From: Spirochaetota bacterium
GTDB taxonomy: Bacteria; Spirochaetota; UBA4802; UBA5550
Assembly: GCA_016929135.1 (NCBI GenBank)
Contig: JAFGJK010000142.1
Span: 2,059 to 66,058 of the forward strand
DNA length: 64,000 nucleotides
Direction of reading: 5' to 3'
Under the pieces are notes generated by a model. That model saw only the letters and a program-made list of their open reading frames with translations. It made no database searches and was not told the DNA's origin. Of the stretch, positions 1-64,000 are shown in pieces; the stretch's first letter is position 1, and every line of letters begins with the position of its first letter. Position numbers and translations under genes: made by a program.

Positions 1-501
1 CCGGAGGACGTGAAGGCCGTTTTTCTCACTCATTCGGACCAGGAACATGCCGGCGGGGCGATCAACTTCCCCAATGCCAAGATCTATATCGGCAAGGATG
101 AGGTGCAGATGATCGACGGTACCACCGGGAGGGTGCCGTGGCCGCTGTCGATCGTCTATTACAACGAACTGAAAGTGCCTTACGAGACCTTGGAGGACGG
201 CCAGGTGGTGGATGTGTGCGGCCTCAAGGTGAAGACGGTGTTCTGCCCGGGGCATACTCCGGGAACCGTGGTGTACATAGTGGGGGACAAGCTCATTGCC
301 GGCGATTCCATGGGCTTGAAGGACGGCCGCATCGTTGGCTTCAACGAGTATCTCTTTGTCAATATGGATGTTGAACGCATGAATCGATCGATACGGGATA
401 TTCTGGCGAAGCTTCCCGGCATCACGCAAATCCTGACGATGCATTTCGGTATGACCAGTGACGTCGACAAGGCATTCGAGAATTGGAGAAGAAAGCGGTG
501 A
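1..501 (+). CDS. MBL-fold metallo-hydrolase, 5'-truncated by the window edge (paralog of 15930..16709)
   Basis: The frame is open from nt 1 (PEDVKAVFLTHSDQEHAG...). It has the CPGHTPG His motif and is collinear with the C-terminal two thirds of ORF 15930..16709. Confidence 0.85.
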   Translation, partial: PEDVKAVFLTHSDQEHAGGAINFPNAKIYIGKDEVQMIDGTTGRVPWPLSIVYYNELKVPYETLEDGQVVDVCGLKVKTVFCPGHTPGTVVYIVGDKLIAGDSMGLKDGRIVGFNEYLFVNMDVERMNRSIRDILAKLPGITQILTMHFGMTSDVDKAFENWRRKR

Positions 502-522
502 ATCAACCGCAGAGAGTTTACA

Positions 523-1287
523 ATGAATAAAAGAAACGGGAACTGGAAGAAACGGTCGCTGGTGATCTCCAGCCTGCTTCTTGTCCTGGCGATTGCATTA
601 TTCGGGACGTACAAATACGTCAGAACCCAGCATCGCAAACACTACCATCCCCTGGAGACGCAGGAGGTCTTTCCCGGCGTCTATACGATTCGGGACGATT
701 ACGTCAACGCCTGGTTCATCAGGAGCGACTGCGGCCTCGTGGCGATGGACACTGCGATGCACGCGGGCACCATCAGGCGGGAGATGGCGAAGCTCAACCT
801 GCGTCCCGAGGAGGTCAGGGCGGTGTTCCTCTCCCATACCGACGTGGAGCACGCCGGGGAGCTCAAGGTGTTCCCCAACGCGAAGGTGTACATGGCCCGG
901 GAGGAGGTTCAGATGGTGGACGGTACGACGTACAGGGTGCCTGTGCTGTTCATGAAGAACAGCATCTCCGTCCCCTACGTCACTCTCGTTGACGGACAGG
1001 TGATGGACCTGTGCGGCGTGAAGATCAGATGCATCCTCACACCGGGGCACACGCCGGGATCCATGTCCTATGTGGTGAACGACACGCTGCTTTTCGGAGG
1101 GGATACCCTGAACATGAGAAACGGCAGGATCGAGGTGTTGGACAAGGGCTTCGTCAACATGGACCTTGATACGATGATGAAGTCCATCACAAGGCTCTCG
1201 AAACTGACCGGTATTCGGTATGTGCTCACACTGCACTTCGGGTATGCCGAATTTCAGAAGGCCTTCGAAAACTGGAGGGAGCAGTGA
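523..1287 (+). CDS. Membrane-anchored MBL-fold metallo-hydrolase (paralog of 16737..17501)
   Basis: N-terminal hydrophobic anchor (LVISSLLLVLAIALFG), FLSHTDVEHAG and TPGHTPG motifs, and very high identity to ORF 16737..17501. Confidence 0.9.
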   Translation: MNKRNGNWKKRSLVISSLLLVLAIALFGTYKYVRTQHRKHYHPLETQEVFPGVYTIRDDYVNAWFIRSDCGLVAMDTAMHAGTIRREMAKLNLRPEEVRAVFLSHTDVEHAGELKVFPNAKVYMAREEVQMVDGTTYRVPVLFMKNSISVPYVTLVDGQVMDLCGVKIRCILTPGHTPGSMSYVVNDTLLFGGDTLNMRNGRIEVLDKGFVNMDLDTMMKSITRLSKLTGIRYVLTLHFGYAEFQKAFENWREQ

Positions 1288-1383
1288 AGTGTCGGCATTG
1301 TGGACAGTTAAATAATACCGGGGGAAAGTGCCGAAGGACTGTTACGGCTAAATCATTCCCCCGGAAACGCAGGAGAAGAAAAC

Positions 1384-1491
1384 ATGGGAAAAAAGATCAT
1401 TTTATGGACGCTGGCCTCTGCCGCTGCACTTACCATCGGCATGGCGGTCTATTACGTCGTCATTCTGCTGGTGCACAGGACGTTGCCGTAA
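1384..1491 (+). CDS. 35-aa hydrophobic single-TM micropeptide (MGKKIILWTLASAAALTIGMAVYYVVILLVHRTLP), absent from the ORF track
   Basis: ATG preceded by GGAGAAGAAAAC. It is 23/35 aa identical to the second copy at 17612..17719, with conserved position after the MBL pair and a conserved upstream leader. Confidence 0.65.
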   Translation: MGKKIILWTLASAAALTIGMAVYYVVILLVHRTLP

Positions 1492-1828
1492 GATCACGGC
1501 GGGAAGCATGAAGGGATTGATGGTATCCGGTTCCGGCGAGGACCGGCTCGTCACGGAATTTCGCGACGCAAGTCCCCTTTGCCGGAACCGGGAGCATCAT
1601 CCGGATAGTTTTTCCTGGATGCTGCTGCCGATTATCATGCGGAACGTGCATCGGCAGTTGTGATGATTGATGTGTCGGATACTGCACATCGGCGAGGAAG
1701 CAAATAAGCATTTTAATAAGACTGATTTCTTTGTCAAATATCCGATGGATTATCGATTTCGCGGGAATGGCGGGACATTTATTTGAATATTCAGTTTGAT
1801 AAAAGTCTAAACGGTATTGAGAGAATTT

Positions 1829-2869
1829 ATGATAAGAGTATATTACAGGCAAATCGACGCGCACACAACGGTTGAGGAGATTCAGAAAATCACAAGGGAA
1901 CTTCTCTCCGGGATCGTTGAAAGGGAAAATGTATCCCTTGAAGATAAAATCCCTTTAAAGGTGCATTTCGGGGAAAAGGGTAATCATACATATATTAAGT
2001 CTGAAAATTACCAGGGAATCATAGAATATCTTAACAGCAGGAACATAGATGCCTGTTACATTGAAACGAGCGTATTGTATGGAGGGCAGAGGCACTGCAA
2101 AGCACTTCTCTTAAAAACCGCTGCGGAGCACGGCTTTACACAGCTGCCCCTGGTCGTTGCCGACGGCGAGCGGGGTGAAGCGTTTACCGAGGTTGATATA
2201 AACCGGAAGAATTTTATCACCTGTAAAATAGGCAGTGGTTTTCTTGAGTACAGGCAGGTTATCGTGTTATCCCATTTTAAAGGGCATACGCTGGCAGGCT
2301 TCGGGGGAGCGATCAAGCAGCTTTCAATGGGACATGCGTCCAAAGGAGGGAAGCTCGCGATGCATATGGGGATCAAGCCCAGAATAGTGAACAGGAAATG
2401 TAAAAAGTGCAAATTGTGCATGCAGGCATGTAACGAGAATGCGATTACAATTGATGAAAAGAGATCATTCATCGACCATAAAAAATGCGTGGGTTGCGGA
2501 GCCTGCCTTTCGGCGTGCACCTTTAAGGCGGTAACAAGGATGACTTTAAAGGGTATATACAATGCGCTGCATTTGAGACGATTCAGGGAAAGACTTGTTG
2601 AATACGCCTATGCTGCTCAATTGGGTAAGCACAATATATATTTTAACTTCGCTATGAACATCACAAAGGGGTGTGACTGTGAACCAAAAAAAATGAATAC
2701 GATCATGGATGATATCGGAATCTTCGTATCCATGGACCCCGTGGCAGTCGACCAGGCATGCTATGATTTTGTGAAAGAAAGAGGAAAAACGTTCAGGGGG
2801 AAGGAGCAGCTGTTGTATGCCGAGAAAGTCGGCCTCGGTTCAAGACAGTATGAATTGGTTCGGATGTAG
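1829..2869 (+). CDS. DUF362-like protein with two 4Fe-4S ferredoxin-type motifs
   Basis: CKKCKLCMQACNENAI and CVGCGACLSACTFKAV (CX2CX2CX3C x2) are embedded in a DUF362-type scaffold. The start could instead be TTG at 1817. Confidence 0.75.
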   Translation: MIRVYYRQIDAHTTVEEIQKITRELLSGIVERENVSLEDKIPLKVHFGEKGNHTYIKSENYQGIIEYLNSRNIDACYIETSVLYGGQRHCKALLLKTAAEHGFTQLPLVVADGERGEAFTEVDINRKNFITCKIGSGFLEYRQVIVLSHFKGHTLAGFGGAIKQLSMGHASKGGKLAMHMGIKPRIVNRKCKKCKLCMQACNENAITIDEKRSFIDHKKCVGCGACLSACTFKAVTRMTLKGIYNALHLRRFRERLVEYAYAAQLGKHNIYFNFAMNITKGCDCEPKKMNTIMDDIGIFVSMDPVAVDQACYDFVKERGKTFRGKEQLLYAEKVGLGSRQYELVRM

Positions 2870-3038
2870 CGGAGTGAATTTGATGCGCATTGTCATCTCT
2901 CGATTCAGCTATATTTATGCTGAACAAATTTTGGATAAGGGCGATTGGAATTGAAGAGCTGCACCTTTAAGAAATTTAACCGTGTCAGCGAATATCGCAG
3001 TACGGTCCACTACTACTGGAGTGTCGGAGGATTTTCGT

Positions 3039-4133
3039 ATGTACTGTTTATATCCAACGGCCAAGATAATCATCATATCGGGAATCGTAATCAACAGCTT
3101 TACCGCTATTGAACATATCACCGGCCAGCCGAGAGGGAGACGTAATTATTTCCGGTTTGTGAGGGGTATTATCATAAGCGTGTTGATTGCACAACTTGGC
3201 CTGATCGGTTTCGGATATCACCGTGAACATCCCTGTGCGCTTTTCCCATTTCTCACTTTCCTTTATCTCTTCGGTCCCCTCTGGTACATCCGGTATCACA
3301 AATTTCTTAATCCCGGGAGAAAAGTACCCCGCCGGTACGTGCTATCCCTCCTGCCGGCGTTTCCAATATTCATAATTGAACTTTATATACAATCATTGCC
3401 GCGTCCGCGCAAGTATTTCCTTTTTCGGGAATTTTTCAGGAATCCGCTCGAACATTGGATTATATATGTTTTTTTTTCATGTATACTTGTCCTTGTCTCT
3501 TATGCCTGTATGCTCCTGTATGTTCAGATAGGTTTCCTTAAGGATAATATCCTGAAACAACCTCTGCGTCTTTCAATCTTGATATCCACACTCTTTCTGG
3601 CATCGGTGGTCATTATATGCATGTATTGGATAACCATGAATCCCGATTATGTGCTTATTGGCGACAGCATGCTCAGTTCGCTGGTGATTATCTATTTTCT
3701 ATTTAAAAACCGTTTTCCGATATTTTTCCAGCTTCTCACGAAAGAGATCCGGCAGAAACGTTACCGTCAATCCCTCCTGAAAAAGCATGATCGAGAGGTA
3801 ATACATGAACGACTTGCGGAACTCATGAATGATGAGAAATTATACCAGGACATGGACCTGCGCATCAGTGACGTGGCGTCTCAATTGATGATAACCACAC
3901 ACCAGCTTTCGCAGCTGATAAACGAGCGCAATAAAACCGATTTCCGCAACTTCGTGAATCGTTTTCGCATAGAGGAGGCAACGAAACTCCTCTTCGAGGA
4001 GCATGATCGCAGCATCATCTCGATATGCTTTCATGTCGGCTTCAATTCAAAGGCGGCCTTCAATAAGACATTCAAGAAAATGATGGGATGTTCTCCCAAG
4101 GAATTCAGGGAAAATAGTAGTAAACAATTATAA
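3039..4133 (+). CDS. AraC-family transcriptional regulator with a polytopic membrane N-terminal domain (AraC1, the divergent member)
   Basis: The C-terminal HTH_18/AraC signature reads ...THQLSQLINERNKTDFRNFVNRFRIEEATKLL...CFHVGFNSKAAFNKTFKKMMGCSPKEFR. There are multiple hydrophobic helices upstream. ATG 3039 follows GGAGG; GTG 2982 is an alternative start. Confidence 0.85.
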   Translation: MYCLYPTAKIIIISGIVINSFTAIEHITGQPRGRRNYFRFVRGIIISVLIAQLGLIGFGYHREHPCALFPFLTFLYLFGPLWYIRYHKFLNPGRKVPRRYVLSLLPAFPIFIIELYIQSLPRPRKYFLFREFFRNPLEHWIIYVFFSCILVLVSYACMLLYVQIGFLKDNILKQPLRLSILISTLFLASVVIICMYWITMNPDYVLIGDSMLSSLVIIYFLFKNRFPIFFQLLTKEIRQKRYRQSLLKKHDREVIHERLAELMNDEKLYQDMDLRISDVASQLMITTHQLSQLINERNKTDFRNFVNRFRIEEATKLLFEEHDRSIISICFHVGFNSKAAFNKTFKKMMGCSPKEFRENSSKQL

Positions 4134-4307
4134 TTATCAACGACTTCGCCTCTCTCTTCCCCTAATCTTCTATCAGTTTCAGTCGTCGCCTCTTTCCGTG
4201 AATGTTGTGTCGGCTGTTCACGGGATGCGCGGTATGTAACGTCCAATTGCTGATGCGGGGAGATGCGATGAAGATGCAACAATATCTCAAAAGGAGGATT
4301 ATGCAAA

Positions 4308-5618
4308 ATGGCACTGGAAATCAGAGATTCTTCACTCGATGAAGGGGCAATTCAATCCTCAAGCAGGAGGTTTATCTTCATCCTGTTGTTCTTTTTATAT
4401 TTCTATAATATTTTGGACAGGTTTCTTCTATCTTCGCTGTTCCCGATTATCAGCAGGGAGTGGGGGCTTACGGATACGCAATGCGGCATGCTGATGTCCA
4501 CGATTTACTGGGCGATAGTAGTCAGTGTGCTGCCATTGTCGATCGTCGTCGACCGGTGGAGCCGCAGAAAGGCAATCGGATTGATGGCGGTCTTCTGGGG
4601 TATCATGGCAATTGGCAGCGCATTCACGAGCAGTTACATTGAGCTGTTTACTGTCCGGACATTGATGGGCGTAGGAATAGCCGCATTCGCCCCGGGGGGA
4701 CTGGCGTTGCTTTCCGGTTTGTACCCTATACAGAAGCGGGCCAGAATGTTAGGCTTGTGGCAGATGTCAATACCCTTCGGTACGGCCGTCGGCGTCGCTC
4801 TCGGCGGTGTTGTCGCGGCAATGCTGGGGTGGCGTTATGCATTCGGGCTGATCGCCGCTCCCGGTCTCATCTTCGCGATACTTTTCTTTTTCATTAAAGA
4901 TTACAAAACCGTGGCCCTTGAAAAAACCACCGGAGCGGATGGCGGCGGGAGTCAGCGGATCAGTATGGGAAAGAAGGATATCGCCATGCAATTCCTGAAA
5001 ACGCCGACGCTCATATTGACCTATCTCGGCTTCACCTGCAGCATGTTTACCACTACGGCGTTGATTACGTGGCTGCCCACCTATCTCCAGAGATCCTATA
5101 GCGTTCCCCTGGAAAGGGCAAGCGTTCTGGCCGGTATAGTCCTGCTGCTTGCGATTGTCGGCGCTCCGGCAGGCGGCTTTCTCGCTGATTTCTGGATAAA
5201 AAGGAGAATCAACGCACGGCTGATGGTTGCCGGTTTCAGCATGCTTGTGACCACAATCATTTTAGCGGCTATTCTATTGCTCTTCACCCACAACACGACC
5301 GTTCAATATGTGCTCTGGCTGGCGATGGGAATAAGTACCACCATGTTCGGCCCTGCGGTCATGGCCGTTACCCAGGAGGTGGTCCATCCCGGGCTCCGAT
5401 CCATGTCCTTTGCGATCGCCCAGATCATTTCCTTCCTGCTGGGCGCATCGCTGGGTCCCATGGTCGTCGGAGTGCTGTCGGATGCATCGAACATAGGAAC
5501 CGCCTTCCTCGTATTGCCTGCGGCAACCCTTTTGGCGACGGTGCTTTACTTTATCGGGTCGTTATTTTACGACAGGGATTTTCACAAGGTTGAGAAGGTC
5601 GAAATGACCGTCAATTGA
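4308..5618 (+). CDS. MFS transporter
   Basis: 436 aa with about 12 hydrophobic segments and a DRWSRRK-type loop motif between TM2 and TM3. Confidence 0.85.
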   Translation: MALEIRDSSLDEGAIQSSSRRFIFILLFFLYFYNILDRFLLSSLFPIISREWGLTDTQCGMLMSTIYWAIVVSVLPLSIVVDRWSRRKAIGLMAVFWGIMAIGSAFTSSYIELFTVRTLMGVGIAAFAPGGLALLSGLYPIQKRARMLGLWQMSIPFGTAVGVALGGVVAAMLGWRYAFGLIAAPGLIFAILFFFIKDYKTVALEKTTGADGGGSQRISMGKKDIAMQFLKTPTLILTYLGFTCSMFTTTALITWLPTYLQRSYSVPLERASVLAGIVLLLAIVGAPAGGFLADFWIKRRINARLMVAGFSMLVTTIILAAILLLFTHNTTVQYVLWLAMGISTTMFGPAVMAVTQEVVHPGLRSMSFAIAQIISFLLGASLGPMVVGVLSDASNIGTAFLVLPAATLLATVLYFIGSLFYDRDFHKVEKVEMTVN

Positions 5619-5666
5619 ACAAAGCCGGATGGTTATGGTTTCTATATTTATTGAGTGGAGGAGAAA

Positions 5667-7103
5667 ATGAATTCCATCCTTACTGATTTTTATAAAGTTG
5701 CAGTCGAAAATGAGCTGATTGCAGCTTTGGGACGCGACAAGGTATCGACGTCGTTCATTGACCGCAAGGTCTATTCCAGCGATGAACTGGTGGAATGGAC
5801 CTGTCCTTCGCCGGACGGAGACTGTGATCCACCCATCGCGGATTTCGTCGTATGGCCGGACACGGCACAGGATGTCGTTGAAACGATAAAAATCGCCAAC
5901 AGGCACCGCGTGCCCGTGATCCCCATGTGCGGCGCAGCGCAGAACCGCGGCAGCATACTGCCGCTCCATGGAGGGATAATTATCGATGTAAAATCCCTGC
6001 ACCGGATAATCGCCCTGGATACCGAAAATCATACGGTAACCGTACAGGCGGGCGTCATTTGCAACGAGCTGGAGGCTTTTTTAAACACGCAGGGATACAC
6101 GATGAATCACCTGCCGCAATCGCAGCATATAAGCGGCATCGGCGGATTTCTGTCGGCACGGAGCGCCGGCGTGGTGTCGACGAAATACGGCAAGATCACC
6201 GAGATGGTTCTGGGCATGGAGGTCGTGTTGCCCAACGGCGATATCATGCGCACCAAACCGGTGCCGAACTCCGCCGCCGGCCCGAACTTCAACTACCTGT
6301 TCATGGGCGCCGAGGGAACTCTGGGCGTGATCACCGAAGCGACATTCAAGATACATCTGCTTCCGGAAGCCCGCATGTTCCGATCGTATCTCTTCCCCGA
6401 TTATCCTGCCGCCGTCAACGCGGTGCGTCTCATCATGCGAAGGGGTGTCATGCCTGCGGCAATACGCATCTCCGATGAGCTTGAAACGCAGGTTTTCCAC
6501 AAGCATAAGGGTTCACTGATGATAGCAATGTTCGACGGCTTCGAGGAGCTCTGCGCTCTGGAAGCGAAAGAGGCCGCCGGGATCGCCGCGTCACTGAACG
6601 CGCAGGACCTCGGTGAAAAACCGGCGCTGGAATGGTGGGAGAAGAAACGGTTCTCGGTCGCTTTCCCCAGCAGCGAACATCCCGCCTTCGCGCTGCCGAT
6701 TCCCGGCTTTGTACGGGTGAATGGCTGTATCGATTCGGCAGGTTCTTTCGATTATCTCGTCGCCGTTCAGCGCAAGCTGCGCACCCTGATGGGGAAGTTG
6801 AACATGTTCGTGGTGTCGCACAGCTCTCATTTCTATCATACGGGCGGCATGATCTATCCGCGCTTTATCGGCCAGCTCATGCGTGGCCCCGGTCTTCCGG
6901 CCGCCTACACTGAAATATGGAAACAGGGAATTCTCCTCTCCCATGAGCTCGGAGGCACCATCAATCATCATCATGGCATCGGCCTGACCCTTGCACGCTA
7001 CATGAATCTTGAGCTGGGGAATGAAGGCATGGAGAATTTCAGGAAGATCAAACGCGCCATGGATCCGAACAACATCATGAATCCGGGCAAACTTGGATTA
7101 TGA
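5667..7103 (+). CDS. FAD-binding oxidoreductase (GlcD / alkyl-DHAP-synthase-like FAD_binding_4 + FAD-oxidase_C)
   Basis: PVIPMCGAAQNRGS..., GGIIIDV, TVQAGV and GAEGTLGVITEATFK motifs. ATG 5667 follows GGAGGAG; GTG 5655 is an alternative start. Confidence 0.8.
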   Translation: MNSILTDFYKVAVENELIAALGRDKVSTSFIDRKVYSSDELVEWTCPSPDGDCDPPIADFVVWPDTAQDVVETIKIANRHRVPVIPMCGAAQNRGSILPLHGGIIIDVKSLHRIIALDTENHTVTVQAGVICNELEAFLNTQGYTMNHLPQSQHISGIGGFLSARSAGVVSTKYGKITEMVLGMEVVLPNGDIMRTKPVPNSAAGPNFNYLFMGAEGTLGVITEATFKIHLLPEARMFRSYLFPDYPAAVNAVRLIMRRGVMPAAIRISDELETQVFHKHKGSLMIAMFDGFEELCALEAKEAAGIAASLNAQDLGEKPALEWWEKKRFSVAFPSSEHPAFALPIPGFVRVNGCIDSAGSFDYLVAVQRKLRTLMGKLNMFVVSHSSHFYHTGGMIYPRFIGQLMRGPGLPAAYTEIWKQGILLSHELGGTINHHHGIGLTLARYMNLELGNEGMENFRKIKRAMDPNNIMNPGKLGL

Positions 7104-7128
7104 CACCACACTTGAAGCGAGGTATGAA

Positions 7129-8256
7129 ATGATTGATATAAAAGAAAACTCCCGTCTTTGCTCTGTATGCCCCAACATGTGCAGGGATTTCTGCTCTGTC
7201 GCCGGCGCCACGAGGCACGAAGCCGATTCACCGAAGCATAAAGGGGCATTCGTAAAGGAAGTCATTGATGAAAAGAACAGTCTTGACGCGGCCATGGTCG
7301 ATTATTTTTACCGCTGCGCCATGTGCAAGGCCTGCCGTGAAGCGTGTGAAACGGACCTGGATACGAGTGAACTGGTCCTCAGCGCGCGGACCGGCGTGAA
7401 GGGGGATTTGATCCCATCGAAGCTCGGTGCGGTCCGTGAGAATATCGTTTCGGGGAACATGTATGCTGACGAGCTCTCCGATTTGAAATCCCTGCTCAAG
7501 CCCCATCTGGCAAAGGGGAAGGCACACACCTTGTTGTACTTCGGGCGCAAGCTGCGCTGCGAGGGCTTGGCCGCAATTACCGGCATTCTGTCGCTGCTGG
7601 ATAAGCTGAATGCCGAATATTCTGTCATGGAAACCGAGCCGGATACGGGTCAACTGGCCTATTTTCTCGGGTTTGCCGAAGACGCTCGCGCCCTGGCGGA
7701 GACGTGCAACAGGGAAATTGAAGCGTTGCATCCCCAGACCCTGGTCGTATTTTCCGCCGACGACCTGCGGATGATAAAAAAGGAGTTCACCGGTCCGGGT
7801 TTGTCCCAAACGATACCGGTGATTCAAAGCGTCCCAGAGTTTCTTCTTGAGCTGATCAACAAGATGAAACCGGCTTTTAAAGATACGACGGAGAAGGTGT
7901 CCTACCATGATTCCTGCGCCCTGGGGAGGGAGTTGCGCGTCTTCGAAGCGCCGAGAGAGCTGATTCGCAATGTTCCCGGCGTCACCCTTGTGGAGATGGC
8001 ATTCAACAGGGACCAGGCTCCCTGCTGCGGCTACGGCATGGGACTTGATATCACCCATCCGGAGATCAAGGCAAAGATGGCCGCGCGCCTCAGGATCATG
8101 GCGATGCAAACCGGAGCGACGACCCTGGTGACCGGGTGCCCGGTCTGCTCGATTGTGCTGAATGCGGCAGCAGTGACGGACATGTCAGATCAGAATTCGG
8201 GGGGCATCGAAATCATCGATATTGCGCAATTCCTTGAAAGGAGGCTGATAGTATGA
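7129..8256 (+). CDS. (Fe-S)-binding protein with CCG domains (GlcF/GlpC/heterodisulfide-reductase-like)
   Basis: CSVCPNMCRDFC and CAMCKACREACE cluster motifs, plus two Cys-rich CCG-type regions (YHDSCALGRE, PCCGYGMG, GCPVC). TTG 7093 is an alternative start. Confidence 0.8.
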   Translation: MIDIKENSRLCSVCPNMCRDFCSVAGATRHEADSPKHKGAFVKEVIDEKNSLDAAMVDYFYRCAMCKACREACETDLDTSELVLSARTGVKGDLIPSKLGAVRENIVSGNMYADELSDLKSLLKPHLAKGKAHTLLYFGRKLRCEGLAAITGILSLLDKLNAEYSVMETEPDTGQLAYFLGFAEDARALAETCNREIEALHPQTLVVFSADDLRMIKKEFTGPGLSQTIPVIQSVPEFLLELINKMKPAFKDTTEKVSYHDSCALGRELRVFEAPRELIRNVPGVTLVEMAFNRDQAPCCGYGMGLDITHPEIKAKMAARLRIMAMQTGATTLVTGCPVCSIVLNAAAVTDMSDQNSGGIEIIDIAQFLERRLIV

Positions 8257-9929
8257 AAGTCGCATGCTGGAGTACGGGAAGCCGTGCAGACTATCTCCAA
8301 CAACTCGAGGAAAGAGTATTCGATGTTCTGATAGTAGGCGGAGGTATCACAGGCGCTGGGATATTCAGGGATTGCGGGCTGCAGGGAATCAGCGCGGCCC
8401 TGATCGAGAAGGATGATTTCGCCTTCGGTACCTCGTCCAAGAGCACGAAGCTGGCGCACGGCGGGTTGCGATATATATTGAACGGGGAATTCGGACTTGT
8501 CAGGGAAGAAACTCACGAGCGGGACTGGTTGCGAAGGTCCTTTCCAAACTTGGTCAGGCCGGTGCCCATCATCTTTCCGAACTATAACCGTATCAGGACT
8601 TTCCTTGCTCCCTTCGTATTTCTGCTCTATGAGGCGCTGGCGGGGTGGAGGAATTACCGTTTTTTCCGCCCCCTCTCCAGGAGGAAAATATTTGCACTGG
8701 AGCCGAGGTTGTCGTGCGGTGACATTGAATCCGGAATAATGTTCTACGAGTGCGTCGTCGACGATCAACGCCTCACAATCGAAGTGATGAAAGAGGGCGT
8801 GTGGTCCGGAGGCACGGCGTTGAACTACGTTATGGCGATGCGTGTTGTCGAGGAAAACGGCCGTGTTGCCGGCGTGGAGGTCCGGGACCGGGAGACGGGA
8901 AGGGAATTCATGATAAAGGCCAGGAATGTGGTGAGCGCCGTGGGGTCATGGACCGATCAGTTGCTGCCAAAGGGGTATCATCCATCGGGCACGCTCATAC
9001 GGCCGTCCAAAGGCGTGCACGTGGTGTTTAAAAAGGAGGATGTGGGCAACGAATATGGAATATATGCCACAAGCCGGACGGATAAGCGGGGGGTTTTCAT
9101 CGTATCCCACGGCGAGTACACCTATGTGGGCACCACCGATACCGAATACAATGAAGACCTGGATCACTGCCGTACCGATGAAAACGAGTATTCCTATCTC
9201 AAAGAGATCACGAAGTCCCACTTCCCCTCGGCCCGTTTTGAAAAGGAAGACGTTCTGGGATCGTACGCCGGAACGCGCCCTCTGGTCAAACAGGAGGGGG
9301 TTTCAGAACACAAGACCTCGAGGAAGGCCTTCATCGACATGGTGTACCCCGGATTTTTCATCATAGCGGGAGGCAAGCTCACCACGTTCCGTGCCATGTC
9401 CCAGCAGCTGCTCCGGTTTATGAAAAAACACGGCGCAGACTCTATCGGATCGGTACGTGGTTCCCTGTCCAGAAGGAAATTCAATGTTGGAATGAAGAGA
9501 AAGGATTGGGACGAACAGATCAAGAGAAAAAACCCTGCCGATGTCCTTCCAGACAGAAGGACACTCGATCACCTGTATGAGAATTACGGCAGTGGCGCCT
9601 TTAACATACTTGAAAGACTGGTGGAAAAACCCGAGCTTTCACGGCGGATAACAGAAGAACAGCCGCACATGCTCGCCGAGCTGGACTACGCGATTGATTT
9701 CGAACTGGTAACGCATGTCAAAGATTTCCTCATGCGCCGCACCAATCTTTCCCTGCATAGCCGCGATGCACATGCCGAGCTGGGGGGTACAATCGCCGAG
9801 TATATGGCAAAACGTCTGGGGTGGAACAAAAAACGTATGAATGATGAAGTGGATGAGTATTGCCGTATTGCCATGGAGAACAGTTTTTTCCTGCATTCAC
9901 ACATGGCAATGCATGATAGGAGGAACTGA
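8253..9929 (+). CDS. FAD-dependent glycerol-3-phosphate dehydrogenase-like oxidoreductase (GlpD/GlpA family)
   Basis: FDVLIVGGGITGAG dinucleotide fold, FGTSSKSTKLAHGGLRYI, and a C-terminal GlpD-type helical domain. There is an ATGA overlap with the upstream gene. Confidence 0.8.
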   Translation: MKVACWSTGSRADYLQQLEERVFDVLIVGGGITGAGIFRDCGLQGISAALIEKDDFAFGTSSKSTKLAHGGLRYILNGEFGLVREETHERDWLRRSFPNLVRPVPIIFPNYNRIRTFLAPFVFLLYEALAGWRNYRFFRPLSRRKIFALEPRLSCGDIESGIMFYECVVDDQRLTIEVMKEGVWSGGTALNYVMAMRVVEENGRVAGVEVRDRETGREFMIKARNVVSAVGSWTDQLLPKGYHPSGTLIRPSKGVHVVFKKEDVGNEYGIYATSRTDKRGVFIVSHGEYTYVGTTDTEYNEDLDHCRTDENEYSYLKEITKSHFPSARFEKEDVLGSYAGTRPLVKQEGVSEHKTSRKAFIDMVYPGFFIIAGGKLTTFRAMSQQLLRFMKKHGADSIGSVRGSLSRRKFNVGMKRKDWDEQIKRKNPADVLPDRRTLDHLYENYGSGAFNILERLVEKPELSRRITEEQPHMLAELDYAIDFELVTHVKDFLMRRTNLSLHSRDAHAELGGTIAEYMAKRLGWNKKRMNDEVDEYCRIAMENSFFLHSHMAMHDRRN

Positions 9930-9930
9930 T

Positions 9931-11475
9931 ATGAAAGACAGGAAAGACCTTCTACTGGGAGTCGATATCGGGTGCCAGTATGCCAAGGCCGCGATGTTCG
10001 ATGCCGAGGGGAATGTGTTGAGCCTCGCGCGGCTGAGCCAGGAACCGGACTCTTTGCCGAATATTCACTGGGTCGAGCACGATACCGAAAGCTACTTTAA
10101 AACGGCGTGTAGCGCCATAAAGAAGGCCCTCGCTCCGCTGGGCCCGGACATATCACGCCTGAGGGCCGTCGGGCTGACGACGTTCCGTAACACCAATATT
10201 GCCGTTGACGAGAAGGGTAAGGCATTGCGTCCGGCAGTGGTCTATCTGGACAAGCGCGAGAACCTATCGCCACCGCCACTCACATTGATCTGGAAGGTGA
10301 TTTTCAGGCTGATCGGGCGACACAACGCCATCCAGTATGTGCGCAAGAATTCGAAGTTTACCTGGATAAGGCAGAACGAGCCTGAGATCTATAATAAAAC
10401 GCACAAGTTCGTGCAGGCCTCGAGCTACATCAATTACCATCTAACCGGCCAAATGAATGAGACGATCCCGATGATGGTGGGGACCTTTCCCTTCAACGTG
10501 AAAAAAGGCGAGTTCTTCACGCAATCCGGCATTCACGACGCCTTCGGCATCACTCCGGATCTGCTGCCCGACCTGATACCGGCGCTCAGCATCTCCGGTA
10601 CGATCACGCAGGAGGCTTCCGAAAAGACAGGGATTCCCCAGGGATTGCCGGTGGTGGTGGGCGGCGGCGACATCCAGACCGCCGTGGTGGGCATGGGCGC
10701 GGTCGATGAAGGCTCGGCCTCGATGGTGCTCGGAACCACCGTACGCTTTCAGATCAGCTCCGAAAAGTACGTGTCGGATAAGGAGAACAGGTTTATGCCC
10801 TGGCCCGCCGCCGTCCCGGGCCGGTACTGTCTCGAAACGACCATCCCCGGCGGTTTTCTGAGCATAACCTGGTTCGGGAGGGAGCTGTCGCATCTCGAGG
10901 CGCAGCGCGCCGCCAGTACCGGTATATCCACCGAACAGGTGCTGGATGAGGCCGGCGCACAGATACCGCCCGGATCACTGGGCCTCATCGTGCACCCCTA
11001 CTGGGTGAGCTATATCGGTCACGAAAATGCGCGGGGCTCGATACTCGGCTTGAATCTTATGCACACCCGGGCGCATGTATATCGGGCCCTGATCGAGGGA
11101 ATCGCCTACGAATCACGGGTGGGATGTGAAGTGATTGAAGAGAGAACGGGAACGCGCCCCCGGGAGGTGCGCATCTCCGGCGGGCCGGCAAAGAGCGACC
11201 TCGTGATGACGATCCTGGCCGACGTATTGCAGATACCGACCGTCCGCATGAAGGTCAGTGAGGCCGGCGCGCTGGGGGCGGCCATCTGCGCCGCTGCGGG
11301 AACGGGCCTCTTCCGCGATTACAGGGAAGCGATTGCGTCGATGGTTCAGGATGATCGCCGCTTCGAGCCGAATCCGGCGAACGCGGCGGTGTACACGCGA
11401 TTATTCAACGTGTACAAGTCGGTGTATCCCAGAATCGCCGAGTATTACGACCAGACCAATCCGGCAAACTGGTAG
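9931..11475 (+). CDS. FGGY-family carbohydrate kinase (xylulokinase/glycerol-kinase-like)
   Basis: LLGVDIGCQYAKAAMFD N-terminal motif, GGGDIQTAVVGMGA and SGGPAKSDLVMTILADVL. ATG 9931 follows AGGAGG. Confidence 0.85.
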   Translation: MKDRKDLLLGVDIGCQYAKAAMFDAEGNVLSLARLSQEPDSLPNIHWVEHDTESYFKTACSAIKKALAPLGPDISRLRAVGLTTFRNTNIAVDEKGKALRPAVVYLDKRENLSPPPLTLIWKVIFRLIGRHNAIQYVRKNSKFTWIRQNEPEIYNKTHKFVQASSYINYHLTGQMNETIPMMVGTFPFNVKKGEFFTQSGIHDAFGITPDLLPDLIPALSISGTITQEASEKTGIPQGLPVVVGGGDIQTAVVGMGAVDEGSASMVLGTTVRFQISSEKYVSDKENRFMPWPAAVPGRYCLETTIPGGFLSITWFGRELSHLEAQRAASTGISTEQVLDEAGAQIPPGSLGLIVHPYWVSYIGHENARGSILGLNLMHTRAHVYRALIEGIAYESRVGCEVIEERTGTRPREVRISGGPAKSDLVMTILADVLQIPTVRMKVSEAGALGAAICAAAGTGLFRDYREAIASMVQDDRRFEPNPANAAVYTRLFNVYKSVYPRIAEYYDQTNPANW

Positions 11476-11566
11476 CGGATGACCGCACCGGCATACAGGC
11501 ATCGGTTCTGAGATGACGGCATGTGCCGGGCAGTGTCCGTTATATGTAACACGGGAGGAATAGAAA

Positions 11567-12889
11567 ATGTCTTCACAGCAGGTGTCGATCCCCTTCGGGG
11601 GGAAAATGATGACGATTACTCTTCCGGAACACTGGAAGGTGAAGGAGATCATTTCACCGAGGCAGTACCGGGCGCTCGAAAATGTAAAGCGCGGGGTGCT
11701 GCAGGCGATGGACGATCCGATCGATGCGGTGCCGGTGAAAAAAATGAAGCTGCAGGGGAAAAAGATCACCTTCGTGGTCGATGACATCGCCAGGCCCACG
11801 CCGCTCAACCTTTATTTTAAAGATATCGTCGCACACATGGTGAAATCCGGGGCTTCGAAAAGTGATATGCGCATACTCCTTGCCCTGGGCGTCCACAGGC
11901 CCATGACGCAGGAGGAGGTGGAGGGGAAGCTGGGGAAAGAAGCCATCCGCGGGATACGATGGATGAACCACGATTGCCACGACGAATCGATGAATCTGTC
12001 GCTGGGTAAGACATCCCGGGGAACCCCGGTGTCCTTGAATCGCCATCTCCTTGATGCCGACCTCATCGTCTGCGTCGGGGCCATCGAACCCCATCTCCTG
12101 CTGGGCTTCGGCGGCGGGATGAAGATGCTTCTCCCGGGAACCGCCCATGCCGATACCATCGCCCGCAATCATATGCAGGGTGTGTCGCCGGAGATGTATA
12201 ACTATGTCGGGGTTCCGGAGAGTCCCATGCGCCTGGATCTCGAGGAGGCGGTGGGGATGCTACGCAGGGAGATATTCATCATCAATGCGGTGCTCAACGA
12301 AAATCTGGAGATATGCCGTTTTGTGTGCGGCCATCCGATAACCGCGCACCGCGAAGGCGTGCGCACTGTCACCGGTATCAACGGCATACGGCTGGAGTGC
12401 CGGGCCGACGTGGCCATCGTGGCGTCCAACCCGATGAACGTGGACCTGCGGCAGGGGATGAAGTGCGTGGGAAACGTGGAAAGGGTCGTGAAGGACAACG
12501 GACTGGTCCTGGCCTTTCTCGCCTGCGAGCAGGGAGTGGGCGACGTGGCGCTCCCGGCAAAACCGGTTTCCCACCGGGTGCTCCGCTTCATCCTGCGGGG
12601 CCTGGGGAAAAAACGGGTGCTCTGGTTCATCGACAGGGTAAAAAAGGACGCAGGGATAGAGGAGCGTTTCCTGGCCCACTTTTCCATGCAGGTGGCCAGG
12701 AAAAACCGCATCCTCGTCTTTTCTGAAAAGCTCCCCCGCGACACCGGCGCGAGGCTGGGATTGTTCCGCCAGTTTGATTCCCCTGAGGAGATGATGGCCG
12801 CTGCGGCCGGGTATGCGCCGAAACGAGCGACGGTATACGTGTTCACGCACGGCGGTGTCACCTATCCGATAATCGGGATGGAGCGTTGA
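11567..12889 (+). CDS. LarA-like (DUF2088) nickel-pincer-dependent racemase/epimerase family protein
   Basis: VVDDIARPTP, ALGVHRPMT, GFGGGMKMLLPG and ASNPMNVDLRQG are typical of the lactate racemase N-terminal domain family. Confidence 0.75.
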   Translation: MSSQQVSIPFGGKMMTITLPEHWKVKEIISPRQYRALENVKRGVLQAMDDPIDAVPVKKMKLQGKKITFVVDDIARPTPLNLYFKDIVAHMVKSGASKSDMRILLALGVHRPMTQEEVEGKLGKEAIRGIRWMNHDCHDESMNLSLGKTSRGTPVSLNRHLLDADLIVCVGAIEPHLLLGFGGGMKMLLPGTAHADTIARNHMQGVSPEMYNYVGVPESPMRLDLEEAVGMLRREIFIINAVLNENLEICRFVCGHPITAHREGVRTVTGINGIRLECRADVAIVASNPMNVDLRQGMKCVGNVERVVKDNGLVLAFLACEQGVGDVALPAKPVSHRVLRFILRGLGKKRVLWFIDRVKKDAGIEERFLAHFSMQVARKNRILVFSEKLPRDTGARLGLFRQFDSPEEMMAAAAGYAPKRATVYVFTHGGVTYPIIGMER

Positions 12890-12949
12890 TTGCACGCCTG
12901 AAGAAGCGTCATTATCTGGAACATTCTATATAGAGGAGGCGGTTTGCTC

Positions 12950-13786
12950 ATGGATATGCGCACAATACTGCGTGGTTTAAAGTTTCCAGAAGGGCCGTCA
13001 TTCGACAGTAAGGGAAACCTCTGGTTTGTTGAGATTCATGGAAGAAATCTTTCCCGATGGGATGGAGAGGAATTAATCCGCTATAATATTGATGGTATTC
13101 CCAACGGTACCAGCATAGACGGTCACGGGCGAATATGGATTACCGACAGCGGTAAAGGAGTAATCAGGGTGTTCGACCCTATGGATCATTCTTTCCGGAC
13201 AGTCTGTTCCGTTACGGAAGAAGGGGAATCACTTAAACGCCCAAACGACCTTGCATTCGACAGTTCCGGAAACCTGTTCTTTTCTGATCATGCAGATGGT
13301 AGAACGGAACCCGTCTCTACATTCTGTGTATTACCAAGGAACGGCAGTAACGCAAAAGTCATAGCAAAAAACAAGCAATTTACAAACGGATTGGCTTTCA
13401 GGGGCGATGGCACAACGCTGCTCTTCTCGGAAACATACCGGCAAAGAGTATGGATGGCTGAATGGGATAACCGGAACCTGGAATTACACAACGAAAGAAT
13501 TTTTGCAGAAGCAGGAAAGAACCCTTTGGGACCGGATGGTATTGCCTTTGATGAAGAAGAAAACCTGTATGTCGCAATTATCTTGGAAGGTATCATAAAT
13601 GTATATAATAAAGACGGAGACATTATCAAGTCCCTGAAAATAAAGGGTAGTATGCCCACCAGCTGCGCCTTTGACCCGACGGGCAGACTGGGGCTTGTCG
13701 TCACGGAAGCAGAACGGGGAGAAATACTATCATTTCCGGGGATGGGGAAAGGACTTTCCCTTTTTCAAGAGAATGAATTGAATTGA
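12950..13786 (+). CDS. SMP-30/gluconolactonase/LRE-family beta-propeller hydrolase
   Basis: FPEGPSFDSKGNLWFVE, PNDLAFDSSGNLFFSD, NGLAF, and PDGIAFDEEENLYVA repeats. TTG 12944 is an alternative start. Confidence 0.8.
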   Translation: MDMRTILRGLKFPEGPSFDSKGNLWFVEIHGRNLSRWDGEELIRYNIDGIPNGTSIDGHGRIWITDSGKGVIRVFDPMDHSFRTVCSVTEEGESLKRPNDLAFDSSGNLFFSDHADGRTEPVSTFCVLPRNGSNAKVIAKNKQFTNGLAFRGDGTTLLFSETYRQRVWMAEWDNRNLELHNERIFAEAGKNPLGPDGIAFDEEENLYVAIILEGIINVYNKDGDIIKSLKIKGSMPTSCAFDPTGRLGLVVTEAERGEILSFPGMGKGLSLFQENELN

Positions 13787-13961
13787 GCTGCGAAGCGGAA
13801 GAAAGAGGGTAACAATGATTCGATTCCCATCGCTGCCGCATTTTTCCCTGCCGTAGAAAGAAGAGAAAACAGGTAACAATCACCTCCAAATGCCTCACCT
13901 CTGACGCTGAAACGGTAACCTCATGTTCTTTAATACAATCTGATCCCCGGATGTTTTCCAT

Positions 13962-14009
13962 AAGCTCCTTATCGAGAGATTAGATCGATAGCTCGATGAA
14001 ATGTATATT
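13962..14009 (+). promoter_or_regulatory. Conserved element, site A (subtype 1): AAGCTCC-N12-TAGATC-N17-TATATT. It is an orphan, with no ORF close downstream.
   Basis: The sequence is near-identical to site B, with the same fixed 12-nt spacing between AAGCTCC and TAGAYM as in all four sites. The TAGATC / TATATT hexamers are spaced 17 nt apart. Confidence 0.5.
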
Positions 14010-14614
14010 AAAACTCGTCTGGCTATGGCATCTCATATTATTTCAATATGAATGATTCGGAATATGAAATGAAAAAGATGAGAGATCGCGCTGCGTATCG
14101 TAATTCCGATTCCGGTATTGATGGTATCGGCCGGTATGAAGTGCATCCTCTGATATAACAGGCTGGCAGCAGTCCGAAATCATTCACAATCTATCCATTG
14201 TCAGCCAATTCGCAAAGGTGCTCTTGTTTTAACTCGGGATGGTCCATCAGTCCCTTGTTGCATACATTGATCGTGGATCGTCAATATTCGACAGTGGGCC
14301 GAGGGCGGACGATGAGCGAAAGGCAACGGCGGGATTCAAGATGGTTCCTGAAACCGCAAGGGATGTGTCCTTTGCATGAAAAATACAAAATCCACACCGT
14401 TGAGTACAGTTATTACCATTGAGAACGGCAATGGGCTTGAGGTATGCGGTGTAACTTAGTCGTTTCCCTGTGCCGGGCCGCCCGCCCGATGCCATGGTAT
14501 TCATTATGGGAGATGCGATGCGTGCCGGGGATACCATAAACAGTATTGACTACGGCGCTGATATAGTATATCCTTTCCCTTCGACGCATATGGACCGTGA
14601 TTTGAAGTGGCGAT

Positions 14615-15685
14615 ATGGACCTTTTTAAAACCGTGAACTTTATCGGGGCGGTGCAGGGGATGGCGGTATTCCTGATTCTCGCCTTCAGCGGAAAGACGCG
14701 CAGGATGCCGAACCTTCTGCTGTCCGCCGCAGTGTTTCTCCTGTCGCTCAATCTCCTGCTCGATTACTTCTTCCATAGAAACGTCCCGATCATGTACGTA
14801 AAGGACACCTTCTTTCACATATTGATCGCCTTCGCCTGCGGTCCCTTTATTTACCTGTATGTGCGTTCCATTGCAGGATCATATCCGCCTGCCGCGAGGA
14901 AAATCATATCGTACTTTGCCCCCTTTATGCTCGCATCCCTCTTTGTCCTGGTATGCGCATGGAAGCCTTTCGGCCCCGTACTCTACCGGTATTATTTCCT
15001 TGCAGAGCTTTCGTCGCTACTGTGTTTTCTGGTCTTTCTCGTTTTCTCGATCGCTGCGGTGTACCGATACGAGAGATCCATCAGGGATGCCTATTCTAAT
15101 ATCGAGAAGATGAGCCTGCGCTGGCTCCAATTTCTGGTGTATTCCATGGCGATAATCCTTCTCTTCGCCGCGGCACTGTATCTGATGGGACGGGATTTCA
15201 AGTTGATATGGATATTGCTCTCGCTGCTGATGTACGTGATCGGTTATTTTACCTTAAGGAGGCCGGAGATACTGTTGGGGGAGATGGGAAAAAACCGTAG
15301 CGATAAATACGCCACCTCACCGCTGACTGCGGATTTCATCAGCAAGAGCAGGCGTGCCATCGACACGATTATGGAGGAGGAGAAGGTGTACCTGAACAGC
15401 GAGATCACCCTGCCGGTGCTGGCAGGGAAGCTCGCAATGCCGGTGCATCATCTGTCGCAGGTTATCAACCAGGCGTATCACAAGAATTTCTTCGAGTTCA
15501 TCAGCCATCACCGGATCATGGCGGCCAGGGAGATGCTATCCTCGCCGGTGGGGGGAGATCAGAGGATCGTCGACGTATGCTACCGTGTCGGATTCAACAC
15601 CGTGTCGGCCTTCAACAAGTCCTTCAAGAAGATCACCGGCCTGACGCCCACGCAGTTCAGGAATAGGAATTGCCGTATCCCGTAG
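14615..15685 (+). CDS. 7-TM membrane-integrated AraC-family regulator (AraC2)
   Basis: About 7 hydrophobic helices in the first ~215 aa, followed by LPVLAGKLAMPVHHLSQVINQAYHKNFFEFISHHRIMAAREML...GFNTVSAFNKSFKKITGLTPTQFR. Confidence 0.9.
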   Translation: MDLFKTVNFIGAVQGMAVFLILAFSGKTRRMPNLLLSAAVFLLSLNLLLDYFFHRNVPIMYVKDTFFHILIAFACGPFIYLYVRSIAGSYPPAARKIISYFAPFMLASLFVLVCAWKPFGPVLYRYYFLAELSSLLCFLVFLVFSIAAVYRYERSIRDAYSNIEKMSLRWLQFLVYSMAIILLFAAALYLMGRDFKLIWILLSLLMYVIGYFTLRRPEILLGEMGKNRSDKYATSPLTADFISKSRRAIDTIMEEEKVYLNSEITLPVLAGKLAMPVHHLSQVINQAYHKNFFEFISHHRIMAAREMLSSPVGGDQRIVDVCYRVGFNTVSAFNKSFKKITGLTPTQFRNRNCRIP

Positions 15686-15823
15686 ATTGCCTCCATCTTT
15701 GGCCGGAAATATCGGTCGGCACGCATGCAGTGTCGTGTGCAGCTCCTGTCCGGAGTACCGTCGAATCGCCCTTATAACGAATCCCATCGCCCTCATCGCC
15801 CTTTTGCACAATGGATTTCCCGT

Positions 15824-15871
15824 AAGCTCCTTATCGAGCGATTAGATCGATCGTCCTGCCCAGTGTTACCT
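15824..15871 (+). promoter_or_regulatory. Conserved element, site B (subtype 1), about 60-105 nt upstream of the MBL-A start
   Basis: The sequence is AAGCTCCTTATCGAGCGATTAGATCG..., with TAGATC-N17-TTACCT. It lies between AraC2 and the MBL operon. Confidence 0.55.
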
Positions 15872-15929
15872 TCCGCCATAATGAGGCTGAAAAGCCGAAC
15901 AAATTATTCGATGAAGGAGGATTCTGATT

Positions 15930-16709
15930 ATGGCATCGAGAAGACGAAAGATCGCTCTGGGTGTCGGGATACCCCTGGTGGTGCTGCTGACGGTGCTGTC
16001 GGCGCTTGGCCTTCTCTACTACAGGCAGCTGACAAGGTCGCGTGCGGCCATGACACCCATGGAAACGCAGAAGGTGATGGATGGGGTGTATGTGTGCAGG
16101 GCGGCATGGTACAACAACTTCTGGCTCTTCAAGACGGACTGCGGCCTGGTGGCCTTCGACACCGGTTTGTTCCCTGAGAAGACCAGGAGCGAGATGGCCA
16201 AGCTCGGCTTCAGGCCGGAGGATGTGAAGGCGGTTTTCCTCACCCACACTGACCAGGAGCATGCCGGCGGGGTTGTCAATTTCCCCAACGCCAAGGTGTA
16301 CATCGGCAAGGACGAGGTGCAGATGATCGACGGGACCACCGGGAGAGTACCGTGGCCACTATCGATCGTCTACTACAACGAGCTCAAGGTTCCCTATACC
16401 ACTCTGGAGGACGGTGAAACGGTGGATGTGTGCGGCCTCAAGGTGAAGACGGTGTTCTGCCCGGGACATACGCCGGGAATCGTGGTCTACGTGGTGGGGG
16501 ACAAGCTGCTGACCGGCGACACCATGGGTCTGGTGAAGGGTCGCGCCGTGGCCTTCAACGAGTACCTCTGGGTCAATATGAGCAATGAGCAGTTGAATCG
16601 ATCGATCCGGGATATTCTGGCGAAGATACCCGGCATCAAGTACATCCTGAGCATGCATTACGGTATGACAGACGACGCCGACAGGGCCTTCGAGGAGTGG
16701 AGGAACTGA
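15930..16709 (+). CDS. Membrane-anchored MBL-fold metallo-hydrolase (MBL-A, copy 2)
   Basis: N-terminal anchor (IALGVGIPLVVLLTVLSALGLLYY), FLTHTDQEHAG and CPGHTPG motifs, and RBS GAAGGAGG. Confidence 0.9.
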   Translation: MASRRRKIALGVGIPLVVLLTVLSALGLLYYRQLTRSRAAMTPMETQKVMDGVYVCRAAWYNNFWLFKTDCGLVAFDTGLFPEKTRSEMAKLGFRPEDVKAVFLTHTDQEHAGGVVNFPNAKVYIGKDEVQMIDGTTGRVPWPLSIVYYNELKVPYTTLEDGETVDVCGLKVKTVFCPGHTPGIVVYVVGDKLLTGDTMGLVKGRAVAFNEYLWVNMSNEQLNRSIRDILAKIPGIKYILSMHYGMTDDADRAFEEWRN

Positions 16710-16736
16710 AAATTTATCATCCTGCAGGAGGACTCT

Positions 16737-17501
16737 ATGACAGCAAATACTGGAAAAAGTAAAAAACGATTGCTGATCGCCATCGGCGTGCCGGTGGCCC
16801 TGGCGATCGTTTTCTACGGAACGTACAAATACGTGAGAACCCAGCATCGCAAGCACTACCATCCCCTGGCGACGCAGGAGGTGTTCCCCGGCGTGTATAC
16901 GATACGGGACGATTACGTCAACGCCTGGTTCGTCAGGAGCGACTGCGGCCTGGTGGCGATGGACACCGCGATGCACGCGGACACCATAAGGCGCGAGATG
17001 GCAAAGCTCAACCTGCGGCCCGAGGAGGTCAAGGCGGTGTTCCTCTCCCACTCGGACGCGGAGCACGCCGGGGAGCTCAAGGTGTTTCCCAACGCAACGG
17101 TGTACATGGCCCGGGCGGAGGTGCCGGTGGTGGACGGATCGACGTACCGGATACCGATCATTCTCATGAAAAATCACATCTCGGTTCCCTACACGACCCT
17201 GGAGGACGGGCAGGAGATGAATGTGTGCGGGGTGAAGATCCGGTGCGTTCTTACCCCGGGGCACACGCTGGGTTCCATGTCCTACGTGGTGAACGACACC
17301 ATGCTCTTCGGGGGGGATACCCTGAACCTGAGAAACGGCAAGGTCGAGGTGCTGGACCGTGGTTTCGTGAACATGGACGTGGACAGGATGATGAAGTCCA
17401 TCACGAGGCTCTCGCGGCTGACCGGGATACGGCACGTCATCACCCTGCACTTCGGAATTGCCGATTTTCAGAAGGCCTTCGCCAACTGGAGGGAGGAGTG
17501 A
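16737..17501 (+). CDS. Membrane-anchored MBL-fold metallo-hydrolase (MBL-B, copy 2)
   Basis: FLSHSDAEHAG and TPGHTLG motifs, an N-terminal anchor, and paralogy to 523..1287. Confidence 0.9.
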   Translation: MTANTGKSKKRLLIAIGVPVALAIVFYGTYKYVRTQHRKHYHPLATQEVFPGVYTIRDDYVNAWFVRSDCGLVAMDTAMHADTIRREMAKLNLRPEEVKAVFLSHSDAEHAGELKVFPNATVYMARAEVPVVDGSTYRIPIILMKNHISVPYTTLEDGQEMNVCGVKIRCVLTPGHTLGSMSYVVNDTMLFGGDTLNLRNGKVEVLDRGFVNMDVDRMMKSITRLSRLTGIRHVITLHFGIADFQKAFANWREE

Positions 17502-17611
17502 GGGGCGATGCGAATCGCATTGCCAGGACAACACTAATTCCGGTAATGGCGGCCATGCCGCGGCATGTACGGGGCCGGCCGTCCCTTCCCGGAAACGCAG
17601 GAGAGGATACT

Positions 17612-17719
17612 ATGGCAAAGAAACTATTACTGGGCGCGCTCGCCGCTGCTGCGGCCGTGACCATCGGTATGGCGGTCTACTACATCATCGTGCTGGTGGT
17701 GTACAGAACTCTGCCGTGA
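17612..17719 (+). CDS. 35-aa hydrophobic single-TM micropeptide (MAKKLLLGALAAAAAVTIGMAVYYIIVLVVYRTLP)
   Basis: It is hidden as the C-terminus of the spurious ORF 17225..17719. It has its own ATG after GGAGAGGATACT and is 23/35 identical to 1384..1491. Confidence 0.65.
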   Translation: MAKKLLLGALAAAAAVTIGMAVYYIIVLVVYRTLP

Positions 17720-17801
17720 TGGGATGACGGTTCGCGGAAGGAAAGCGGCTCCCGGATAAAATCCTGGAAGAGAATTCAATATCGGACGAACACACATGAG
17801 G

Positions 17802-17840
17802 GCCGTGCAGAAACATGCAAACTGCACGGCTCGCATTTTT
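17802..17840 (+). terminator. Putative intrinsic terminator after the MBL/micropeptide operon
   Basis: 9-bp stem GCCGTGCAG / CTGCACGGC with an 11-nt loop, followed by TCGCATTTTT. Confidence 0.55.
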
Positions 17841-18002
17841 AGATTTATATGTTCCGTTGCCATCGTGCATAGCCATTTATAGGCGAGGAAGACAGCTTGG
17901 CTATCGTTTTGCTATACTCGCATTATGCGAAAGAGGCATGGTGAAATTTCCTCGGCTATAGCGATTTGGCAAAATCAATACGGATAAAGGATACGGTGTT
18001 GT

Positions 18003-19250
18003 ATGAGCACAACGATAAGTAAAAACCGGCTCAACTATGTCGACTGGCTCAGGATCACTGCGGTACTGCTGCTTTTCCCGTACCATACGGGTAGAATTTT
18101 CTGTTCGAAATATTTCTATGTCAAAAATGAAACGGTAAGTGCCGTGGCGACTTTTATTGTGACCTTCATCGGGCAGTGGCACATGCACCTGTTCATGCTC
18201 CTGGCGGGCGTCGGTACCTTTTATGCCATGAAACACCGGAATCCCGGGGAATACATCCGGGAGCGGTTCCTCAGGCTGGTGGTGCCGCTTGCCTTCGGCA
18301 TCTTTGTCCTCATTCCCCCGCTCGCATACTTCAGGCTTTTCGGTAATCCCGATCGCGTATGGCCTGCCGGATTCTCCCACGGCGCGCCGGGAACGGGGTA
18401 CAGCGAAAGCTATTTTTCGTTCTATCCGAATTTTTTCAACGGGATGTTTCCCCGGGGCAACATGGAGTGGGGGCACCTCTGGTTTCTGGCGTATCTTTTT
18501 ACATTTTCTTTGATTGCGGTGCCGGTATTCATGTTCTTAAAAAGCGAGAAGGGAAAGAATCTGATCGATACACTGGCACGATGTGCCACAAAAAAATTCT
18601 GCATCTTCCTGTTCGTCATTCCGATTGTCGTGATTGAAGTATCGCTTCGACGGACCTATCCCGGAGTTCAGAATCTCATCAAGGACTGGGCCAATTTTCT
18701 CACGTACTTCACGGTATTCGTGTCCGGGTATATCATTATGGCTGACAGGCGGTTCCTCGAGGCGATCGACAGGATCCGGGGAGTCTCCCTGGTGATAGGC
18801 ATGGCGATGAACGCGGCGCTGGTTACCTCTCTCGATCTGCATACGGGAAACACCAGCTACAGTAGCATTGTATTCTCGGTTGCGATGATCGTCAAATCCA
18901 TCGCCATCTGGAGCATCCTCCTGGGGCTTATAGGGATGGGGAGGCGATACCTTGACCGCGGCGGCAGGTTTCTCGGATACGCACAAGAAGCGGCGATGCC
19001 CTATTATGTACTGCACCAGACTGCGGTGATGACTGCGGGGTTCTACATTGTGAAGCTCGATGCCGGGGTGGCGGTACAATACATCGCCATAATGCTTTCG
19101 GCGTTCGTCGCCGTTGCCGTCGTATACGAGGTGGCCCTTCGGCGAATTCCGATGCTCGGTTTCTTTGTGGGCATGAAATTGAAACGACGGAGTGTTGCTG
19201 GGAAATCAATTGAATTGGAGGAACTTGCAACACCCGGCAATGCGCAATGA
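18003..19250 (+). CDS. Acyltransferase-3 family integral membrane protein
   Basis: The N-terminus NRLNYVDWLRITAVLLLFPYH is typical of the acyltransferase_3/OpgC-like family. There are about 10 hydrophobic segments. Confidence 0.75.
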   Translation: MSTTISKNRLNYVDWLRITAVLLLFPYHTGRIFCSKYFYVKNETVSAVATFIVTFIGQWHMHLFMLLAGVGTFYAMKHRNPGEYIRERFLRLVVPLAFGIFVLIPPLAYFRLFGNPDRVWPAGFSHGAPGTGYSESYFSFYPNFFNGMFPRGNMEWGHLWFLAYLFTFSLIAVPVFMFLKSEKGKNLIDTLARCATKKFCIFLFVIPIVVIEVSLRRTYPGVQNLIKDWANFLTYFTVFVSGYIIMADRRFLEAIDRIRGVSLVIGMAMNAALVTSLDLHTGNTSYSSIVFSVAMIVKSIAIWSILLGLIGMGRRYLDRGGRFLGYAQEAAMPYYVLHQTAVMTAGFYIVKLDAGVAVQYIAIMLSAFVAVAVVYEVALRRIPMLGFFVGMKLKRRSVAGKSIELEELATPGNAQ

Positions 19251-19332
19251 TAAAAGTATTGACTGCTCGTTGTCCGGTATGTTCATGTTGAAATGAATCG
19301 GAGGATTCTAATAATGATGGAATGAGCTGTCC

Positions 19333-20400
19333 ATGTATGTATTGAAGATCGTGTTTCTTGTCGGATCCATCCAGGGATTCATCACCTCGCTGGCCCTGTT
19401 CTCCTTCGGAAAAACCCACAGGAAGGCGAATTATTACCTCGCCACCTCCGTGCTCGTAATGACTGGCATACTGCTCGTCGATTATTTCTTTCACGGCAAC
19501 GAGCCCTTCCGATTCCTGAAGCATTCCGATTTTCATGCCGTACTGTCCTTTCTCCTCGGGCCGTTGTTGTATCTGTACGTCAAATCCCTGACCGGTCTCG
19601 GGACGCCGAAGAAGAGTGCGGTGATACTCTATTTTACCCCCTTTATATCAGTTTTACTTTTTATGGGAGTATATATCGCGTCAGGATTTCTGCCTCAGGT
19701 ATATCAATACTTTTTCATTATCGAGATCTGTTCACTGCTTTATGTGCTTTCGTTTATTATTTTATCCATCCTGGGAATTCAACGATACGAGAGGGCGATT
19801 CGAGATTCATTTTCCAACCTGGATAAGGTCAGCCTCCAATGGCTGCGCGTAATAGAAATCGTACTGGCAACCATCATACTCGCCGCAGCGGTGTTGTATT
19901 TCTGGAAATCCTATTTCGACATGGTCTGGATTCTTGTGGCGCTCATGATCTATATCATAAGCTATTATACGTTGCGAAAGCCTGATATTTTTTCCGGGAC
20001 GGTGGCAGAGGAGGGTGTGAAAAAATATCAAAAGTCCTCGTTGAATTCGAAGATTCTGCAGGACAACAAGATGAAAATCGATAAAATAATGAAAGAAGAG
20101 AAAGTGTACATGGACAGCGAGATCACGCTGCCGATGTTGGCGGAGAAACTCTCCCTCCCGGTGCATCATCTGTCGCAGATAATCAATCAGGCATACAACA
20201 AGAGTTTTTATGAATTCATAAGCTTGTATAGAATCGAACAGGCAAAGGAACTGATCCTTTCATCGAAGGACGAAGATATAAGGATCATGAACATATGCTT
20301 TCAGGTCGGTTTCAATACGATTTCTTCCTTCAACAAGTCTTTCAAGAAATTCACCGGATTGACCCCCACGCAGTTCAGGAATAAAAAGCATCACTCATAG
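19333..20400 (+). CDS. 7-TM membrane-integrated AraC-family regulator (AraC3)
   Basis: The N-terminus is close to AraC4 (GSIQGFITSLALFSFGKTHRKANYYL). The C-terminal AraC HTH reads LPVHHLSQIINQAYNKSFYEFISLYRIEQAKEL...GFNTISSFNKSFKKFTGLTPTQFR. Confidence 0.9.
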   Translation: MYVLKIVFLVGSIQGFITSLALFSFGKTHRKANYYLATSVLVMTGILLVDYFFHGNEPFRFLKHSDFHAVLSFLLGPLLYLYVKSLTGLGTPKKSAVILYFTPFISVLLFMGVYIASGFLPQVYQYFFIIEICSLLYVLSFIILSILGIQRYERAIRDSFSNLDKVSLQWLRVIEIVLATIILAAAVLYFWKSYFDMVWILVALMIYIISYYTLRKPDIFSGTVAEEGVKKYQKSSLNSKILQDNKMKIDKIMKEEKVYMDSEITLPMLAEKLSLPVHHLSQIINQAYNKSFYEFISLYRIEQAKELILSSKDEDIRIMNICFQVGFNTISSFNKSFKKFTGLTPTQFRNKKHHS

Positions 20401-20522
20401 GGGAGGACAAACAATACCTGTTTCCGCGCTCAGGCATTCCCGGCGACGGTCGTTCAGCACGTATCTCTTCCCACCAGAGAGTGTGAGGTGATATCCGAAT
20501 TTTCTTTTATTGAAATTCGTGA

Positions 20523-20570
20523 AAGCTCCCTATCGGCTCGCTAGACAAACCGATCCTGTCGATATACATT
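20523..20570 (+). promoter_or_regulatory. Conserved element, site C (subtype 2): AAGCTCC-N12-TAGACA-N17-TACATT, about 125-170 nt upstream of the HXXEE gene
   Basis: Same architecture as sites A, B and D. It contains the inverted repeat ATCGG...CCGAT. Confidence 0.55.
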
Positions 20571-20692
20571 TCAACTGTAACGGATGCAAGTTAGAGATGC
20601 ATCGGAGTAGATTCGCCATTTTATCCGGATTCACTTTTATATGACCCACGGAATTTGCGGTATTGGATAGTTATCGGACAAGAGGAGGAGCG

Positions 20693-21247
20693 ATGAACCG
20701 GAGAATAGCGGACGCGGTGATCCCCGGAGTTATTACGGCTGCTCTTGTTGTCGTGTATGCAATAAAATCGCCCGGTTTTTTCAGCATCTATTTCGCACTT
20801 TCGTACATTTTATACCTGCTGACATTTTATAAGCGAATGCCGGACCTGAACCGCGTAGTGCCGCTCTATTTATTGGCGGTGGGCATGCAATTGCTGCATT
20901 TTGCGGAGGAATTCGTCACCGGATATCAGACCAGGATTGCAGCGGAAATCTATCATGTGCAGCCGTTCACCATTAATCAAATGGTAATAAGTCAGATGGT
21001 ACTTTTCTTTTTTACCATTGTGGGGGCGATCGCAATCGTAAAAAAATGGAAGATACCCATGTTCATGGTGTGGTTCGTCGTAATTATGCAGATGATGGTC
21101 AATGCTGTCCAGCATCCGATATTTTCGATAATGGTGCACGGCTATTTTCCCGGCCTGATCACCTCCCAGGTGGGATGGGTTCTCGGGCCCATACTTTTCA
21201 AACGCCTGTGGGAAGTCAGAAGGTATCCTGCGTCGGGAAACCCGTGA
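20693..21247 (+). CDS. HXXEE-domain membrane protein (copy 1)
   Basis: LHFAEEF motif in a 4-5-TM protein. ATG 20693 follows GAGGAGGAG. It is a paralog of 27840..28400. Confidence 0.8.
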   Translation: MNRRIADAVIPGVITAALVVVYAIKSPGFFSIYFALSYILYLLTFYKRMPDLNRVVPLYLLAVGMQLLHFAEEFVTGYQTRIAAEIYHVQPFTINQMVISQMVLFFFTIVGAIAIVKKWKIPMFMVWFVVIMQMMVNAVQHPIFSIMVHGYFPGLITSQVGWVLGPILFKRLWEVRRYPASGNP

Positions 21248-21331
21248 CAGGAGTGTCGACGCTGTGATACTTTTGTTTGATCGATCTTGAAAATCACAGC
21301 ATTGATTATCTCATGAAGAGGAAGATTTCAT

Positions 21332-22438
21332 ATGAAGAAGCGATTTTCGGTAAAGAGACGATTAAGCGTAACCGGCATTGTTGTGTTGCTGCTGGTTCCA
21401 ATTCTGATCGGGCTTTTCTTTATATTCGAGGATAACCTGATCAGATATGGAATACGGGATCAGGTCAAACGGAGAATGGTACAGACGGACTCCCGGCTGA
21501 ATGAAAAGGGGCTGAGGGTAATTCTTTTGGGAACAGGCTCTCCAATTATTGATAAGGAACGTACAATGCCCTGCAGCGCGGTAATCGCGGGAGGGCATAT
21601 TCTGATATTCGACGCAGGGCTGAGCGCCGCGAGGCAGTTCGGAATCAGAAAACTATCCTGGGATACGCTGGACGCGGTGTTCCTGACCCATATCCACGAC
21701 GATCATTTCTCCGGCCTTGGCCAGTTGATCCTAAGCAGGTGGATGCAATGCAATATGAAAAATAAAACACGGCCGCTTGACGTGTTCGGGCCCTCCGGCA
21801 CGGCCGGGGTGGTGAAGGGATTCGACGACGCCTATGCGTACCAGAACAGGATCCGATCCAATGCCGTGTACAACTATCCCCTTTCCGGAAGCGTGGGCGT
21901 GGCGCATGAAATCTCGATCAACGGGATGGAGAAAAAGCTGGTATATGAGAAGGACGGAATCCGCGTCTACGCCTTTTCAGTGGACCACATGAACCCCCTT
22001 GCGGTAAAAAAAGTTACTTTCGATGCCTTCGCCTACCGTGTCGAATACCGGGGGCAGGCCGTCGTGTTCAGCGGCGACTGCCGGGGGGATTCTCCGATAA
22101 CGAGGGAGAACCTGGAGCGGTATTCCCAGGATGCGGACATACTGGTCATGGAGATGTATCCCAAGTTTATAACGGACAATGCACTTATCGCCATGAGAGA
22201 TTTCGGCCTCGATGACTATGCCAGGCAGCTGGAGATCGCATCGGCACACCATGCCACCGACATCGATGGCGCGATGATTGCACAAAAAGCAAGGGTCAAG
22301 AAACTGGTTTTCAATCATCTCATACCGACGGATTTTCTGATCAAACATCAGACACTGCGACATACACGGAAATATTATAAAGGCGAATGCGTAGTATCCG
22401 AGGATTTTATGGAGATCAATCTCCCTCCCCTGGATTGA
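21332..22438 (+). CDS. MBL-fold metallo-hydrolase (RNase Z / Lactamase_B_2-like) with an N-terminal membrane anchor
   Basis: LLGTGSPI, FDAG, and canonical LTHIHDDHFSGL motifs. The N-terminal hydrophobic helix is GIVVLLLVPILIGLFFIF. Confidence 0.85.
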   Translation: MKKRFSVKRRLSVTGIVVLLLVPILIGLFFIFEDNLIRYGIRDQVKRRMVQTDSRLNEKGLRVILLGTGSPIIDKERTMPCSAVIAGGHILIFDAGLSAARQFGIRKLSWDTLDAVFLTHIHDDHFSGLGQLILSRWMQCNMKNKTRPLDVFGPSGTAGVVKGFDDAYAYQNRIRSNAVYNYPLSGSVGVAHEISINGMEKKLVYEKDGIRVYAFSVDHMNPLAVKKVTFDAFAYRVEYRGQAVVFSGDCRGDSPITRENLERYSQDADILVMEMYPKFITDNALIAMRDFGLDDYARQLEIASAHHATDIDGAMIAQKARVKKLVFNHLIPTDFLIKHQTLRHTRKYYKGECVVSEDFMEINLPPLD

Positions 22439-22510
22439 AGTTCGATATTCCTTGCCAGAGGGATTGGTCGGTGGACCTGAGATAACTGCATATTTTCCGG
22501 AGGTGGAACG

Positions 22511-23425
22511 ATGGGTTTTTCCGAAACGGGTCGTGAGATTCTGCAGGCCGACAACACTACGAAGTTACCCGCCTATGTCTGGATGCCCCGGGGCGGCCTC
22601 CGGGGGGTTTTGATAGGGATTCATGGAGGCATGGCGCACGGGGGCGACTGGGTGACGCCGGCGCTCTGGTTCATGAAGAGGGGCATCGCCACGTACGCGC
22701 CGGACCTCCGGTGGCACGGGACCTATCCGCAGTACAATCCCGGCGGCAAGGTGTTCTTCCATATAAATTCGTATGATGAGTACTGCCGGGACATACATGC
22801 GCTGTATCAATGGGTCAGGGCGAAGCATCCAGGCGTGCCGATATTCGTCATTTCCCATTCCAATGGCGCCCTTATCGCGCTTTTGTACGGCCTTACGGTC
22901 GGACGTGATGCAGATATTAAGGGGTTTATCGTCTCATCCCCCTGGCTGGAGAACAGGGTCAAGGTGCCGGCGCTCCTGCTGAACCTGTCAAGGGTCATCT
23001 CGATACTGGCACCGCGTTTTACGATTAAGCCCGCTCCACTGATCGACTCGCTCACGCATGATCCGCAGATTACGGCCCGGCACCGCGCCGATGAAGCGGC
23101 GGGCCTTCGCGGCACCATGGTCACCGCGCGGCTCGGTGTCGAGTCGATGAAGGCGCAGAAGTGGGTGATCAGTCATATGAAGGAATGGAACCGTTTTCCC
23201 CTCTTCGGTATAATCGCCGGTAAGGACGCCCTTGCCGACCCGGACGTGAGCGAAGCCGTGTTAAGGAAAGTCGAACCGTACCTGTTACGAATGCTCCGGT
23301 ACAATGAGAATTTTCATGAGAATTTCAACGAGGTCAACAGAGAAGAAATATACAAGAATATCGAGAATTGGATGGCCGGGCTGATGCCGGACATGCAGAT
23401 TGATGCGCCGGTGCGAGCACATTAG
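22511..23425 (+). CDS. Alpha/beta hydrolase (lysophospholipase / monoacylglycerol-lipase-like)
   Basis: GIHGGMAHGGDW oxyanion region and the nucleophile elbow ISHSNGA. Length and layout match the Hydrolase_4 family. Confidence 0.8.
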   Translation: MGFSETGREILQADNTTKLPAYVWMPRGGLRGVLIGIHGGMAHGGDWVTPALWFMKRGIATYAPDLRWHGTYPQYNPGGKVFFHINSYDEYCRDIHALYQWVRAKHPGVPIFVISHSNGALIALLYGLTVGRDADIKGFIVSSPWLENRVKVPALLLNLSRVISILAPRFTIKPAPLIDSLTHDPQITARHRADEAAGLRGTMVTARLGVESMKAQKWVISHMKEWNRFPLFGIIAGKDALADPDVSEAVLRKVEPYLLRMLRYNENFHENFNEVNREEIYKNIENWMAGLMPDMQIDAPVRAH

Positions 23426-23515
23426 GGATCACTAAGAAAATACAGTGTGAGGTTGTTGGGTTTCGATTCACAAAGTGGAGGATTATTATGAAGAGTGAAC
23501 AGAGTCCCAACTTGA

Positions 23516-25075
23516 ATGCTTATGAGGTCAGGTATGGAGAATATAACCGGATTTTTTCTCAGATCATACGCCAATCGTGCAATCATTGAACGGCAAAAGG
23601 CGCAGGCATTTTTCGTTATTCTTATTGTGAGCTTTGCATTGATGTTTGCTAATATAATTGTGAATATCATCATGCATCGGCAATTGTCAACGATTCCATG
23701 GCTCGCATCCGTTGAAGTGATTTTTATCATCTCCTTTATCCTGTTGAAAAAAGGACACAACAGACTTGCAGTCCATATCGTGCTCGTTCCAATTTTTATC
23801 ATTTTGTGGTACACCCTTTTTTCAGGTTTTATGAAGGAGGATCTCCTCATGAATTGCGACACGGTGGCGTATGTGTTCGCACTTCTCTCTTTCGTGGCAC
23901 TTGCATCGGGGAGAATCTCCATCGTCCTTTATTCTGCGGGGAATATCGTGGCCGTCGTGATATTTTGCTTTTATGGTGAATCACACGGCTATATGACCGG
24001 ACCACAGATGCATGATTATCTGATTAATAATGCACTTACCTTCATTGTTATCGGGATCACATCGTATACCGTGCTGAACAACAGCCGAAAATCAAACAGG
24101 ATAATTAAGGCATCCTTGGAGGAGAGCAATCAACGCGGAGAGAGTATCCGGAGAATCCTCGATGAAACCAACAGCGTCGCTGTCCAGCTGTCAGCGTCCA
24201 CCGAGGAGATGTCCGGCTCGACGTTCATATTCTCGACAAAAACTCAGACACAAGCCGCCTCAATCGAAGAGATAACCTCCACCGTCGAGGAAGTCGCTGC
24301 AAGCGGTGAGGGCATCTGTACCATGGCCCGCACTCAGACCGGTCTTTCCGAGAAGGGGCAGGGGGACATGGAAAACCTTTATAACAATGCCGTCAAAGTC
24401 GGGGATAAGATGCGGGGCGCATTGGCAATCAGGGACAGACTCAACGAGGTCGTCGATACATTCAAATCAGAGATACAGGACCTTCTTCTGGTTATCGCAA
24501 CCGCCATGTCGAAATTCAAAAACGTAAAGGATACCGTCAGTGTCATCGAGGAAATATCGGACAAGATAAACCTCCTTTCGCTGAATGCGGCCATCGAAGC
24601 CGCCCGTGCCGGCGTGTATGGTCGAGGTTTCGCGGTGGTGGCCGATGAGATCGGGAAGCTCGCTGAAAGTACCACCACAAATCTGAAGTCTATAAACACC
24701 CTGTTCAATGTGAGCAACGATGAAATCGGCAACCTCTACAGCAGGCTTGAAGCGTTCGTACACTCTCTCAACGGTATGATCGATTACATCTCGGAATTCA
24801 GCAAGCGAATCGATCTGGTCGTAGAGCTGACCGAAGAGGACCTTTCCCTCAACAGGACTGCCAGGGAATCGCTGGGAGCCCTGCACATAGAAGCGATTAA
24901 TATCCTCGGAGCCGCCAAGGAGCAGAAGACGGCACTTGAAGAAATCGCCAGGAGCATCTCCCACATCAATGGTGCGACCCAGGATATCGCCACCGGAGTA
25001 AGGGACCTTTCCGATACATCAAAGGAACTATCAGACACCGCCCGGCAGCTCATGGGAATGTCGCGGTACGCATAA
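23516..25075 (+). CDS. Methyl-accepting chemotaxis protein with a polytopic N-terminal membrane domain
   Basis: Highly conserved MCP signalling hairpin [33 protein letters not shown]. The start is uncertain (ATG 23516, 23522 or 23534). Confidence 0.85.
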
Positions 25076-25360
25076 CCGCGAGAAGCCTGCTTCGTTAATC
25101 CATCTTCAAGTCTCATCTCTTCTCTTTTTATTATATGCTCGACGATGTCTCTGTGGTCGTCCCATTTTTCAGGTGCCTGATACCCGGGAAGGCTCAATTA
25201 CAGCACAGCACCGAGTCATCAGCATATCGGCACCTCCAGCGTCAGACTTTGCGCCAACCTCATCCCGAGAACGTGAATGTCTGTGTCTTCCTCGGTTTGT
25301 CCGGGTGAGCTTTTATGCCGTATCCCCTCTGGTTGCAATATGAACATCAGCAATTTATTC

Positions 25361-25410
25361 AAGCTCCCTATCGGCTGCGTAGACAACCGCTTCAGACATT
25401 CGATATATAT
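25361..25410 (+). promoter_or_regulatory. Conserved element, site D (subtype 2): AAGCTCC-N12-TAGACA-N17/18-ATATAT/TATATA, about 40-90 nt upstream of the PreA-like gene
   Basis: Same architecture and fixed spacing as sites A-C. Confidence 0.55.
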
Positions 25411-25450
25411 TCGATACAGTCATTACTAAGAACAACACGGAGGACGATAC

Positions 25451-26818
25451 ATGAGCGATTTACAGGTGAACTTCGCAGGACTGAAACTGCACAACCCCTT
25501 GATCGCCGCGGCGGGGCCGATCACGGGAAACATCGATATCGTAAAGAAACTCTACGATGCGGGCATCGGGGCGGTGGTGACGAAAACAAGTTTTATTAAA
25601 CGCGAGTACGAGCGTTGGGTCGGCAGAAAGAACATCTTCCCCTACAAGCCGGTGTACAAGTATCAGGGTCTGGCCGACGGACGGCTCCTGTCGCTCCCCA
25701 GCCAGTCGGACGTGCCGATGGAGGAGTTCGCAAAGCGCATCACGGAAATGAAGAAGCTGGGGGTCACCGTGATCGCCAGCGCCATCGGGCTCTCCGTCAA
25801 GGGATACAGGGAATGCGTGCGGATGCTGGAGGATGCCGGGGCCGATGCCATCGAACTCAACTTCTGCTGTCCCATTCCGGAGTTCACCTCGCTGTATACC
25901 CATGCGGGGGATGCGGTCAGCATGAACCCGAAGCTGTACGCGAAACTCATAAAGGTGGTAAAGCGGACCGTATCGGTGCCGGTGGGAATAAAATCCACGG
26001 TCAACCTGCTTTTGTATGCGAAGGTCTTCGAGGGACTCCTGCGCGCCAAGATCGCCAACAGCTACCCGGATTTCATCACCCTCGTCGGGCAGCTCGATCA
26101 GAACCCCGGGATCGATATCAATACGCTGGAGCCGATCATTCCGCACATATCCACCTTCGGATGGCAGGGGAGCCTGTCAAAGCTTACCTACTCCGCGGTG
26201 TCCACCTTCAGCAGCTCCCTGGGCACTGACAATCCCCACATCGCCGCCTCGGGGGGGATCAACACCGTCGAGGAGGTGGTGACCGCCATGGCCCTGGGTT
26301 CTACGGCGGCGCAGCTGCACACGGTGATTCTGGACAAGGGGCCGGGCGTTGTCGCCAAAATCCTGGAAGAACTGAAGGCGTATCTCGATTCGCACGGATA
26401 CTCCAGCGTGAATGATATAATCGGCAAGACCAGCCGGAACTACATCCCATCCCTGCTGATCGGCAGGTTCATGCGGGAGCGGGATTCCCTGCTGGGTACG
26501 GTGTATGCCGGCGTCGACGGGGAACGCTGCAACGGCTGCTCAATCTGCGAGAGGGTATGTACGGAGAACGCGGTGATCATGCAGGATAAAAAGGCGGTGA
26601 TCGAATGGGATAAATGCAGGGGATGCAATCTCTGCGTCTTGAAGTGTCCCCGCGGGGCGATCCGCCTCGAGAACTACAATAAACTCGAGGAGATGATCGA
26701 GCAGTTCAAGTTCTCGGCGGCGGCAACATCCTTCCGGGAATTCATGAAGAAGGAGAAGATCGGACTGGGCGACGTTATCGCCCTCCCGGGGAAATTGAAA
26801 CGCTGGGGTCTGCGGTAA
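25451..26818 (+). CDS. Dihydroorotate/dihydropyrimidine-dehydrogenase-like flavoprotein (PreA-like) with a C-terminal 2x[4Fe-4S] domain
   Basis: The N-terminus VNFAGLKLHNPLIAAAGPIT is typical of the DHOD/DPD TIM-barrel family. It also has ELNFCCP, plus C-terminal CNGCSICERVC and CRGCNLCVLKC. Confidence 0.75.
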   Translation: MSDLQVNFAGLKLHNPLIAAAGPITGNIDIVKKLYDAGIGAVVTKTSFIKREYERWVGRKNIFPYKPVYKYQGLADGRLLSLPSQSDVPMEEFAKRITEMKKLGVTVIASAIGLSVKGYRECVRMLEDAGADAIELNFCCPIPEFTSLYTHAGDAVSMNPKLYAKLIKVVKRTVSVPVGIKSTVNLLLYAKVFEGLLRAKIANSYPDFITLVGQLDQNPGIDINTLEPIIPHISTFGWQGSLSKLTYSAVSTFSSSLGTDNPHIAASGGINTVEEVVTAMALGSTAAQLHTVILDKGPGVVAKILEELKAYLDSHGYSSVNDIIGKTSRNYIPSLLIGRFMRERDSLLGTVYAGVDGERCNGCSICERVCTENAVIMQDKKAVIEWDKCRGCNLCVLKCPRGAIRLENYNKLEEMIEQFKFSAAATSFREFMKKEKIGLGDVIALPGKLKRWGLR

Positions 26819-26861
26819 ACGGGCAATTCATTGCACTATCATAAACAAAAGGAGAAGAACC

Positions 26862-27791
26862 ATGAAAGTAATCGATACGCACGTACACCTCTTTCCCGAG
26901 GACGTTGAAAAGGAATTGTTGAATCACTACGTGGAGATCAGCGGTCAGTCGCTGCTGGAGACCCCTTCCACCCTGGCGGGACTTCGGGAGGAGTACAAGG
27001 AGTACGAGGTGCTGAAGTACGGCATCCTCGGGACCTGGGAGAGCACGAAAAAATTCGAGTCGAAAAATATTCGGCTGATGGCTGAATCGGACATCTACTA
27101 CGACCGGCACTACTTCTATTCCTACAACGGGTGGCTCGCGAAGCTACAGCGGGAGCACGACGATATTCTCTGCTTCGGCAACGTCCATCACGACGACCCG
27201 GAGATGGCGGGTGAGCTGGACAAGCTCTTCGGCGAGTATCGCCTTGCGGGACTGAAGATGCAGCCCTGCATGATGCTCTATACCCGCCTCAACGACAGGA
27301 GGCTCTTCCCTGCCTATGAAAGGGCCCAGGCGATGAATGCCCCCCTGGTCCTTCACACCGGCGGAGATCCCCAGCCGGGGAGGGAGATCTACGGCCACCC
27401 CAGGGACGTCGACGACATCGCCGCATCCTTCCCGAAGCTCAGGATCATCATGGCCCACATGGGGGCCCCCTTCTTCGGCGAGGCCCAGGAGGTGGTGAAG
27501 AAGCACGAGAATGTCTTCACCGATCTCTCTTTCACCATCGATTACAACGAAGCGATCAAGCTGGCCAAGCGTCACAAGATGACCCAGGTGGCAAACATAT
27601 CGAGGAAGGACTTCAACGCCCTCGCCGCTGCGCTGATAAGCGGCTTCGGGTTCGAGCGGGTGGTCTACGGGAGCGATTTCCCCTACGCGAGCCCGAGGGA
27701 CGCCGTCAAGGGGCTGCTGGAGCTGGACATCCCGGACGAGGCCAAGGAGATGATCCTCTGGAAGAACGCCAAAGAGATCCTCGGGATATGA
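26862..27791 (+). CDS. Amidohydrolase-2 (TIM-barrel metal-dependent hydrolase/decarboxylase) family protein
   Basis: MKVIDTHVHLF metal-binding start, internal LVLHTGG and IIMAHMG, and SDFPY near the C-terminus. Confidence 0.8.
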   Translation: MKVIDTHVHLFPEDVEKELLNHYVEISGQSLLETPSTLAGLREEYKEYEVLKYGILGTWESTKKFESKNIRLMAESDIYYDRHYFYSYNGWLAKLQREHDDILCFGNVHHDDPEMAGELDKLFGEYRLAGLKMQPCMMLYTRLNDRRLFPAYERAQAMNAPLVLHTGGDPQPGREIYGHPRDVDDIAASFPKLRIIMAHMGAPFFGEAQEVVKKHENVFTDLSFTIDYNEAIKLAKRHKMTQVANISRKDFNALAAALISGFGFERVVYGSDFPYASPRDAVKGLLELDIPDEAKEMILWKNAKEILGI

Positions 27792-27839
27792 AGGAGCCAT
27801 GCGCAACAATCGAACGTAGATGTATGTGAGGAGGAGCAC

Positions 27840-28400
27840 ATGAACGCGAAAATTCGCGACGCCCTCGTGCCGGGACTCATCGTCCTGGCGTGGGCGGCGA
27901 TTTACAGTTTCAAGGGGATATCGACGGCATTGACCTTCGGTCTCTCAATGGTTGCGGCATACGTCCTGTACCTCTTGACGAATTACCGGCGCATGCCGGA
28001 TCCGGCGCGGGTGCTCCCCCTCTATCTTGTGGCGCTGTGTATACAATGCCTTCACCTGCTGGAGGAGTTCGTGACCCGGTTCTATGTCCGGTTTCCTGCG
28101 GAGATCTATCATTCCACCCCCTTTACGGCGGAGGAGTTCATCACCAGTCAGATGGTCCTCTTCGGTCTCCTGATATTGGGCGCCCTGGCCCTTTACAGGG
28201 GGTGGAAAATACCCATGGTCTTCGTCTGGTTCTTCGTGATAATGCTCCAGTTCGTAAACGCGGTGCAGCATCCCCTGTACGCGATCATGAGGGGGGGATA
28301 CTTCCCCGGCCTGTTCACGTCATTCCCGGGCTGGATACTGGGACCGATTCTGTTCAAGCGGCTCTGGGAGGTGCGGGGATATGCGAGCAGCAGGGGGTGA
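27840..28400 (+). CDS. HXXEE-domain membrane protein (copy 2)
   Basis: LHLLEEF motif. It is collinear with 20693..21247, including the C-terminal GYFPGL..GW.LGPILFKRLWEVR. Confidence 0.8.
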   Translation: MNAKIRDALVPGLIVLAWAAIYSFKGISTALTFGLSMVAAYVLYLLTNYRRMPDPARVLPLYLVALCIQCLHLLEEFVTRFYVRFPAEIYHSTPFTAEEFITSQMVLFGLLILGALALYRGWKIPMVFVWFFVIMLQFVNAVQHPLYAIMRGGYFPGLFTSFPGWILGPILFKRLWEVRGYASSRG

Positions 28401-28404
28401 TGCC

Positions 28405-28872
28405 ATGTCTCTACGGAATGTGAAAGTGGCGATCGACTGCGATGATGCGGCGCGGGAGCTGAAGGGGATCATCGTCGGCTACCTGAAGGAACAGGGGGTG
28501 GATGTCACCGACCTTGACTATCAGGGGGAGGGGGATGCCCTTTACCCGGAGATCGGGTACCACCTTGCGGAACAGATCAGGAACAGGCGCTTCGACAGGG
28601 GGATACTGCTCTGCGGCACCGGGCTGGGTATGGCGATGATCGCCAACAAGGTGGAGGGGGTGTTTGCCGGGACCTGCCATGACGTCTTCTCGGCGGAGCG
28701 GCTGAAGAAGAGCAACGACGCCAACGTGCTGACCATGGGGTCCCGTGTCATAGGCCCGGAGCTGGCGAAGATGATCGTCAAGGCCTGGCTCGATTCCGAT
28801 TTCCAGGGCGGGGGATCGCAACCCAAGGTCGAGCAGATGCGGGCGCTGGAGCGCAAGTCGTTTCACGGATAA
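28405..28872 (+). CDS. RpiB/LacA/LacB-family sugar-phosphate isomerase
   Basis: VAIDCDDAA..., ILLCGTGLGMAMIANK with the catalytic Cys region, and NVLTMGSRVIG. Confidence 0.85.
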   Translation: MSLRNVKVAIDCDDAARELKGIIVGYLKEQGVDVTDLDYQGEGDALYPEIGYHLAEQIRNRRFDRGILLCGTGLGMAMIANKVEGVFAGTCHDVFSAERLKKSNDANVLTMGSRVIGPELAKMIVKAWLDSDFQGGGSQPKVEQMRALERKSFHG

Positions 28873-28888
28873 CAGGGAGGATTACGCT

Positions 28889-29881
28889 ATGCAGAGGATA
28901 TTCAACAGACCGGAAGATATGGTGAACGAAATGATCGAGGGATTCGTGAGGGCCCATTCCAATCTCGTGGCGAGGACGGCCAATCCGCGGGTGCTGAAGT
29001 ACCGGCAGGCGCCGGTGAAGGGGAAGGTGGGAGTTGTCACCGGCGGCGGGAGCGGGCACAAGCCCGCCTTTATCGGCTACATCGGCCGCAACATGGTGGA
29101 CGCGGTCGCGGTGGGTGAGATATTCACGTCTCCCCCGGCACAGATGTTTTACGATGCCTTCAGGGCAGCCGACGGCGGCAGCGGCGTCGCCTGCCTCTAC
29201 GGGAACTATGCCGGCGACAACATGAATGTCAAGATGGCGGTGGAAATGGCGGCGGAGGACGGAATCGAGGTGAAAACCGTGGTGGCCAACGACGATGTCC
29301 CGTCGGCGCCCAAGGAGCGGCGCGATAGGCGCCGCGGTGTCGCGGGCGAGGTGCTCATGTGGAAGGTCGGCGGGGCCAGGGCCGCCATGGGAGGGAGTCT
29401 CGGGGAGGTGATCGCGGAGGCACAGCGGGCCATCGACAACACCCGCAGCATCGGCATCGGGCTCCATCCCTGCACGATCCCGGAGGTCGGTCACGCCAAC
29501 TTCTCCATCGAAGCAGGGACAATGGAGGTGGGCATCGGCCACCACGGCGAGCCGGGCATCGAGGTGGTCCCGCTCGAAACAGCCGGGGCCATGGCGCGGC
29601 GAATGACCGATATCATACTCCCCGATCTCCCCTTCGGTCGGGGCGACGAGGCGGTGGTCCTGGTCTCGGGACTGGGGGGAACACCGCTCATGGAGCAGTA
29701 TATCCTTTATTTCGAGGTGGAGAAGATTCTGGAGGAGAAGGGGTTGTCGATTCATCGTTCCTACGTGGGGAATTACTTCAGCTCCCTGGACATGGGTGGT
29801 GTCACCCTCACTGTCATGCGGCTCGATGCGGGATTGAAGGAATGCATCGACCATGAGGCGGACTCAACGGGATTGAGGTAG
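28889..29881 (+). CDS. dhaK: Dihydroxyacetone kinase, DhaK (substrate-binding) subunit
   Basis: FNRPEDMVNEMIEGF, GGGSGHKPAFIGYIG and MEVGIGHHGEPG. Confidence 0.9.
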   Translation: MQRIFNRPEDMVNEMIEGFVRAHSNLVARTANPRVLKYRQAPVKGKVGVVTGGGSGHKPAFIGYIGRNMVDAVAVGEIFTSPPAQMFYDAFRAADGGSGVACLYGNYAGDNMNVKMAVEMAAEDGIEVKTVVANDDVPSAPKERRDRRRGVAGEVLMWKVGGARAAMGGSLGEVIAEAQRAIDNTRSIGIGLHPCTIPEVGHANFSIEAGTMEVGIGHHGEPGIEVVPLETAGAMARRMTDIILPDLPFGRGDEAVVLVSGLGGTPLMEQYILYFEVEKILEEKGLSIHRSYVGNYFSSLDMGGVTLTVMRLDAGLKECIDHEADSTGLR

Positions 29882-29904
29882 ATTTCAGGAAGGGAGGGCA
29901 GGTG

Positions 29905-30570
29905 ATGACGGCGATTACCAACGAGCAGGGGGCTTCCATACTCTTCGATCTCATCAAGGCGATCCAGGATCACAAGCAGTACCTCAGCGACATCGACGGC
30001 GCCATCGGGGATGGCGATCACGGCATCAATATGAACAAGGGGTTCACCATCTGCAAGGAGAGGCTCGGAAAGGCTCCGGAAAGCCTCGCCCACGGTTTCA
30101 TGATCCTAGCGGGGGTGCTCATGACGGAAATCGGCGGATCCCTGGGGCCTCTGTACGGCACTCTCTTTCGCTCCATGGCCAGGGAAATCGAAAATGTCAA
30201 AGACATTGATAAGATTGCCTTCGGCAGGATGATGCAGTGCGGTAAGGAAAAGCTCGCCGCACTCAGCGAGGCGAGACAAGGGGATAAGACGATCATGGAC
30301 GTCATCATTCCCGCAGAGAGGGCGTACCGGGAAGCAGTGGAAGAAGATAAATCATTTGCCCAATGCCTGGAGGCAATGGCGAGGGCAGCCCGGGAGGGGA
30401 GGGATGCGACGCGGGACATGGCGGCGGCATACGGCCGGGCGAGCCGGCTGGGCGAACGGTCCAGGGGGGTGATAGACGCGGGAGCAGCATCGTGCTGCCT
30501 GATTCTAGAGACCATGGCGCGGTCGATCAATGAAAAGCTGACCTCTCTCGCGGCCGGATCAAACAGCTGA
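29905..30570 (+). CDS. dhaL: Dihydroxyacetone kinase, DhaL (nucleotide-binding) subunit
   Basis: DGAIGDGDHGINMNKG, GGSLGPLYGTLF, GDKTIMDV, and GRASRLGERSRGVIDAGA. Confidence 0.9.
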   Translation: MTAITNEQGASILFDLIKAIQDHKQYLSDIDGAIGDGDHGINMNKGFTICKERLGKAPESLAHGFMILAGVLMTEIGGSLGPLYGTLFRSMAREIENVKDIDKIAFGRMMQCGKEKLAALSEARQGDKTIMDVIIPAERAYREAVEEDKSFAQCLEAMARAAREGRDATRDMAAAYGRASRLGERSRGVIDAGAASCCLILETMARSINEKLTSLAAGSNS

Positions 30571-30624
30571 GTGGTGTATGATATCATCATCAATTATAAG
30601 GAAGAATACTATCTGGAGAACAGG

Positions 30625-31290
30625 ATGAAATACTTTCTGGACAGCGCAAAAATCGACGAGATCCGTTACGCCAGGACCCACTGGGGGATTGACGGCGTGA
30701 CCACGAATCCGAGGCACATACTGGAATCGGGAAAACCCTTCAACGCCGTGTTGCGCGAGCTCGCGTCGGAATTCAATGGGGTGGTATTCCCTGTTTCGGT
30801 GGAGATCAATCCCTACCTCGAGGGATGGGAGGAAATGGAGACGGAGGCCATGAGGATCGCCCCACTGTCGGAGAATTTCGTCATCAAACTGCCCTGCACC
30901 GAGCAGGGGTTAATTGCGGCAAGGAGTCTCACTGAAAAGGGTGTGCGCACGAACATCACCCTCGTCTTCAGCCCTTCGCAGGCGCTCGCCGCAGCCCGCA
31001 CCGGATCGGAATTCGTGTCCCCCTTCGTCGGATGGAAGGAATCGAACGGTGAGGAATGCGGCAGGTTCATCAGTGATGTCGCAGCGATGTACCGAAATTA
31101 CGGATACCGGAGTCAAATCATCGTGGCGGCGCTGCGGAACGGCAGACAGATCGTCGAGGCGGCGACTGCGGGGGCGCATGTCGTCACTGCCGGCATACAG
31201 GTATACAAGGACAGCTACTATCACCCCTTCACCGATTACGGTTTGAAGCGCTTCAAGGATGCCTGGGACAAGACCGAAAGGGGAGAGTAA
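30625..31290 (+). CDS. Fructose-6-phosphate aldolase / short transaldolase family (Fsa/TalC-like)
   Basis: MKYFLDSAKIDEI...GVTTNP, IKLPCT (Schiff-base Lys region), and NITLVFS..QAL.AA..G...VSPFVGW. Confidence 0.85.
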   Translation: MKYFLDSAKIDEIRYARTHWGIDGVTTNPRHILESGKPFNAVLRELASEFNGVVFPVSVEINPYLEGWEEMETEAMRIAPLSENFVIKLPCTEQGLIAARSLTEKGVRTNITLVFSPSQALAAARTGSEFVSPFVGWKESNGEECGRFISDVAAMYRNYGYRSQIIVAALRNGRQIVEAATAGAHVVTAGIQVYKDSYYHPFTDYGLKRFKDAWDKTERGE

Positions 31291-31506
31291 TGGCCGGCTG
31301 ACATTGTCGAGGGTACATCCACATGGAATGATGCAGGAAGATTGTGTCTGCTTCGCGGTGACCACATCCGTGACGCATTGCTTCATCCGATTCGATTACA
31401 TGCGCTCCAGGAGTGTGCAGCCAAGGGTGAAGGCCCCGTTCCGGGTGTCCGCAACGCGAAAAGATGAACTCTGCGGGTGATAATAACGGTGAAATTGAAA
31501 TTTTGT

Positions 31507-31535
31507 TTGACTGTACCTTTTCATACTGGTATGAT
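31507..31535 (+). promoter_or_regulatory. Sigma70-like promoter upstream of AraC4
   Basis: TTGACT (31507-31512), a 17-nt spacer, then TATGAT (31530-31535). Related AGTATTGACT boxes precede AraC2 (near 14545) and AraC3 (near 19258). Confidence 0.55.
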
Positions 31536-31633
31536 CGAGAGCCTCGTTTCACAGGCGTAACTATTGTTTATGGGATGACGATGGATTTGATATACCTGTT
31601 CAAGATCGCCATCGGTAGTGGAGCGCTCGAGCG

Positions 31634-32692
31634 ATGAACATTTTACGGCTGCTGTTTCTCGCGGGGGCGATTCAGGGCTTCTTTACCTTCCTGGCGCTCT
31701 TTTCCTTCGGGAGGACCCATAAAAAGGCGAACTACTACCTCTCCTTTACAGTATTGACTCTTACGATCAACATGATCACCGACTTTCTGTTTCACGGCAA
31801 CGAGCCATTCAGCTACCCGAGCCATTCGAACCTTCACTCACTTCTGGCATTCACCTACGGTCCCCTCATCTACCTCTATGTCCGGGATCTCACGGGATTC
31901 CCGTCGCCCGGTGTGCGCAGGATACTCTGGTATTTCTCCCCCTTTTTCATTGCGCTTGTCTATATGGCCCTTTGTTATTACCCACGGATAAACCGGATAC
32001 TCTATCCGTACTTCTTCATACTTGAGATTCTCGCCATGCTGAACGTGCTCTGCTTCATCGGATTCTCCATCCGGTACCTCTTCTTGCACGAGCGGGCGAT
32101 CGAGAGTTCCTATTCGAACTTGGAGAAGGTGAGCCTGATATGGTTGCGTCTCATTATTTATTCCATGGCGATTATCATCAGTGCGGCGGTGGTTCTCTAT
32201 TTCTACAGGCCCTACTTCGACGTCATATGGCTCCTTGTGGCGATTCTCATCTACATCATGAGTTATTTCACCATCCGGAGACCCGGGGTGCTGTCGGGTT
32301 TACTAGAAGGGGGGAAGATGGGGAAATACCAGAAGTCATCCCTCAGTACAGAGATGCTTCAGCGGAACAAGAAGGCAATCGAACGATGCATGGAGGAGGA
32401 GAAGGTGTACCTGGACAATGAGATTACGCTGCCGGTGCTGGCGGAGAAGACGTCGATCCCGATGCATCATCTCTCCCAGATCATTAACCAGGTGTACGGT
32501 AAGAATTTTTACGAGTTCATCAGCCATTATAGGATAATGGCCGCCAAGGAGATGATGCTCTCTCCGGAGTACGATGAGCAGAAGATCATCGATATCTGTT
32601 TCCGCGTCGGATTCAACACCATATCGGCATTCAACAAATCATTCAAGAAGATCACAGGGCTTACGCCTACTGAATATAGGAATAGAAAATAA
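31634..32692 (+). CDS. 7-TM membrane-integrated AraC-family regulator (AraC4)
   Basis: The N-terminus LFLAGAIQGFFTFLALFSFGRTHKKANYYL is close to AraC3. The C-terminal AraC HTH reads IPMHHLSQIINQVYGKNFYEFISHYRIMAAKEM...GFNTISAFNKSFKKITGLTPTEYR. Confidence 0.9.
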   Translation: MNILRLLFLAGAIQGFFTFLALFSFGRTHKKANYYLSFTVLTLTINMITDFLFHGNEPFSYPSHSNLHSLLAFTYGPLIYLYVRDLTGFPSPGVRRILWYFSPFFIALVYMALCYYPRINRILYPYFFILEILAMLNVLCFIGFSIRYLFLHERAIESSYSNLEKVSLIWLRLIIYSMAIIISAAVVLYFYRPYFDVIWLLVAILIYIMSYFTIRRPGVLSGLLEGGKMGKYQKSSLSTEMLQRNKKAIERCMEEEKVYLDNEITLPVLAEKTSIPMHHLSQIINQVYGKNFYEFISHYRIMAAKEMMLSPEYDEQKIIDICFRVGFNTISAFNKSFKKITGLTPTEYRNRK

Positions 32693-32698
32693 TAAAGC

Positions 32699-32989
32699 TG
32701 AATGAAAGCTGATATTCCGCGCCCTGCATTCCTCCTCGGTAATACTGATACGTCTCATGGCGGTATACAGCGAACGCGTGAAGATCTTCGGTTCCGCCGG
32801 TTTCCCGGGAGTTTTTTCGCTGAAAAAAACAAAGCCTTCCGGATTGTCCGGTTCAGGATTCAGGCCGATCAATCGCTGCACTGCCTGTTGAACCATTGAT
32901 GGGATAAGAATAGTCCTGCTTCTGCCGGTTTTCGTCGTCTCATTCAGGCCAAATTTCCTGTCTCGGGACCTTCGAACATGAACACATCC
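32699..32989 (-). pseudogene. Remnant of a tyrosine recombinase/phage integrase (central fragment only)
   Basis: The minus-strand frame reads ...LNETTKTGRSRTILIPSMVQQAVQRL...EGFVFFSEKTPGKP...SLYTAMRRISI...ISFHS. This is the typical TKTG-R-R-x-IPL block and the approach to the H-x-LRH box. There is an in-frame stop upstream (32990-32992). Similarity is lost within about 10 nt of the AraC4 stop codon. Confidence 0.65.
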
Positions 32990-33056
32990 TTACGGGCTCT
33001 GCGGTGCTATCACGAAAATCCCGTAAATTTATGAAAACGCCGGCTGCCCGGGATTA

Positions 33057-33097
33057 ATAAAAAAGAGGGGGCCGTTTCTCAGGTGAAACGGCCCCCT
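33057..33097 (-). terminator. Intrinsic terminator of tRNA-Val
   Basis: On the minus strand: AGGGGGCCGTTTC-ACCTGA-GAAACGGCCCCCT (13-bp stem) followed by CTTTTTT. Confidence 0.85.
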
Positions 33098-33103
33098 TTC
33101 CTG

Positions 33104-33177
33104 TGGGCGATATTGGATTCGAACCAACGACCTCCTGCATGTGAGGCAGGCGCTCTAACCGACTGAGCCAATCGCCC
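33104..33177 (-). tRNA. tRNA-Val (anticodon CAC)
   Basis: The reverse complement GGGCGATTGGCTCAGTCGGTTAGAGCGCCTGCCTCACATGCAGGAGGTCGTTGGTTCGAATCCAATATCGCCCA folds as a 74-nt cloverleaf. It has a 7-bp acceptor stem, a CTCACAT anticodon loop and a GTTCGAATC T-loop. No CCA is encoded. Confidence 0.95.
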
Positions 33178-33188
33178 GTATGGAATGA

Positions 33189-33217
33189 TATCTATAAAAC
33201 CGGCCTGTAGCTGTCAA
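33189..33217 (-). promoter_or_regulatory. Candidate sigma70 promoter for tRNA-Val
   Basis: On the minus strand: TTGACA (33217-33212), a 15-17-nt spacer, then TATAGA/TAGATA. It ends about 10 nt upstream of the tRNA 5' end. Confidence 0.45.
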
Positions 33218-33358
33218 GCAGAAAGTTCAGAAACAGATAAAGAGTTGCATATTTTGCCGATCGGTGATATGGTATGAAAAAAGGTTAGGGGTCTTTGGGC
33301 ATACATTCACGCAGATAAACAGAGAATATACAAATACTGCACAATCAGGGGGGATGTG

Positions 33359-34273
33359 ATGAAAAAGATCGTACTTCTCTGTGTCACCGTGTTCATTTTA
33401 CTGGCATCTCTATCCATGGCACGGGCCGTTACCCTGAGCGTGGGGGGGAACCTCTGGTACAACTGGTGGATCCCGGCCTTCAAGGAGGGGAAGCTGGAAT
33501 CCATGGTATATGCCCCATCGGTGCCGTACCTGGCCTACCGGTTTTCCGACAGCAGGGACATCGGCTCCACCTCAACCGTCACCGGCGGTCCGGCCCTCTC
33601 GGTCAGGATCGACCGGTTCTCCCTCTCCACGGTGCTGGTCTACGCCAATTACAGGGTCAGGAACAACGGACTCACGAGGAGCCGCAATTATATTCTGTAC
33701 CCTGCATTGCCCGCCTCTGCCGCAGCGGCATATGTCGAATCATACCTCAGTATCAGGCGATGGGACAGCGATACCACCCTGAGCTATTCCCTCACCCCCG
33801 TGATGTCCCTGCTCCTGGGGCTGAAGGTCCAGAGCTACAGCCTGAAGAGCAGGACCGCCGACCTGGTTTCGGGTATCGTCAAGGCGTCCGATGACTTCAT
33901 CACCGTCGGTCCCGGTCTCGGTCTCGGCCTCACCATACCCCTGGTGTCCGACCTCTTCCTGATCTGCAACACTACCGTTTTCCTCCTCTGGAGCAGGCAG
34001 GAGGCATCGAAGAACATAATGGTGCCGTCGGGGGTCGTCATTTACTTTGACGACGGCAGCTACTTCGGCCTGGGAACCACCGTCATGGTTGCCGGTGCCT
34101 ACGTCCTCTCCTCGGTCAACACCACCCTGGCCCTGGGACTGCGTTACCAGCTGCTCTGGTACCGCAGTCTGGACGACCGTTCCGGCACCGTGAACGTCGA
34201 CCGGAAGATGGATCACAACTGTGGCATCACCTTATCGGCGATCTACACCTTCGATTTTTCAAATGATGATTGA
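33359..34273 (+). CDS. Secreted hypothetical protein, probable outer-membrane beta-barrel
   Basis: Signal peptide MKKIVLLCVTVFILLASLSMARA, alternating hydrophobic beta-strand pattern, aromatic-rich C-terminal strand (LSAIYTFDF). Confidence 0.6.
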   Translation: MKKIVLLCVTVFILLASLSMARAVTLSVGGNLWYNWWIPAFKEGKLESMVYAPSVPYLAYRFSDSRDIGSTSTVTGGPALSVRIDRFSLSTVLVYANYRVRNNGLTRSRNYILYPALPASAAAAYVESYLSIRRWDSDTTLSYSLTPVMSLLLGLKVQSYSLKSRTADLVSGIVKASDDFITVGPGLGLGLTIPLVSDLFLICNTTVFLLWSRQEASKNIMVPSGVVIYFDDGSYFGLGTTVMVAGAYVLSSVNTTLALGLRYQLLWYRSLDDRSGTVNVDRKMDHNCGITLSAIYTFDFSNDD

Positions 34274-34331
34274 AAAATAACGGGCGGATGCGATAATTGC
34301 CGGAAATAATCGAACATCGCGGAGGTTTTCA

Positions 34332-34538
34332 ATGAATACGTTTGTGTCCATCGTCCGTGGCATCGGCTACCTGCTGACCGCTGTGGGCGTCCTCAGCCTG
34401 GTGAACACCGCCTTCGGACTGCACCTTCGTTACCGGGGCACGAACCTGCCCAACGATTACGTGGCCGCCGGTGCGCTCCTGGTGATTGGCGTCGTCGTGG
34501 CCGGCATCGGCTACCTCATGGGAAGGAGAAGAGGGTAG
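34332..34538 (+). CDS. Small two-TM membrane protein, hypothetical
   Basis: 68 aa with two hydrophobic helices and a basic C-terminus (MGRRRG). RBS GGAGG lies 8 nt upstream. Confidence 0.55.
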   Translation: MNTFVSIVRGIGYLLTAVGVLSLVNTAFGLHLRYRGTNLPNDYVAAGALLVIGVVVAGIGYLMGRRRG

Positions 34539-34689
34539 GGGGCCGAATGATGCTATATTCGCCGCCGGGCCCTGGGGACTTCTGCACACCGGGCCCGGCC
34601 GCTCCCTTGCCCCCGCCGGCTCCCCTGCCTTTAAAAAAAAACTTGATTAATACCCCCCGGCCGGCTACCCTTTCAGGATACTACCGGCG

Positions 34690-35421
34690 ATGAGGATACT
34701 TCTGTACATACCGTTCCCGGCGCTTCTGCTTGCCCTCCTGTGCCGGATATCCGCTCCCCCCGCGGCGGCGCAGCCGGCGGACATCACCGTGATCTCCTCG
34801 TTCACCACCTCCGTGGCAGAGCAGGACGACAATGTGAAGCGCAACATCCATCTGGCGTGCCTGAAGCTCCAGGGGGTCCAGATCGGCCCCGGGGAGCGCT
34901 TCTCTTTCAACGCCACCGTGGGGGAGGCGGGCGCCGCGCAGGGGTTCGTGGACGGCAGGGTGCTCTACATGGATACCGTGGTTTACGAGGCCGGGGGCGG
35001 CCTCTGCCAGGTGTCATCCACCCTGTACAACGCCATGCTCCTGGCGGGGTTTGCCATCGTCACGCGCCACCGCCACTTCCAGCCGGTGACCTACGTGCCG
35101 CCGGGGCTCGACGCCACCATCAAGTACGGGAAGAAGGACCTGGTGATGAGGAATCCCCATGACATGACGGTGCGCATCGACGCGGCGGTGGAGGGGGGGA
35201 GCCTCGTGGTGAAGCTCCTGGCGCCGCGGCCCCTGGGGTTCCAGTACGACATGGCCCTGGACGAGGAGGAGCTGGAGATCCCCTTCGCCCAGGAGGAGGA
35301 CGGATCGAGGATCAGAAACGGCCTGTCGGTCTACGTCTACCGGATAAAGATGCGGGACAGGAAGGTGCTGGAGCGGCAGCTCCTCTATAAAGACTACTAT
35401 CCCCCGGTGCGTTTCAGATGA
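34690..35421 (+). CDS. VanW-domain protein (secreted)
   Basis: Signal-like N-terminus, GERFSFNATVGE, GGGLCQVSSTLYNAMLLAGF, RHRH..PVTYVPPGLDATI, and DLVMRNP. Confidence 0.8.
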   Translation: MRILLYIPFPALLLALLCRISAPPAAAQPADITVISSFTTSVAEQDDNVKRNIHLACLKLQGVQIGPGERFSFNATVGEAGAAQGFVDGRVLYMDTVVYEAGGGLCQVSSTLYNAMLLAGFAIVTRHRHFQPVTYVPPGLDATIKYGKKDLVMRNPHDMTVRIDAAVEGGSLVVKLLAPRPLGFQYDMALDEEELEIPFAQEEDGSRIRNGLSVYVYRIKMRDRKVLERQLLYKDYYPPVRFR

Positions 35422-36035
35422 GGGGGGCGGTGCGATGCGCGGTCCTGGCCGCTGCCGTGTTCGCGGTGTTGTGCGGTCACGCCGATGTCGGCGATCCCCT
35501 GGAGCGGTGGCGCCGCTTCACCCGCACGCCGGGGGCGTCCGCCCTGCTGGGGTGGATGCGGTGCGCCGCGTCGCGGGAACTCGGGGGGGGGTGCCGCGCG
35601 GGGAGGATCCCGAAAACGCCCCCGGTATTCGGCCGCCTCGGGCTCTTCGTCACCGTGCTGAGGGGGCGGGAGGTCCGGGGATGCTACGGCGCCTTCGACC
35701 ACGGAAGCGGGGACCTCGCGGATCTCCTGCGGGAGTATCTGAAGGGCGCCCTGCGGCACGACGTCAGGCATTCGCCGGTGGAGCTCCAGGAGCTCGAACA
35801 GGTCAGGCTGGTGATCACCATCGCCGGGAGGCCCGAGCAGACGGACGATCTGGACGGGGTCGACCTCTCCACCCGCGGCCTCCTCATCGGCACCGATGAG
35901 GGGGGGGAGATGGTGTTCGTCCCCGCCGAGGTGCGCACCGTCGAACAGATCAGGAGGTCCCTCGGGGACAGGGCCATAACCCAGCTCTCCGCCTTCAGGG
36001 CGGTGACCATCCAGGAGAAGCGAGGTTCGCCATGA
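35418..36035 (+). CDS. AMMECR1-like domain protein with an N-terminal signal peptide
   Basis: GLFVTVLRGREVRGCYGAF matches the AMMECR1 LRGCIG core. It also has D.RHSPVELQELEQVRLVITI and GLLIGTDEGGEMVFVPAEV. The N-terminus AVLAAAVFAVLCGHA is signal-like. There are ATGA overlaps on both sides. Confidence 0.6.
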   Translation: MRGAVRCAVLAAAVFAVLCGHADVGDPLERWRRFTRTPGASALLGWMRCAASRELGGGCRAGRIPKTPPVFGRLGLFVTVLRGREVRGCYGAFDHGSGDLADLLREYLKGALRHDVRHSPVELQELEQVRLVITIAGRPEQTDDLDGVDLSTRGLLIGTDEGGEMVFVPAEVRTVEQIRRSLGDRAITQLSAFRAVTIQEKRGSP

Positions 36036-39000
36036 AGAGACAGATATCGACCGCCCTGTGTGTGATGATTGCCGCCGCGTGCGCCCTCTGCTGCAGCGGA
36101 ATACGCAGAGACATCCTGCAGGACGGCAGGGCCTTCTTCTCCGGACCGGCCACCCTGGTTCCGGAGCAGGAGACACTGAAGGGGCGAGTGCTGGACAGCA
36201 TCACCTCGAAGGGGATCGCCGGGGCGCAGGTGGAGATGAAGAACGCGAACCTGGGCGTGGGATACCACAAGGCCACCGCCGCGTCCGACGGCTCCTTCGT
36301 CATCGATGACTACATTCCACAGGTTCGCTATCACATCGCGGTGAGCGCCCCGGGATACGTGCCGCACCGGGGGTACCTCCAGTCCAACACCACCATCTAT
36401 CTCGATCCCCAGGCGGTGGTGCGCGGTACGGTGCGGGACTCCGCCGGCGTCCCGCTCCCCGGTGTGGAGGTGAAGCTCCGCTCCGGAGCGGGGCGCGGCG
36501 GCAACAACGATTCCGGTGAGGGCGGAGAGGGGAGGGGCGGCCACTCCTGCACCACCGACGCCCGGGGGGGGTACCGGTTCGATCAGCTGCGGAGCGGCGC
36601 GTATCTCATAACGTTCCGGAAGAGCGGCCATATCGAGGAGACCGCCAGGCTCGGCTCCGTTCTCCGTGGCGGCGAGCTGGACCTCCCCATGGTCCTCTAC
36701 CGCACCGCCTCGGTCTCGGGGAAGGTGCTGATCCAGGGGACCGGCGCACCGGCGGTGAACCTCACGGTGTCGCTCAAGGCCCAGGGCGTCCAGTACAGCG
36801 CAAGCACCTTCCAGGACGGCTCCTACTCCATCGACGACGTGCGGCCCGGCAGGTACGACCTGTACATCCAGCATCCGGGATTTCACCAGCTCCGGAAGGG
36901 CCCGGTGACCGTCACCGAGGGGCAGCGCATGCGGGGGATGGACTGGCAGGTGAAGGCAAAGGAGCCGGCCCTCTCTGTCTATGCCTACCGCTACACCTTC
37001 TCGCCGGTGAACAAGATCGAGTTCAACCTGCGCACCTTCCGCCTCGAGAAGGTGCGGGTGCGGATATACCGGGTGCCGCCGTCGGTCCTTTCGCACGGCA
37101 GGGGCGATCCCAACACCATGAGCCCCTCGGCGAGGGGATTCCATACGGTGAAGGAGTGGGACCAGCCGGTGAAGGATTTTCAGCCCTTCCAGTGGCAGTA
37201 CGGCACGATGGAGATGTCCGGTCCGCTGGCCACCGGCGGCTACTGCGTCGAGGTTTCGGCTTCGGACAGGCTCTTTGACCGCAAGTTCTTCACCGTCACC
37301 TCCGTGGGGGTGGTGGTGAAGCGGTCCCAGAGGACGGTGCTGGCCTACGTCACCAACCTGGTGAACAACGACCCGGTACGGGGGGCGAAGGTTGTCCTTT
37401 TCGACAACACCCCGGCCAAGGAGCGCCAGCGGCTGTCGGCCCGTCCGGTGAATCCCCCCCAGAGGATCGAGGACCTGCCGCTCAGGGTCCTCCACCGCGG
37501 CGAGACCGGAAGCGACGGCATCTACCGGCACGGGATAGAATCCTCGAGACACCTGTCGGTTCTGGTGGTGGGGGGCGACGGGAGCTACGCATTCTGCAAT
37601 ACCGGATCGCCCGACGTCTTCGACCGCGAGCTGAACAAGGTGATGGCCTACACCGACAGGCCGGTCTACCGCGTCGGCGACACGGTTCAGTTCAAGCTGA
37701 TGGGGAAGCGGCGCGACGACAGGAGCGTCCCCATCGCGGGGAGGAAGCTCTACATCATGATCCTCGACGCCACCGGGGGGATCGTGAAGCGCGGGAACGT
37801 CACTCTGGACGACTGGGGGAGCGCCAAGGGGTCGATACAGCTTTCCGGTGAGCCCAGGCTCGGGCGGTGGGACATCCGTGCCGGCCTCAATCCCAAATCG
37901 CTCGCCGGCGTCGGGCACTTTTACGTGGAGCAGTACCGGAAGCCGGAGTTCACCGTTGCAATCGAGCCCTCGAAGAAGTTCTTCGTCAACAACGAGACGG
38001 CGGAGTTCCGGGTCACCACGAAGTACCTCTTCGGCGCGCCCCTCAGGAACGCCGTGGTGAAGTACCGCTTCTACGAGTCGCGCCTAAGGGACACCGACAC
38101 CACCTACTGGTGGGAGGCGGATTACGGCGGGGGACAGAGCTACAACAGGATACGGCTCGAGGGGGACAAGACCACCGACGAGAACGGCACCGCCGTGCTC
38201 AGGCTCGAGTGCAAGAACCTACCTTACGACCGTGAGATCACCTGCGAGGCCACCGTGACCGACAGCTCCAACGTGAGCATCACCTCGCGGAAGGGTGTCC
38301 GCGTGGGGAGGGGGGAGTACTACATCAAGATCGAGCCCGCCAGGACCTTCTTCGTGAACAAGGACGTGAACCGCGTGACCCTCAGGACCGTGGACCACGC
38401 CGGCCGCCCGGTCCGGGAAAAAGTGGACCTGAAGGTGTACCGCTACATCTGGCGTCCACTGCAGATGGTCTATGTCCACGAGTCGCGCCCGGTGTATGAG
38501 AAGCGGGTGGAAACCGATGCACGGGGAAAGTTCCTGCTCACCCTCCCCGAGGTGGCGGCCACCGGCGAGTACGACATCGTGGCCGGGGGCTCCGACAGGT
38601 TCGGCAACCTGATCAGCGCCTCCAGGGTGGTGTGGATCTACGCGGGTCCCGGCGGCACGCTCGCCTCGAGGCTCAAGAACCTGGAGCTTTCGGTGGATCG
38701 TACCAGGCTCGACGGGCCGGGGGAGATCACCTGCCTGGTGAAGAGCCGCTTCCCCGACGCCACGGTCTGCCTGACCCTGGAGGGGCGCGACGTCTACGAG
38801 GCCAGGGTGGTGCGCCTGAAGGGGCACATGGCAACGGTGAATTTCACCATTAAGGACGCGTACGCCCCGAATCTCTACGTGAGCGCCATGGCCCAGGTGA
38901 ACCGGGGGCTCTACACCGCGAAGGCCGACGTGGCCCTCCCCAAGGGGGACACGAAGCTCCTCATCGCCATCGAGACCGACAAGGAGACCTACGGTCCCGG

Positions 39001-41377
39001 CGAGAAGGCCACGGTGACGCTCAGGGCGCGGGACGAGAAGGGGAACCCGGTACCGGCGGACATATCACTGGGGTGCGTCGACGAGGGGATCTACAGCGTC
39101 AGGCCGGACCACACGCCGTCCCTCATGGACTACTTCTACTCCAGGCTGGCGAATCTGGTGCTCACCGCCTATTCCTTCCCGGTGACGCTGCTGGCCGGCG
39201 CCATAAAGGACGTGATCGAGCAGGTGCGGGAGCGCTTCCGCGACACCGCCTTCTGGCAGCCGGATATCCGCACCGACGCCCGGGGGGTGGCGGTGGTCTC
39301 CTTCGACCTGCCGGACAACCTGACCACCTGGAGGCTTACCGCCCGGGGGCACGACAGGCACGGCAGGGTCGGCGAGGCGGTGAAGAAGGTCCTGGCGACA
39401 CAGGAGATGGTGGCCCGAATCGGCAGGCCCCGCTTCTTCATCGAGGGGGACAGGGTCGGCATCATCGGGATCGTCAACAGCAACTCCCCGCGGGGCCTTG
39501 AGAGGGTGACTGCGGAGATGAAGGTGAACGACAAGACCGTGGCGCCGGACCAGGCCATCGCCCTCTCCCTCCCCCCATTCGGGACCGCCAGGCAGTTCTA
39601 CACGGTAGCGGTGCCGGAGTCGCTCAAGGAGATGGTCCTCTTCTTCAAGGCCGGTGCCGACGCCAAGGCGCGCGACGCACTTCGGATCGCCGTGCCGGTG
39701 GAGCGCCGCGGCACCCCCTACAGCCTCTTTGCCCCCGGGGACCTGGATACAAACAGGACCGTGGCGCTCTCCCCGCTGGGGGACACCGATGATTTCGAGT
39801 ATCGCCCGGAATCCCTCCGCATCACCGTGAACCCGGGACCGCTGCAGCGGATGCTCAGGGCGGCGCGGTGGCTCCGGGGATACCGCTACGGCTGTGTGGA
39901 GCAGCTCCTCTCCAAGACGGTGCCGGTGATGGCGCTGAAGAGGCTGCTGTCGAATCGGGGGATGTCGCAGTACCTGAAGGACGACAAGCTGGAGGAGCGG
40001 CTGGGGAGGGCCCTGCGCAGAATCGAAAGCGCACAGAATGCCGACGGCACCTGGGGATGGTTCCCCTCGGGCGAGGCGAACATGGACGTCACCGCCTACG
40101 TGCTCCAGAACTTCAAGACCGTTTCCGATTTCGGTTTCAGGCGCGACGAGAATTCCGTACGCAGGGGGATCGAGGCGGTGAAGCGCGGGGCGCGCAACGG
40201 GATGATCAATCCCGACAGCAGGGCCTACTACCTCTACGTGGAGTCCCTCTGGAACGTCGGGGACCTGGACACCACCAGGGCGATCGCCGCCATGAAGGAT
40301 CAGAACCCCTACCGGCTGGCCATGCTGCTCCGGACCCTGACGCAGCTGAAGCGGAGCGGCAGGATCAGACCCGAGGAATACACGACCCTGGCCTCCTCCT
40401 GCGCGGAGCGGCTCAGGTCCATGATGAGGCGCGACGGGCGGGGCGTCTTCTGGGAAGCCACCGCGGACCAGGCCTACAGCTGGGCCGGCGGCAACACCGA
40501 GGTGTCCGCCGCGGTCCTCTCGGCGCTCCTGGAATCCGGCGACACCTCCGCAATACCGGCGCAGCTGGCGTCGTCCCTCTCGAGGCGGGGCTACATGGAG
40601 GCCTGGCGGTCCACCAGAGAGACCGCGGCGGCGATGATGGCCCTCTGCGGGTACCTGGGCAAGGCGCAGGGCCAGCTCTCGCCGTCGGGATCGGTGCGCT
40701 TCTCCCTGAACGGGAAGGACCTGGGGACGCTCCAGTACGGCGGGAGCAGGGATCCCTCGGATCTCACCCGGGTGATACCCCTGGGGGACATGAAGGCGGA
40801 GAAATATTCCGTCACGGCCGACGGCGGTGGGAGCGGCGTGAGCTTCGACTGCGTCATGGAGGGGCACCTCTACTTCGCGAGGAAGGGGATACTCTCCCTC
40901 TTCTCCTCCGAGGAGGGGGGGATCAGGAGCTTGGAAAACGGCGTGAGCCTCACCAGGACCTTCCACTCCATCGCCAGGGTGCGCGACGCCAACAACCGGG
41001 AGTACATGGTCCCCCAGCGTATATCAGAGAAGGGGCGCATCAAGGTGGGCGACGAGGTGATGGTGAAGGTCCGCTTCAGAGCCCAGGACGATTTCTCGTA
41101 TCTGGTGGTGGAGGACTACCTCCCCTCGGGCTTCGAGGTGGTGAAGACGGACGCCTACGGCGGCGGTGGGGACTACGCCCACCAGGAGCGGTGGGACGAC
41201 CGGATGCTCTTCTTCTTCTCGAAGGTGAGAAAGGGGACCATTTACGATGTGGCCTATATCATGAGGGCCGAGCTGCCGGGGAGCTTCTTCGTGAAGCCTG
41301 CGCGGGCCGAATGCATGTACGAGCCCTCGGTGCAGGGATGGTCCCGTGCCTCGGGCTTCCAGGTGCATGAGAAGTAG
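36032..41377 (+). CDS. Bacterial alpha-2-macroglobulin family protein, thioester type (1781 aa), probable lipoprotein
   Basis: The thioester motif GCVEQ has its Cys codon at 39893 (residue 1288). The N-terminus MIAAACALCCSG is signal- or lipobox-like. Three CarboxypepD_reg-like repeats are present (GRVLDS..GIAGAQVEM, VRGTVRDSAGVPLPGVEVKL and VSGKVLIQGTGAPAVNLTVSL). MG-domain-like repeats follow and the C-terminal region is A2M-like. Confidence 0.85.
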   Translation: MKRQISTALCVMIAAACALCCSGIRRDILQDGRAFFSGPATLVPEQETLKGRVLDSITSKGIAGAQVEMKNANLGVGYHKATAASDGSFVIDDYIPQVRYHIAVSAPGYVPHRGYLQSNTTIYLDPQAVVRGTVRDSAGVPLPGVEVKLRSGAGRGGNNDSGEGGEGRGGHSCTTDARGGYRFDQLRSGAYLITFRKSGHIEETARLGSVLRGGELDLPMVLYRTASVSGKVLIQGTGAPAVNLTVSLKAQGVQYSASTFQDGSYSIDDVRPGRYDLYIQHPGFHQLRKGPVTVTEGQRMRGMDWQVKAKEPALSVYAYRYTFSPVNKIEFNLRTFRLEKVRVRIYRVPPSVLSHGRGDPNTMSPSARGFHTVKEWDQPVKDFQPFQWQYGTMEMSGPLATGGYCVEVSASDRLFDRKFFTVTSVGVVVKRSQRTVLAYVTNLVNNDPVRGAKVVLFDNTPAKERQRLSARPVNPPQRIEDLPLRVLHRGETGSDGIYRHGIESSRHLSVLVVGGDGSYAFCNTGSPDVFDRELNKVMAYTDRPVYRVGDTVQFKLMGKRRDDRSVPIAGRKLYIMILDATGGIVKRGNVTLDDWGSAKGSIQLSGEPRLGRWDIRAGLNPKSLAGVGHFYVEQYRKPEFTVAIEPSKKFFVNNETAEFRVTTKYLFGAPLRNAVVKYRFYESRLRDTDTTYWWEADYGGGQSYNRIRLEGDKTTDENGTAVLRLECKNLPYDREITCEATVTDSSNVSITSRKGVRVGRGEYYIKIEPARTFFVNKDVNRVTLRTVDHAGRPVREKVDLKVYRYIWRPLQMVYVHESRPVYEKRVETDARGKFLLTLPEVAATGEYDIVAGGSDRFGNLISASRVVWIYAGPGGTLASRLKNLELSVDRTRLDGPGEITCLVKSRFPDATVCLTLEGRDVYEARVVRLKGHMATVNFTIKDAYAPNLYVSAMAQVNRGLYTAKADVALPKGDTKLLIAIETDKETYGPGEKATVTLRARDEKGNPVPADISLGCVDEGIYSVRPDHTPSLMDYFYSRLANLVLTAYSFPVTLLAGAIKDVIEQVRERFRDTAFWQPDIRTDARGVAVVSFDLPDNLTTWRLTARGHDRHGRVGEAVKKVLATQEMVARIGRPRFFIEGDRVGIIGIVNSNSPRGLERVTAEMKVNDKTVAPDQAIALSLPPFGTARQFYTVAVPESLKEMVLFFKAGADAKARDALRIAVPVERRGTPYSLFAPGDLDTNRTVALSPLGDTDDFEYRPESLRITVNPGPLQRMLRAARWLRGYRYGCVEQLLSKTVPVMALKRLLSNRGMSQYLKDDKLEERLGRALRRIESAQNADGTWGWFPSGEANMDVTAYVLQNFKTVSDFGFRRDENSVRRGIEAVKRGARNGMINPDSRAYYLYVESLWNVGDLDTTRAIAAMKDQNPYRLAMLLRTLTQLKRSGRIRPEEYTTLASSCAERLRSMMRRDGRGVFWEATADQAYSWAGGNTEVSAAVLSALLESGDTSAIPAQLASSLSRRGYMEAWRSTRETAAAMMALCGYLGKAQGQLSPSGSVRFSLNGKDLGTLQYGGSRDPSDLTRVIPLGDMKAEKYSVTADGGGSGVSFDCVMEGHLYFARKGILSLFSSEEGGIRSLENGVSLTRTFHSIARVRDANNREYMVPQRISEKGRIKVGDEVMVKVRFRAQDDFSYLVVEDYLPSGFEVVKTDAYGGGGDYAHQERWDDRMLFFFSKVRKGTIYDVAYIMRAELPGSFFVKPARAECMYEPSVQGWSRASGFQVHEK

Positions 41378-43457
41378 GTCTGCCGGGGGGGGCGCCCTCA
41401 GGTATCTCGCGGCAGCCGCGGTTCTCCTCTGCCTGCTCCCCGGCGCGCCCCTGGGGGGAACGGACCCCGCCGTGGTGACCCTGTCGATACTGTCGAAGCA
41501 GATCAGACTCGTCGGCGAGGGGAAGCTCGACGGAATCGGCATCGCGCTCCCCCATGATGCGGCGGTGACGGACCTCCTGCGGGGCGAGACCGTTCTGGGC
41601 GGCGAGCTCCGCCTGGTTTCCGCCGGAGGGGAGCCCCTCACCGCAGGGAGGGTCGTGCTCCTCCGGAACGGCAGCCCGGCGGGGGAGGGCTTCAGCATCC
41701 TGGTGCAGCGCCCCGGCGGGGAGATGGAGGTATCGTTCGCCGGCGAGACCAGGCGGTACCCGCTCCCGGCGCAGATCCGTTCGCGGGGGGGGGGCACCGA
41801 AGTCATCGTTACCGAGGAGGCGGCGCGCTACGCGGCCGATTCAGCCGCGGCCGAGTACGGAGCGCTGGGTCCGCACCACGGTGAGGCAATGAAGGCGCTG
41901 ACGATGCTGATATACGCGAAGGTTATCGATCCGAAAACCGGCCGGGCCCACGGCGACTGCGATTTCTGCGACCTGTCGCACTGTCAGGTGTACCGGGGCA
42001 GGACTGGTGCCGGTACGAATCCCATCCGCTGGTGGCCCCTTACGGGGGGGTACTTCTTCCACGCCCGCTGCGGCGGCAAAACGATGGGATGCGCCACCTT
42101 CGGCGGCGACGTCTCCGGAGAGGGAAACGCCCTCGGGGACGGCGACTGTACCTGCGTGCCGGTGAAATGTGCCGCGGTGGGCCACAAGGGCCCCCTCTGC
42201 GGCGGGGGCGAATGGAGCGCCTCGCTGGGAGAGGACGAACTGGCAGCGATACTCTTCGGAGGCTCGGCCTCCCCCCCGGCGATGATACGGCGCTACGATC
42301 GGGAGCGGATGCGCGTGGAGGTCTCCTCGGGAGACCGGACGGTGAGCTATCCCGCCGAGGGGTTCCGCCTTGCGGTGAACAGGGTGCGGGGCTGGAGCTT
42401 CATCGCCAGCAACAACTACAGCGTTACCGAGGAGACCCGGACGGGGAGGAGGATCTACACCTTCAGGGGCAGGGGCCTGGGGCACGGGGTGGGACTGTGC
42501 CAGGAGGGGGCGAAGACCCTGGCCGGCATGGGTTATTCGGCGGTGGAGATATTGGAGCACTACTTCCCCGGCTCGCAGTGGCGCGGGGCCGCCGCGGCGG
42601 AATCCCCCACCCCGTATCTCTCCTATGTACTCTTCTCGCTGGAGGACGGCTCGGTGGAATTCATGAGCTATCCCCGTTTCGCCGGGCGGCGCGTCCCCCC
42701 GGGATCCCTCTTCAAGGTGTTGGTTTCCATCTACCTGGCGCTGCACCGGCCCGACCTCCTGGAGCGGTATCGCCACGTCTGCACCGGCGCCGAGGAGGAG
42801 GGGGGGCTCCCCGCCTGCTGGTACCGCCGAGGTCACGGGGAGATCGCCTTCCGGGAGGCCCTGTCGAAGTCGTGCAACCGGTACTTCGCGTCGCTGTGCC
42901 GGCAGATTGACCGGGAGGAATTCGCGCGCCGGATCAATGTCCTGTTCCTGGAGCTGGGGATGCAGTGCCGCTGCCCCGTGCCGGCGAACGACAGGGATTT
43001 CGCGGCCATGCTCTGCGGCACCGATTTTCGCATGAGAATCTCCGTGGAGGATATCATGATCCTGGCCGGGCTTCTGGGGACTGGCGGCCGCTCCGGCGGC
43101 GCCATTGCGCGGGTCCGGCAGACCATCCCGCAGCGGCACCTGGCGCTGATCAGGGAGGCCCTGATGCGGAACATTACGGAGGGGACAGGCTCGGGGGAGG
43201 CGCACCCCTTCGGGCCGGAGCTGAACTACCGTGATCTTCTGGGCCCGGTGCCGGCTGAGGACGCGGTGCTGCGCGGCGTCATGTGGGGGAAGACCGCCAC
43301 GGTGGTGGACGGGCCTGTGGGCGACAGGAGCTACGGCATCTTCATGGGGGGCTTCAGGGGGACCGGCATCGTGGTGCTGCTCTCCCGGGGGAACGGTCAC
43401 CTGGCGGCCCAATGGGCCAGGAGGATCATGGCCGCCCGCGTCCTGCCGCACCACTAG
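41367..43457 (+). CDS. SpoIID/LytB-domain :: penicillin-binding transpeptidase-like fusion protein
   Basis: The N-terminal half is SpoIID-like: HGEAMKALTMLIYAKV, DFCDLSHCQVYRG, FFHARCGGKT, and RGRGLGHGVGLCQEGAKTLAGMGYSAVEILEHYFPGS. The C-terminal half carries the PBP motifs SLFK (SxxK, 42705-42716), SCN (SxN) and KTA(T). ATG 41367 lies 8 nt before the A2M stop; 41346 is an alternative start. Confidence 0.75.
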   Translation: MRSRSAGGGALRYLAAAAVLLCLLPGAPLGGTDPAVVTLSILSKQIRLVGEGKLDGIGIALPHDAAVTDLLRGETVLGGELRLVSAGGEPLTAGRVVLLRNGSPAGEGFSILVQRPGGEMEVSFAGETRRYPLPAQIRSRGGGTEVIVTEEAARYAADSAAAEYGALGPHHGEAMKALTMLIYAKVIDPKTGRAHGDCDFCDLSHCQVYRGRTGAGTNPIRWWPLTGGYFFHARCGGKTMGCATFGGDVSGEGNALGDGDCTCVPVKCAAVGHKGPLCGGGEWSASLGEDELAAILFGGSASPPAMIRRYDRERMRVEVSSGDRTVSYPAEGFRLAVNRVRGWSFIASNNYSVTEETRTGRRIYTFRGRGLGHGVGLCQEGAKTLAGMGYSAVEILEHYFPGSQWRGAAAAESPTPYLSYVLFSLEDGSVEFMSYPRFAGRRVPPGSLFKVLVSIYLALHRPDLLERYRHVCTGAEEEGGLPACWYRRGHGEIAFREALSKSCNRYFASLCRQIDREEFARRINVLFLELGMQCRCPVPANDRDFAAMLCGTDFRMRISVEDIMILAGLLGTGGRSGGAIARVRQTIPQRHLALIREALMRNITEGTGSGEAHPFGPELNYRDLLGPVPAEDAVLRGVMWGKTATVVDGPVGDRSYGIFMGGFRGTGIVVLLSRGNGHLAAQWARRIMAARVLPHH

Positions 43458-43702
43458 CTGCCGGTCCACTCCCGGCGCAGGCCCCCCCGTTCGTAGAACG
43501 AGAGATCCCATGCGTCGCCGCGCTCGTCGTAGCGGAGGATATAGGTGCCGCCGTCATCGGCCCGCACCTTGAAGTAGAGGTACTCGGGGCCGTACCAGCG
43601 GTCGACGACCTCCCTGATCTCCCGCGGGGTCCCGTCCAGGCTGAAGCGCACCGGACGCTCGTGCGCGCGGTACCCTGAATAGCTCTCAACGGTGACCCGC
43701 AC
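43454..43702 (-). CDS. Small conserved-looking hypothetical protein (82 aa)
   Basis: GTG start. The sequence VDRWYGPEYLYFKVRADDGGTYILRYDERGDAWDL looks like a folded beta-rich domain. Its stop overlaps the convergent upstream gene within the palindrome CTAG. Confidence 0.5.
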   Translation of the reverse strand: MRVTVESYSGYRAHERPVRFSLDGTPREIREVVDRWYGPEYLYFKVRADDGGTYILRYDERGDAWDLSFYERGGLRREWTGS

Positions 43703-44102
43703 GCGCTCATCCCCCCCGCGGCATCACGCCGATCACCGGCGGGATGATGCCGTCGCCGAAGGTTTTTGCCGGGTATATCCATCCCCGCAGGGTGTCCATG
43801 AGGAGCCGCGGGAATCCCGGCAAGGAGGGGTCCCTGCGGCGCGTGATGAAGGTGCCGCTCATCACTTCTCTCTCTGTCTCATGGGCCCGCGTCTGCGGGG
43901 CACATCGGCAGGGGAGGCAGACAGAGAGGCCTATGGATGCTCCCGTAACCATGACACCCTCTATCTGATAACGCCCTATGGGAATCTGTCAAGAGATTAT
44001 GCGTACAGGGCGGGGCGCCGGCAGGGTTTCCAGCGCAGCCCTCGGGCCCTCCATTTTTACGGAGTCGCGGCGAATCTGATTGTATTCCCGTGCGATTCGT
44101 GC

Positions 44103-44717
44103 ATGATGGCCCCCATGAAGCGGAGCGGAGACACTGTGCCGGAGCGCCTCGAGGCGCGCGTGGCGAGGGCCCTGCGGGAGGAGATCGATATCGTCCCCTA
44201 CGATCCACTGTGGCCGGGGATGTTCGTACGGGAGAAGTCGCACCTTCTGAAGATCCTTCCCGCCGGTCTTCTCTACCGTATCGAGCACTTCGGCAGCACC
44301 GCCGTCCCGGGGATGGCCGCGAAGCCGGTCATAGACATCCTGGCGGGAGTCGTATCGCTGGAGGAGGCGAAGCGGGTCGCCGTGCCGATTCTGGAATCCC
44401 GGGGGTACGAGTATTTCTGGAGGCCCTCCTTCGGCGACCATACCCCTCCGTACTACGCCTGGTTCATCAAGCGTGATTGCCGCGGGATCCGGACCCATCA
44501 CATCCATATGGTGGAGAGGGATTTCGAGCATTGGGAGAGGCTCCTCTTCCGGGACTACCTCGCGGCGTTCCCGGAGGTGGCACGCCGGTACGGCGAGCTG
44601 AAGCAGCGGCTTTCCCGCGAGCATCCCCGCGACAGGGCCGCCTATACCGAGGGGAAGGCCGATTTCATCGTGAGGGTCACCGCCCTGGCGAGGGAGTATT
44701 ACGGGAAGCGGGGATGA
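44103..44717 (+). CDS. GrpB-family (UPF0157) protein
   Basis: IDIVPYDPLWPGMF, IEHFGSTAVPGMAAKPVIDILAGV and HHIHMV. The long N-terminal extension in the ORF track (from 43692) is probably non-coding. Confidence 0.8.
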   Translation: MMAPMKRSGDTVPERLEARVARALREEIDIVPYDPLWPGMFVREKSHLLKILPAGLLYRIEHFGSTAVPGMAAKPVIDILAGVVSLEEAKRVAVPILESRGYEYFWRPSFGDHTPPYYAWFIKRDCRGIRTHHIHMVERDFEHWERLLFRDYLAAFPEVARRYGELKQRLSREHPRDRAAYTEGKADFIVRVTALAREYYGKRG

Positions 44718-44920
44718 TACGGCGCATCTCGCGTTGCGGCGCATCTTTTATGAGCCCCATCATCTCGCGTTGTTCCGGCACACTCGCCCGCTGTTGATGA
44801 GTGCGTCCCTCCGTGCCCGGTTCCCGCACCGCATGCGGAGAAATATCCCCGGTCCCCCTCTGTCGAGCTCCCCTGGCCGCCGCGGCGGGGGGAGTGCCGC
44901 CGCACCTACGGCCCGCCGCG

Positions 44921-45322
44921 TTACTGCTGCCCCGAATCGTCCGGGTCGACGGAGCCGTTCGGAGTCGCCCGGTCCACCACGTTGGGGAGCAGGTCCTTCA
45001 GAAAATCCGGGACGCGGTCCTCGGTGATCCCGGCCCTCTGCGCCAGCTGGCGTATCCGCTCCGGACCCAGAACGCTGCGCAGCTGATCCGCCGAGATGGG
45101 GCGGTTGGAACCGGTGCCGATCCAGGAGGATACCAGATCGCCCAATCCCTGCTGCCTGAATCGGTCGATGATGGTGCTGACGCCGTCGTTTTTGAACATG
45201 TCGACGATTCCGTCGAGCATCGATCGCTGCTGTTGCTGCGGCTGCCCCTGCGCGGCGGCTGCCCCCCCCTGCTCCTGTGAGAGCGCCCTGGCCGCGTTCA
45301 TTATGTTGTCAAGAAAACCCAT
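44921..45322 (-). CDS. YidB-family protein (DUF937)
   Basis: MLDGIVDMFKNDG...IDRFRQQGLGDLVSSWIGTGSNRPISADQL..VLG....LAQRAGI......LLPNVVDRATPNG. Confidence 0.8.
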   Translation of the reverse strand: MGFLDNIMNAARALSQEQGGAAAAQGQPQQQQRSMLDGIVDMFKNDGVSTIIDRFRQQGLGDLVSSWIGTGSNRPISADQLRSVLGPERIRQLAQRAGITEDRVPDFLKDLLPNVVDRATPNGSVDPDDSGQQ

Positions 45323-45385
45323 GGGTATCCTCCTTGCCCGTGATATGGTGAATGATACCGCGGAAAAGGGGCAAATGCAACCATT

Positions 45386-46276
45386 TTATCCGGTGGACAC
45401 GGCCGGTCCGGCGGTCTCCCTGTACACCAGCTCCCTGAATGCGGCCGTGAGGCGGCGCGTGAGGGGGCCGGGGGCTCCCCGGCCCACGGTCCTTCCGTCG
45501 ATGCGCACCACCGGCATGATCTCCGCGCCGGTGCCGGTGATGAAGCATTCGTCGGCACCGTAGAGGTCGAAGCGCGTCAGCCGCGTCTCGGCGCAGGGGA
45601 TGCCCATGTCTCTGGCCAGCCGGATCACCGAATCCCTGGTGATCCCCCGCAGCACCCCGCAGGAGCTGTGCGGTGTGGCCAGCGAACCGCCCTTGGCGAT
45701 GAAGATATTGTCGGCAGTGCACTCGGCCACGAATCCCTCGCGGTTCAGCATGATCGCCTCCATGCAGCCTGCCTGTTTCGCCTCTATCTTTGCCAGGATG
45801 TTGTTCAGGTAGTTCATCGACTTGATGCCCGGGTCCAGGGCGTCGGCGCCGATACGTCTGGTGGCGGCGGTGATCACCGCGATCCCCTTTTCGTAGTACT
45901 CCGCCGGGTAGAGGGAGATGTCGTCGACGATGATGATCACCGTCTCGTCGGTGCAGTTGTCCGGGTTCAGCCCCAGGTCCCCCTTACCCCTGGTCACCAC
46001 GAGCCGGATGTAGCCGTTATGCTTCCCGTTCCTTCGTACCGCCTCAAGGACCGCCGCCTCCATCGCCTCCGGCGTCAGGGGGACCGCAAGATGTATCGCC
46101 GCCGCGGAATCGTAGAGCCGTTCCAGGTGCTCCCGCAGCCTGAAAATCCGGCCGCCGTAGATGCGGATCCCCTCGAAGACCCCGTCGCCGTAGAGCAGGC
46201 CGTGATCGTAGACGGAGATCATTGCCGTCTCCCTGGAATAGTATGTACCGTTGATGTAGATCTCAGGCGTTCCCAT
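45386..46276 (-). CDS. ilvE: Class IV aminotransferase, branched-chain-amino-acid aminotransferase-like
   Basis: VYDHGLLYGDGVFEGIRIY, TRGKGDLGLNP, NYLNNILAKIEAKQAG, and GVLRGITRDSVI. ATG 46276 gives 296 aa. Confidence 0.8.
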   Translation of the reverse strand: MGTPEIYINGTYYSRETAMISVYDHGLLYGDGVFEGIRIYGGRIFRLREHLERLYDSAAAIHLAVPLTPEAMEAAVLEAVRRNGKHNGYIRLVVTRGKGDLGLNPDNCTDETVIIIVDDISLYPAEYYEKGIAVITAATRRIGADALDPGIKSMNYLNNILAKIEAKQAGCMEAIMLNREGFVAECTADNIFIAKGGSLATPHSSCGVLRGITRDSVIRLARDMGIPCAETRLTRFDLYGADECFITGTGAEIMPVVRIDGRTVGRGAPGPLTRRLTAAFRELVYRETAGPAVSTG

Positions 46277-47093
46277 GACGCACCTCCCTGTCCGAGAATA
46301 TATCCCTGAGCAGGCGGTAGTTGCGGCCGAAGCGCTCGATGAGCGCATCGTCGAACCTGCTCACGATCTTCATGATGTAGACGTCGTGCTTGATGTAGTC
46401 CTCCGCCAGGGTGACGAACCCCGCGTTCATGCTCCATGCACCCTCGGCGGAGCCGTCGTTGGCGATGGTGCCGATGAGCGCCTCCTCGGAGTCCGCCACC
46501 ATCGTCAGCCCCCGCCCCCCCTTCTCGTTGTAGATGGTGTCCTCGATGGGGTGGGGGAACACGGTGCCGATGCCGGCCTCGGTGTCCGGGGGGCTGAAGA
46601 GGACCATGGCGATGCGGACCCCACCGGCGGCGGCCTCGCGCAGTGCACCCTCCAGAATCGCCAGCTCCGTTCCCCAGATCGAGACGAGCAGTTCCCTGCG
46701 GCAGTCCCGTGCCATTCGCTCCGCCTTTTCCATCAGGTGGCGCTGCTCCCGCACGTTCCAGATGTAGGAGACCTCGGAGGCCCGGTGCGCCCGCGCCAGG
46801 TCGCTCCTCAGAGAATCCAGGGTGGATTCCATGCGCCGCCGCTGGCTGCCGATGAATTCCTCCGGCCGTATGGGTACGTGGCGCTTCTTGCCACCCTCCA
46901 TCACGGTATGCACCATCCCGCGCGCCTCCAGCTTGCCGATCACCTGATAGATCTTCGAGGTGGGGAGGCCCGCCTCTCGTGCCACCTCGTAGGCGGTGGC
47001 GGGGTGGGACGTCAGTAGTGCCAGGTAGGCCCGTGATTCGTACTCAGAGCACCCCAGCTCCATGAGCCGTTGTACCATATTATTAACTACCAT
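46263..47093 (-). CDS. TrmB-family transcriptional regulator
   Basis: The N-terminal winged helix reads LMELGCSEYESRAYLALLTSHPATAYEVAREAGLPTSKIYQVIGKLEARGMV. Alternative starts are at 47078 and 47102. The 3' end overlaps the ilvE start by 14 nt. Confidence 0.8.
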   Translation of the reverse strand: MVVNNMVQRLMELGCSEYESRAYLALLTSHPATAYEVAREAGLPTSKIYQVIGKLEARGMVHTVMEGGKKRHVPIRPEEFIGSQRRRMESTLDSLRSDLARAHRASEVSYIWNVREQRHLMEKAERMARDCRRELLVSIWGTELAILEGALREAAAGGVRIAMVLFSPPDTEAGIGTVFPHPIEDTIYNEKGGRGLTMVADSEEALIGTIANDGSAEGAWSMNAGFVTLAEDYIKHDVYIMKIVSRFDDALIERFGRNYRLLRDIFSDREVRHGNA

Positions 47094-47327
47094 AGTAGTC
47101 AATAAAACCGACAGCTCTTACTGGTCAACACTTTTTTTGCGCGATACGGCCATATTTTCGGATTTCAGTGCACCGCTCCCCCCACGGTGCCGATCATAAG
47201 TACAGCGGTTAGGCGCCCTGGCGCTGGGGCATCCGGGAGCGGCGGCTTCCGCCGCGCGACCCATACTCCGGATCTCGGTGCCGTAGGGGCATTTCAAAAT
47301 CTGACGGGCAAATGAGGAGGCGTGCAT

Positions 47328-48476
47328 ATGTCGCTCTCTCGGAGGGTTGTGGAATACCTGTTCGCGAAGGCGGGGATCACGGTCGGGGGGGGGCGGGATC
47401 ACGATATCGAGGTTCATGACGGGCGGTTCTACCGCCGTCTCCTCCTTCGCGGCTCTCTGGGGCTCGGAGAGTCCTTCATGGACGGCTGGTGGGACAGTCC
47501 CCGCCTGGACGAATTCACCCGCCGGCTGGTGCTGCTGGATTCATCCCCCGGTACAAACCCCCACAACCTTGTTCACGCGGTGAAGGCGCGTCTGCTGAAC
47601 CGGCAGAGCAGGAGACTGTCGGGCGACGTTGCGGCACTGCACTACAATCTTGACAACGACCTCTACCGCCACATGCTGGGGCCGAGCATGGCCTATACCT
47701 GCGCCTACTGGCCGGGAAGCCACGGTCTGGACGACGCCCAGTTCGGCAAGTACGATCTGGTGTGCCGGAAGATCGGGCTGAGGGGGGGGGAGCGGATCCT
47801 GGACCTGGGCTGCGGCTTCGGGGGCTTCGCGAAGTATGCGGCCAAGCGCTACGGGTGCTCGGTGGTATGCGTGAACCTCTCGGAGGAGCAGCTGCAGTAC
47901 GCCCGGGAGCTCTGCCGGGGACTGCCGGTGGAGTTTTACCTGTGCGATTACCGGGACGTCGGGGCATACAATCCGGACCGATCCCTGTTCCACAAGATCG
48001 TGGCTATCGGGCTGTGCGAGCACGTGGGTCCGAAGAACTACCGGCGGTGGCTCACAATCGTGCGCGACCAGCTTGCGCCGGAGGGTCTCTTCCTGCTCCA
48101 CACGATCGGCATCAACATAACGAAGCGCTACTGCGATCCCTGGTACGACCGCTATATCTTCCCGAACGGCACCCTCCCCTCCATAGGGCTTCTCGGAGCC
48201 TCCATGGAGGGGCTCTTTGTCATGGAGGACTGGCACAACCTGGGGGCGGATTACTATCGCACCCTGCACGCCTGGTGGGACAACTTCGAGCGGTACTGGC
48301 GCGGCAGGTTCGGTGAATCCGGCGATGCGATGACGCCGACGCAGCGCCGCTTCTACCGCATGTGGAAGTATTACATCATCGGAGGGAGCGGCGCCTTCCT
48401 GGCGCGCCACATCCAGCTGTGGCAGATAGTGCTCTCCCGGGGGTCGCTTCCGGCTCCGTACGTATCGGTGCGGTAG
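47328..48476 (+). CDS. cfa: Cyclopropane-fatty-acyl-phospholipid synthase family SAM-dependent methyltransferase
   Basis: HYNLDNDLY, ILDLGCGFGGFAKYAA (SAM motif I) and FDKIVAIGLCEHVG-like region. ATG 47328 follows GAGGAGG. Confidence 0.8.
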   Translation: MSLSRRVVEYLFAKAGITVGGGRDHDIEVHDGRFYRRLLLRGSLGLGESFMDGWWDSPRLDEFTRRLVLLDSSPGTNPHNLVHAVKARLLNRQSRRLSGDVAALHYNLDNDLYRHMLGPSMAYTCAYWPGSHGLDDAQFGKYDLVCRKIGLRGGERILDLGCGFGGFAKYAAKRYGCSVVCVNLSEEQLQYARELCRGLPVEFYLCDYRDVGAYNPDRSLFHKIVAIGLCEHVGPKNYRRWLTIVRDQLAPEGLFLLHTIGINITKRYCDPWYDRYIFPNGTLPSIGLLGASMEGLFVMEDWHNLGADYYRTLHAWWDNFERYWRGRFGESGDAMTPTQRRFYRMWKYYIIGGSGAFLARHIQLWQIVLSRGSLPAPYVSVR

Positions 48477-48479
48477 TGG

Positions 48480-49427
48480 CTACCGCGTGAACCGCCTGAT
48501 CTTGTAGGAGAGCACCTCGTCCAGGTACGGCCAGATGAAGCAGACCATGCCGAAAAGGGCGCACAGCGGCATGTAGACCACCAGTATGGGACTGCTCCAT
48601 CCCGGCCGGCAGATCCAGTGGCACATCCTCGTCCCCTGGTATATCCCGTCGGCGTAGAGGAGGAGCATGGCGAGCCCGTGGTAGCATAGTGGCACCGAGA
48701 GAATCATCCACGCCCTGCAATCGAGCCGGTGGTCCTTCCTGAAGAGCGGCACGAAGATTATCACCGCCAGGAATGCCGCGCCGAAGACCGCCGTGATGGT
48801 GAGGGTCTCGCCGATCCAGGCGTACATCGGGTGGAACACCCGGTACACGATACCGTAGGTCAGCGCGAAGGCGGGCAGGGCGGCAGCCAGGGGAACAAGT
48901 ATGTCCCTGACTGATCCCCCCCCGCGGAACAGGCGGTATCCCAGGCGCACCATGAGGGAGAAGGAGAACACGATTATGAGCCAGCCGGTGAAGTTCCGGT
49001 AGGGGATGTCGAAGAAGACGTTCGTGTCCGGTGCGGTGTTCCAGGTCCAGAAATCCAGGGCCACCGCGATGGGGTCCATGTTCCAGTCGATGTTGGCCAC
49101 CAGAAGCGCGTCCACCACCGGCCTGATTCCCCAGGGGCCCTCCAGCAGGTCCGAGGTGGTCATGGCGGCGTAAAACAGGACCGACCAGCCCAGGGTGATC
49201 CAGAGCGGGATCCCCCCGGGGAGCATCACCAGGAACTGGCCGTAGGTGTAGGTGGATCCGCCGGAATGGGTGAACAGGTAGTCCACCACGTAGCAGAATA
49301 TGAGCACCCCGGCGGTGGTGGCCAGGAGCTGCCGGGAATTCTCCCGCGTGGCCTCGTGGTAGAGGGTCAGCGCGAAGAGGACATAGGTGAGGAATTCGAT
49401 GATCAGCTTGGACAGTGTGATCTCCAT
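48480..49427 (-). CDS. Polytopic membrane protein, possibly DUF422 / CruF-like carotenoid-biosynthesis family
   Basis: About 8 hydrophobic helices. The DWNMDPIAVALDFWTW and IPYRNFTGW motifs resemble DUF422. The family assignment is from memory only. Confidence 0.5.
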   Translation of the reverse strand: MEITLSKLIIEFLTYVLFALTLYHEATRENSRQLLATTAGVLIFCYVVDYLFTHSGGSTYTYGQFLVMLPGGIPLWITLGWSVLFYAAMTTSDLLEGPWGIRPVVDALLVANIDWNMDPIAVALDFWTWNTAPDTNVFFDIPYRNFTGWLIIVFSFSLMVRLGYRLFRGGGSVRDILVPLAAALPAFALTYGIVYRVFHPMYAWIGETLTITAVFGAAFLAVIIFVPLFRKDHRLDCRAWMILSVPLCYHGLAMLLLYADGIYQGTRMCHWICRPGWSSPILVVYMPLCALFGMVCFIWPYLDEVLSYKIRRFTR

Positions 49428-49476
49428 AACGCTCTCCTTGTATCCGGTTTCGGCGCCCCTTGCGGGCGCCTCGTTT

Positions 49477-52400
49477 TTATCCGAAGTAATCGAGGACCAG
49501 CATGGTCACGTCGTCTTCCTGGCTTTCGTTCCCCGTGTACACCGCCAACTCCCGCAGTAGGTTGTCGCACATCGCGTCTGGGTCCGGGGACCGCTCGGAA
49601 ATTCCCCTGATCCACGAGAAGAACCAGTCGGTGTCCAGGCCCAGCATCCGCCCCTCGGGATTGATGGTGTCTATTATACCGTCCGTGTACATCAGTATCC
49701 TGTCCCCCCTCTCCAGGCGGGCCGTTACGTTGGTGGAACCGGGCTCGAAGTAGTCGTATATCATCCTGCCGGGGGCCCTGATGAAACGGGTGTCGCCGCT
49801 CCTGTTGATGACGATGCAGGGGGGGTGCCCCGCGCTCGCCGTGGTGAGGGTCCCCCGCCTGAGGTCGATCGCGCAGATGCAGGCGGTGATGAAGTTCCCC
49901 CCCAGCTTCCCCCGCAGGGCGCTCTGGATCTTCGCGATCATGAGGGCAGGGTCTCTGAGGTGCTCGTCCCAGAGGAAGTCCAGCGTGGTGCTCAGGGTCG
50001 AGGAGGTCATGGCGGCGGGTATGCCGTGTCCCGAAACGTCCGAGATGAACAGCCCCAGCATTCCCGATTCCGTGCCGTGCACGATGTTCACGTAGTCGCC
50101 GCCGACGATGCTCATGGGCTTGTAGCGGTAGGCGATGGCGATGTCGTCTATCAGCGGAAGGACCCGGGGGAGCAGGGCCTCCTGAATCGTCTTCGCCATC
50201 TCGATCTCGCTTTTCAGGATGGCGTTTTTCTTTTCGCGCTCGAGAAAGAGGGCGTTGTTGATGGAGATTGCGCACTGCGACATCATGATGGAGAGGAACT
50301 CGAGCCTCTCTGGCGTGAAGATGCCCGCCGCCAGGTTGTTCTCCAGGTAGAGGAAGCCGCTGATGCCCCCCCTGTCGTTTATGGAAAGACAGAGTATGGA
50401 TTTCGACGCGTCCTTCACAATACGCGGGTCCTCCATGAACATCCCCGAGGCGGAGGCGTTGTCCAGTATGACGCTCTCGCCGGTACGCCGCACGTAGTTC
50501 ACCACGGATTCAGGCATGTCCATCCTGTCGCTGGGCGGCCCGACGGTGATCCTGAAGCTCCCCTCCCTGTCGGCGTGTGCCTCTGTGTAGAGCGTTGGCG
50601 TCGGTTCCTGGCTCGTGGCGACGCTCTCTGCGACGATCAGGGGTCTCCCCTCGCTGTAGATGCAGAGGATGCCCCTCCTGGCCCCCGCGTTTTCGACGGC
50701 GATCCGTATGATGATCCGCAGCAGGTTTTCCAGCACCATCTCGCGGGATACCGCCTGTGAGAGCTTCACCACTGCGTCCAGGTCGAGCCGCCTGGATGTG
50801 CCGTCGGTACTGGATGGATCCTGGGACGACGGATTGTGCAGGCCGATGCGGCCCAGGATCTCGCCGTAGCGTTTTCGCAGGTGGGCGGCCTTCGCCTTCG
50901 CCCCCCACTTGTCGTACAGGTAGGCCGCCTCCTCCAGGTAGGATGACGCGCTGCGCCCGCTCCCGAGCCGTATGAGGAAGCGGGCCGCGAGCTCGTTTGC
51001 CAGCGCCGCATAACGCGAGAAACCGCTCTCGATGGCCGCGTCTATGGAACGGTCGTAGCATTCAATCGTCTCCCGGATTCTGCCGGATATCCTGAGGGTC
51101 TCGGCTTCCATGAGGTACCGGTGATGGAGAAAATTTTCCCGGCAGTTGTCGGTCCATGCGCGCATCATCCGGTATTCCCGCCGCATCCTGGCCCTCGCCG
51201 AAAGCCGTGCCGCCGGACTGAGATTATCGTGGTTCAGCGAGGAGGCAAGGAATGAATGGATGCAGAACTCGGCCGACGATGGCGTCCCGACGATGGCCCA
51301 CCGGATCCGGTCGATCTCCCTGACGTGGCGCGGCGCCTCGGCGTAGCGTTCGAAGAGAATCGACAGCTGGAGCTTTGCCAAGTGAAAACCCGCAACACCG
51401 GTATTGTAACCGGCATCTTTCATCCTGGCGAGGCACGACTCCTCGTCGAAGCCGTCGCCGTCGAGGGACCTGGTGTCGGGGGTCGCGCCCTGGAGCGTCT
51501 GCCAGAGGCGGAGGAAGATCATCGCCCTGTCCCTGACGTCCTGGTAGTTGGCGCTTTCGATGATGCCCAGATAGTGCGAGCTGAGCCGCACCGCCTCGGC
51601 GAGATCGATCTGCGGGTCCCACTGGGGGATGCAGTAGCAGGCGAGGGAGGTATAGGTGAGGTCCCCCGACTGGAGCCCGGCGTCCACTGCGTAGTGGAGG
51701 TATGCCGGCATGGTCTTCCAGTGTTCGTTCCAGCCGTGTATGAAGACGCTGTAATTGAACAGGATGCGGCAGCGGATCTCCAGGTCGTTGAACTGTTCGT
51801 TCAGCATCACCCCGGTCTTTCCGAACTCGTAGGAATCCCGCAGTCTGCCGAAGTACCCGGCAAGTATGGCCCCGTAGGTGGTGTAGGCGTACGCCGATTC
51901 CGGGCTGTTGCCGTGGCAAAGCGAGATGTTCACCTGCTTCATGTTCGTCACCACCATGAGGTTCGGGTTGCCCGAGAGGTACGCCGGCGGCCCCAGCTCC
52001 ATCAGTATCCTCATGGAGAGCTTTTTCTCCGGATCGGTGAGTAGCGGGGCCTTCACGATGTCGGCGATGTCCCTCCCGCGCATGTTCCTTTTCGCCTGGA
52101 GGATCTCCCGCAGTATCGCAAGCTTCGAGGGCCTCTTCTTTACCCGTATCCCCAAAAGCGCCAGCCCCCTGATGCCCGCATTGATAGCCTCGTCGAGCTT
52201 CCCCCGCACGGTGTACTGCACCGCCTGCATTCTCAGAATGCGCGCCCGCTCGTAGACGGTACGCGACCGTTCCATGAGCAGAGAGATGATCTCCTCGGCA
52301 CGCCGGAACTCGCCGCAGAGGTAGGCCGCCTGGGAAAGCTCGCTGTGGAGTTCGAAGGTGAGATCGTACTGCTCCTCCCAGGGATTATCCTTCAGGAAGC

Positions 52401-54756
52401 CGATGCCCTTCATGACGTACTGCAGCGCCGGCTGATACGCCGTGGAGAGGCGGGCCCGAATCGCCGCGGCAAGGTTCAGCCTGGCGGCAGCCTCACGCTC
52501 CTGTTCGCCGGTGATAAGTTCGCTCGCCTCGTTCAGATGGTGGGCGATGCGGATCGTCAGGTCGTCCCGCTCTTCTGTCTCGGCGAATCGAAGCATGAGC
52601 CTGCCGATGGTCAGGTGCAGCCGCGGGCGATCCTCCTCACCCACCATGGAATATGCCGCCTGCTGGACCCTGTCATGCTGGAATCGGAAGGTCACGTCGA
52701 AATCAGCCGTCTGTCCCTCCATCCAGGGGGAGGCGCTCAGCATCAGGCGGTATCTGTCGTCCAGCGGGTATATCACCTCCTGCCGCGCCGCCTCCCAGAG
52801 GGCTTCGGCCGCGGCGGCCGGCGTCGTTTCGGAGATGACGGAGAGTGTCTTCAGATCGAAGAAGTTGCCCATGCAGGAGGCCAGTTGGAGCATTTTCAGC
52901 GTCCGGTCCGGCAGGCACTTCAGCTTGTCGATCATGAACTCGATGACGTTGTCGCTGATCTCCTGTGAGCCGATCCGTTCCGGGTTCCACTGCCATCGCC
53001 GATCGTCGTAGGAGAAGGAGAGCCAGCCTTCGCGGTAGAGCCTTTTCAGGAATTCCACCGTGAAGAAGGGATTCCCCTCGGTCTTTCTGTAGACCATTTC
53101 GGTCAGGGGGAGGGAGTGGTGCGTATCGCAGGTGATGGCGTCGGCGATATACCGGTTGACGGTGCCGCGGTCCAGGGGATTCAGCGACAGGGTATCCAGA
53201 ATTCCCGCCTTTCCGGTTTCGGTCAGCAGGAGGAGCAGGGGATGCCCCTCGCGAACCTCGTTGTCACGGTATGCACCGATGATCAGCATGCTCCGCAGAC
53301 CACGGGTCAGGAGCAGCCTCTGGATCAGGTTCAGGGAGGGCGGGTCGCTCCACTGGAGGTCGTCGAGGAAGATCACCAGAGGGTGATCCTCCCGCGCGAA
53401 GATGGAGATGAAGTTCCGCAGGGTGATGATGAAGCGGTTTTCAGATTCCGCCGGATTCACCTGCGGCAGCTTCGGCTGGGGCCCGATGATCGACACGAGC
53501 TCAGGTACCATGTCGGTCATGATGCTTCCGTTGGGGCCCAGCGCCTCAACGAGAAGGTCCCTCCAGACGGCCAGGCGGCTCTCGGACTCCGAGAGGAGCT
53601 GCCTGGTAAGATCCCGGAAGGCCTGGGCCAGGGCGCTGTAGGGATCGTTCCGGTGGTACTGATCGAATTTACCGGCGATGAAGTATCCCTTTTTCTCGGT
53701 AACGGGCCTGTGTATCTCCCCCACCAGGGCCGATTTCCCCACGCCCGCGTAACCCGAGATGGCCAGAAGACGAGCCGGTCCGGCGATGGTTCTGTGGAAG
53801 CAGTTGAGTATCTCCCCCACCTCTCCGTCGCGTCCGTAGAGACGCTGCGGCAGCCTGAAGGTGTCCGGGACATCCTGCTCGCCGGGAGCGAAGTATTCGA
53901 TCCCGCCATCGCGGAGAAGGTCGCGGCAGCGCTCGAGATCGGAGAGGATACCGGCGGTGCTCTGGTACCGGTCTTCCTGGTTTTTCGCCATGAGCTTCAT
54001 TATGATGTCTGACAGGGCCTTCGGAATATTGCTTGCCAGCTCGTGCGGCGGCATCGGCATCCTTGCGATATGTGAGTGGACCATTTCCATCGTGTCGCTC
54101 CCCTGGAAGGGGAGGAAGCCCATGAGTATCTGATAGAAGGTGATTCCCAAAGAGTAGAAGTCGCTCCTGTAGTCCACGGTGCGGTTCATCCGGCCGGTCT
54201 GCTCCGGCGACATGTAGGCCAGCGTCCCCTCGAATCTCCCCGGATTGAGCATCGAGGGATTCTCCTTGGTGAGCCGGCTGGATATGCTGAAGTCAATGAG
54301 GCGCAGTCGGTCGTCGCTCCTGTTCCAGATAAGGTTTGCCGGCTTCATGTCCTTGTAGATGACGCCGTTCTTGTGTATGCCGCTCAGGATTTTTGTGATT
54401 CGTATCGCCAGGTCCAGAAAGATATCGATCCTGTGCGATATGAGGTGTATCTGGCGGCGTAGGGATTCACCGCCGATGTCCTCCATCGCCATGAAGAGGG
54501 TGTTCCTGACATGCCTGAGCTCCAGAACCTGTATCACGCCATCGACGTTGAGACTGCTGATGATATGGAATTCGTGGTTGAGACGCGCCACCTCCTCCTG
54601 CGAGGGATAGGAGGCCTTCAGCATCTTCAGGACGGCGGGGTGCCTGTCACGGTCCCTGAGGCCGCGGTATACCACCGAATGCTGGCTTTCATAAACCTTT
54701 TCTGTGACCGTGTATTCGGGTAATCGTATCATTTCATGCGCTTTATCTCCCGTCAC
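49477..54756 (-). CDS. Multidomain signalling protein: Ser/Thr protein kinase - AAA_16 (STAND) ATPase - TPR-like region - GAF - PP2C/SpoIIE phosphatase (1759 aa)
   Basis: The kinase has AVLKMLK, YKDMKPANLIW, IDFSIS and YMSPEQ. The Walker A motif is GYAGVGKSALVGEI. A long helical/TPR-like middle region follows, then a GAF-like segment. The C-terminal SpoIIE region has GGDYVNIV, FISDVSGHGIPAA, ASAGHPP, MYTDGIID and EDDVTMLVL. Confidence 0.9.
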   Translation of the reverse strand: MTGDKAHEMIRLPEYTVTEKVYESQHSVVYRGLRDRDRHPAVLKMLKASYPSQEEVARLNHEFHIISSLNVDGVIQVLELRHVRNTLFMAMEDIGGESLRRQIHLISHRIDIFLDLAIRITKILSGIHKNGVIYKDMKPANLIWNRSDDRLRLIDFSISSRLTKENPSMLNPGRFEGTLAYMSPEQTGRMNRTVDYRSDFYSLGITFYQILMGFLPFQGSDTMEMVHSHIARMPMPPHELASNIPKALSDIIMKLMAKNQEDRYQSTAGILSDLERCRDLLRDGGIEYFAPGEQDVPDTFRLPQRLYGRDGEVGEILNCFHRTIAGPARLLAISGYAGVGKSALVGEIHRPVTEKKGYFIAGKFDQYHRNDPYSALAQAFRDLTRQLLSESESRLAVWRDLLVEALGPNGSIMTDMVPELVSIIGPQPKLPQVNPAESENRFIITLRNFISIFAREDHPLVIFLDDLQWSDPPSLNLIQRLLLTRGLRSMLIIGAYRDNEVREGHPLLLLLTETGKAGILDTLSLNPLDRGTVNRYIADAITCDTHHSLPLTEMVYRKTEGNPFFTVEFLKRLYREGWLSFSYDDRRWQWNPERIGSQEISDNVIEFMIDKLKCLPDRTLKMLQLASCMGNFFDLKTLSVISETTPAAAAEALWEAARQEVIYPLDDRYRLMLSASPWMEGQTADFDVTFRFQHDRVQQAAYSMVGEEDRPRLHLTIGRLMLRFAETEERDDLTIRIAHHLNEASELITGEQEREAAARLNLAAAIRARLSTAYQPALQYVMKGIGFLKDNPWEEQYDLTFELHSELSQAAYLCGEFRRAEEIISLLMERSRTVYERARILRMQAVQYTVRGKLDEAINAGIRGLALLGIRVKKRPSKLAILREILQAKRNMRGRDIADIVKAPLLTDPEKKLSMRILMELGPPAYLSGNPNLMVVTNMKQVNISLCHGNSPESAYAYTTYGAILAGYFGRLRDSYEFGKTGVMLNEQFNDLEIRCRILFNYSVFIHGWNEHWKTMPAYLHYAVDAGLQSGDLTYTSLACYCIPQWDPQIDLAEAVRLSSHYLGIIESANYQDVRDRAMIFLRLWQTLQGATPDTRSLDGDGFDEESCLARMKDAGYNTGVAGFHLAKLQLSILFERYAEAPRHVREIDRIRWAIVGTPSSAEFCIHSFLASSLNHDNLSPAARLSARARMRREYRMMRAWTDNCRENFLHHRYLMEAETLRISGRIRETIECYDRSIDAAIESGFSRYAALANELAARFLIRLGSGRSASSYLEEAAYLYDKWGAKAKAAHLRKRYGEILGRIGLHNPSSQDPSSTDGTSRRLDLDAVVKLSQAVSREMVLENLLRIIIRIAVENAGARRGILCIYSEGRPLIVAESVATSQEPTPTLYTEAHADREGSFRITVGPPSDRMDMPESVVNYVRRTGESVILDNASASGMFMEDPRIVKDASKSILCLSINDRGGISGFLYLENNLAAGIFTPERLEFLSIMMSQCAISINNALFLEREKKNAILKSEIEMAKTIQEALLPRVLPLIDDIAIAYRYKPMSIVGGDYVNIVHGTESGMLGLFISDVSGHGIPAAMTSSTLSTTLDFLWDEHLRDPALMIAKIQSALRGKLGGNFITACICAIDLRRGTLTTASAGHPPCIVINRSGDTRFIRAPGRMIYDYFEPGSTNVTARLERGDRILMYTDGIIDTINPEGRMLGLDTDWFFSWIRGISERSPDPDAMCDNLLRELAVYTGNESQEDDVTMLVLDYFG

Positions 54757-55270
54757 TTTTGCACACGATGCCGGGAGATACCCGACGCTGCCTCAAGACG
54801 GCGTTCTCCGGCCACTTCATCATGTTGGTTTTCAATGCTGAACGGTCCCGGCTTCTCGTATCTATATTCGAACGCCCGGCAGGGGATTCGATCGAAGCGG
54901 ACCCGATATCGTTTTGATGAATAGATTCTTACATCTGCCGGCATCTGTCAAGAAATTGAACAGCGGATGGAGGAAAAAGTATCGGTGGCAAATATCGTCG
55001 GGAGGACTGCACCATCCGGACCCTGACGATGCAGACCCGCCACATCCCGGCGGCCGAGCCGGCACCGCTTGCTTATGTCGCCACAGGGATGATGAGGGCG
55101 CGCAGAAAATCGGGGCCCCCCGGGGAAGGTTTCGCTGACCGTCCCATCTGCATGTTCGGGAATAATTTCACGAGAAAAACATTTTTTACTTGAATTGTTA
55201 TTGAAAATGAGAAGAATACTAAATAGGAGCTCCGGCGGGATTCCCGTTGCGTCGGCCGGAACACCGTTCA

Positions 55271-55495
55271 ATGGCATTTAGAAAGGTACCCGGGTTTCCT
55301 GGAAAACTCTATGTCCCCGACGAGGTGGCGCGCGCCGAAAAGAAGCACGACTGCAAGGACTGCTTCTCCTGCGGATGGTGCGATGACGAACGATGCCGTC
55401 TCTGCCTGAAGGGGAAGAAGTGTGATCGTTGCGGCGACAGGCAGGAAGGGGATGACAGCGGCAGTGCCCCGGAGGGTACGGGAACAGTTCCATAA
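55271..55495 (+). CDS. Small Cys-rich protein (8 Cys: CX2CX2CX2CX5CX2CX6CX2C), hypothetical
   Basis: MAFRKVPGFPGKLYVPDE...CKDCFSCGWCDDERCRLCLKGKKCDRC. It ends 9 nt before the STAS start. The start codon is uncertain (TTG 55247 is an alternative) and the RBS is weak. Confidence 0.45.
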   Translation: MAFRKVPGFPGKLYVPDEVARAEKKHDCKDCFSCGWCDDERCRLCLKGKKCDRCGDRQEGDDSGSAPEGTGTVP

Positions 55496-55504
55496 CGACA
55501 GACA

Positions 55505-55849
55505 ATGAATCTTCAGTCAAAGGTAATCGACAACATCGTCATCATCTATCCCAGGGGACGGCTGGACTTCACCCTCTCCATGGCCTTCGAGAAGGCCCTG
55601 GGGCAGATCATGAACGAAAACAAGGAGCGCCACTTCGTCATCAATATGAGGGATATCGACTACATCAACAGCTCCACACTGCGGGTGATCGCCGTCCTGG
55701 CCCAGAACCTCCAGAAGAGGAATCTGAAGCTGGTCACCTGCGACACCAGGGGGATCGTGCGCCGGGTCTTCGAGATCACCAACGTCCTGGACCTCATAGA
55801 GGTCGCCGGCTCCGAGGAGGATGCGGTGGCCATCCTGAAGGGCCCCTGA
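55505..55849 (+). CDS. STAS-domain anti-sigma-factor antagonist (SpoIIAA/RsbV-like)
   Basis: 114 aa with GRLDF......F...L, and DIDYINSSTLRVI in the position of the phosphorylatable DSSG-type serine. Confidence 0.85.
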   Translation: MNLQSKVIDNIVIIYPRGRLDFTLSMAFEKALGQIMNENKERHFVINMRDIDYINSSTLRVIAVLAQNLQKRNLKLVTCDTRGIVRRVFEITNVLDLIEVAGSEEDAVAILKGP

Positions 55850-55878
55850 CCGTCCGGTATCTCTATCCTTAAATACCC

Positions 55879-56863
55879 TCAGGGGCGCACGGTGATGGTC
55901 GCAAGGGAGGGGAATCCCCCCGAGGCCGCCACCGCCGGGGCCCAGGTGACGCCGTCGTCTGAGTAGATGATGGACGGTTCGTTGGTGGCTGCCACGAACC
56001 TTCCCACCCCGTAGGCCATTACCTGTATATCGAAGATATTTGCCGCGGCTGGCTGAAGGCGGCTCCAGGATATGCCGCTGGCGGAGACCCATATCTTCCC
56101 GCTGTTGGCACCGGCGACGAAGATTCCGTCGCCGTGGGCGATGCAGTTTGTGCTGTCTGCATCGGCCGGCGGAAGGTTCCCCGAGAGATGGGTCCCGTCC
56201 ATGGTCGACATGATGCAGGCCCCCGCAGTGTTGCCGTCCCATCCGACCAGGTAAAAGAGGTCGTTGTGGAACAGGATATCATTGAAGGTTATATTTGCCG
56301 GGTTGGCCGAATTGATCCAGTTGGTCCCGTCCGTGGAGGTGTAGACCTTGGTGTCCCCCGCATAGAGGTAGAGGCCGTTTCCGTGGGCCACGCAGTACAT
56401 GTCAGCGGAGCCCAGCGCGAGCACCTCCTGGTCAGGTGGAGCCGTCGTATGAACGCAGGATCCCCTCATGGTGCGCAATGAGGAGGGCGCCGTCGGCATA
56501 GATACAATCCTCCGTGACGAACGTGAAGGTGGGATTTATAAAGTTCGTTGTCAGGGACAGCCAGGAATATCCGTCTTGTGAATATACCACATTGGTGTAC
56601 GACCCGTCCCCCCCGGCGGCGAAGAAGCCCCAGGGGGTGTGCACCGAGGCGTTCAGATCGTTGCCGGCGATCATCAGATGGGGTCCGGTCCAGACAATGC
56701 CGTCTTTCGAGGTGTAGATACTGCTGTTGACGCCTGCTGCCACGAATGCCGTTTCACCGCTCTCCGTGTGCTGCTCTAGGGCGTCCCTGTCGCCGAAGGC
56801 GCAGGAGGAGATGCCTAGGCAAAGCATCGCCAGGAGCGGGAGTGAGAAAGTGGCCCGCTTCAT
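55879..56863 (-). pseudogene. BNR/beta-propeller-like lipoprotein split by a frameshift (ORFs 56432..56863 and 55879..56499)
   Basis: Lipobox LGISSC. A repeated x-S/T-x-DG-x-x-W unit appears in both ORFs (TSKDGIVW, YSQDGYSW, TSTDGTNW, SASGISW and YSDDGVTW). ORF1 stops inside such a unit (RSYDGST-stop) and the +1 frame continues the repeat pattern. Confidence 0.6.
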
Positions 56864-56873
56864 GTCCCCCTTC

Positions 56874-57563
56874 TCAGTGCCGCTGTACGAAGGTGCGCCA
56901 GGAGGCGCCGAACCAGGCCTGGTGCCCGTCGGTGTTCCGCCTGGGACTCCCCACCGGCGTGTAGCCGTAGTTGTACTCGGCGAAGACCGAGGCGCTCTCT
57001 GTAAGGGTCACCTCCAGCCCGGCACCGCCCACAATCCCCAGGGAGCCCAGGTGCGTCTCCCTGTCGCCTGCGCCGCTCCTCCCCTCGCAGGAGAAGGCGT
57101 AGTAGTAGAGGAGCCGCGGCGCCGCCAGAAGATACCCCTGCCAGAGCAGGCCCAGGAGGGGGAGGCCGTAGACTGCCCTGACCCCTGCGTCCAGGGAGAG
57201 CAGGTGCAGCCGGTTCTCGGTGTAGACCAGGTCGGAGTTCCGCTCCACGATGCTGTCCCGGATCCAGAAGTAGCGGTAGGTGAGCCGCCCGTAGAGGTCG
57301 ATGCCGTTGCCGAAACGGTTCCGGAGTCTGAGATAGTCGAACTCGGCGAAGATCCCGAGGCCCCGGTCGTAGTACTCAGAGAGCTCGTCGTCCTGCAGGT
57401 TCATGAGCAGGGGGGGGGAAAGGGCGAAGCGGAGCCGCGGGGCGAAGGACTCCATCTGCCGCCGCTGTGCCAGCTCCCCGGGGTCAGCGCCCCGGGCCGG
57501 CCGCGCCATGAGACCGCCCGCGGCGAGTATCAGCAGTACGGCGATGATTCGGTTCCCCTTCAT
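56874..57563 (-). CDS. Secreted hypothetical protein, possible small outer-membrane beta-barrel
   Basis: Signal peptide MKGNRIIAVLLILAAGGLMARPARGA, with an alternating aromatic/hydrophobic strand pattern through to the C-terminus. Confidence 0.55.
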   Translation of the reverse strand: MKGNRIIAVLLILAAGGLMARPARGADPGELAQRRQMESFAPRLRFALSPPLLMNLQDDELSEYYDRGLGIFAEFDYLRLRNRFGNGIDLYGRLTYRYFWIRDSIVERNSDLVYTENRLHLLSLDAGVRAVYGLPLLGLLWQGYLLAAPRLLYYYAFSCEGRSGAGDRETHLGSLGIVGGAGLEVTLTESASVFAEYNYGYTPVGSPRRNTDGHQAWFGASWRTFVQRH

Positions 57564-57655
57564 TCCTTGTACCCCGCTATCCGTGACTATGGAGGTGAAG
57601 TATACATGATTCCCGGATCAATGGCAAGCGGATTTTTCTCAAATCCCACTTCGGC

Positions 57656-58648
57656 TCAGTCCGGGTTGCAGTAGAGGGTGATGCCGGTGACGACCTTCCC
57701 GCGGGCGCGGAAGCGCATGCCGCAGTAGCCGCTGTCACCCACGTCATAGCCGAGCTCGGCCCCGTCGTCCGACGAGGGGACACCGAAGCGCCTGAAGAGG
57801 TTCTGCACGGGCCCCCCCAGGAGCTCCAGCCCGGGGATGAGCTCGCCAGAGGTTATCTCCATCGACACCAGGAGGTCCCTCCCCGAGGGGATACTCCAGA
57901 CGGTGATGACAAGGCCCCGGTATTCCATGCGTTCGACGATGTTCTTGCTGGCCGGATCGTGGATGTTGGGATGCTTGTTCGAGAGAACCTCCCGGGGCCG
58001 GCCGAGGTTCGCCAGGATCGACTTCTTGTCATCGCCGAAGCGGTGGAAGGTGCCGTTGAAGTAGGCCTCTATCTCCCTGTCGTAGCGCTCCTGATCCCTG
58101 CGATCGTACCTGATGCCGTAGTCCGGGATGCGTATGAATGAGAGATCCGAGTCCAGGGCGTATCCGGTCATCGACTGCCATCGCGCCTTCACGTAGCCGA
58201 AGATGCCGCCGCCGCGCTGCTCCACGGTGGCCCGGTCCGGCTCCAGTATCTCCAGCCGCTCGCCGTAGGGTATTGCCGCGAGCTCGCCGGCGGAGAAGGA
58301 GGGATCCCTCTTCAGGGAAAGGCCCCCCCTCGTTGATACCCAGGCGGTGCGGAGCGACTCGTAGGGGATCAGGTATCCCCCGAAGACCCAGCCGGTCATG
58401 GTGTAGTGCCGGACCCTGGTCCAGTGCCCCTTCCTGCCGCCGATGGTTTCACGGTTTCCCCGCTCCAGCACCGCCACCTTCGTGTTGGCAGGCAGCACCA
58501 TTAGCCTCCTGGCGCTGGGCGATGGTCCCTCCCTGAGCACCAGCCCGGACCTGGGCTCGACGATGGCGTAGCGCTGCGGCTCCACCGCGCAGGCGGCGAG
58601 CGTTGCCAGGAAGAGAAGCGAAACGATGATGGCCCTGTGACACTTCAT
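57656..58648 (-). CDS. SH3b-domain lipoprotein
   Basis: Lipobox LATLAAC from ATG 58648. There are two SH3_3-like units (LVLREGPSPSARRLMVLPANTKVAVLE...WTRVRH..MTGWVFGGYL, and LSLKRDPSFSAGELAAIPYGERLEIL). Confidence 0.7.
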   Translation of the reverse strand: MKCHRAIIVSLLFLATLAACAVEPQRYAIVEPRSGLVLREGPSPSARRLMVLPANTKVAVLERGNRETIGGRKGHWTRVRHYTMTGWVFGGYLIPYESLRTAWVSTRGGLSLKRDPSFSAGELAAIPYGERLEILEPDRATVEQRGGGIFGYVKARWQSMTGYALDSDLSFIRIPDYGIRYDRRDQERYDREIEAYFNGTFHRFGDDKKSILANLGRPREVLSNKHPNIHDPASKNIVERMEYRGLVITVWSIPSGRDLLVSMEITSGELIPGLELLGGPVQNLFRRFGVPSSDDGAELGYDVGDSGYCGMRFRARGKVVTGITLYCNPD

Positions 58649-58652
58649 GACA

Positions 58653-59255
58653 TTACCTCTCGATTGATGATGGGGCGCCGGTATCCCCTCCGGTCTCCGG
58701 TTCGTTACCGCCGCGACGCCGAAGACGGCGGACTGCCACGAAGGTGATACCGGCACACAGGAGGAGCGCCATGACCAGGAGTTCGTAGCGCCGCACCTCC
58801 CCCAGGAGGAGCTCCACGGCGTTGCCGAAGAGGTAGCCCGCGGTGCCGATGGCGGCGGCCCAGACCGCGGCGCTCGCGGTGTTGAGGAGGAGGAATCGCC
58901 AGGCGGATATGCTGCTCATGCCGATGGCGAAGGGGGATATGGTGCGTATGCCGTAGACGAACCTGAAGCCCAGAATGATAATCGTGCCGTAGCGGTCCAT
59001 CATGGCGTTGAACCGCCGGAGTCTCTTCCTGAGGCGGGGCCGCCGCTCCGCCAGGGCCCGCCCCCGGTAACGGCCTATGAAAAAGTAGAGCTGGTCCCCC
59101 AGGAGGCTTCCGGCAAAGGCCGCGGCGATGGCCAAATGAAGGTCCAGATATCCCCTGTGGGCCGCGAAGCCGGCAATCACCAGCACCGTCTCCCCTTCGA
59201 AGAAGGTGCCGAAAAAGATCACCGGATACCCGTACTGGAGGATGAATGATTCCAT
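58653..59255 (-). CDS. DedA-family membrane protein
   Basis: YGYPVIFFGTFFEGETVLVIAGFAA and GDQLYFFIGRYRG are signatures of the DedA/SNARE-associated family. Confidence 0.85.
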   Translation of the reverse strand: MESFILQYGYPVIFFGTFFEGETVLVIAGFAAHRGYLDLHLAIAAAFAGSLLGDQLYFFIGRYRGRALAERRPRLRKRLRRFNAMMDRYGTIIILGFRFVYGIRTISPFAIGMSSISAWRFLLLNTASAAVWAAAIGTAGYLFGNAVELLLGEVRRYELLVMALLLCAGITFVAVRRLRRRGGNEPETGGDTGAPSSIER

Positions 59256-59529
59256 AATACCTGCAGGCTCCAGAGATGGCACGATGAGGGGTGCCTGTCA
59301 ATCAGTTTTACCGGTGCTCCCGCCGGGGCACCGGCTATGGTTTCCACGGCCATTCCCCCCGCGGGCTCTGACCCGGCGGTTCGGTGCGACGGCACTGGCG
59401 TATATCTCCCGGTGCGGTTCCCCCGGGGAATAGATTTTTTTTATCATTTTCCCCGATTTTCTTCTTGAAACAGAGGCGCATCGGATGGTTGGTGTTTTTG
59501 AATCAATATTCATTTACGAGGAGAGGAGG

Positions 59530-60189
59530 ATGAAGATTCGTGCCAGGACCGACGGCCACAAGGGGATAAAGCGGCGCAGGCTCCTGGATTCAGCCAGGGA
59601 GCTCTTCTCCCGTCAGGGCTACGGCGGCACCACCATCAGCCAGATCACCGCCGGCGCCAGGGAGAGTACCGGCACCTTCTACCTCTATTTCAAGAGCAAG
59701 ATCGAGATATACCGTATCCTCTCCGTCGAGGGCATCGGGCTCCTCCGCGGGATGATGGAGGAGACACTGCGGCGCCCCCTGGGCGACGCGGCGTCGCGGC
59801 TCGACGCCATCGCCCGGACCTACCTGGAGTTCTACAGGGCGCATAACGACTACTACCGCATCATCGCCATCATGCACCTGGGGCAGGAGGAATTCATGAG
59901 CGACCAGGATATGCTCGCACCGGTGATCGACGAGATGCTGGCCATGATACGCGTGCTGGAGGGCGTCATCCAGCAGGGGATGGAGCGGGATGAGATCGTG
60001 CCGGTGGACGCCTACACCGTCACCAGCGTGCTCTGGGGGATGATGGACGGCATCATGCTCCTGGACCAGCGGAGCGTCACCGGCATCATGAATATCCCCA
60101 TAGAACGGATGTTGTCAACGGCTATGGAGCTGTCGCTGCGGGGGCTCCTGAAGGCCCCGGACGTCGCCGTCAGGGGCCTGAAGGAATGA
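59530..60189 (+). CDS. TetR/AcrR-family transcriptional regulator
   Basis: RRRLLDSARELFSRQGYGGTTISQITAGARESTGTFYLYFKSK HTH. ATG 59530 follows GAGGAGGA. Confidence 0.85.
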   Translation: MKIRARTDGHKGIKRRRLLDSARELFSRQGYGGTTISQITAGARESTGTFYLYFKSKIEIYRILSVEGIGLLRGMMEETLRRPLGDAASRLDAIARTYLEFYRAHNDYYRIIAIMHLGQEEFMSDQDMLAPVIDEMLAMIRVLEGVIQQGMERDEIVPVDAYTVTSVLWGMMDGIMLLDQRSVTGIMNIPIERMLSTAMELSLRGLLKAPDVAVRGLKE

Positions 60190-60190
60190 G

Positions 60191-60847
60191 GTGTTGACCG
60201 TGGAGGACCTGAAATCGTACTGGGAGGAGAGATACGAGGCGGAAGAGAGGATCTGGGGTGAGGGGCCGTCGGTTTCGGCATCCATGGCCCTGGAGCGCTT
60301 CAGGGGATCGGGGGCGCGGAGCCTGCTGGTTCCCGGCGCCGGTTACGGAAGGAACGCCGCCCTCTTCGCTCGTGCCGGGTTCGCCGTCACCGGCATCGAG
60401 ATATCCGCGCTGGCATGCCGTCTCGCCGGTGAGTTCTGTCCGGAGATCAGGATGGTCTGCGGATCGGTGACCGGATACGACCCCGGCGGGTCCCGTTTCG
60501 ACGCAATCTACTGCTTCAACCTTCTCCATCTCTTCCTCGCGGCGGATCGGGAGCGGATAATCGAATGCTGGCGGTCGATGCTCGCCGGTCCGGGACTCAT
60601 CTTCTGCGCCGTCTGCTCCGAGCAGGACGCCGGGTACGGCCGCGGGCCCCTGGTGGAGCCCGACACATTCGAGAGCAAGCCGGGGAGGCCGGTGCACTAC
60701 TTCACCGAATCCGACCTGCGGGCCCATTTCAAGAGGTTCGACATCCTCGAAACCAGCATCCTGCGAGACGAGGAGAATCACGGGAAGGAGGGCCCGCACA
60801 CCCATGTGCTGCGGTACCTCTTCGCGCGGAGGGATGCGGCGGCATGA
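60191..60847 (+). CDS. Class I SAM-dependent methyltransferase
   Basis: LLVPGAGYGRNAALFARAGFAVTGIEIS (motif I plus an acidic residue), and FDAIYCFNLLHLF. It has a GTG start 1 nt after the tetR stop. Confidence 0.75.
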   Translation: MLTVEDLKSYWEERYEAEERIWGEGPSVSASMALERFRGSGARSLLVPGAGYGRNAALFARAGFAVTGIEISALACRLAGEFCPEIRMVCGSVTGYDPGGSRFDAIYCFNLLHLFLAADRERIIECWRSMLAGPGLIFCAVCSEQDAGYGRGPLVEPDTFESKPGRPVHYFTESDLRAHFKRFDILETSILRDEENHGKEGPHTHVLRYLFARRDAAA

Positions 60848-61185
60848 TGCGGGAGGGCCCGGCGAGGGAGCACCTGCATGTCCCGCCGGGGGGGGAGGCC
60901 CGGGCGCCGGCCTGGACCTATTCCGTCCTGGAGGAGGGTGTCGTGCCGGTGGAGGGGCGGGACCTGGTCTATGTACTGGGGGATGCGGCGGTGGGGAGCG
61001 CCTGCGTCGGCGGCGGGATGGTGCGCGTTGTCGTCGTACCGGGCTTCATGCTCCTGACGGAGGCGGCGCGGACCGGCGGCTCCAGGGTGAGCCTCGTGGA
61101 GCCGGTAAGGGACGAAGGGATGAAGGAGAGGATACGGGCCGCCCTGGCCGTCCTCCACCCCCACATACAGGCGGTGTTCCTCTAG
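60844..61185 (+). CDS. Hypothetical protein (113 aa)
   Basis: ATGA overlap with the methyltransferase stop. No motif was recognised, and in GC-rich DNA an open frame alone is weak evidence. Confidence 0.35.
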   Translation: MMREGPAREHLHVPPGGEARAPAWTYSVLEEGVVPVEGRDLVYVLGDAAVGSACVGGGMVRVVVVPGFMLLTEAARTGGSRVSLVEPVRDEGMKERIRAALAVLHPHIQAVFL

Positions 61186-61616
61186 CGCCGGCCACCGGCC
61201 GGGCCGGATCTCAGGGCCGGCCCGACGGCCAGCAGATAGTTCGAGAGCAGGATCGAGACGGCGATGACCATGTGCGTCGACGAGAGGGCGATCTTCGTCG
61301 CGGCATCGGCACCGTGGCTCGCGGGACCGGTGGTCCATGCGGCCGTGACGATGATCACCGCCACGACGAACACCGGCCAGGGACGGCGCACCAGCCTCCC
61401 CAGTCCGTAGAGGAGGAGGGCGGCGGCCGCCGAGACCACGTAGCATTCCGGTATCATATCCATGACCTGCAGCGGCCTGGGACCGGTATCGTCCGGGGCG
61501 AGCAGCAGGAGCGACGCGCCGAAACGGGGCGCCGCGGCGACGATGGCCAGGTTCACGGCGAGCGACACGGTGCCGGCGGCCACCGCGGCCTTCAGGAGCC
61601 TGATGGGCCTTATCAC
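61182..61616 (-). CDS. Four-TM membrane protein, hypothetical
   Basis: Hydrophobic helices (AVAAGTVSLAVNLAIVAAA, YVVSAAAALLLYGL, WPVFVVAVIIVTAAW and MVIAVSILLSNYLLAV). It lies 4 nt downstream of the CDGSH gene on the same strand. Confidence 0.55.
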   Translation of the reverse strand: MIRPIRLLKAAVAAGTVSLAVNLAIVAAAPRFGASLLLLAPDDTGPRPLQVMDMIPECYVVSAAAALLLYGLGRLVRRPWPVFVVAVIIVTAAWTTGPASHGADAATKIALSSTHMVIAVSILLSNYLLAVGPALRSGPAGGRR

Positions 61617-61620
61617 GGCC

Positions 61621-62253
61621 TCATTCCTTCATTTTCTGGACCGGGAAGTGGCTGCCGTCGCAGAAGGGGGCGTTCCTCGTCTTCCCGCACCGGCAGAGGG
61701 CATAGTGCTCCCGGCTCGCCGGCACGCTTTCCATGTCGTCTTTGAGGATGATACCGCCGGTGATCTCCAGCGGGCCGTACTTGGATACCCGGATCCTCGG
61801 ATTCCGCTTCTGGTCCCTGAAGTGCCTACCGCCGATGCTGTAGCTCAGGGCCCCGGAGGGGCAGCGCTCTATTATCCTGATGATCTCCTCCACCACCGCC
61901 CCGTCGGGGTCGATCCAGGGGCGCAGCTCCTTCCTGAAGACCTGCGGGAGGCATCTGATGCAGGCGGCGTCGTGGGAGCAGACCCCCCGGTTGTCGTGGA
62001 TAGTGATGCCGGCACCCCGGTAGGACTTCACCCTGTCCGGCAACCGCCCCTCCCTCTTGTCTCCGACGAAACCGGCGCGGGAGTGGCTGCCGTCGCAGAA
62101 GGGCTTGCGGCACGATTCGCCGCACCGGCACAGCTCCATCACCGGGGCGGTGTCGATCCTGTTACCCCCGTGGTCCTCGAAGTGCTCCAGGTCGGTCACC
62201 ATGTAGGGGCTGAGCCTGGTGAAGATGATGCGCGGTTTCGATTTTTTCCCCAT
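61621..62253 (-). CDS. Protein with two CDGSH iron-sulfur domains flanking a Cys-containing central domain
   Basis: CRCGESCRKPFCDGSH and CRCGKTRNAPFCDGSH, with a central CSHDAACIRC...CPSGAL region. Confidence 0.8.
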   Translation of the reverse strand: MGKKSKPRIIFTRLSPYMVTDLEHFEDHGGNRIDTAPVMELCRCGESCRKPFCDGSHSRAGFVGDKREGRLPDRVKSYRGAGITIHDNRGVCSHDAACIRCLPQVFRKELRPWIDPDGAVVEEIIRIIERCPSGALSYSIGGRHFRDQKRNPRIRVSKYGPLEITGGIILKDDMESVPASREHYALCRCGKTRNAPFCDGSHFPVQKMKE

Positions 62254-62438
62254 GCCGGAGTTTTGCTCCTGAACCTGATCTGTAGGACTGCCGGCATCGT
62301 AGCGGTGTCGTAGGCGCCGGGCAAGCAGTAATTTCCCTGCGGTGCAGTCCCCGTCACCGCGGCGGGCCGGGAAGCTTCACGAAAGAAACAACAGGGCGGT
62401 TGAAGGGGCCGTCCGCTTTGTCTCCCGGCGCCGCATCA

Positions 62439-63698
62439 TCATCCCGGTCCCCTTTTCTTCAACGTCAGCATCATGATCCCGGCGGCGGCCAGGGAGGCCG
62501 CCAGGTAGAGGTAGGCCCACCGAAAGCTGCCGGTGGCGTCACGCACGAAGCCGGTGAGCGACGGCCCCAGGTAGCCGCCGACGTTGCCGCAGGAGTTGAT
62601 GAGCCCCACGGCCCCGGCGGCCGCTGCCCCCGAGAGGAAGGTGGTGGGGTAGGACCACCATACCCCGAAGGCGCCGAAGACGCCGATGGCGGTGACGCAC
62701 ACGAAGAGGAGGCTCGCCAGGGGATCGGAGGTCATCGCGCCGGCCCCCATACCCGCGGCGGCGATGAACATCGGCACCGCGCCGTGCCAGCGTTTTTCGC
62801 CGCGGCGCGAGGAGGAGATACCGATGAAAACCATGGCGGCCAGAGAGAGCCCCATGGGTATCACCACGGCCCACCCGATGGTGAAGGCGCTCCATCCCGA
62901 TACCGACTGGAGCACCGTGGGCATCCAGTAGTTGAAGCCCCAGTATCCGGTGATCCAGAGGAAGTAGATCAGGCAGAGCTTCAGCACCTCCCGGTCCCGG
63001 AGGGCCTGCCACACCGTGTAGTGGCGAACGGCCTTCTTCGCCTCGGTCTCCTGAAGGTACTGAAGCGTGAGCCGGTCCTTCTCCCCCTCGTCGAGCCACG
63101 ATACGTCGGCGGGACGGTCGGAGAGCCAGAACCAGAGGACGATCCCGAAGAGCACCGCCGGTACCGCCTCCAGGAGAAAGAGTATCTGCCACCCCATGAG
63201 CCCCCACGCCCGGATTCCCAGGACCCATCCGGCCAGGGGGGAGCCGATGATCGCCGACAGCTGCAGCGACGTGAGCATGAGGGCGATTGCCCTGGGGCGC
63301 TCTTCGGGGGTGAACCACCGTGGTATCACACTGGCGTAGGCCACCGGGTAGAAGCTCGCCTCTGCCGCCCCCAGGAGGAACCGCACGATGTAGAACTGCC
63401 ATTCGTTCTGTATGAAGGCCATCAGACCAGAGACGATACCCCAGGTGACCATGATGCGCGTGAGCCAGAGGCGAGGGCTCCACCGCTCGGCGATGAGGGC
63501 GCCGGGCACCTCCAGGAGCACGTATCCGGCGAAAAAGATGCCGGCGCCCGTGCCGAAGACGGCGGCGGAGAACCCCATGTCACGGTTCATGGTGAGCGCC
63601 GCGTAGGCGATGTTCACCCGGTCAAGGTAGGCGATCACCGAGCCGATGAAGAGCGGGAGCAGGACGTGCAGATTCCTGCGGGCATCCAGCGATCTCAT
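62439..63698 (-). CDS. MFS transporter (anion:cation-symporter-like)
   Basis: 419 aa with 12 hydrophobic segments. The N-terminus LPLFIGSVIAYLDRVNIAYAAL and ERWSPRLWL loop are typical of the ACS-type MFS. Confidence 0.85.
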   Translation of the reverse strand: MRSLDARRNLHVLLPLFIGSVIAYLDRVNIAYAALTMNRDMGFSAAVFGTGAGIFFAGYVLLEVPGALIAERWSPRLWLTRIMVTWGIVSGLMAFIQNEWQFYIVRFLLGAAEASFYPVAYASVIPRWFTPEERPRAIALMLTSLQLSAIIGSPLAGWVLGIRAWGLMGWQILFLLEAVPAVLFGIVLWFWLSDRPADVSWLDEGEKDRLTLQYLQETEAKKAVRHYTVWQALRDREVLKLCLIYFLWITGYWGFNYWMPTVLQSVSGWSAFTIGWAVVIPMGLSLAAMVFIGISSSRRGEKRWHGAVPMFIAAAGMGAGAMTSDPLASLLFVCVTAIGVFGAFGVWWSYPTTFLSGAAAAGAVGLINSCGNVGGYLGPSLTGFVRDATGSFRWAYLYLAASLAAAGIMMLTLKKRGPG

Positions 63699-63741
63699 GA
63701 CGGCCCCGCCGCGCCCTTCCGGCGGGATTGGCGTGTTCCCT

Positions 63742-64000
63742 TCATGTCCCGATCAGCACCTCCTCGATTTTCTTCACCAGGTCGGAGGGGAGGAATGGCT
63801 TCGGCAGGAAATTGTCGCCGTCGCCGATCAGCCCCTGCTCCCCTATCGTCTGGCCCGTGTATCCGGACATGAAGAGCACCCTGATCCCCGGACAGATGCC
63901 GGTGATGCGGCGGGCGAGCTCGGCGCCGTTCATGCCGGGGAGTATCACGTCGGTGAGCATCAGGTGGATGTCCCCGCCGTAGCGCTCGCACATCTCAATG
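63742..64000 (-). CDS. Response-regulator receiver domain protein, N-terminus beyond the window edge
   Basis: HLMLTDVILPGMNG (phospho-acceptor Asp region), VLFMSGY and LPKPF are classic CheY-like receiver motifs. Confidence 0.8.
   Translation of the reverse strand, partial: IEMCERYGGDIHLMLTDVILPGMNGAELARRITGICPGIRVLFMSGYTGQTIGEQGLIGDGDNFLPKPFLPSDLVKKIEEVLIGT

Follow-up and report, generated by a model that had tools for sequence, protein, structure and literature searches.

A gene on the plus strand (41367–43457) of the 64,000-nucleotide stretch of spirochaete DNA analysed here (the window) encodes a protein of 696 residues (ATG at 41367, stop codon ending at 43457) that joins a SpoIID/LytB-type domain (residues ∼ 35–405) to a C-terminal PBP2/SpoVD-type transpeptidase (TP) domain (residues ∼ 415–696). 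It is the last gene of a four-gene operon, behind genes for a VanW protein, a secreted AMMECR1 protein and a thioester-containing α-2-macroglobulin (A2M). We favour, with a probability of roughly 0.6, a reading in which the fusion would be a peptidoglycan remodelling and repair enzyme acting beside A2M, with E. coli YfaQ as a degenerate relative. Together, the fusion and the A2M operon point to an undescribed cell-envelope defence-and-repair module.

Domain architecture of the fusion protein

Compared singly with the PDB, the fusion sequence matches the class B PBP C. difficile PBP3 (7rd0, E 8.8e-7) and the SpoIID structure 5i1t (E 8.6e-4). The profile of the 35-member family gives E 1.4e-14 against 7rd0 and E 5e-11 to 6e-10 against the SpoIID structures 4rwr, 5i1t and 5txu, the match to 4rwr (E 5e-11) extending across ∼ 240 residues. 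The pTM of the AF2 model (0.86, pLDDT 85.7) indicates one compact two-domain structure. Foldseek retrieves TP domains of class B PBPs with a probability of 1.00, and for a poorer, N-terminal-only model SpoIID structures (5i1t, 4rwr) were the only significant matches. These data and ∼ 40 homologues confirm the order, SpoIID then PBP-type transpeptidase in one ORF, which the sequence-only reading had proposed with correct positions for the ORF and for SLFK. Its suggested domain-database check returned, from Pfam, only PF00905 (16.7 bits, cut-off 22.1) and, from NCBIfam, SpoIID_LytB (55 bits, cut-off 83.3). Because both scores lie under the curated cut-offs, unlike those of SpoIID itself, standard libraries alone would miss the fusion, and the window protein is a divergent family member; the profile and fold matches confirm both domains.

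Residues 1–31 (41367–41459; all features are on the plus strand) are a presumed signal peptide or membrane anchor, with a hydrophobic helix at residues 9–23 in the AF2 model, and the two-domain protein is most likely a peptidoglycan enzyme that is secreted or resides in the periplasm. The β-rich region that follows (residues 35–150, 41469–41816; strands 36–151 in the model) is common to stand-alone SpoIID-like proteins of ∼ 390 residues (profile positions 5–394 match). The SpoIID/LytB catalytic region covers residues ∼ 150–405 (41815–42581), and the TP domain, of penicillin-binding fold, residues ∼ 415–696 (42609–43454).

Since separate TP and SpoIID genes exist in other phyla, one might suspect that misassembly or a frameshift merged two neighbours, or that the PBP motifs arose by chance. 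This idea is refuted and its probability is practically nil: ∼ 40 full-length homologues (33–42% identity) from Spirochaetes MAGs keep both domains, and those from NCBI, JGI, ENA and Logan, as independent assemblies, have the identical continuous SpoIID-then-TP architecture. At 50% identity there are ∼ 48 fusion clusters among 1.84 billion representatives. Moreover, the split versions carry the opposite order, and profile E-values of 1e-14 and 5e-11, like the pTM, do not fit chance.

Predicted active-site and metal-binding residues

Residue conservation was counted over 35 family members (33–42% identity). In the TP domain, S447 and K450 of the SxxK motif (SLFK, 42705–42716), predicted to serve as acyl-serine nucleophile and general base, are invariant (35/35) and align with the SxxK of 7rd0 and 8yjx; in the 7rd0 alignment PPGSLFK lies over PPGSVFK and SKSCN over SNSCN. 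The SxN motif (S502-C503-N504, 42870–42878) is also invariant. The third motif (K642-T643-A644, 43290–43298) starts a β-strand (640–648 in the model); K and T are invariant, whereas 19 members have S at the third position, 13 have A and three have G. KT[S/A] aligns with the KTGT of reverse-order TP–SpoIID fusions, whose TP domains give a nearly full-length match to Pfam PF00905. The alignments with the SxxK, SCN and KTGT of these relatives support the proposal that the three strings are true PBP active-site motifs; 'KTG-like' is apt for the position in the active site, but the motif is KT[S/A/G] rather than strictly KTG. Glycine occupies this place in nearly all PBPs, and S or A could alter or abolish acylation.

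C472, C484, H490 and C503 (the X of SxN; span 42780–42875), invariant in all 35 members, form a putative Zn tetrad. The pattern is like the Cys, Cys, His and SXN Cys of C. difficile PBP3 and SpoVD (PMC9334274), and, counted from the catalytic Ser, the four residues lie at +25, +37, +43 and +56; in A. baumannii PBP2 the corresponding positions are +24, +39, +45 and +58 (PMC9974482). Zn-binding class B PBPs (C. difficile PBP3, 7rd0, and SpoVD, 7rcz; C. jejuni PBP2, 8yjx; A. baumannii PBP2) are the best sequence and fold matches, and share SxxK, SCN, the KTG-equivalent strand and the similarly spaced tetrad. Unlike them, the window TP domain has KT[S/A/G] as its third motif, lies C-terminal to a SpoIID domain and has neither a pedestal (PBP dimerisation) domain nor a SEDS partner gene. 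The pedestal couples class B PBPs to SEDS glycan polymerases; because it is missing here, cross-linking of nascent strands is not implied.

By precedent, SpoIID/LytB proteins are lytic transglycosylases whose substrates are glycan strands devoid of peptides. The sporulation lytic transglycosylase SpoIID (B. subtilis, C. difficile, B. anthracis; 5i1t, 5txu, 4rwr) and the window protein have in common the catalytic Glu, the DxxHCQxY segment and the GHGVGxxQxGA signature. The predicted catalytic Glu, E163 (motif AEYG, 41853–41855), is invariant (35/35), aligns with the Glu of the 'YvagVv..E....EALKAQA' motif and is equivalent to the essential E101 of C. difficile SpoIID (PMC6221140). A putative Zn site, H195, C201, H205 and C206 (conserved in 33, 34, 32 and 34 of the 35 members), lies in HGDCDFCDLSHC (41949–41984). 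It resembles the H134/C140/H145/C146 site of C. difficile SpoIID (PMC6221140), with the Cys-to-His spacing one residue shorter, and 'DLSHCQVY' aligns with 'DYKHCQEY' of that protein. Each domain of the fusion thus appears to have its own structural Zn site. The C-terminal SpoIID signature, GLGHGVGLCQEGA (42474–42512), aligns to GYGHGVGMSQWGA of 5i1t, and its G372, H373, G376 and G381 are invariant. Unlike SpoIID, the window protein comes from a non-sporulating spirochaete, is presumably secreted, has a longer N-terminal β-region and a fused PBP domain, and is encoded without SpoIIP or SpoIIM partners nearby.

Operon, relatives and probable role

The first operon gene encodes a VanW-domain protein with a signal peptide (243 aa, 34690–35421; PF04294, 144 bits), which contains GGGLCQVSS (Cys at 35005–35007); VanW domains are LD-transpeptidases (LDTs) that need tetrapeptide donors (PMC11348318). 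An AMMECR1-domain protein (205 aa, 35418–36035; PF01871, 53.5 bits) is followed by A2M (1781 aa, lipoprotein-like signal, 36032–41377), with N-terminal CarboxypepD_reg repeats, MG2, bait-region, A2M, TED and bMG10 domains (Pfam) and the thioester motif CVEQ (GCVEQ; residues 1288–1291, 39893–39904). The four genes are linked by overlapping stops and starts (the VanW stop with the AMMECR1 start, the A2M stop with the fusion start by 11 nt), and all four products have signal-like N-termini. The operon contains no GT51/PBP1c gene and no amidase gene; known SpoIID activity depends on the partner amidase SpoIIP (PMC6221140).

A2M lies within ∼ 5 kb upstream of the fusion in nine of the 11 lineages examined. 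Six have the order VanW–AMMECR1–A2M–fusion (L001, L005, L006, L007, L012, L092), with AMMECR1 in the equivalent position, and three (L002, L013, L093) have different remaining flanks; within 10 kb of the fusion, no A2M was found in the other two (L003/L004, L011). CxEQ is likewise present in the A2Ms of L001, L007, L064, L066 and L081, and in a genome scan 27 of the 80 loci of SpoIID type lay within 10 kb of an A2M gene. In enterobacteria the partner of the thioester ('type I') A2M YfhM/ECAM is PBP1c (PbpC), and an A2M/PBP1c defence-and-repair hypothesis has been put forward (PMC4498604; PMC5764988). Like PBP1c, the fusion combines a glycan-acting with a peptide-acting domain and its gene lies beside one for a lipoprotein-type A2M that contains CxEQ. 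However, its glycan-acting domain is a SpoIID-type cutter rather than a GT51 polymerase, its TP domain is of class B type, and VanW and AMMECR1 are added operon partners. The earlier suggestion that it replaces PBP1c as the A2M partner is supported, because of the A2M synteny and because the operon has no GT51/PBP1c gene.

The closest relatives of both domains are reverse-order TP–SpoIID(–HExxH) fusions and split pairs, often beside A2M as well (hhalign E 3e-45 for the SpoIID region; E 1.5e-35 over 250 columns for the TP domain). TP precedes SpoIID in fusions of Acidobacteriota (L018, behind A2M) and others; WOR-3 and Melainabacteria have separate genes. WOR-3 (L064) has the order DUF1175/MagC, A2M, TP, SpoIID. 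All five modules of the fusion operon recur in Melainabacteria (L066, L081), as AMMECR1–A2M–VanW with AMMECR1 adjoining A2M, and a divergently transcribed TP gene (308–312 aa) followed by SpoIID (396–413 aa). The reverse-order fusions conserve the catalytic and Zn residues, and 15 of 24 carry a C-terminal HExxH...W..EG metallopeptidase-like tail that is absent from the window family. They are annotated 'SpoIID/LytB domain-containing protein' with both Pfam domains already assigned. The combination, which the sequence-only reading thought unusual, is therefore not unique; the ∼ 40 homologues of the window protein have it in the order SpoIID then TP. By sequence, the window fusion is most likely a catalytically intact, domain-permuted relative of A2M-adjacent TP–SpoIID proteins.

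YfaQ (tandem DUF2300), encoded directly downstream of A2M like the fusion, looks like a degenerate TP–SpoIID protein. It scores 27 bits with Pfam SpoIID (cut-off 23) and is collinear with the TP–SpoIID profile (hhalign 95.4%, E 1.7e-8), with a TP-like N-terminal part (PLGSLWK; SCG), a SpoIID-like part and a C-terminal HExxH segment, in the opposite domain order to the window fusion. Its SxN Asn and Zn-tetrad His are lost, and its A2M, unlike that of the window, has no thioester. YfaQ is equated with MagE of the P. aeruginosa magABCDEF ('type II' A2M) operon by gene position, size and COG only. That operon protects against peptidoglycan-targeting T6SS effectors (PMC12663445), and MagE is reported to be cytoplasmic, not periplasmic (PMC3735191). 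That YfaQ is kept beside A2M despite these losses, that MagD levels fall when MagE is lost (PMC5764988), and that an adaptor role has been proposed for the pseudo-enzyme MagC and may extend to YfaQ/MagE, would suit a fusion that merely binds peptidoglycan and tethers or stabilizes an A2M complex at the wall. We consider this improbable, since (near-)invariant catalytic and metal residues at 33–42% identity are a signature of selection for catalysis and the reverse-order fusions keep them too.

We infer the activity of the fusion, its substrates, its cooperation with A2M and a role in repair as follows. When foreign proteases or wall-degrading enzymes enter the periplasm, A2M would trap the proteases and the wall enzymes of the operon would then handle the damage. 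The SpoIID domain would bind and trim denuded or broken glycan strands, and the TP domain, as a PBP2/SpoVD-type acyl-serine transferase on D-Ala-D-Ala stem peptides, would re-cross-link neighbouring pentapeptides or trim them to tetrapeptides, which VanW may turn into 3-3 cross-links. It is possible, if rather unlikely, that the TP domain is purely a DD-carboxypeptidase/endopeptidase feeding tetrapeptides to VanW, with SpoIID mainly targeting the glycan and beta-lactam-insensitive 3-3 cross-links as the outcome. VanW is co-encoded in the six syntenic lineages and in Melainabacteria, the TP domain stands alone with no pedestal or SEDS-coupling domain, KT[S/A] may tilt the balance to hydrolysis, and LDTs need tetrapeptides whereas PBPs use pentapeptides (PMC11348318; PMC13344953). 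However, the nearest relatives by sequence are genuine transpeptidases (PBP2/MrdA, SpoVD, C. difficile PBP3) rather than low-molecular-weight carboxypeptidases, and the invariant catalytic Glu and the Zn motif argue that SpoIID does more than targeting. Against the remodelling-and-repair reading we counted the Pfam and NCBIfam scores under the cut-offs, KT[S/A], the absent pedestal and operon amidase, the two A2M-less lineages and the cytoplasmic MagE.

A divergent Cys/Gly-rich loop

Residues 245–282 (42099–42212) had been described as a Cys/Gly-rich insert interrupting the SpoIID part. This did not hold: every family member has this segment, as does SpoIID itself, and in the alignment with 4rwr the family consensus GVRDWL..G..LC......W lies over AADYWGNDYPYL.KSVDSPW. 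The window protein is merely 7–11 residues longer here than its relatives and locally divergent, and it is in this loop that the AF2 model has low confidence (pLDDT < 50 at residues 249–260). A frameshift was rejected as its source, as other reading frames match no better. Position 268 is D/E in 34 of 35 members and Cys in the window protein; this loss of the near-invariant Asp268 was also counted against the preferred reading. Only C278 (32/35) and W283 are conserved in the segment, and the Cys-rich loop is specific to the window protein and its lineage rather than a conserved family insert.

A family of SpoIID–transpeptidase fusions

The fusion gene (41367–43457, + strand) is a single open frame of 696 codons whose ATG overlaps the final 11 nt of the upstream 1781-codon gene. 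Its product, a SpoIID/LytB-type domain followed by a PBP2/SpoVD-type transpeptidase (TP) domain, is identical to a hypothetical protein on record from a Spirochaetes MAG. A search among 5.8 billion proteins retrieved ∼ 40 full-length homologues (33–42% identity, 94–98% coverage) originating from NCBI, JGI, ENA and Logan assemblies, the named ones being Spirochaetes. Searched exhaustively with HMMER, 1.84 billion cluster representatives yielded ∼ 48 full-length clusters with the SpoIID–TP architecture. As all Pfam and NCBIfam matches of the single protein were sub-threshold, a family alignment was needed, and a profile (A1) was built from 35 of the ∼ 40 full-length homologues. The AF2 model calculated on A1 has a pLDDT of 85.7 and a pTM of 0.86. 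The sequence-only reading had proposed that both domains reside in one polypeptide, and had named two genes merged by an assembly error as the alternative. Matches to PDB sequences, the A1 profile and Foldseek comparison of the AF2 model support the former, and the numerous independent full-length homologues rule out an assembly chimera; the notion that the fusion is an artefact is thereby refuted. Together with the ∼ 48 full-length clusters, these data establish that the fusion is real and forms a family.

A Cys-rich insert was also thought to interrupt the SpoIID part. A divergent Cys/Gly-rich stretch does exist (residues 245–282), but the segment is common to every member of the fusion family and to SpoIID itself, and the window protein is merely 7–11 residues longer there. 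The loop is therefore lineage-specific and no defining insert. Within or at the loop only C278 and W283 are conserved, and residue 268 (nt 42168–42170, GVRDW motif) is Cys in the window protein versus Asp/Glu in 34 of the 35 members. In the AF2 model the loop has a pLDDT < 50. A frameshift as the origin of the Cys-rich sequence can be ruled out, since the other frames lack the family motif.

Active-site features of the two domains

For the SpoIID half, Pfam gave no PF08486 match at E ≤ 0.01 with the window protein, and the NCBIfam model TIGR02669 (SpoIID_LytB) stayed below its cut-off of 83.3 with 55 bits, confined to the C-terminal part. The single protein did match the SpoIID structures 5i1t, 5txu and 4rwr among PDB sequences, over GLGHGVGLCQEGA, and the A1 profile aligned to SpoIID structures over ∼ 240 positions (E 5e-11 to 6e-10). 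The C-terminal GxGHGVGxSQxGA signature is present as GLGHGVGLCQEGA (nt 42474–42512), aligned to GYGHGVGMSQWGA of 5i1t, and GHGVG.CQ.GA is invariant or nearly so among the 35 A1 sequences. A model of residues 1–415 (9 sequences) was poor (pLDDT 66); its sole significant Foldseek matches were 5i1t and 4rwr, with probabilities of 1.00 and 0.99 and TM-scores of only 0.22–0.33. In the Foldseek list for the better full-length AF2 model, PBP matches stand above the SpoIID ones.

The catalytic glutamate of SpoIID is E88 in Bacillus subtilis. In the fusion family E163 (in AEYG) is invariant (35/35), and alignment of A1 with the Pfam-positive SpoIID domains of fusions that have the opposite domain order (hhalign E 3e-45, see below) places it on the Glu of the SpoIID motif ‘YvagVv..E....EALKAQA’. 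E163 would thus be the predicted catalytic Glu ahead of the EALKAQA helix; its equivalent in Clostridioides difficile SpoIID, E101, is essential (PMC6221140). Four putative Zn residues, H195 (33/35), C201 (34/35), H205 (32/35) and C206 (34/35), form an H/C/H/C pattern similar to that of H134, C140, H145 and C146, which make up the Zn site in C. difficile SpoIID (PMC6221140).

For the TP half, the window protein scored 16.7 bits with Pfam PF00905, under the 22.1 cut-off, and 39 bits with NCBIfam pbp2_mrdA; a PF00905 match is precomputed for most of its fusion homologues. Among PDB sequences it matched the TP domains of C. difficile PBP3 (7rd0, E 8.8e-7), Campylobacter jejuni PBP2 (8yjx) and C. 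difficile SpoVD (7rcz). The A1 profile found 7rd0 at E 1.4e-14 and SpoVD across profile positions 430–633, and hhalign aligned it to the Pfam-positive TP domains of the reverse-order fusions at E 1.5e-35. Foldseek of the full-length AF2 model returned many class B PBP TP domains with a probability of 1.00. The window protein has the penicillin-binding transpeptidase fold (PF00905).

The motifs quoted by the sequence-only reading lie where it had placed them (SLFK, 42705–42716; SCN, 42870–42878; KTA, 43290–43298). Equivalence of the SxxK and SxN strings to the PBP active site is borne out by residue-for-residue alignment to 7rd0, 8yjx and 7rcz (in 7rd0, PPGSLFK corresponds to PPGSVFK and SKSCN to SNSCN) and by the invariance of S447/K450 and S502/N504 in A1. 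At the KTG-like motif, K642 and T643 are invariant, lie on a strand in the AF2 model and align to KTGT of relatives whose TP domain spans PF00905 nearly end to end, but the Gly position is mostly Ser (19 of 35 sequences) or Ala (13), with Gly in only three. C472, C484, H490 and C503 are likewise invariant and, at the sequence level, make a putative Zn tetrad with the composition reported (PMC9334274) for the Zn-binding residues in PBP3 and SpoVD of C. difficile, namely two Cys, a His and, as the X of SXN, a further Cys. Their offsets from the catalytic Ser are +25, +37, +43 and +56, compared with +24, +39, +45 and +58 in Acinetobacter baumannii PBP2 (PMC9974482).

Both domains thus display the conservation expected of active enzymes, and we predict that both are active. 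A model in which the fusion serves as a non-catalytic tether is disfavoured because the catalytic residues are invariant. Pfam gave no PF03717 match with the window protein, that is, no pedestal or PBP-dimerisation domain. Whereas class B PBPs possess a pedestal that couples to a SEDS polymerase, here a SpoIID domain lies N-terminal to the TP domain. Since it takes the pedestal's place, the fusion is not a strict class B PBP, only the bearer of a class B TP domain. Spirochaetes probably gain a new type of penicillin-binding protein, which, if active as predicted, would be a naturally occurring case in which a class B transpeptidase domain functions with neither a pedestal nor a SEDS partner.

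Operon context and proposed role

The fusion is the last of four genes, following VanW (34690–35421; PF04294, 144 bits), AMMECR1 (35418–36035, + strand; Pfam 53.5 bits) and an alpha-2-macroglobulin (A2M; 36032–41377, + strand) with MG2, bait-region, A2M, TED and bMG10 domains and a thioester CxEQ motif (GCVEQ; residues 1288–1291, nt 39893–39904). Stops and starts overlap along the VanW, AMMECR1 and A2M genes, and all four products start with signal-like hydrophobic peptides. AMMECR1 proteins are normally cytoplasmic, so a copy with an N-terminal signal-like peptide in an envelope operon is unexpected; its position between VanW and A2M is kept in the spirochaete clusters, and it adjoins A2M in Melainabacteria. 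Recent work has identified VanW domains as LD-transpeptidases (PMC11348318). The first ∼ 300 residues of the A2M itself comprise a lipoprotein-like signal (…AAACALCCSG) and, preceding the MG domains, three CarboxypepD_reg-like repeats; this N-terminal extension is common to the spirochaete homologues. A sigma-70-like promoter match (34270–34297, + strand; TTGAAA-16-GATAAT with extended TG) lies ∼ 390 nt upstream of VanW and is no better than chance for the region scanned; a terminator scan found none after the fusion gene. The downstream genes (GrpB and others) have no relation to the cell wall. Further along, 49477–54756 (− strand) encodes a 1759-aa signalling protein with Ser/Thr kinase, AAA_16 ATPase, GAF and SpoIIE-type PP2C phosphatase domains.

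The VanW–AMMECR1–A2M–fusion cluster recurs at six loci of relatives (L001, L005, L006, L007, L012 and L092), and at three more (L002, L013 and L093) A2M lies upstream of the fusion; no nearby A2M was found at the fusion loci L003/L004 and L011. The outer flanks vary. A small gene for a LapA_dom (PF06305) membrane protein sits between A2M and the fusion in L001 (9736–9951), L005 (9749–9991), L006 (9764–9991) and L093 (9656–9871); the window has no such gene, and its A2M and fusion genes overlap.

Bacterial A2Ms have been viewed as a primitive immune system of the periplasm and, to our knowledge, are always encoded with cell-wall proteins, either PBP1c or Mag proteins. In type I operons a thioester A2M is paired with PBP1c, for which ‘defence plus repair’ has been proposed, and in type II an A2M without thioester belongs to a six-gene mag operon (PMC4498604; PMC5764988). 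The window shares the CxEQ A2M with type I, but where type I has an adjacent pbpC (GT51 + TP) the window has the fusion. As the sequence-only reading suggested, the fusion stands where PBP1c would adjoin A2M: the thioester A2M is directly upstream, and no GT51 domain was found among the operon genes scanned. Type II differs in its thioester-less A2M and in MagB (DUF2138), MagC (DUF1175) and MagA/F, in contrast to the thioester A2M, VanW and AMMECR1 of the window. The locus represents a third type of A2M operon, in which the partner is a predicted-active fusion of glycan cutter and peptide transferase together with an LD-transpeptidase.

The best-supported reading is that the fusion serves envelope defence and repair as a periplasmic bifunctional peptidoglycan enzyme, side by side with A2M and VanW. 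Damaged (denuded) glycan would be recognized or trimmed by the SpoIID domain, and stem peptides would be re-cross-linked, or trimmed for VanW, by the TP domain. A plausible variant of the same model is that the TP domain is a mere carboxypeptidase feeding VanW. Weak points of the defence and repair reading are the KT[S/A] variant, the lack of a SpoIID amidase partner and the two lineages without a nearby A2M.

Related modules in other phyla and YfaQ

The next-best relatives of the fusion have the opposite order, TP then SpoIID, and each passes both Pfam models. The combination of domains is therefore less unusual than was first supposed, although the SpoIID–TP architecture appears undescribed. 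An alignment of 24 reverse-order fusions (A2) keeps SxxK, SCN, KTGT, two upstream Cys, the catalytic Glu and the C..THC motif. Fifteen of the 24 also carry a C-terminal, MA-clan metallopeptidase-like HExxH-x(17-19)-W..EG motif, which is absent from the window family and recurs in SpoIID proteins of ∼ 500–680 aa adjoining A2M, mostly in Acidobacteriota (L014–L023, L025, L033, L041 and L046).

A genome collection was scanned with SpoIID-derived patterns only, followed by tblastn with the window operon proteins, and does not amount to a family census. Only three of the matches listed were close relatives, and many were generic SpoIID proteins. An A2M homologue lies within 10 kb at 27 of the 80 SpoIID-type loci among these matches, far above the chance expectation for a single-copy gene; most of the loci with the best scores, from Acidobacteriota, Elusimicrobia, WOR-3, Melainabacteria and Cyanobacteria, are in this group. 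In an acidobacterial locus (L018) A2M is followed by a TP–SpoIID fusion. A WOR-3 locus (L064, 4480–11777) has DUF1175/MagC, A2M, a 315-aa stand-alone TP and a 354-aa SpoIID protein. In Melainabacteria (L066/L081) AMMECR1–A2M–VanW lie on one strand, and a 308–312-aa TP followed by a 396–413-aa SpoIID protein on the other. CxEQ is present in all these A2Ms. The Melainabacteria and window clusters show that the five operon modules are conserved in at least two phyla; in the spirochaete version two of them are joined in one protein, SpoIID first and TP second.

The same modules may also lie behind YfaQ of Escherichia coli K-12 (b2226, ‘tandem DUF2300’; L091 6149–7798, − strand), whose gene immediately follows the A2M pseudogene yfaS. 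YfaQ scored 27 bits with Pfam SpoIID (cut-off 23), its N-terminus aligned to the SxxK-to-SxN part of A1 (87%, E 3.9e-6), and it is collinear with the TP–SpoIID profile A2 over 283 columns (hhalign 95.4%, E 1.7e-8). SLWK and the SpoIID Glu are kept, SCN has become SCG and the His is lost; the C-terminal end reads HEYLH, comparable to the HExxH...W..EG of the reverse-order fusions. DUF2300 itself had no match among the 24 A2 members or in the window protein. Judged by hhalign, by the Pfam SpoIID match, by where its gene lies and by the HExxH tail in common, YfaQ looks like a degenerate TP–SpoIID–HExxH protein. The window fusion and the YfaQ/MagE-type gene are both located downstream of A2M, with the domain order reversed. 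In gene position, size and COG (PMC3735191), YfaQ would be the counterpart of Pseudomonas aeruginosa MagE.

These observations can be joined in a broader proposal. The A2Ms of several phyla (Spirochaetota, Melainabacteria/Cyanobacteriota, WOR-3, Acidobacteriota and Elusimicrobiota) would travel with PBP2-type TP and SpoIID-type glycan-cleaving modules, either separate, fused as TP–SpoIID or, in spirochaetes, as SpoIID–TP, and in two phyla also with VanW and a secreted AMMECR1. Together these would constitute an undescribed periplasmic ‘trap attacker, mend wall’ system, of which YfaQ/MagE (DUF2300) of E. coli and Pseudomonas aeruginosa would be the degenerate descendant. We put the chance that this is correct at slightly below one in two. 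The locus suggests what YfaQ/MagE descends from and would then offer the first functional handle on this component of the Mag complex, and it fits the recent finding that the mag operon shields P. aeruginosa from peptidoglycan-targeting T6SS effectors (PMC12663445). With a third operon type in hand, and the same modules split or permuted beside A2M in distant phyla, ‘defence plus wall repair’ becomes directly testable with defined enzymes.

Both domains, and the theme of an A2M paired with a wall enzyme, are already known; the fused architecture, the VanW/AMMECR1/A2M/SpoIID–TP operon and the YfaQ link appear to be undescribed. Literature searches gave no link of SpoIID-type proteins to macroglobulins, bar a proteome list. 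Among the papers listed by a search covering DUF2300 and YfaQ, whose results were dominated by the cancer gene family MAGE, none had either term. DUF1175 turned up in the WOR-3 version (L064) and in no other; there, a thioester (GCAEQ) A2M and a DUF1175/MagC-like gene combine traits of type I operons with traits of type II.
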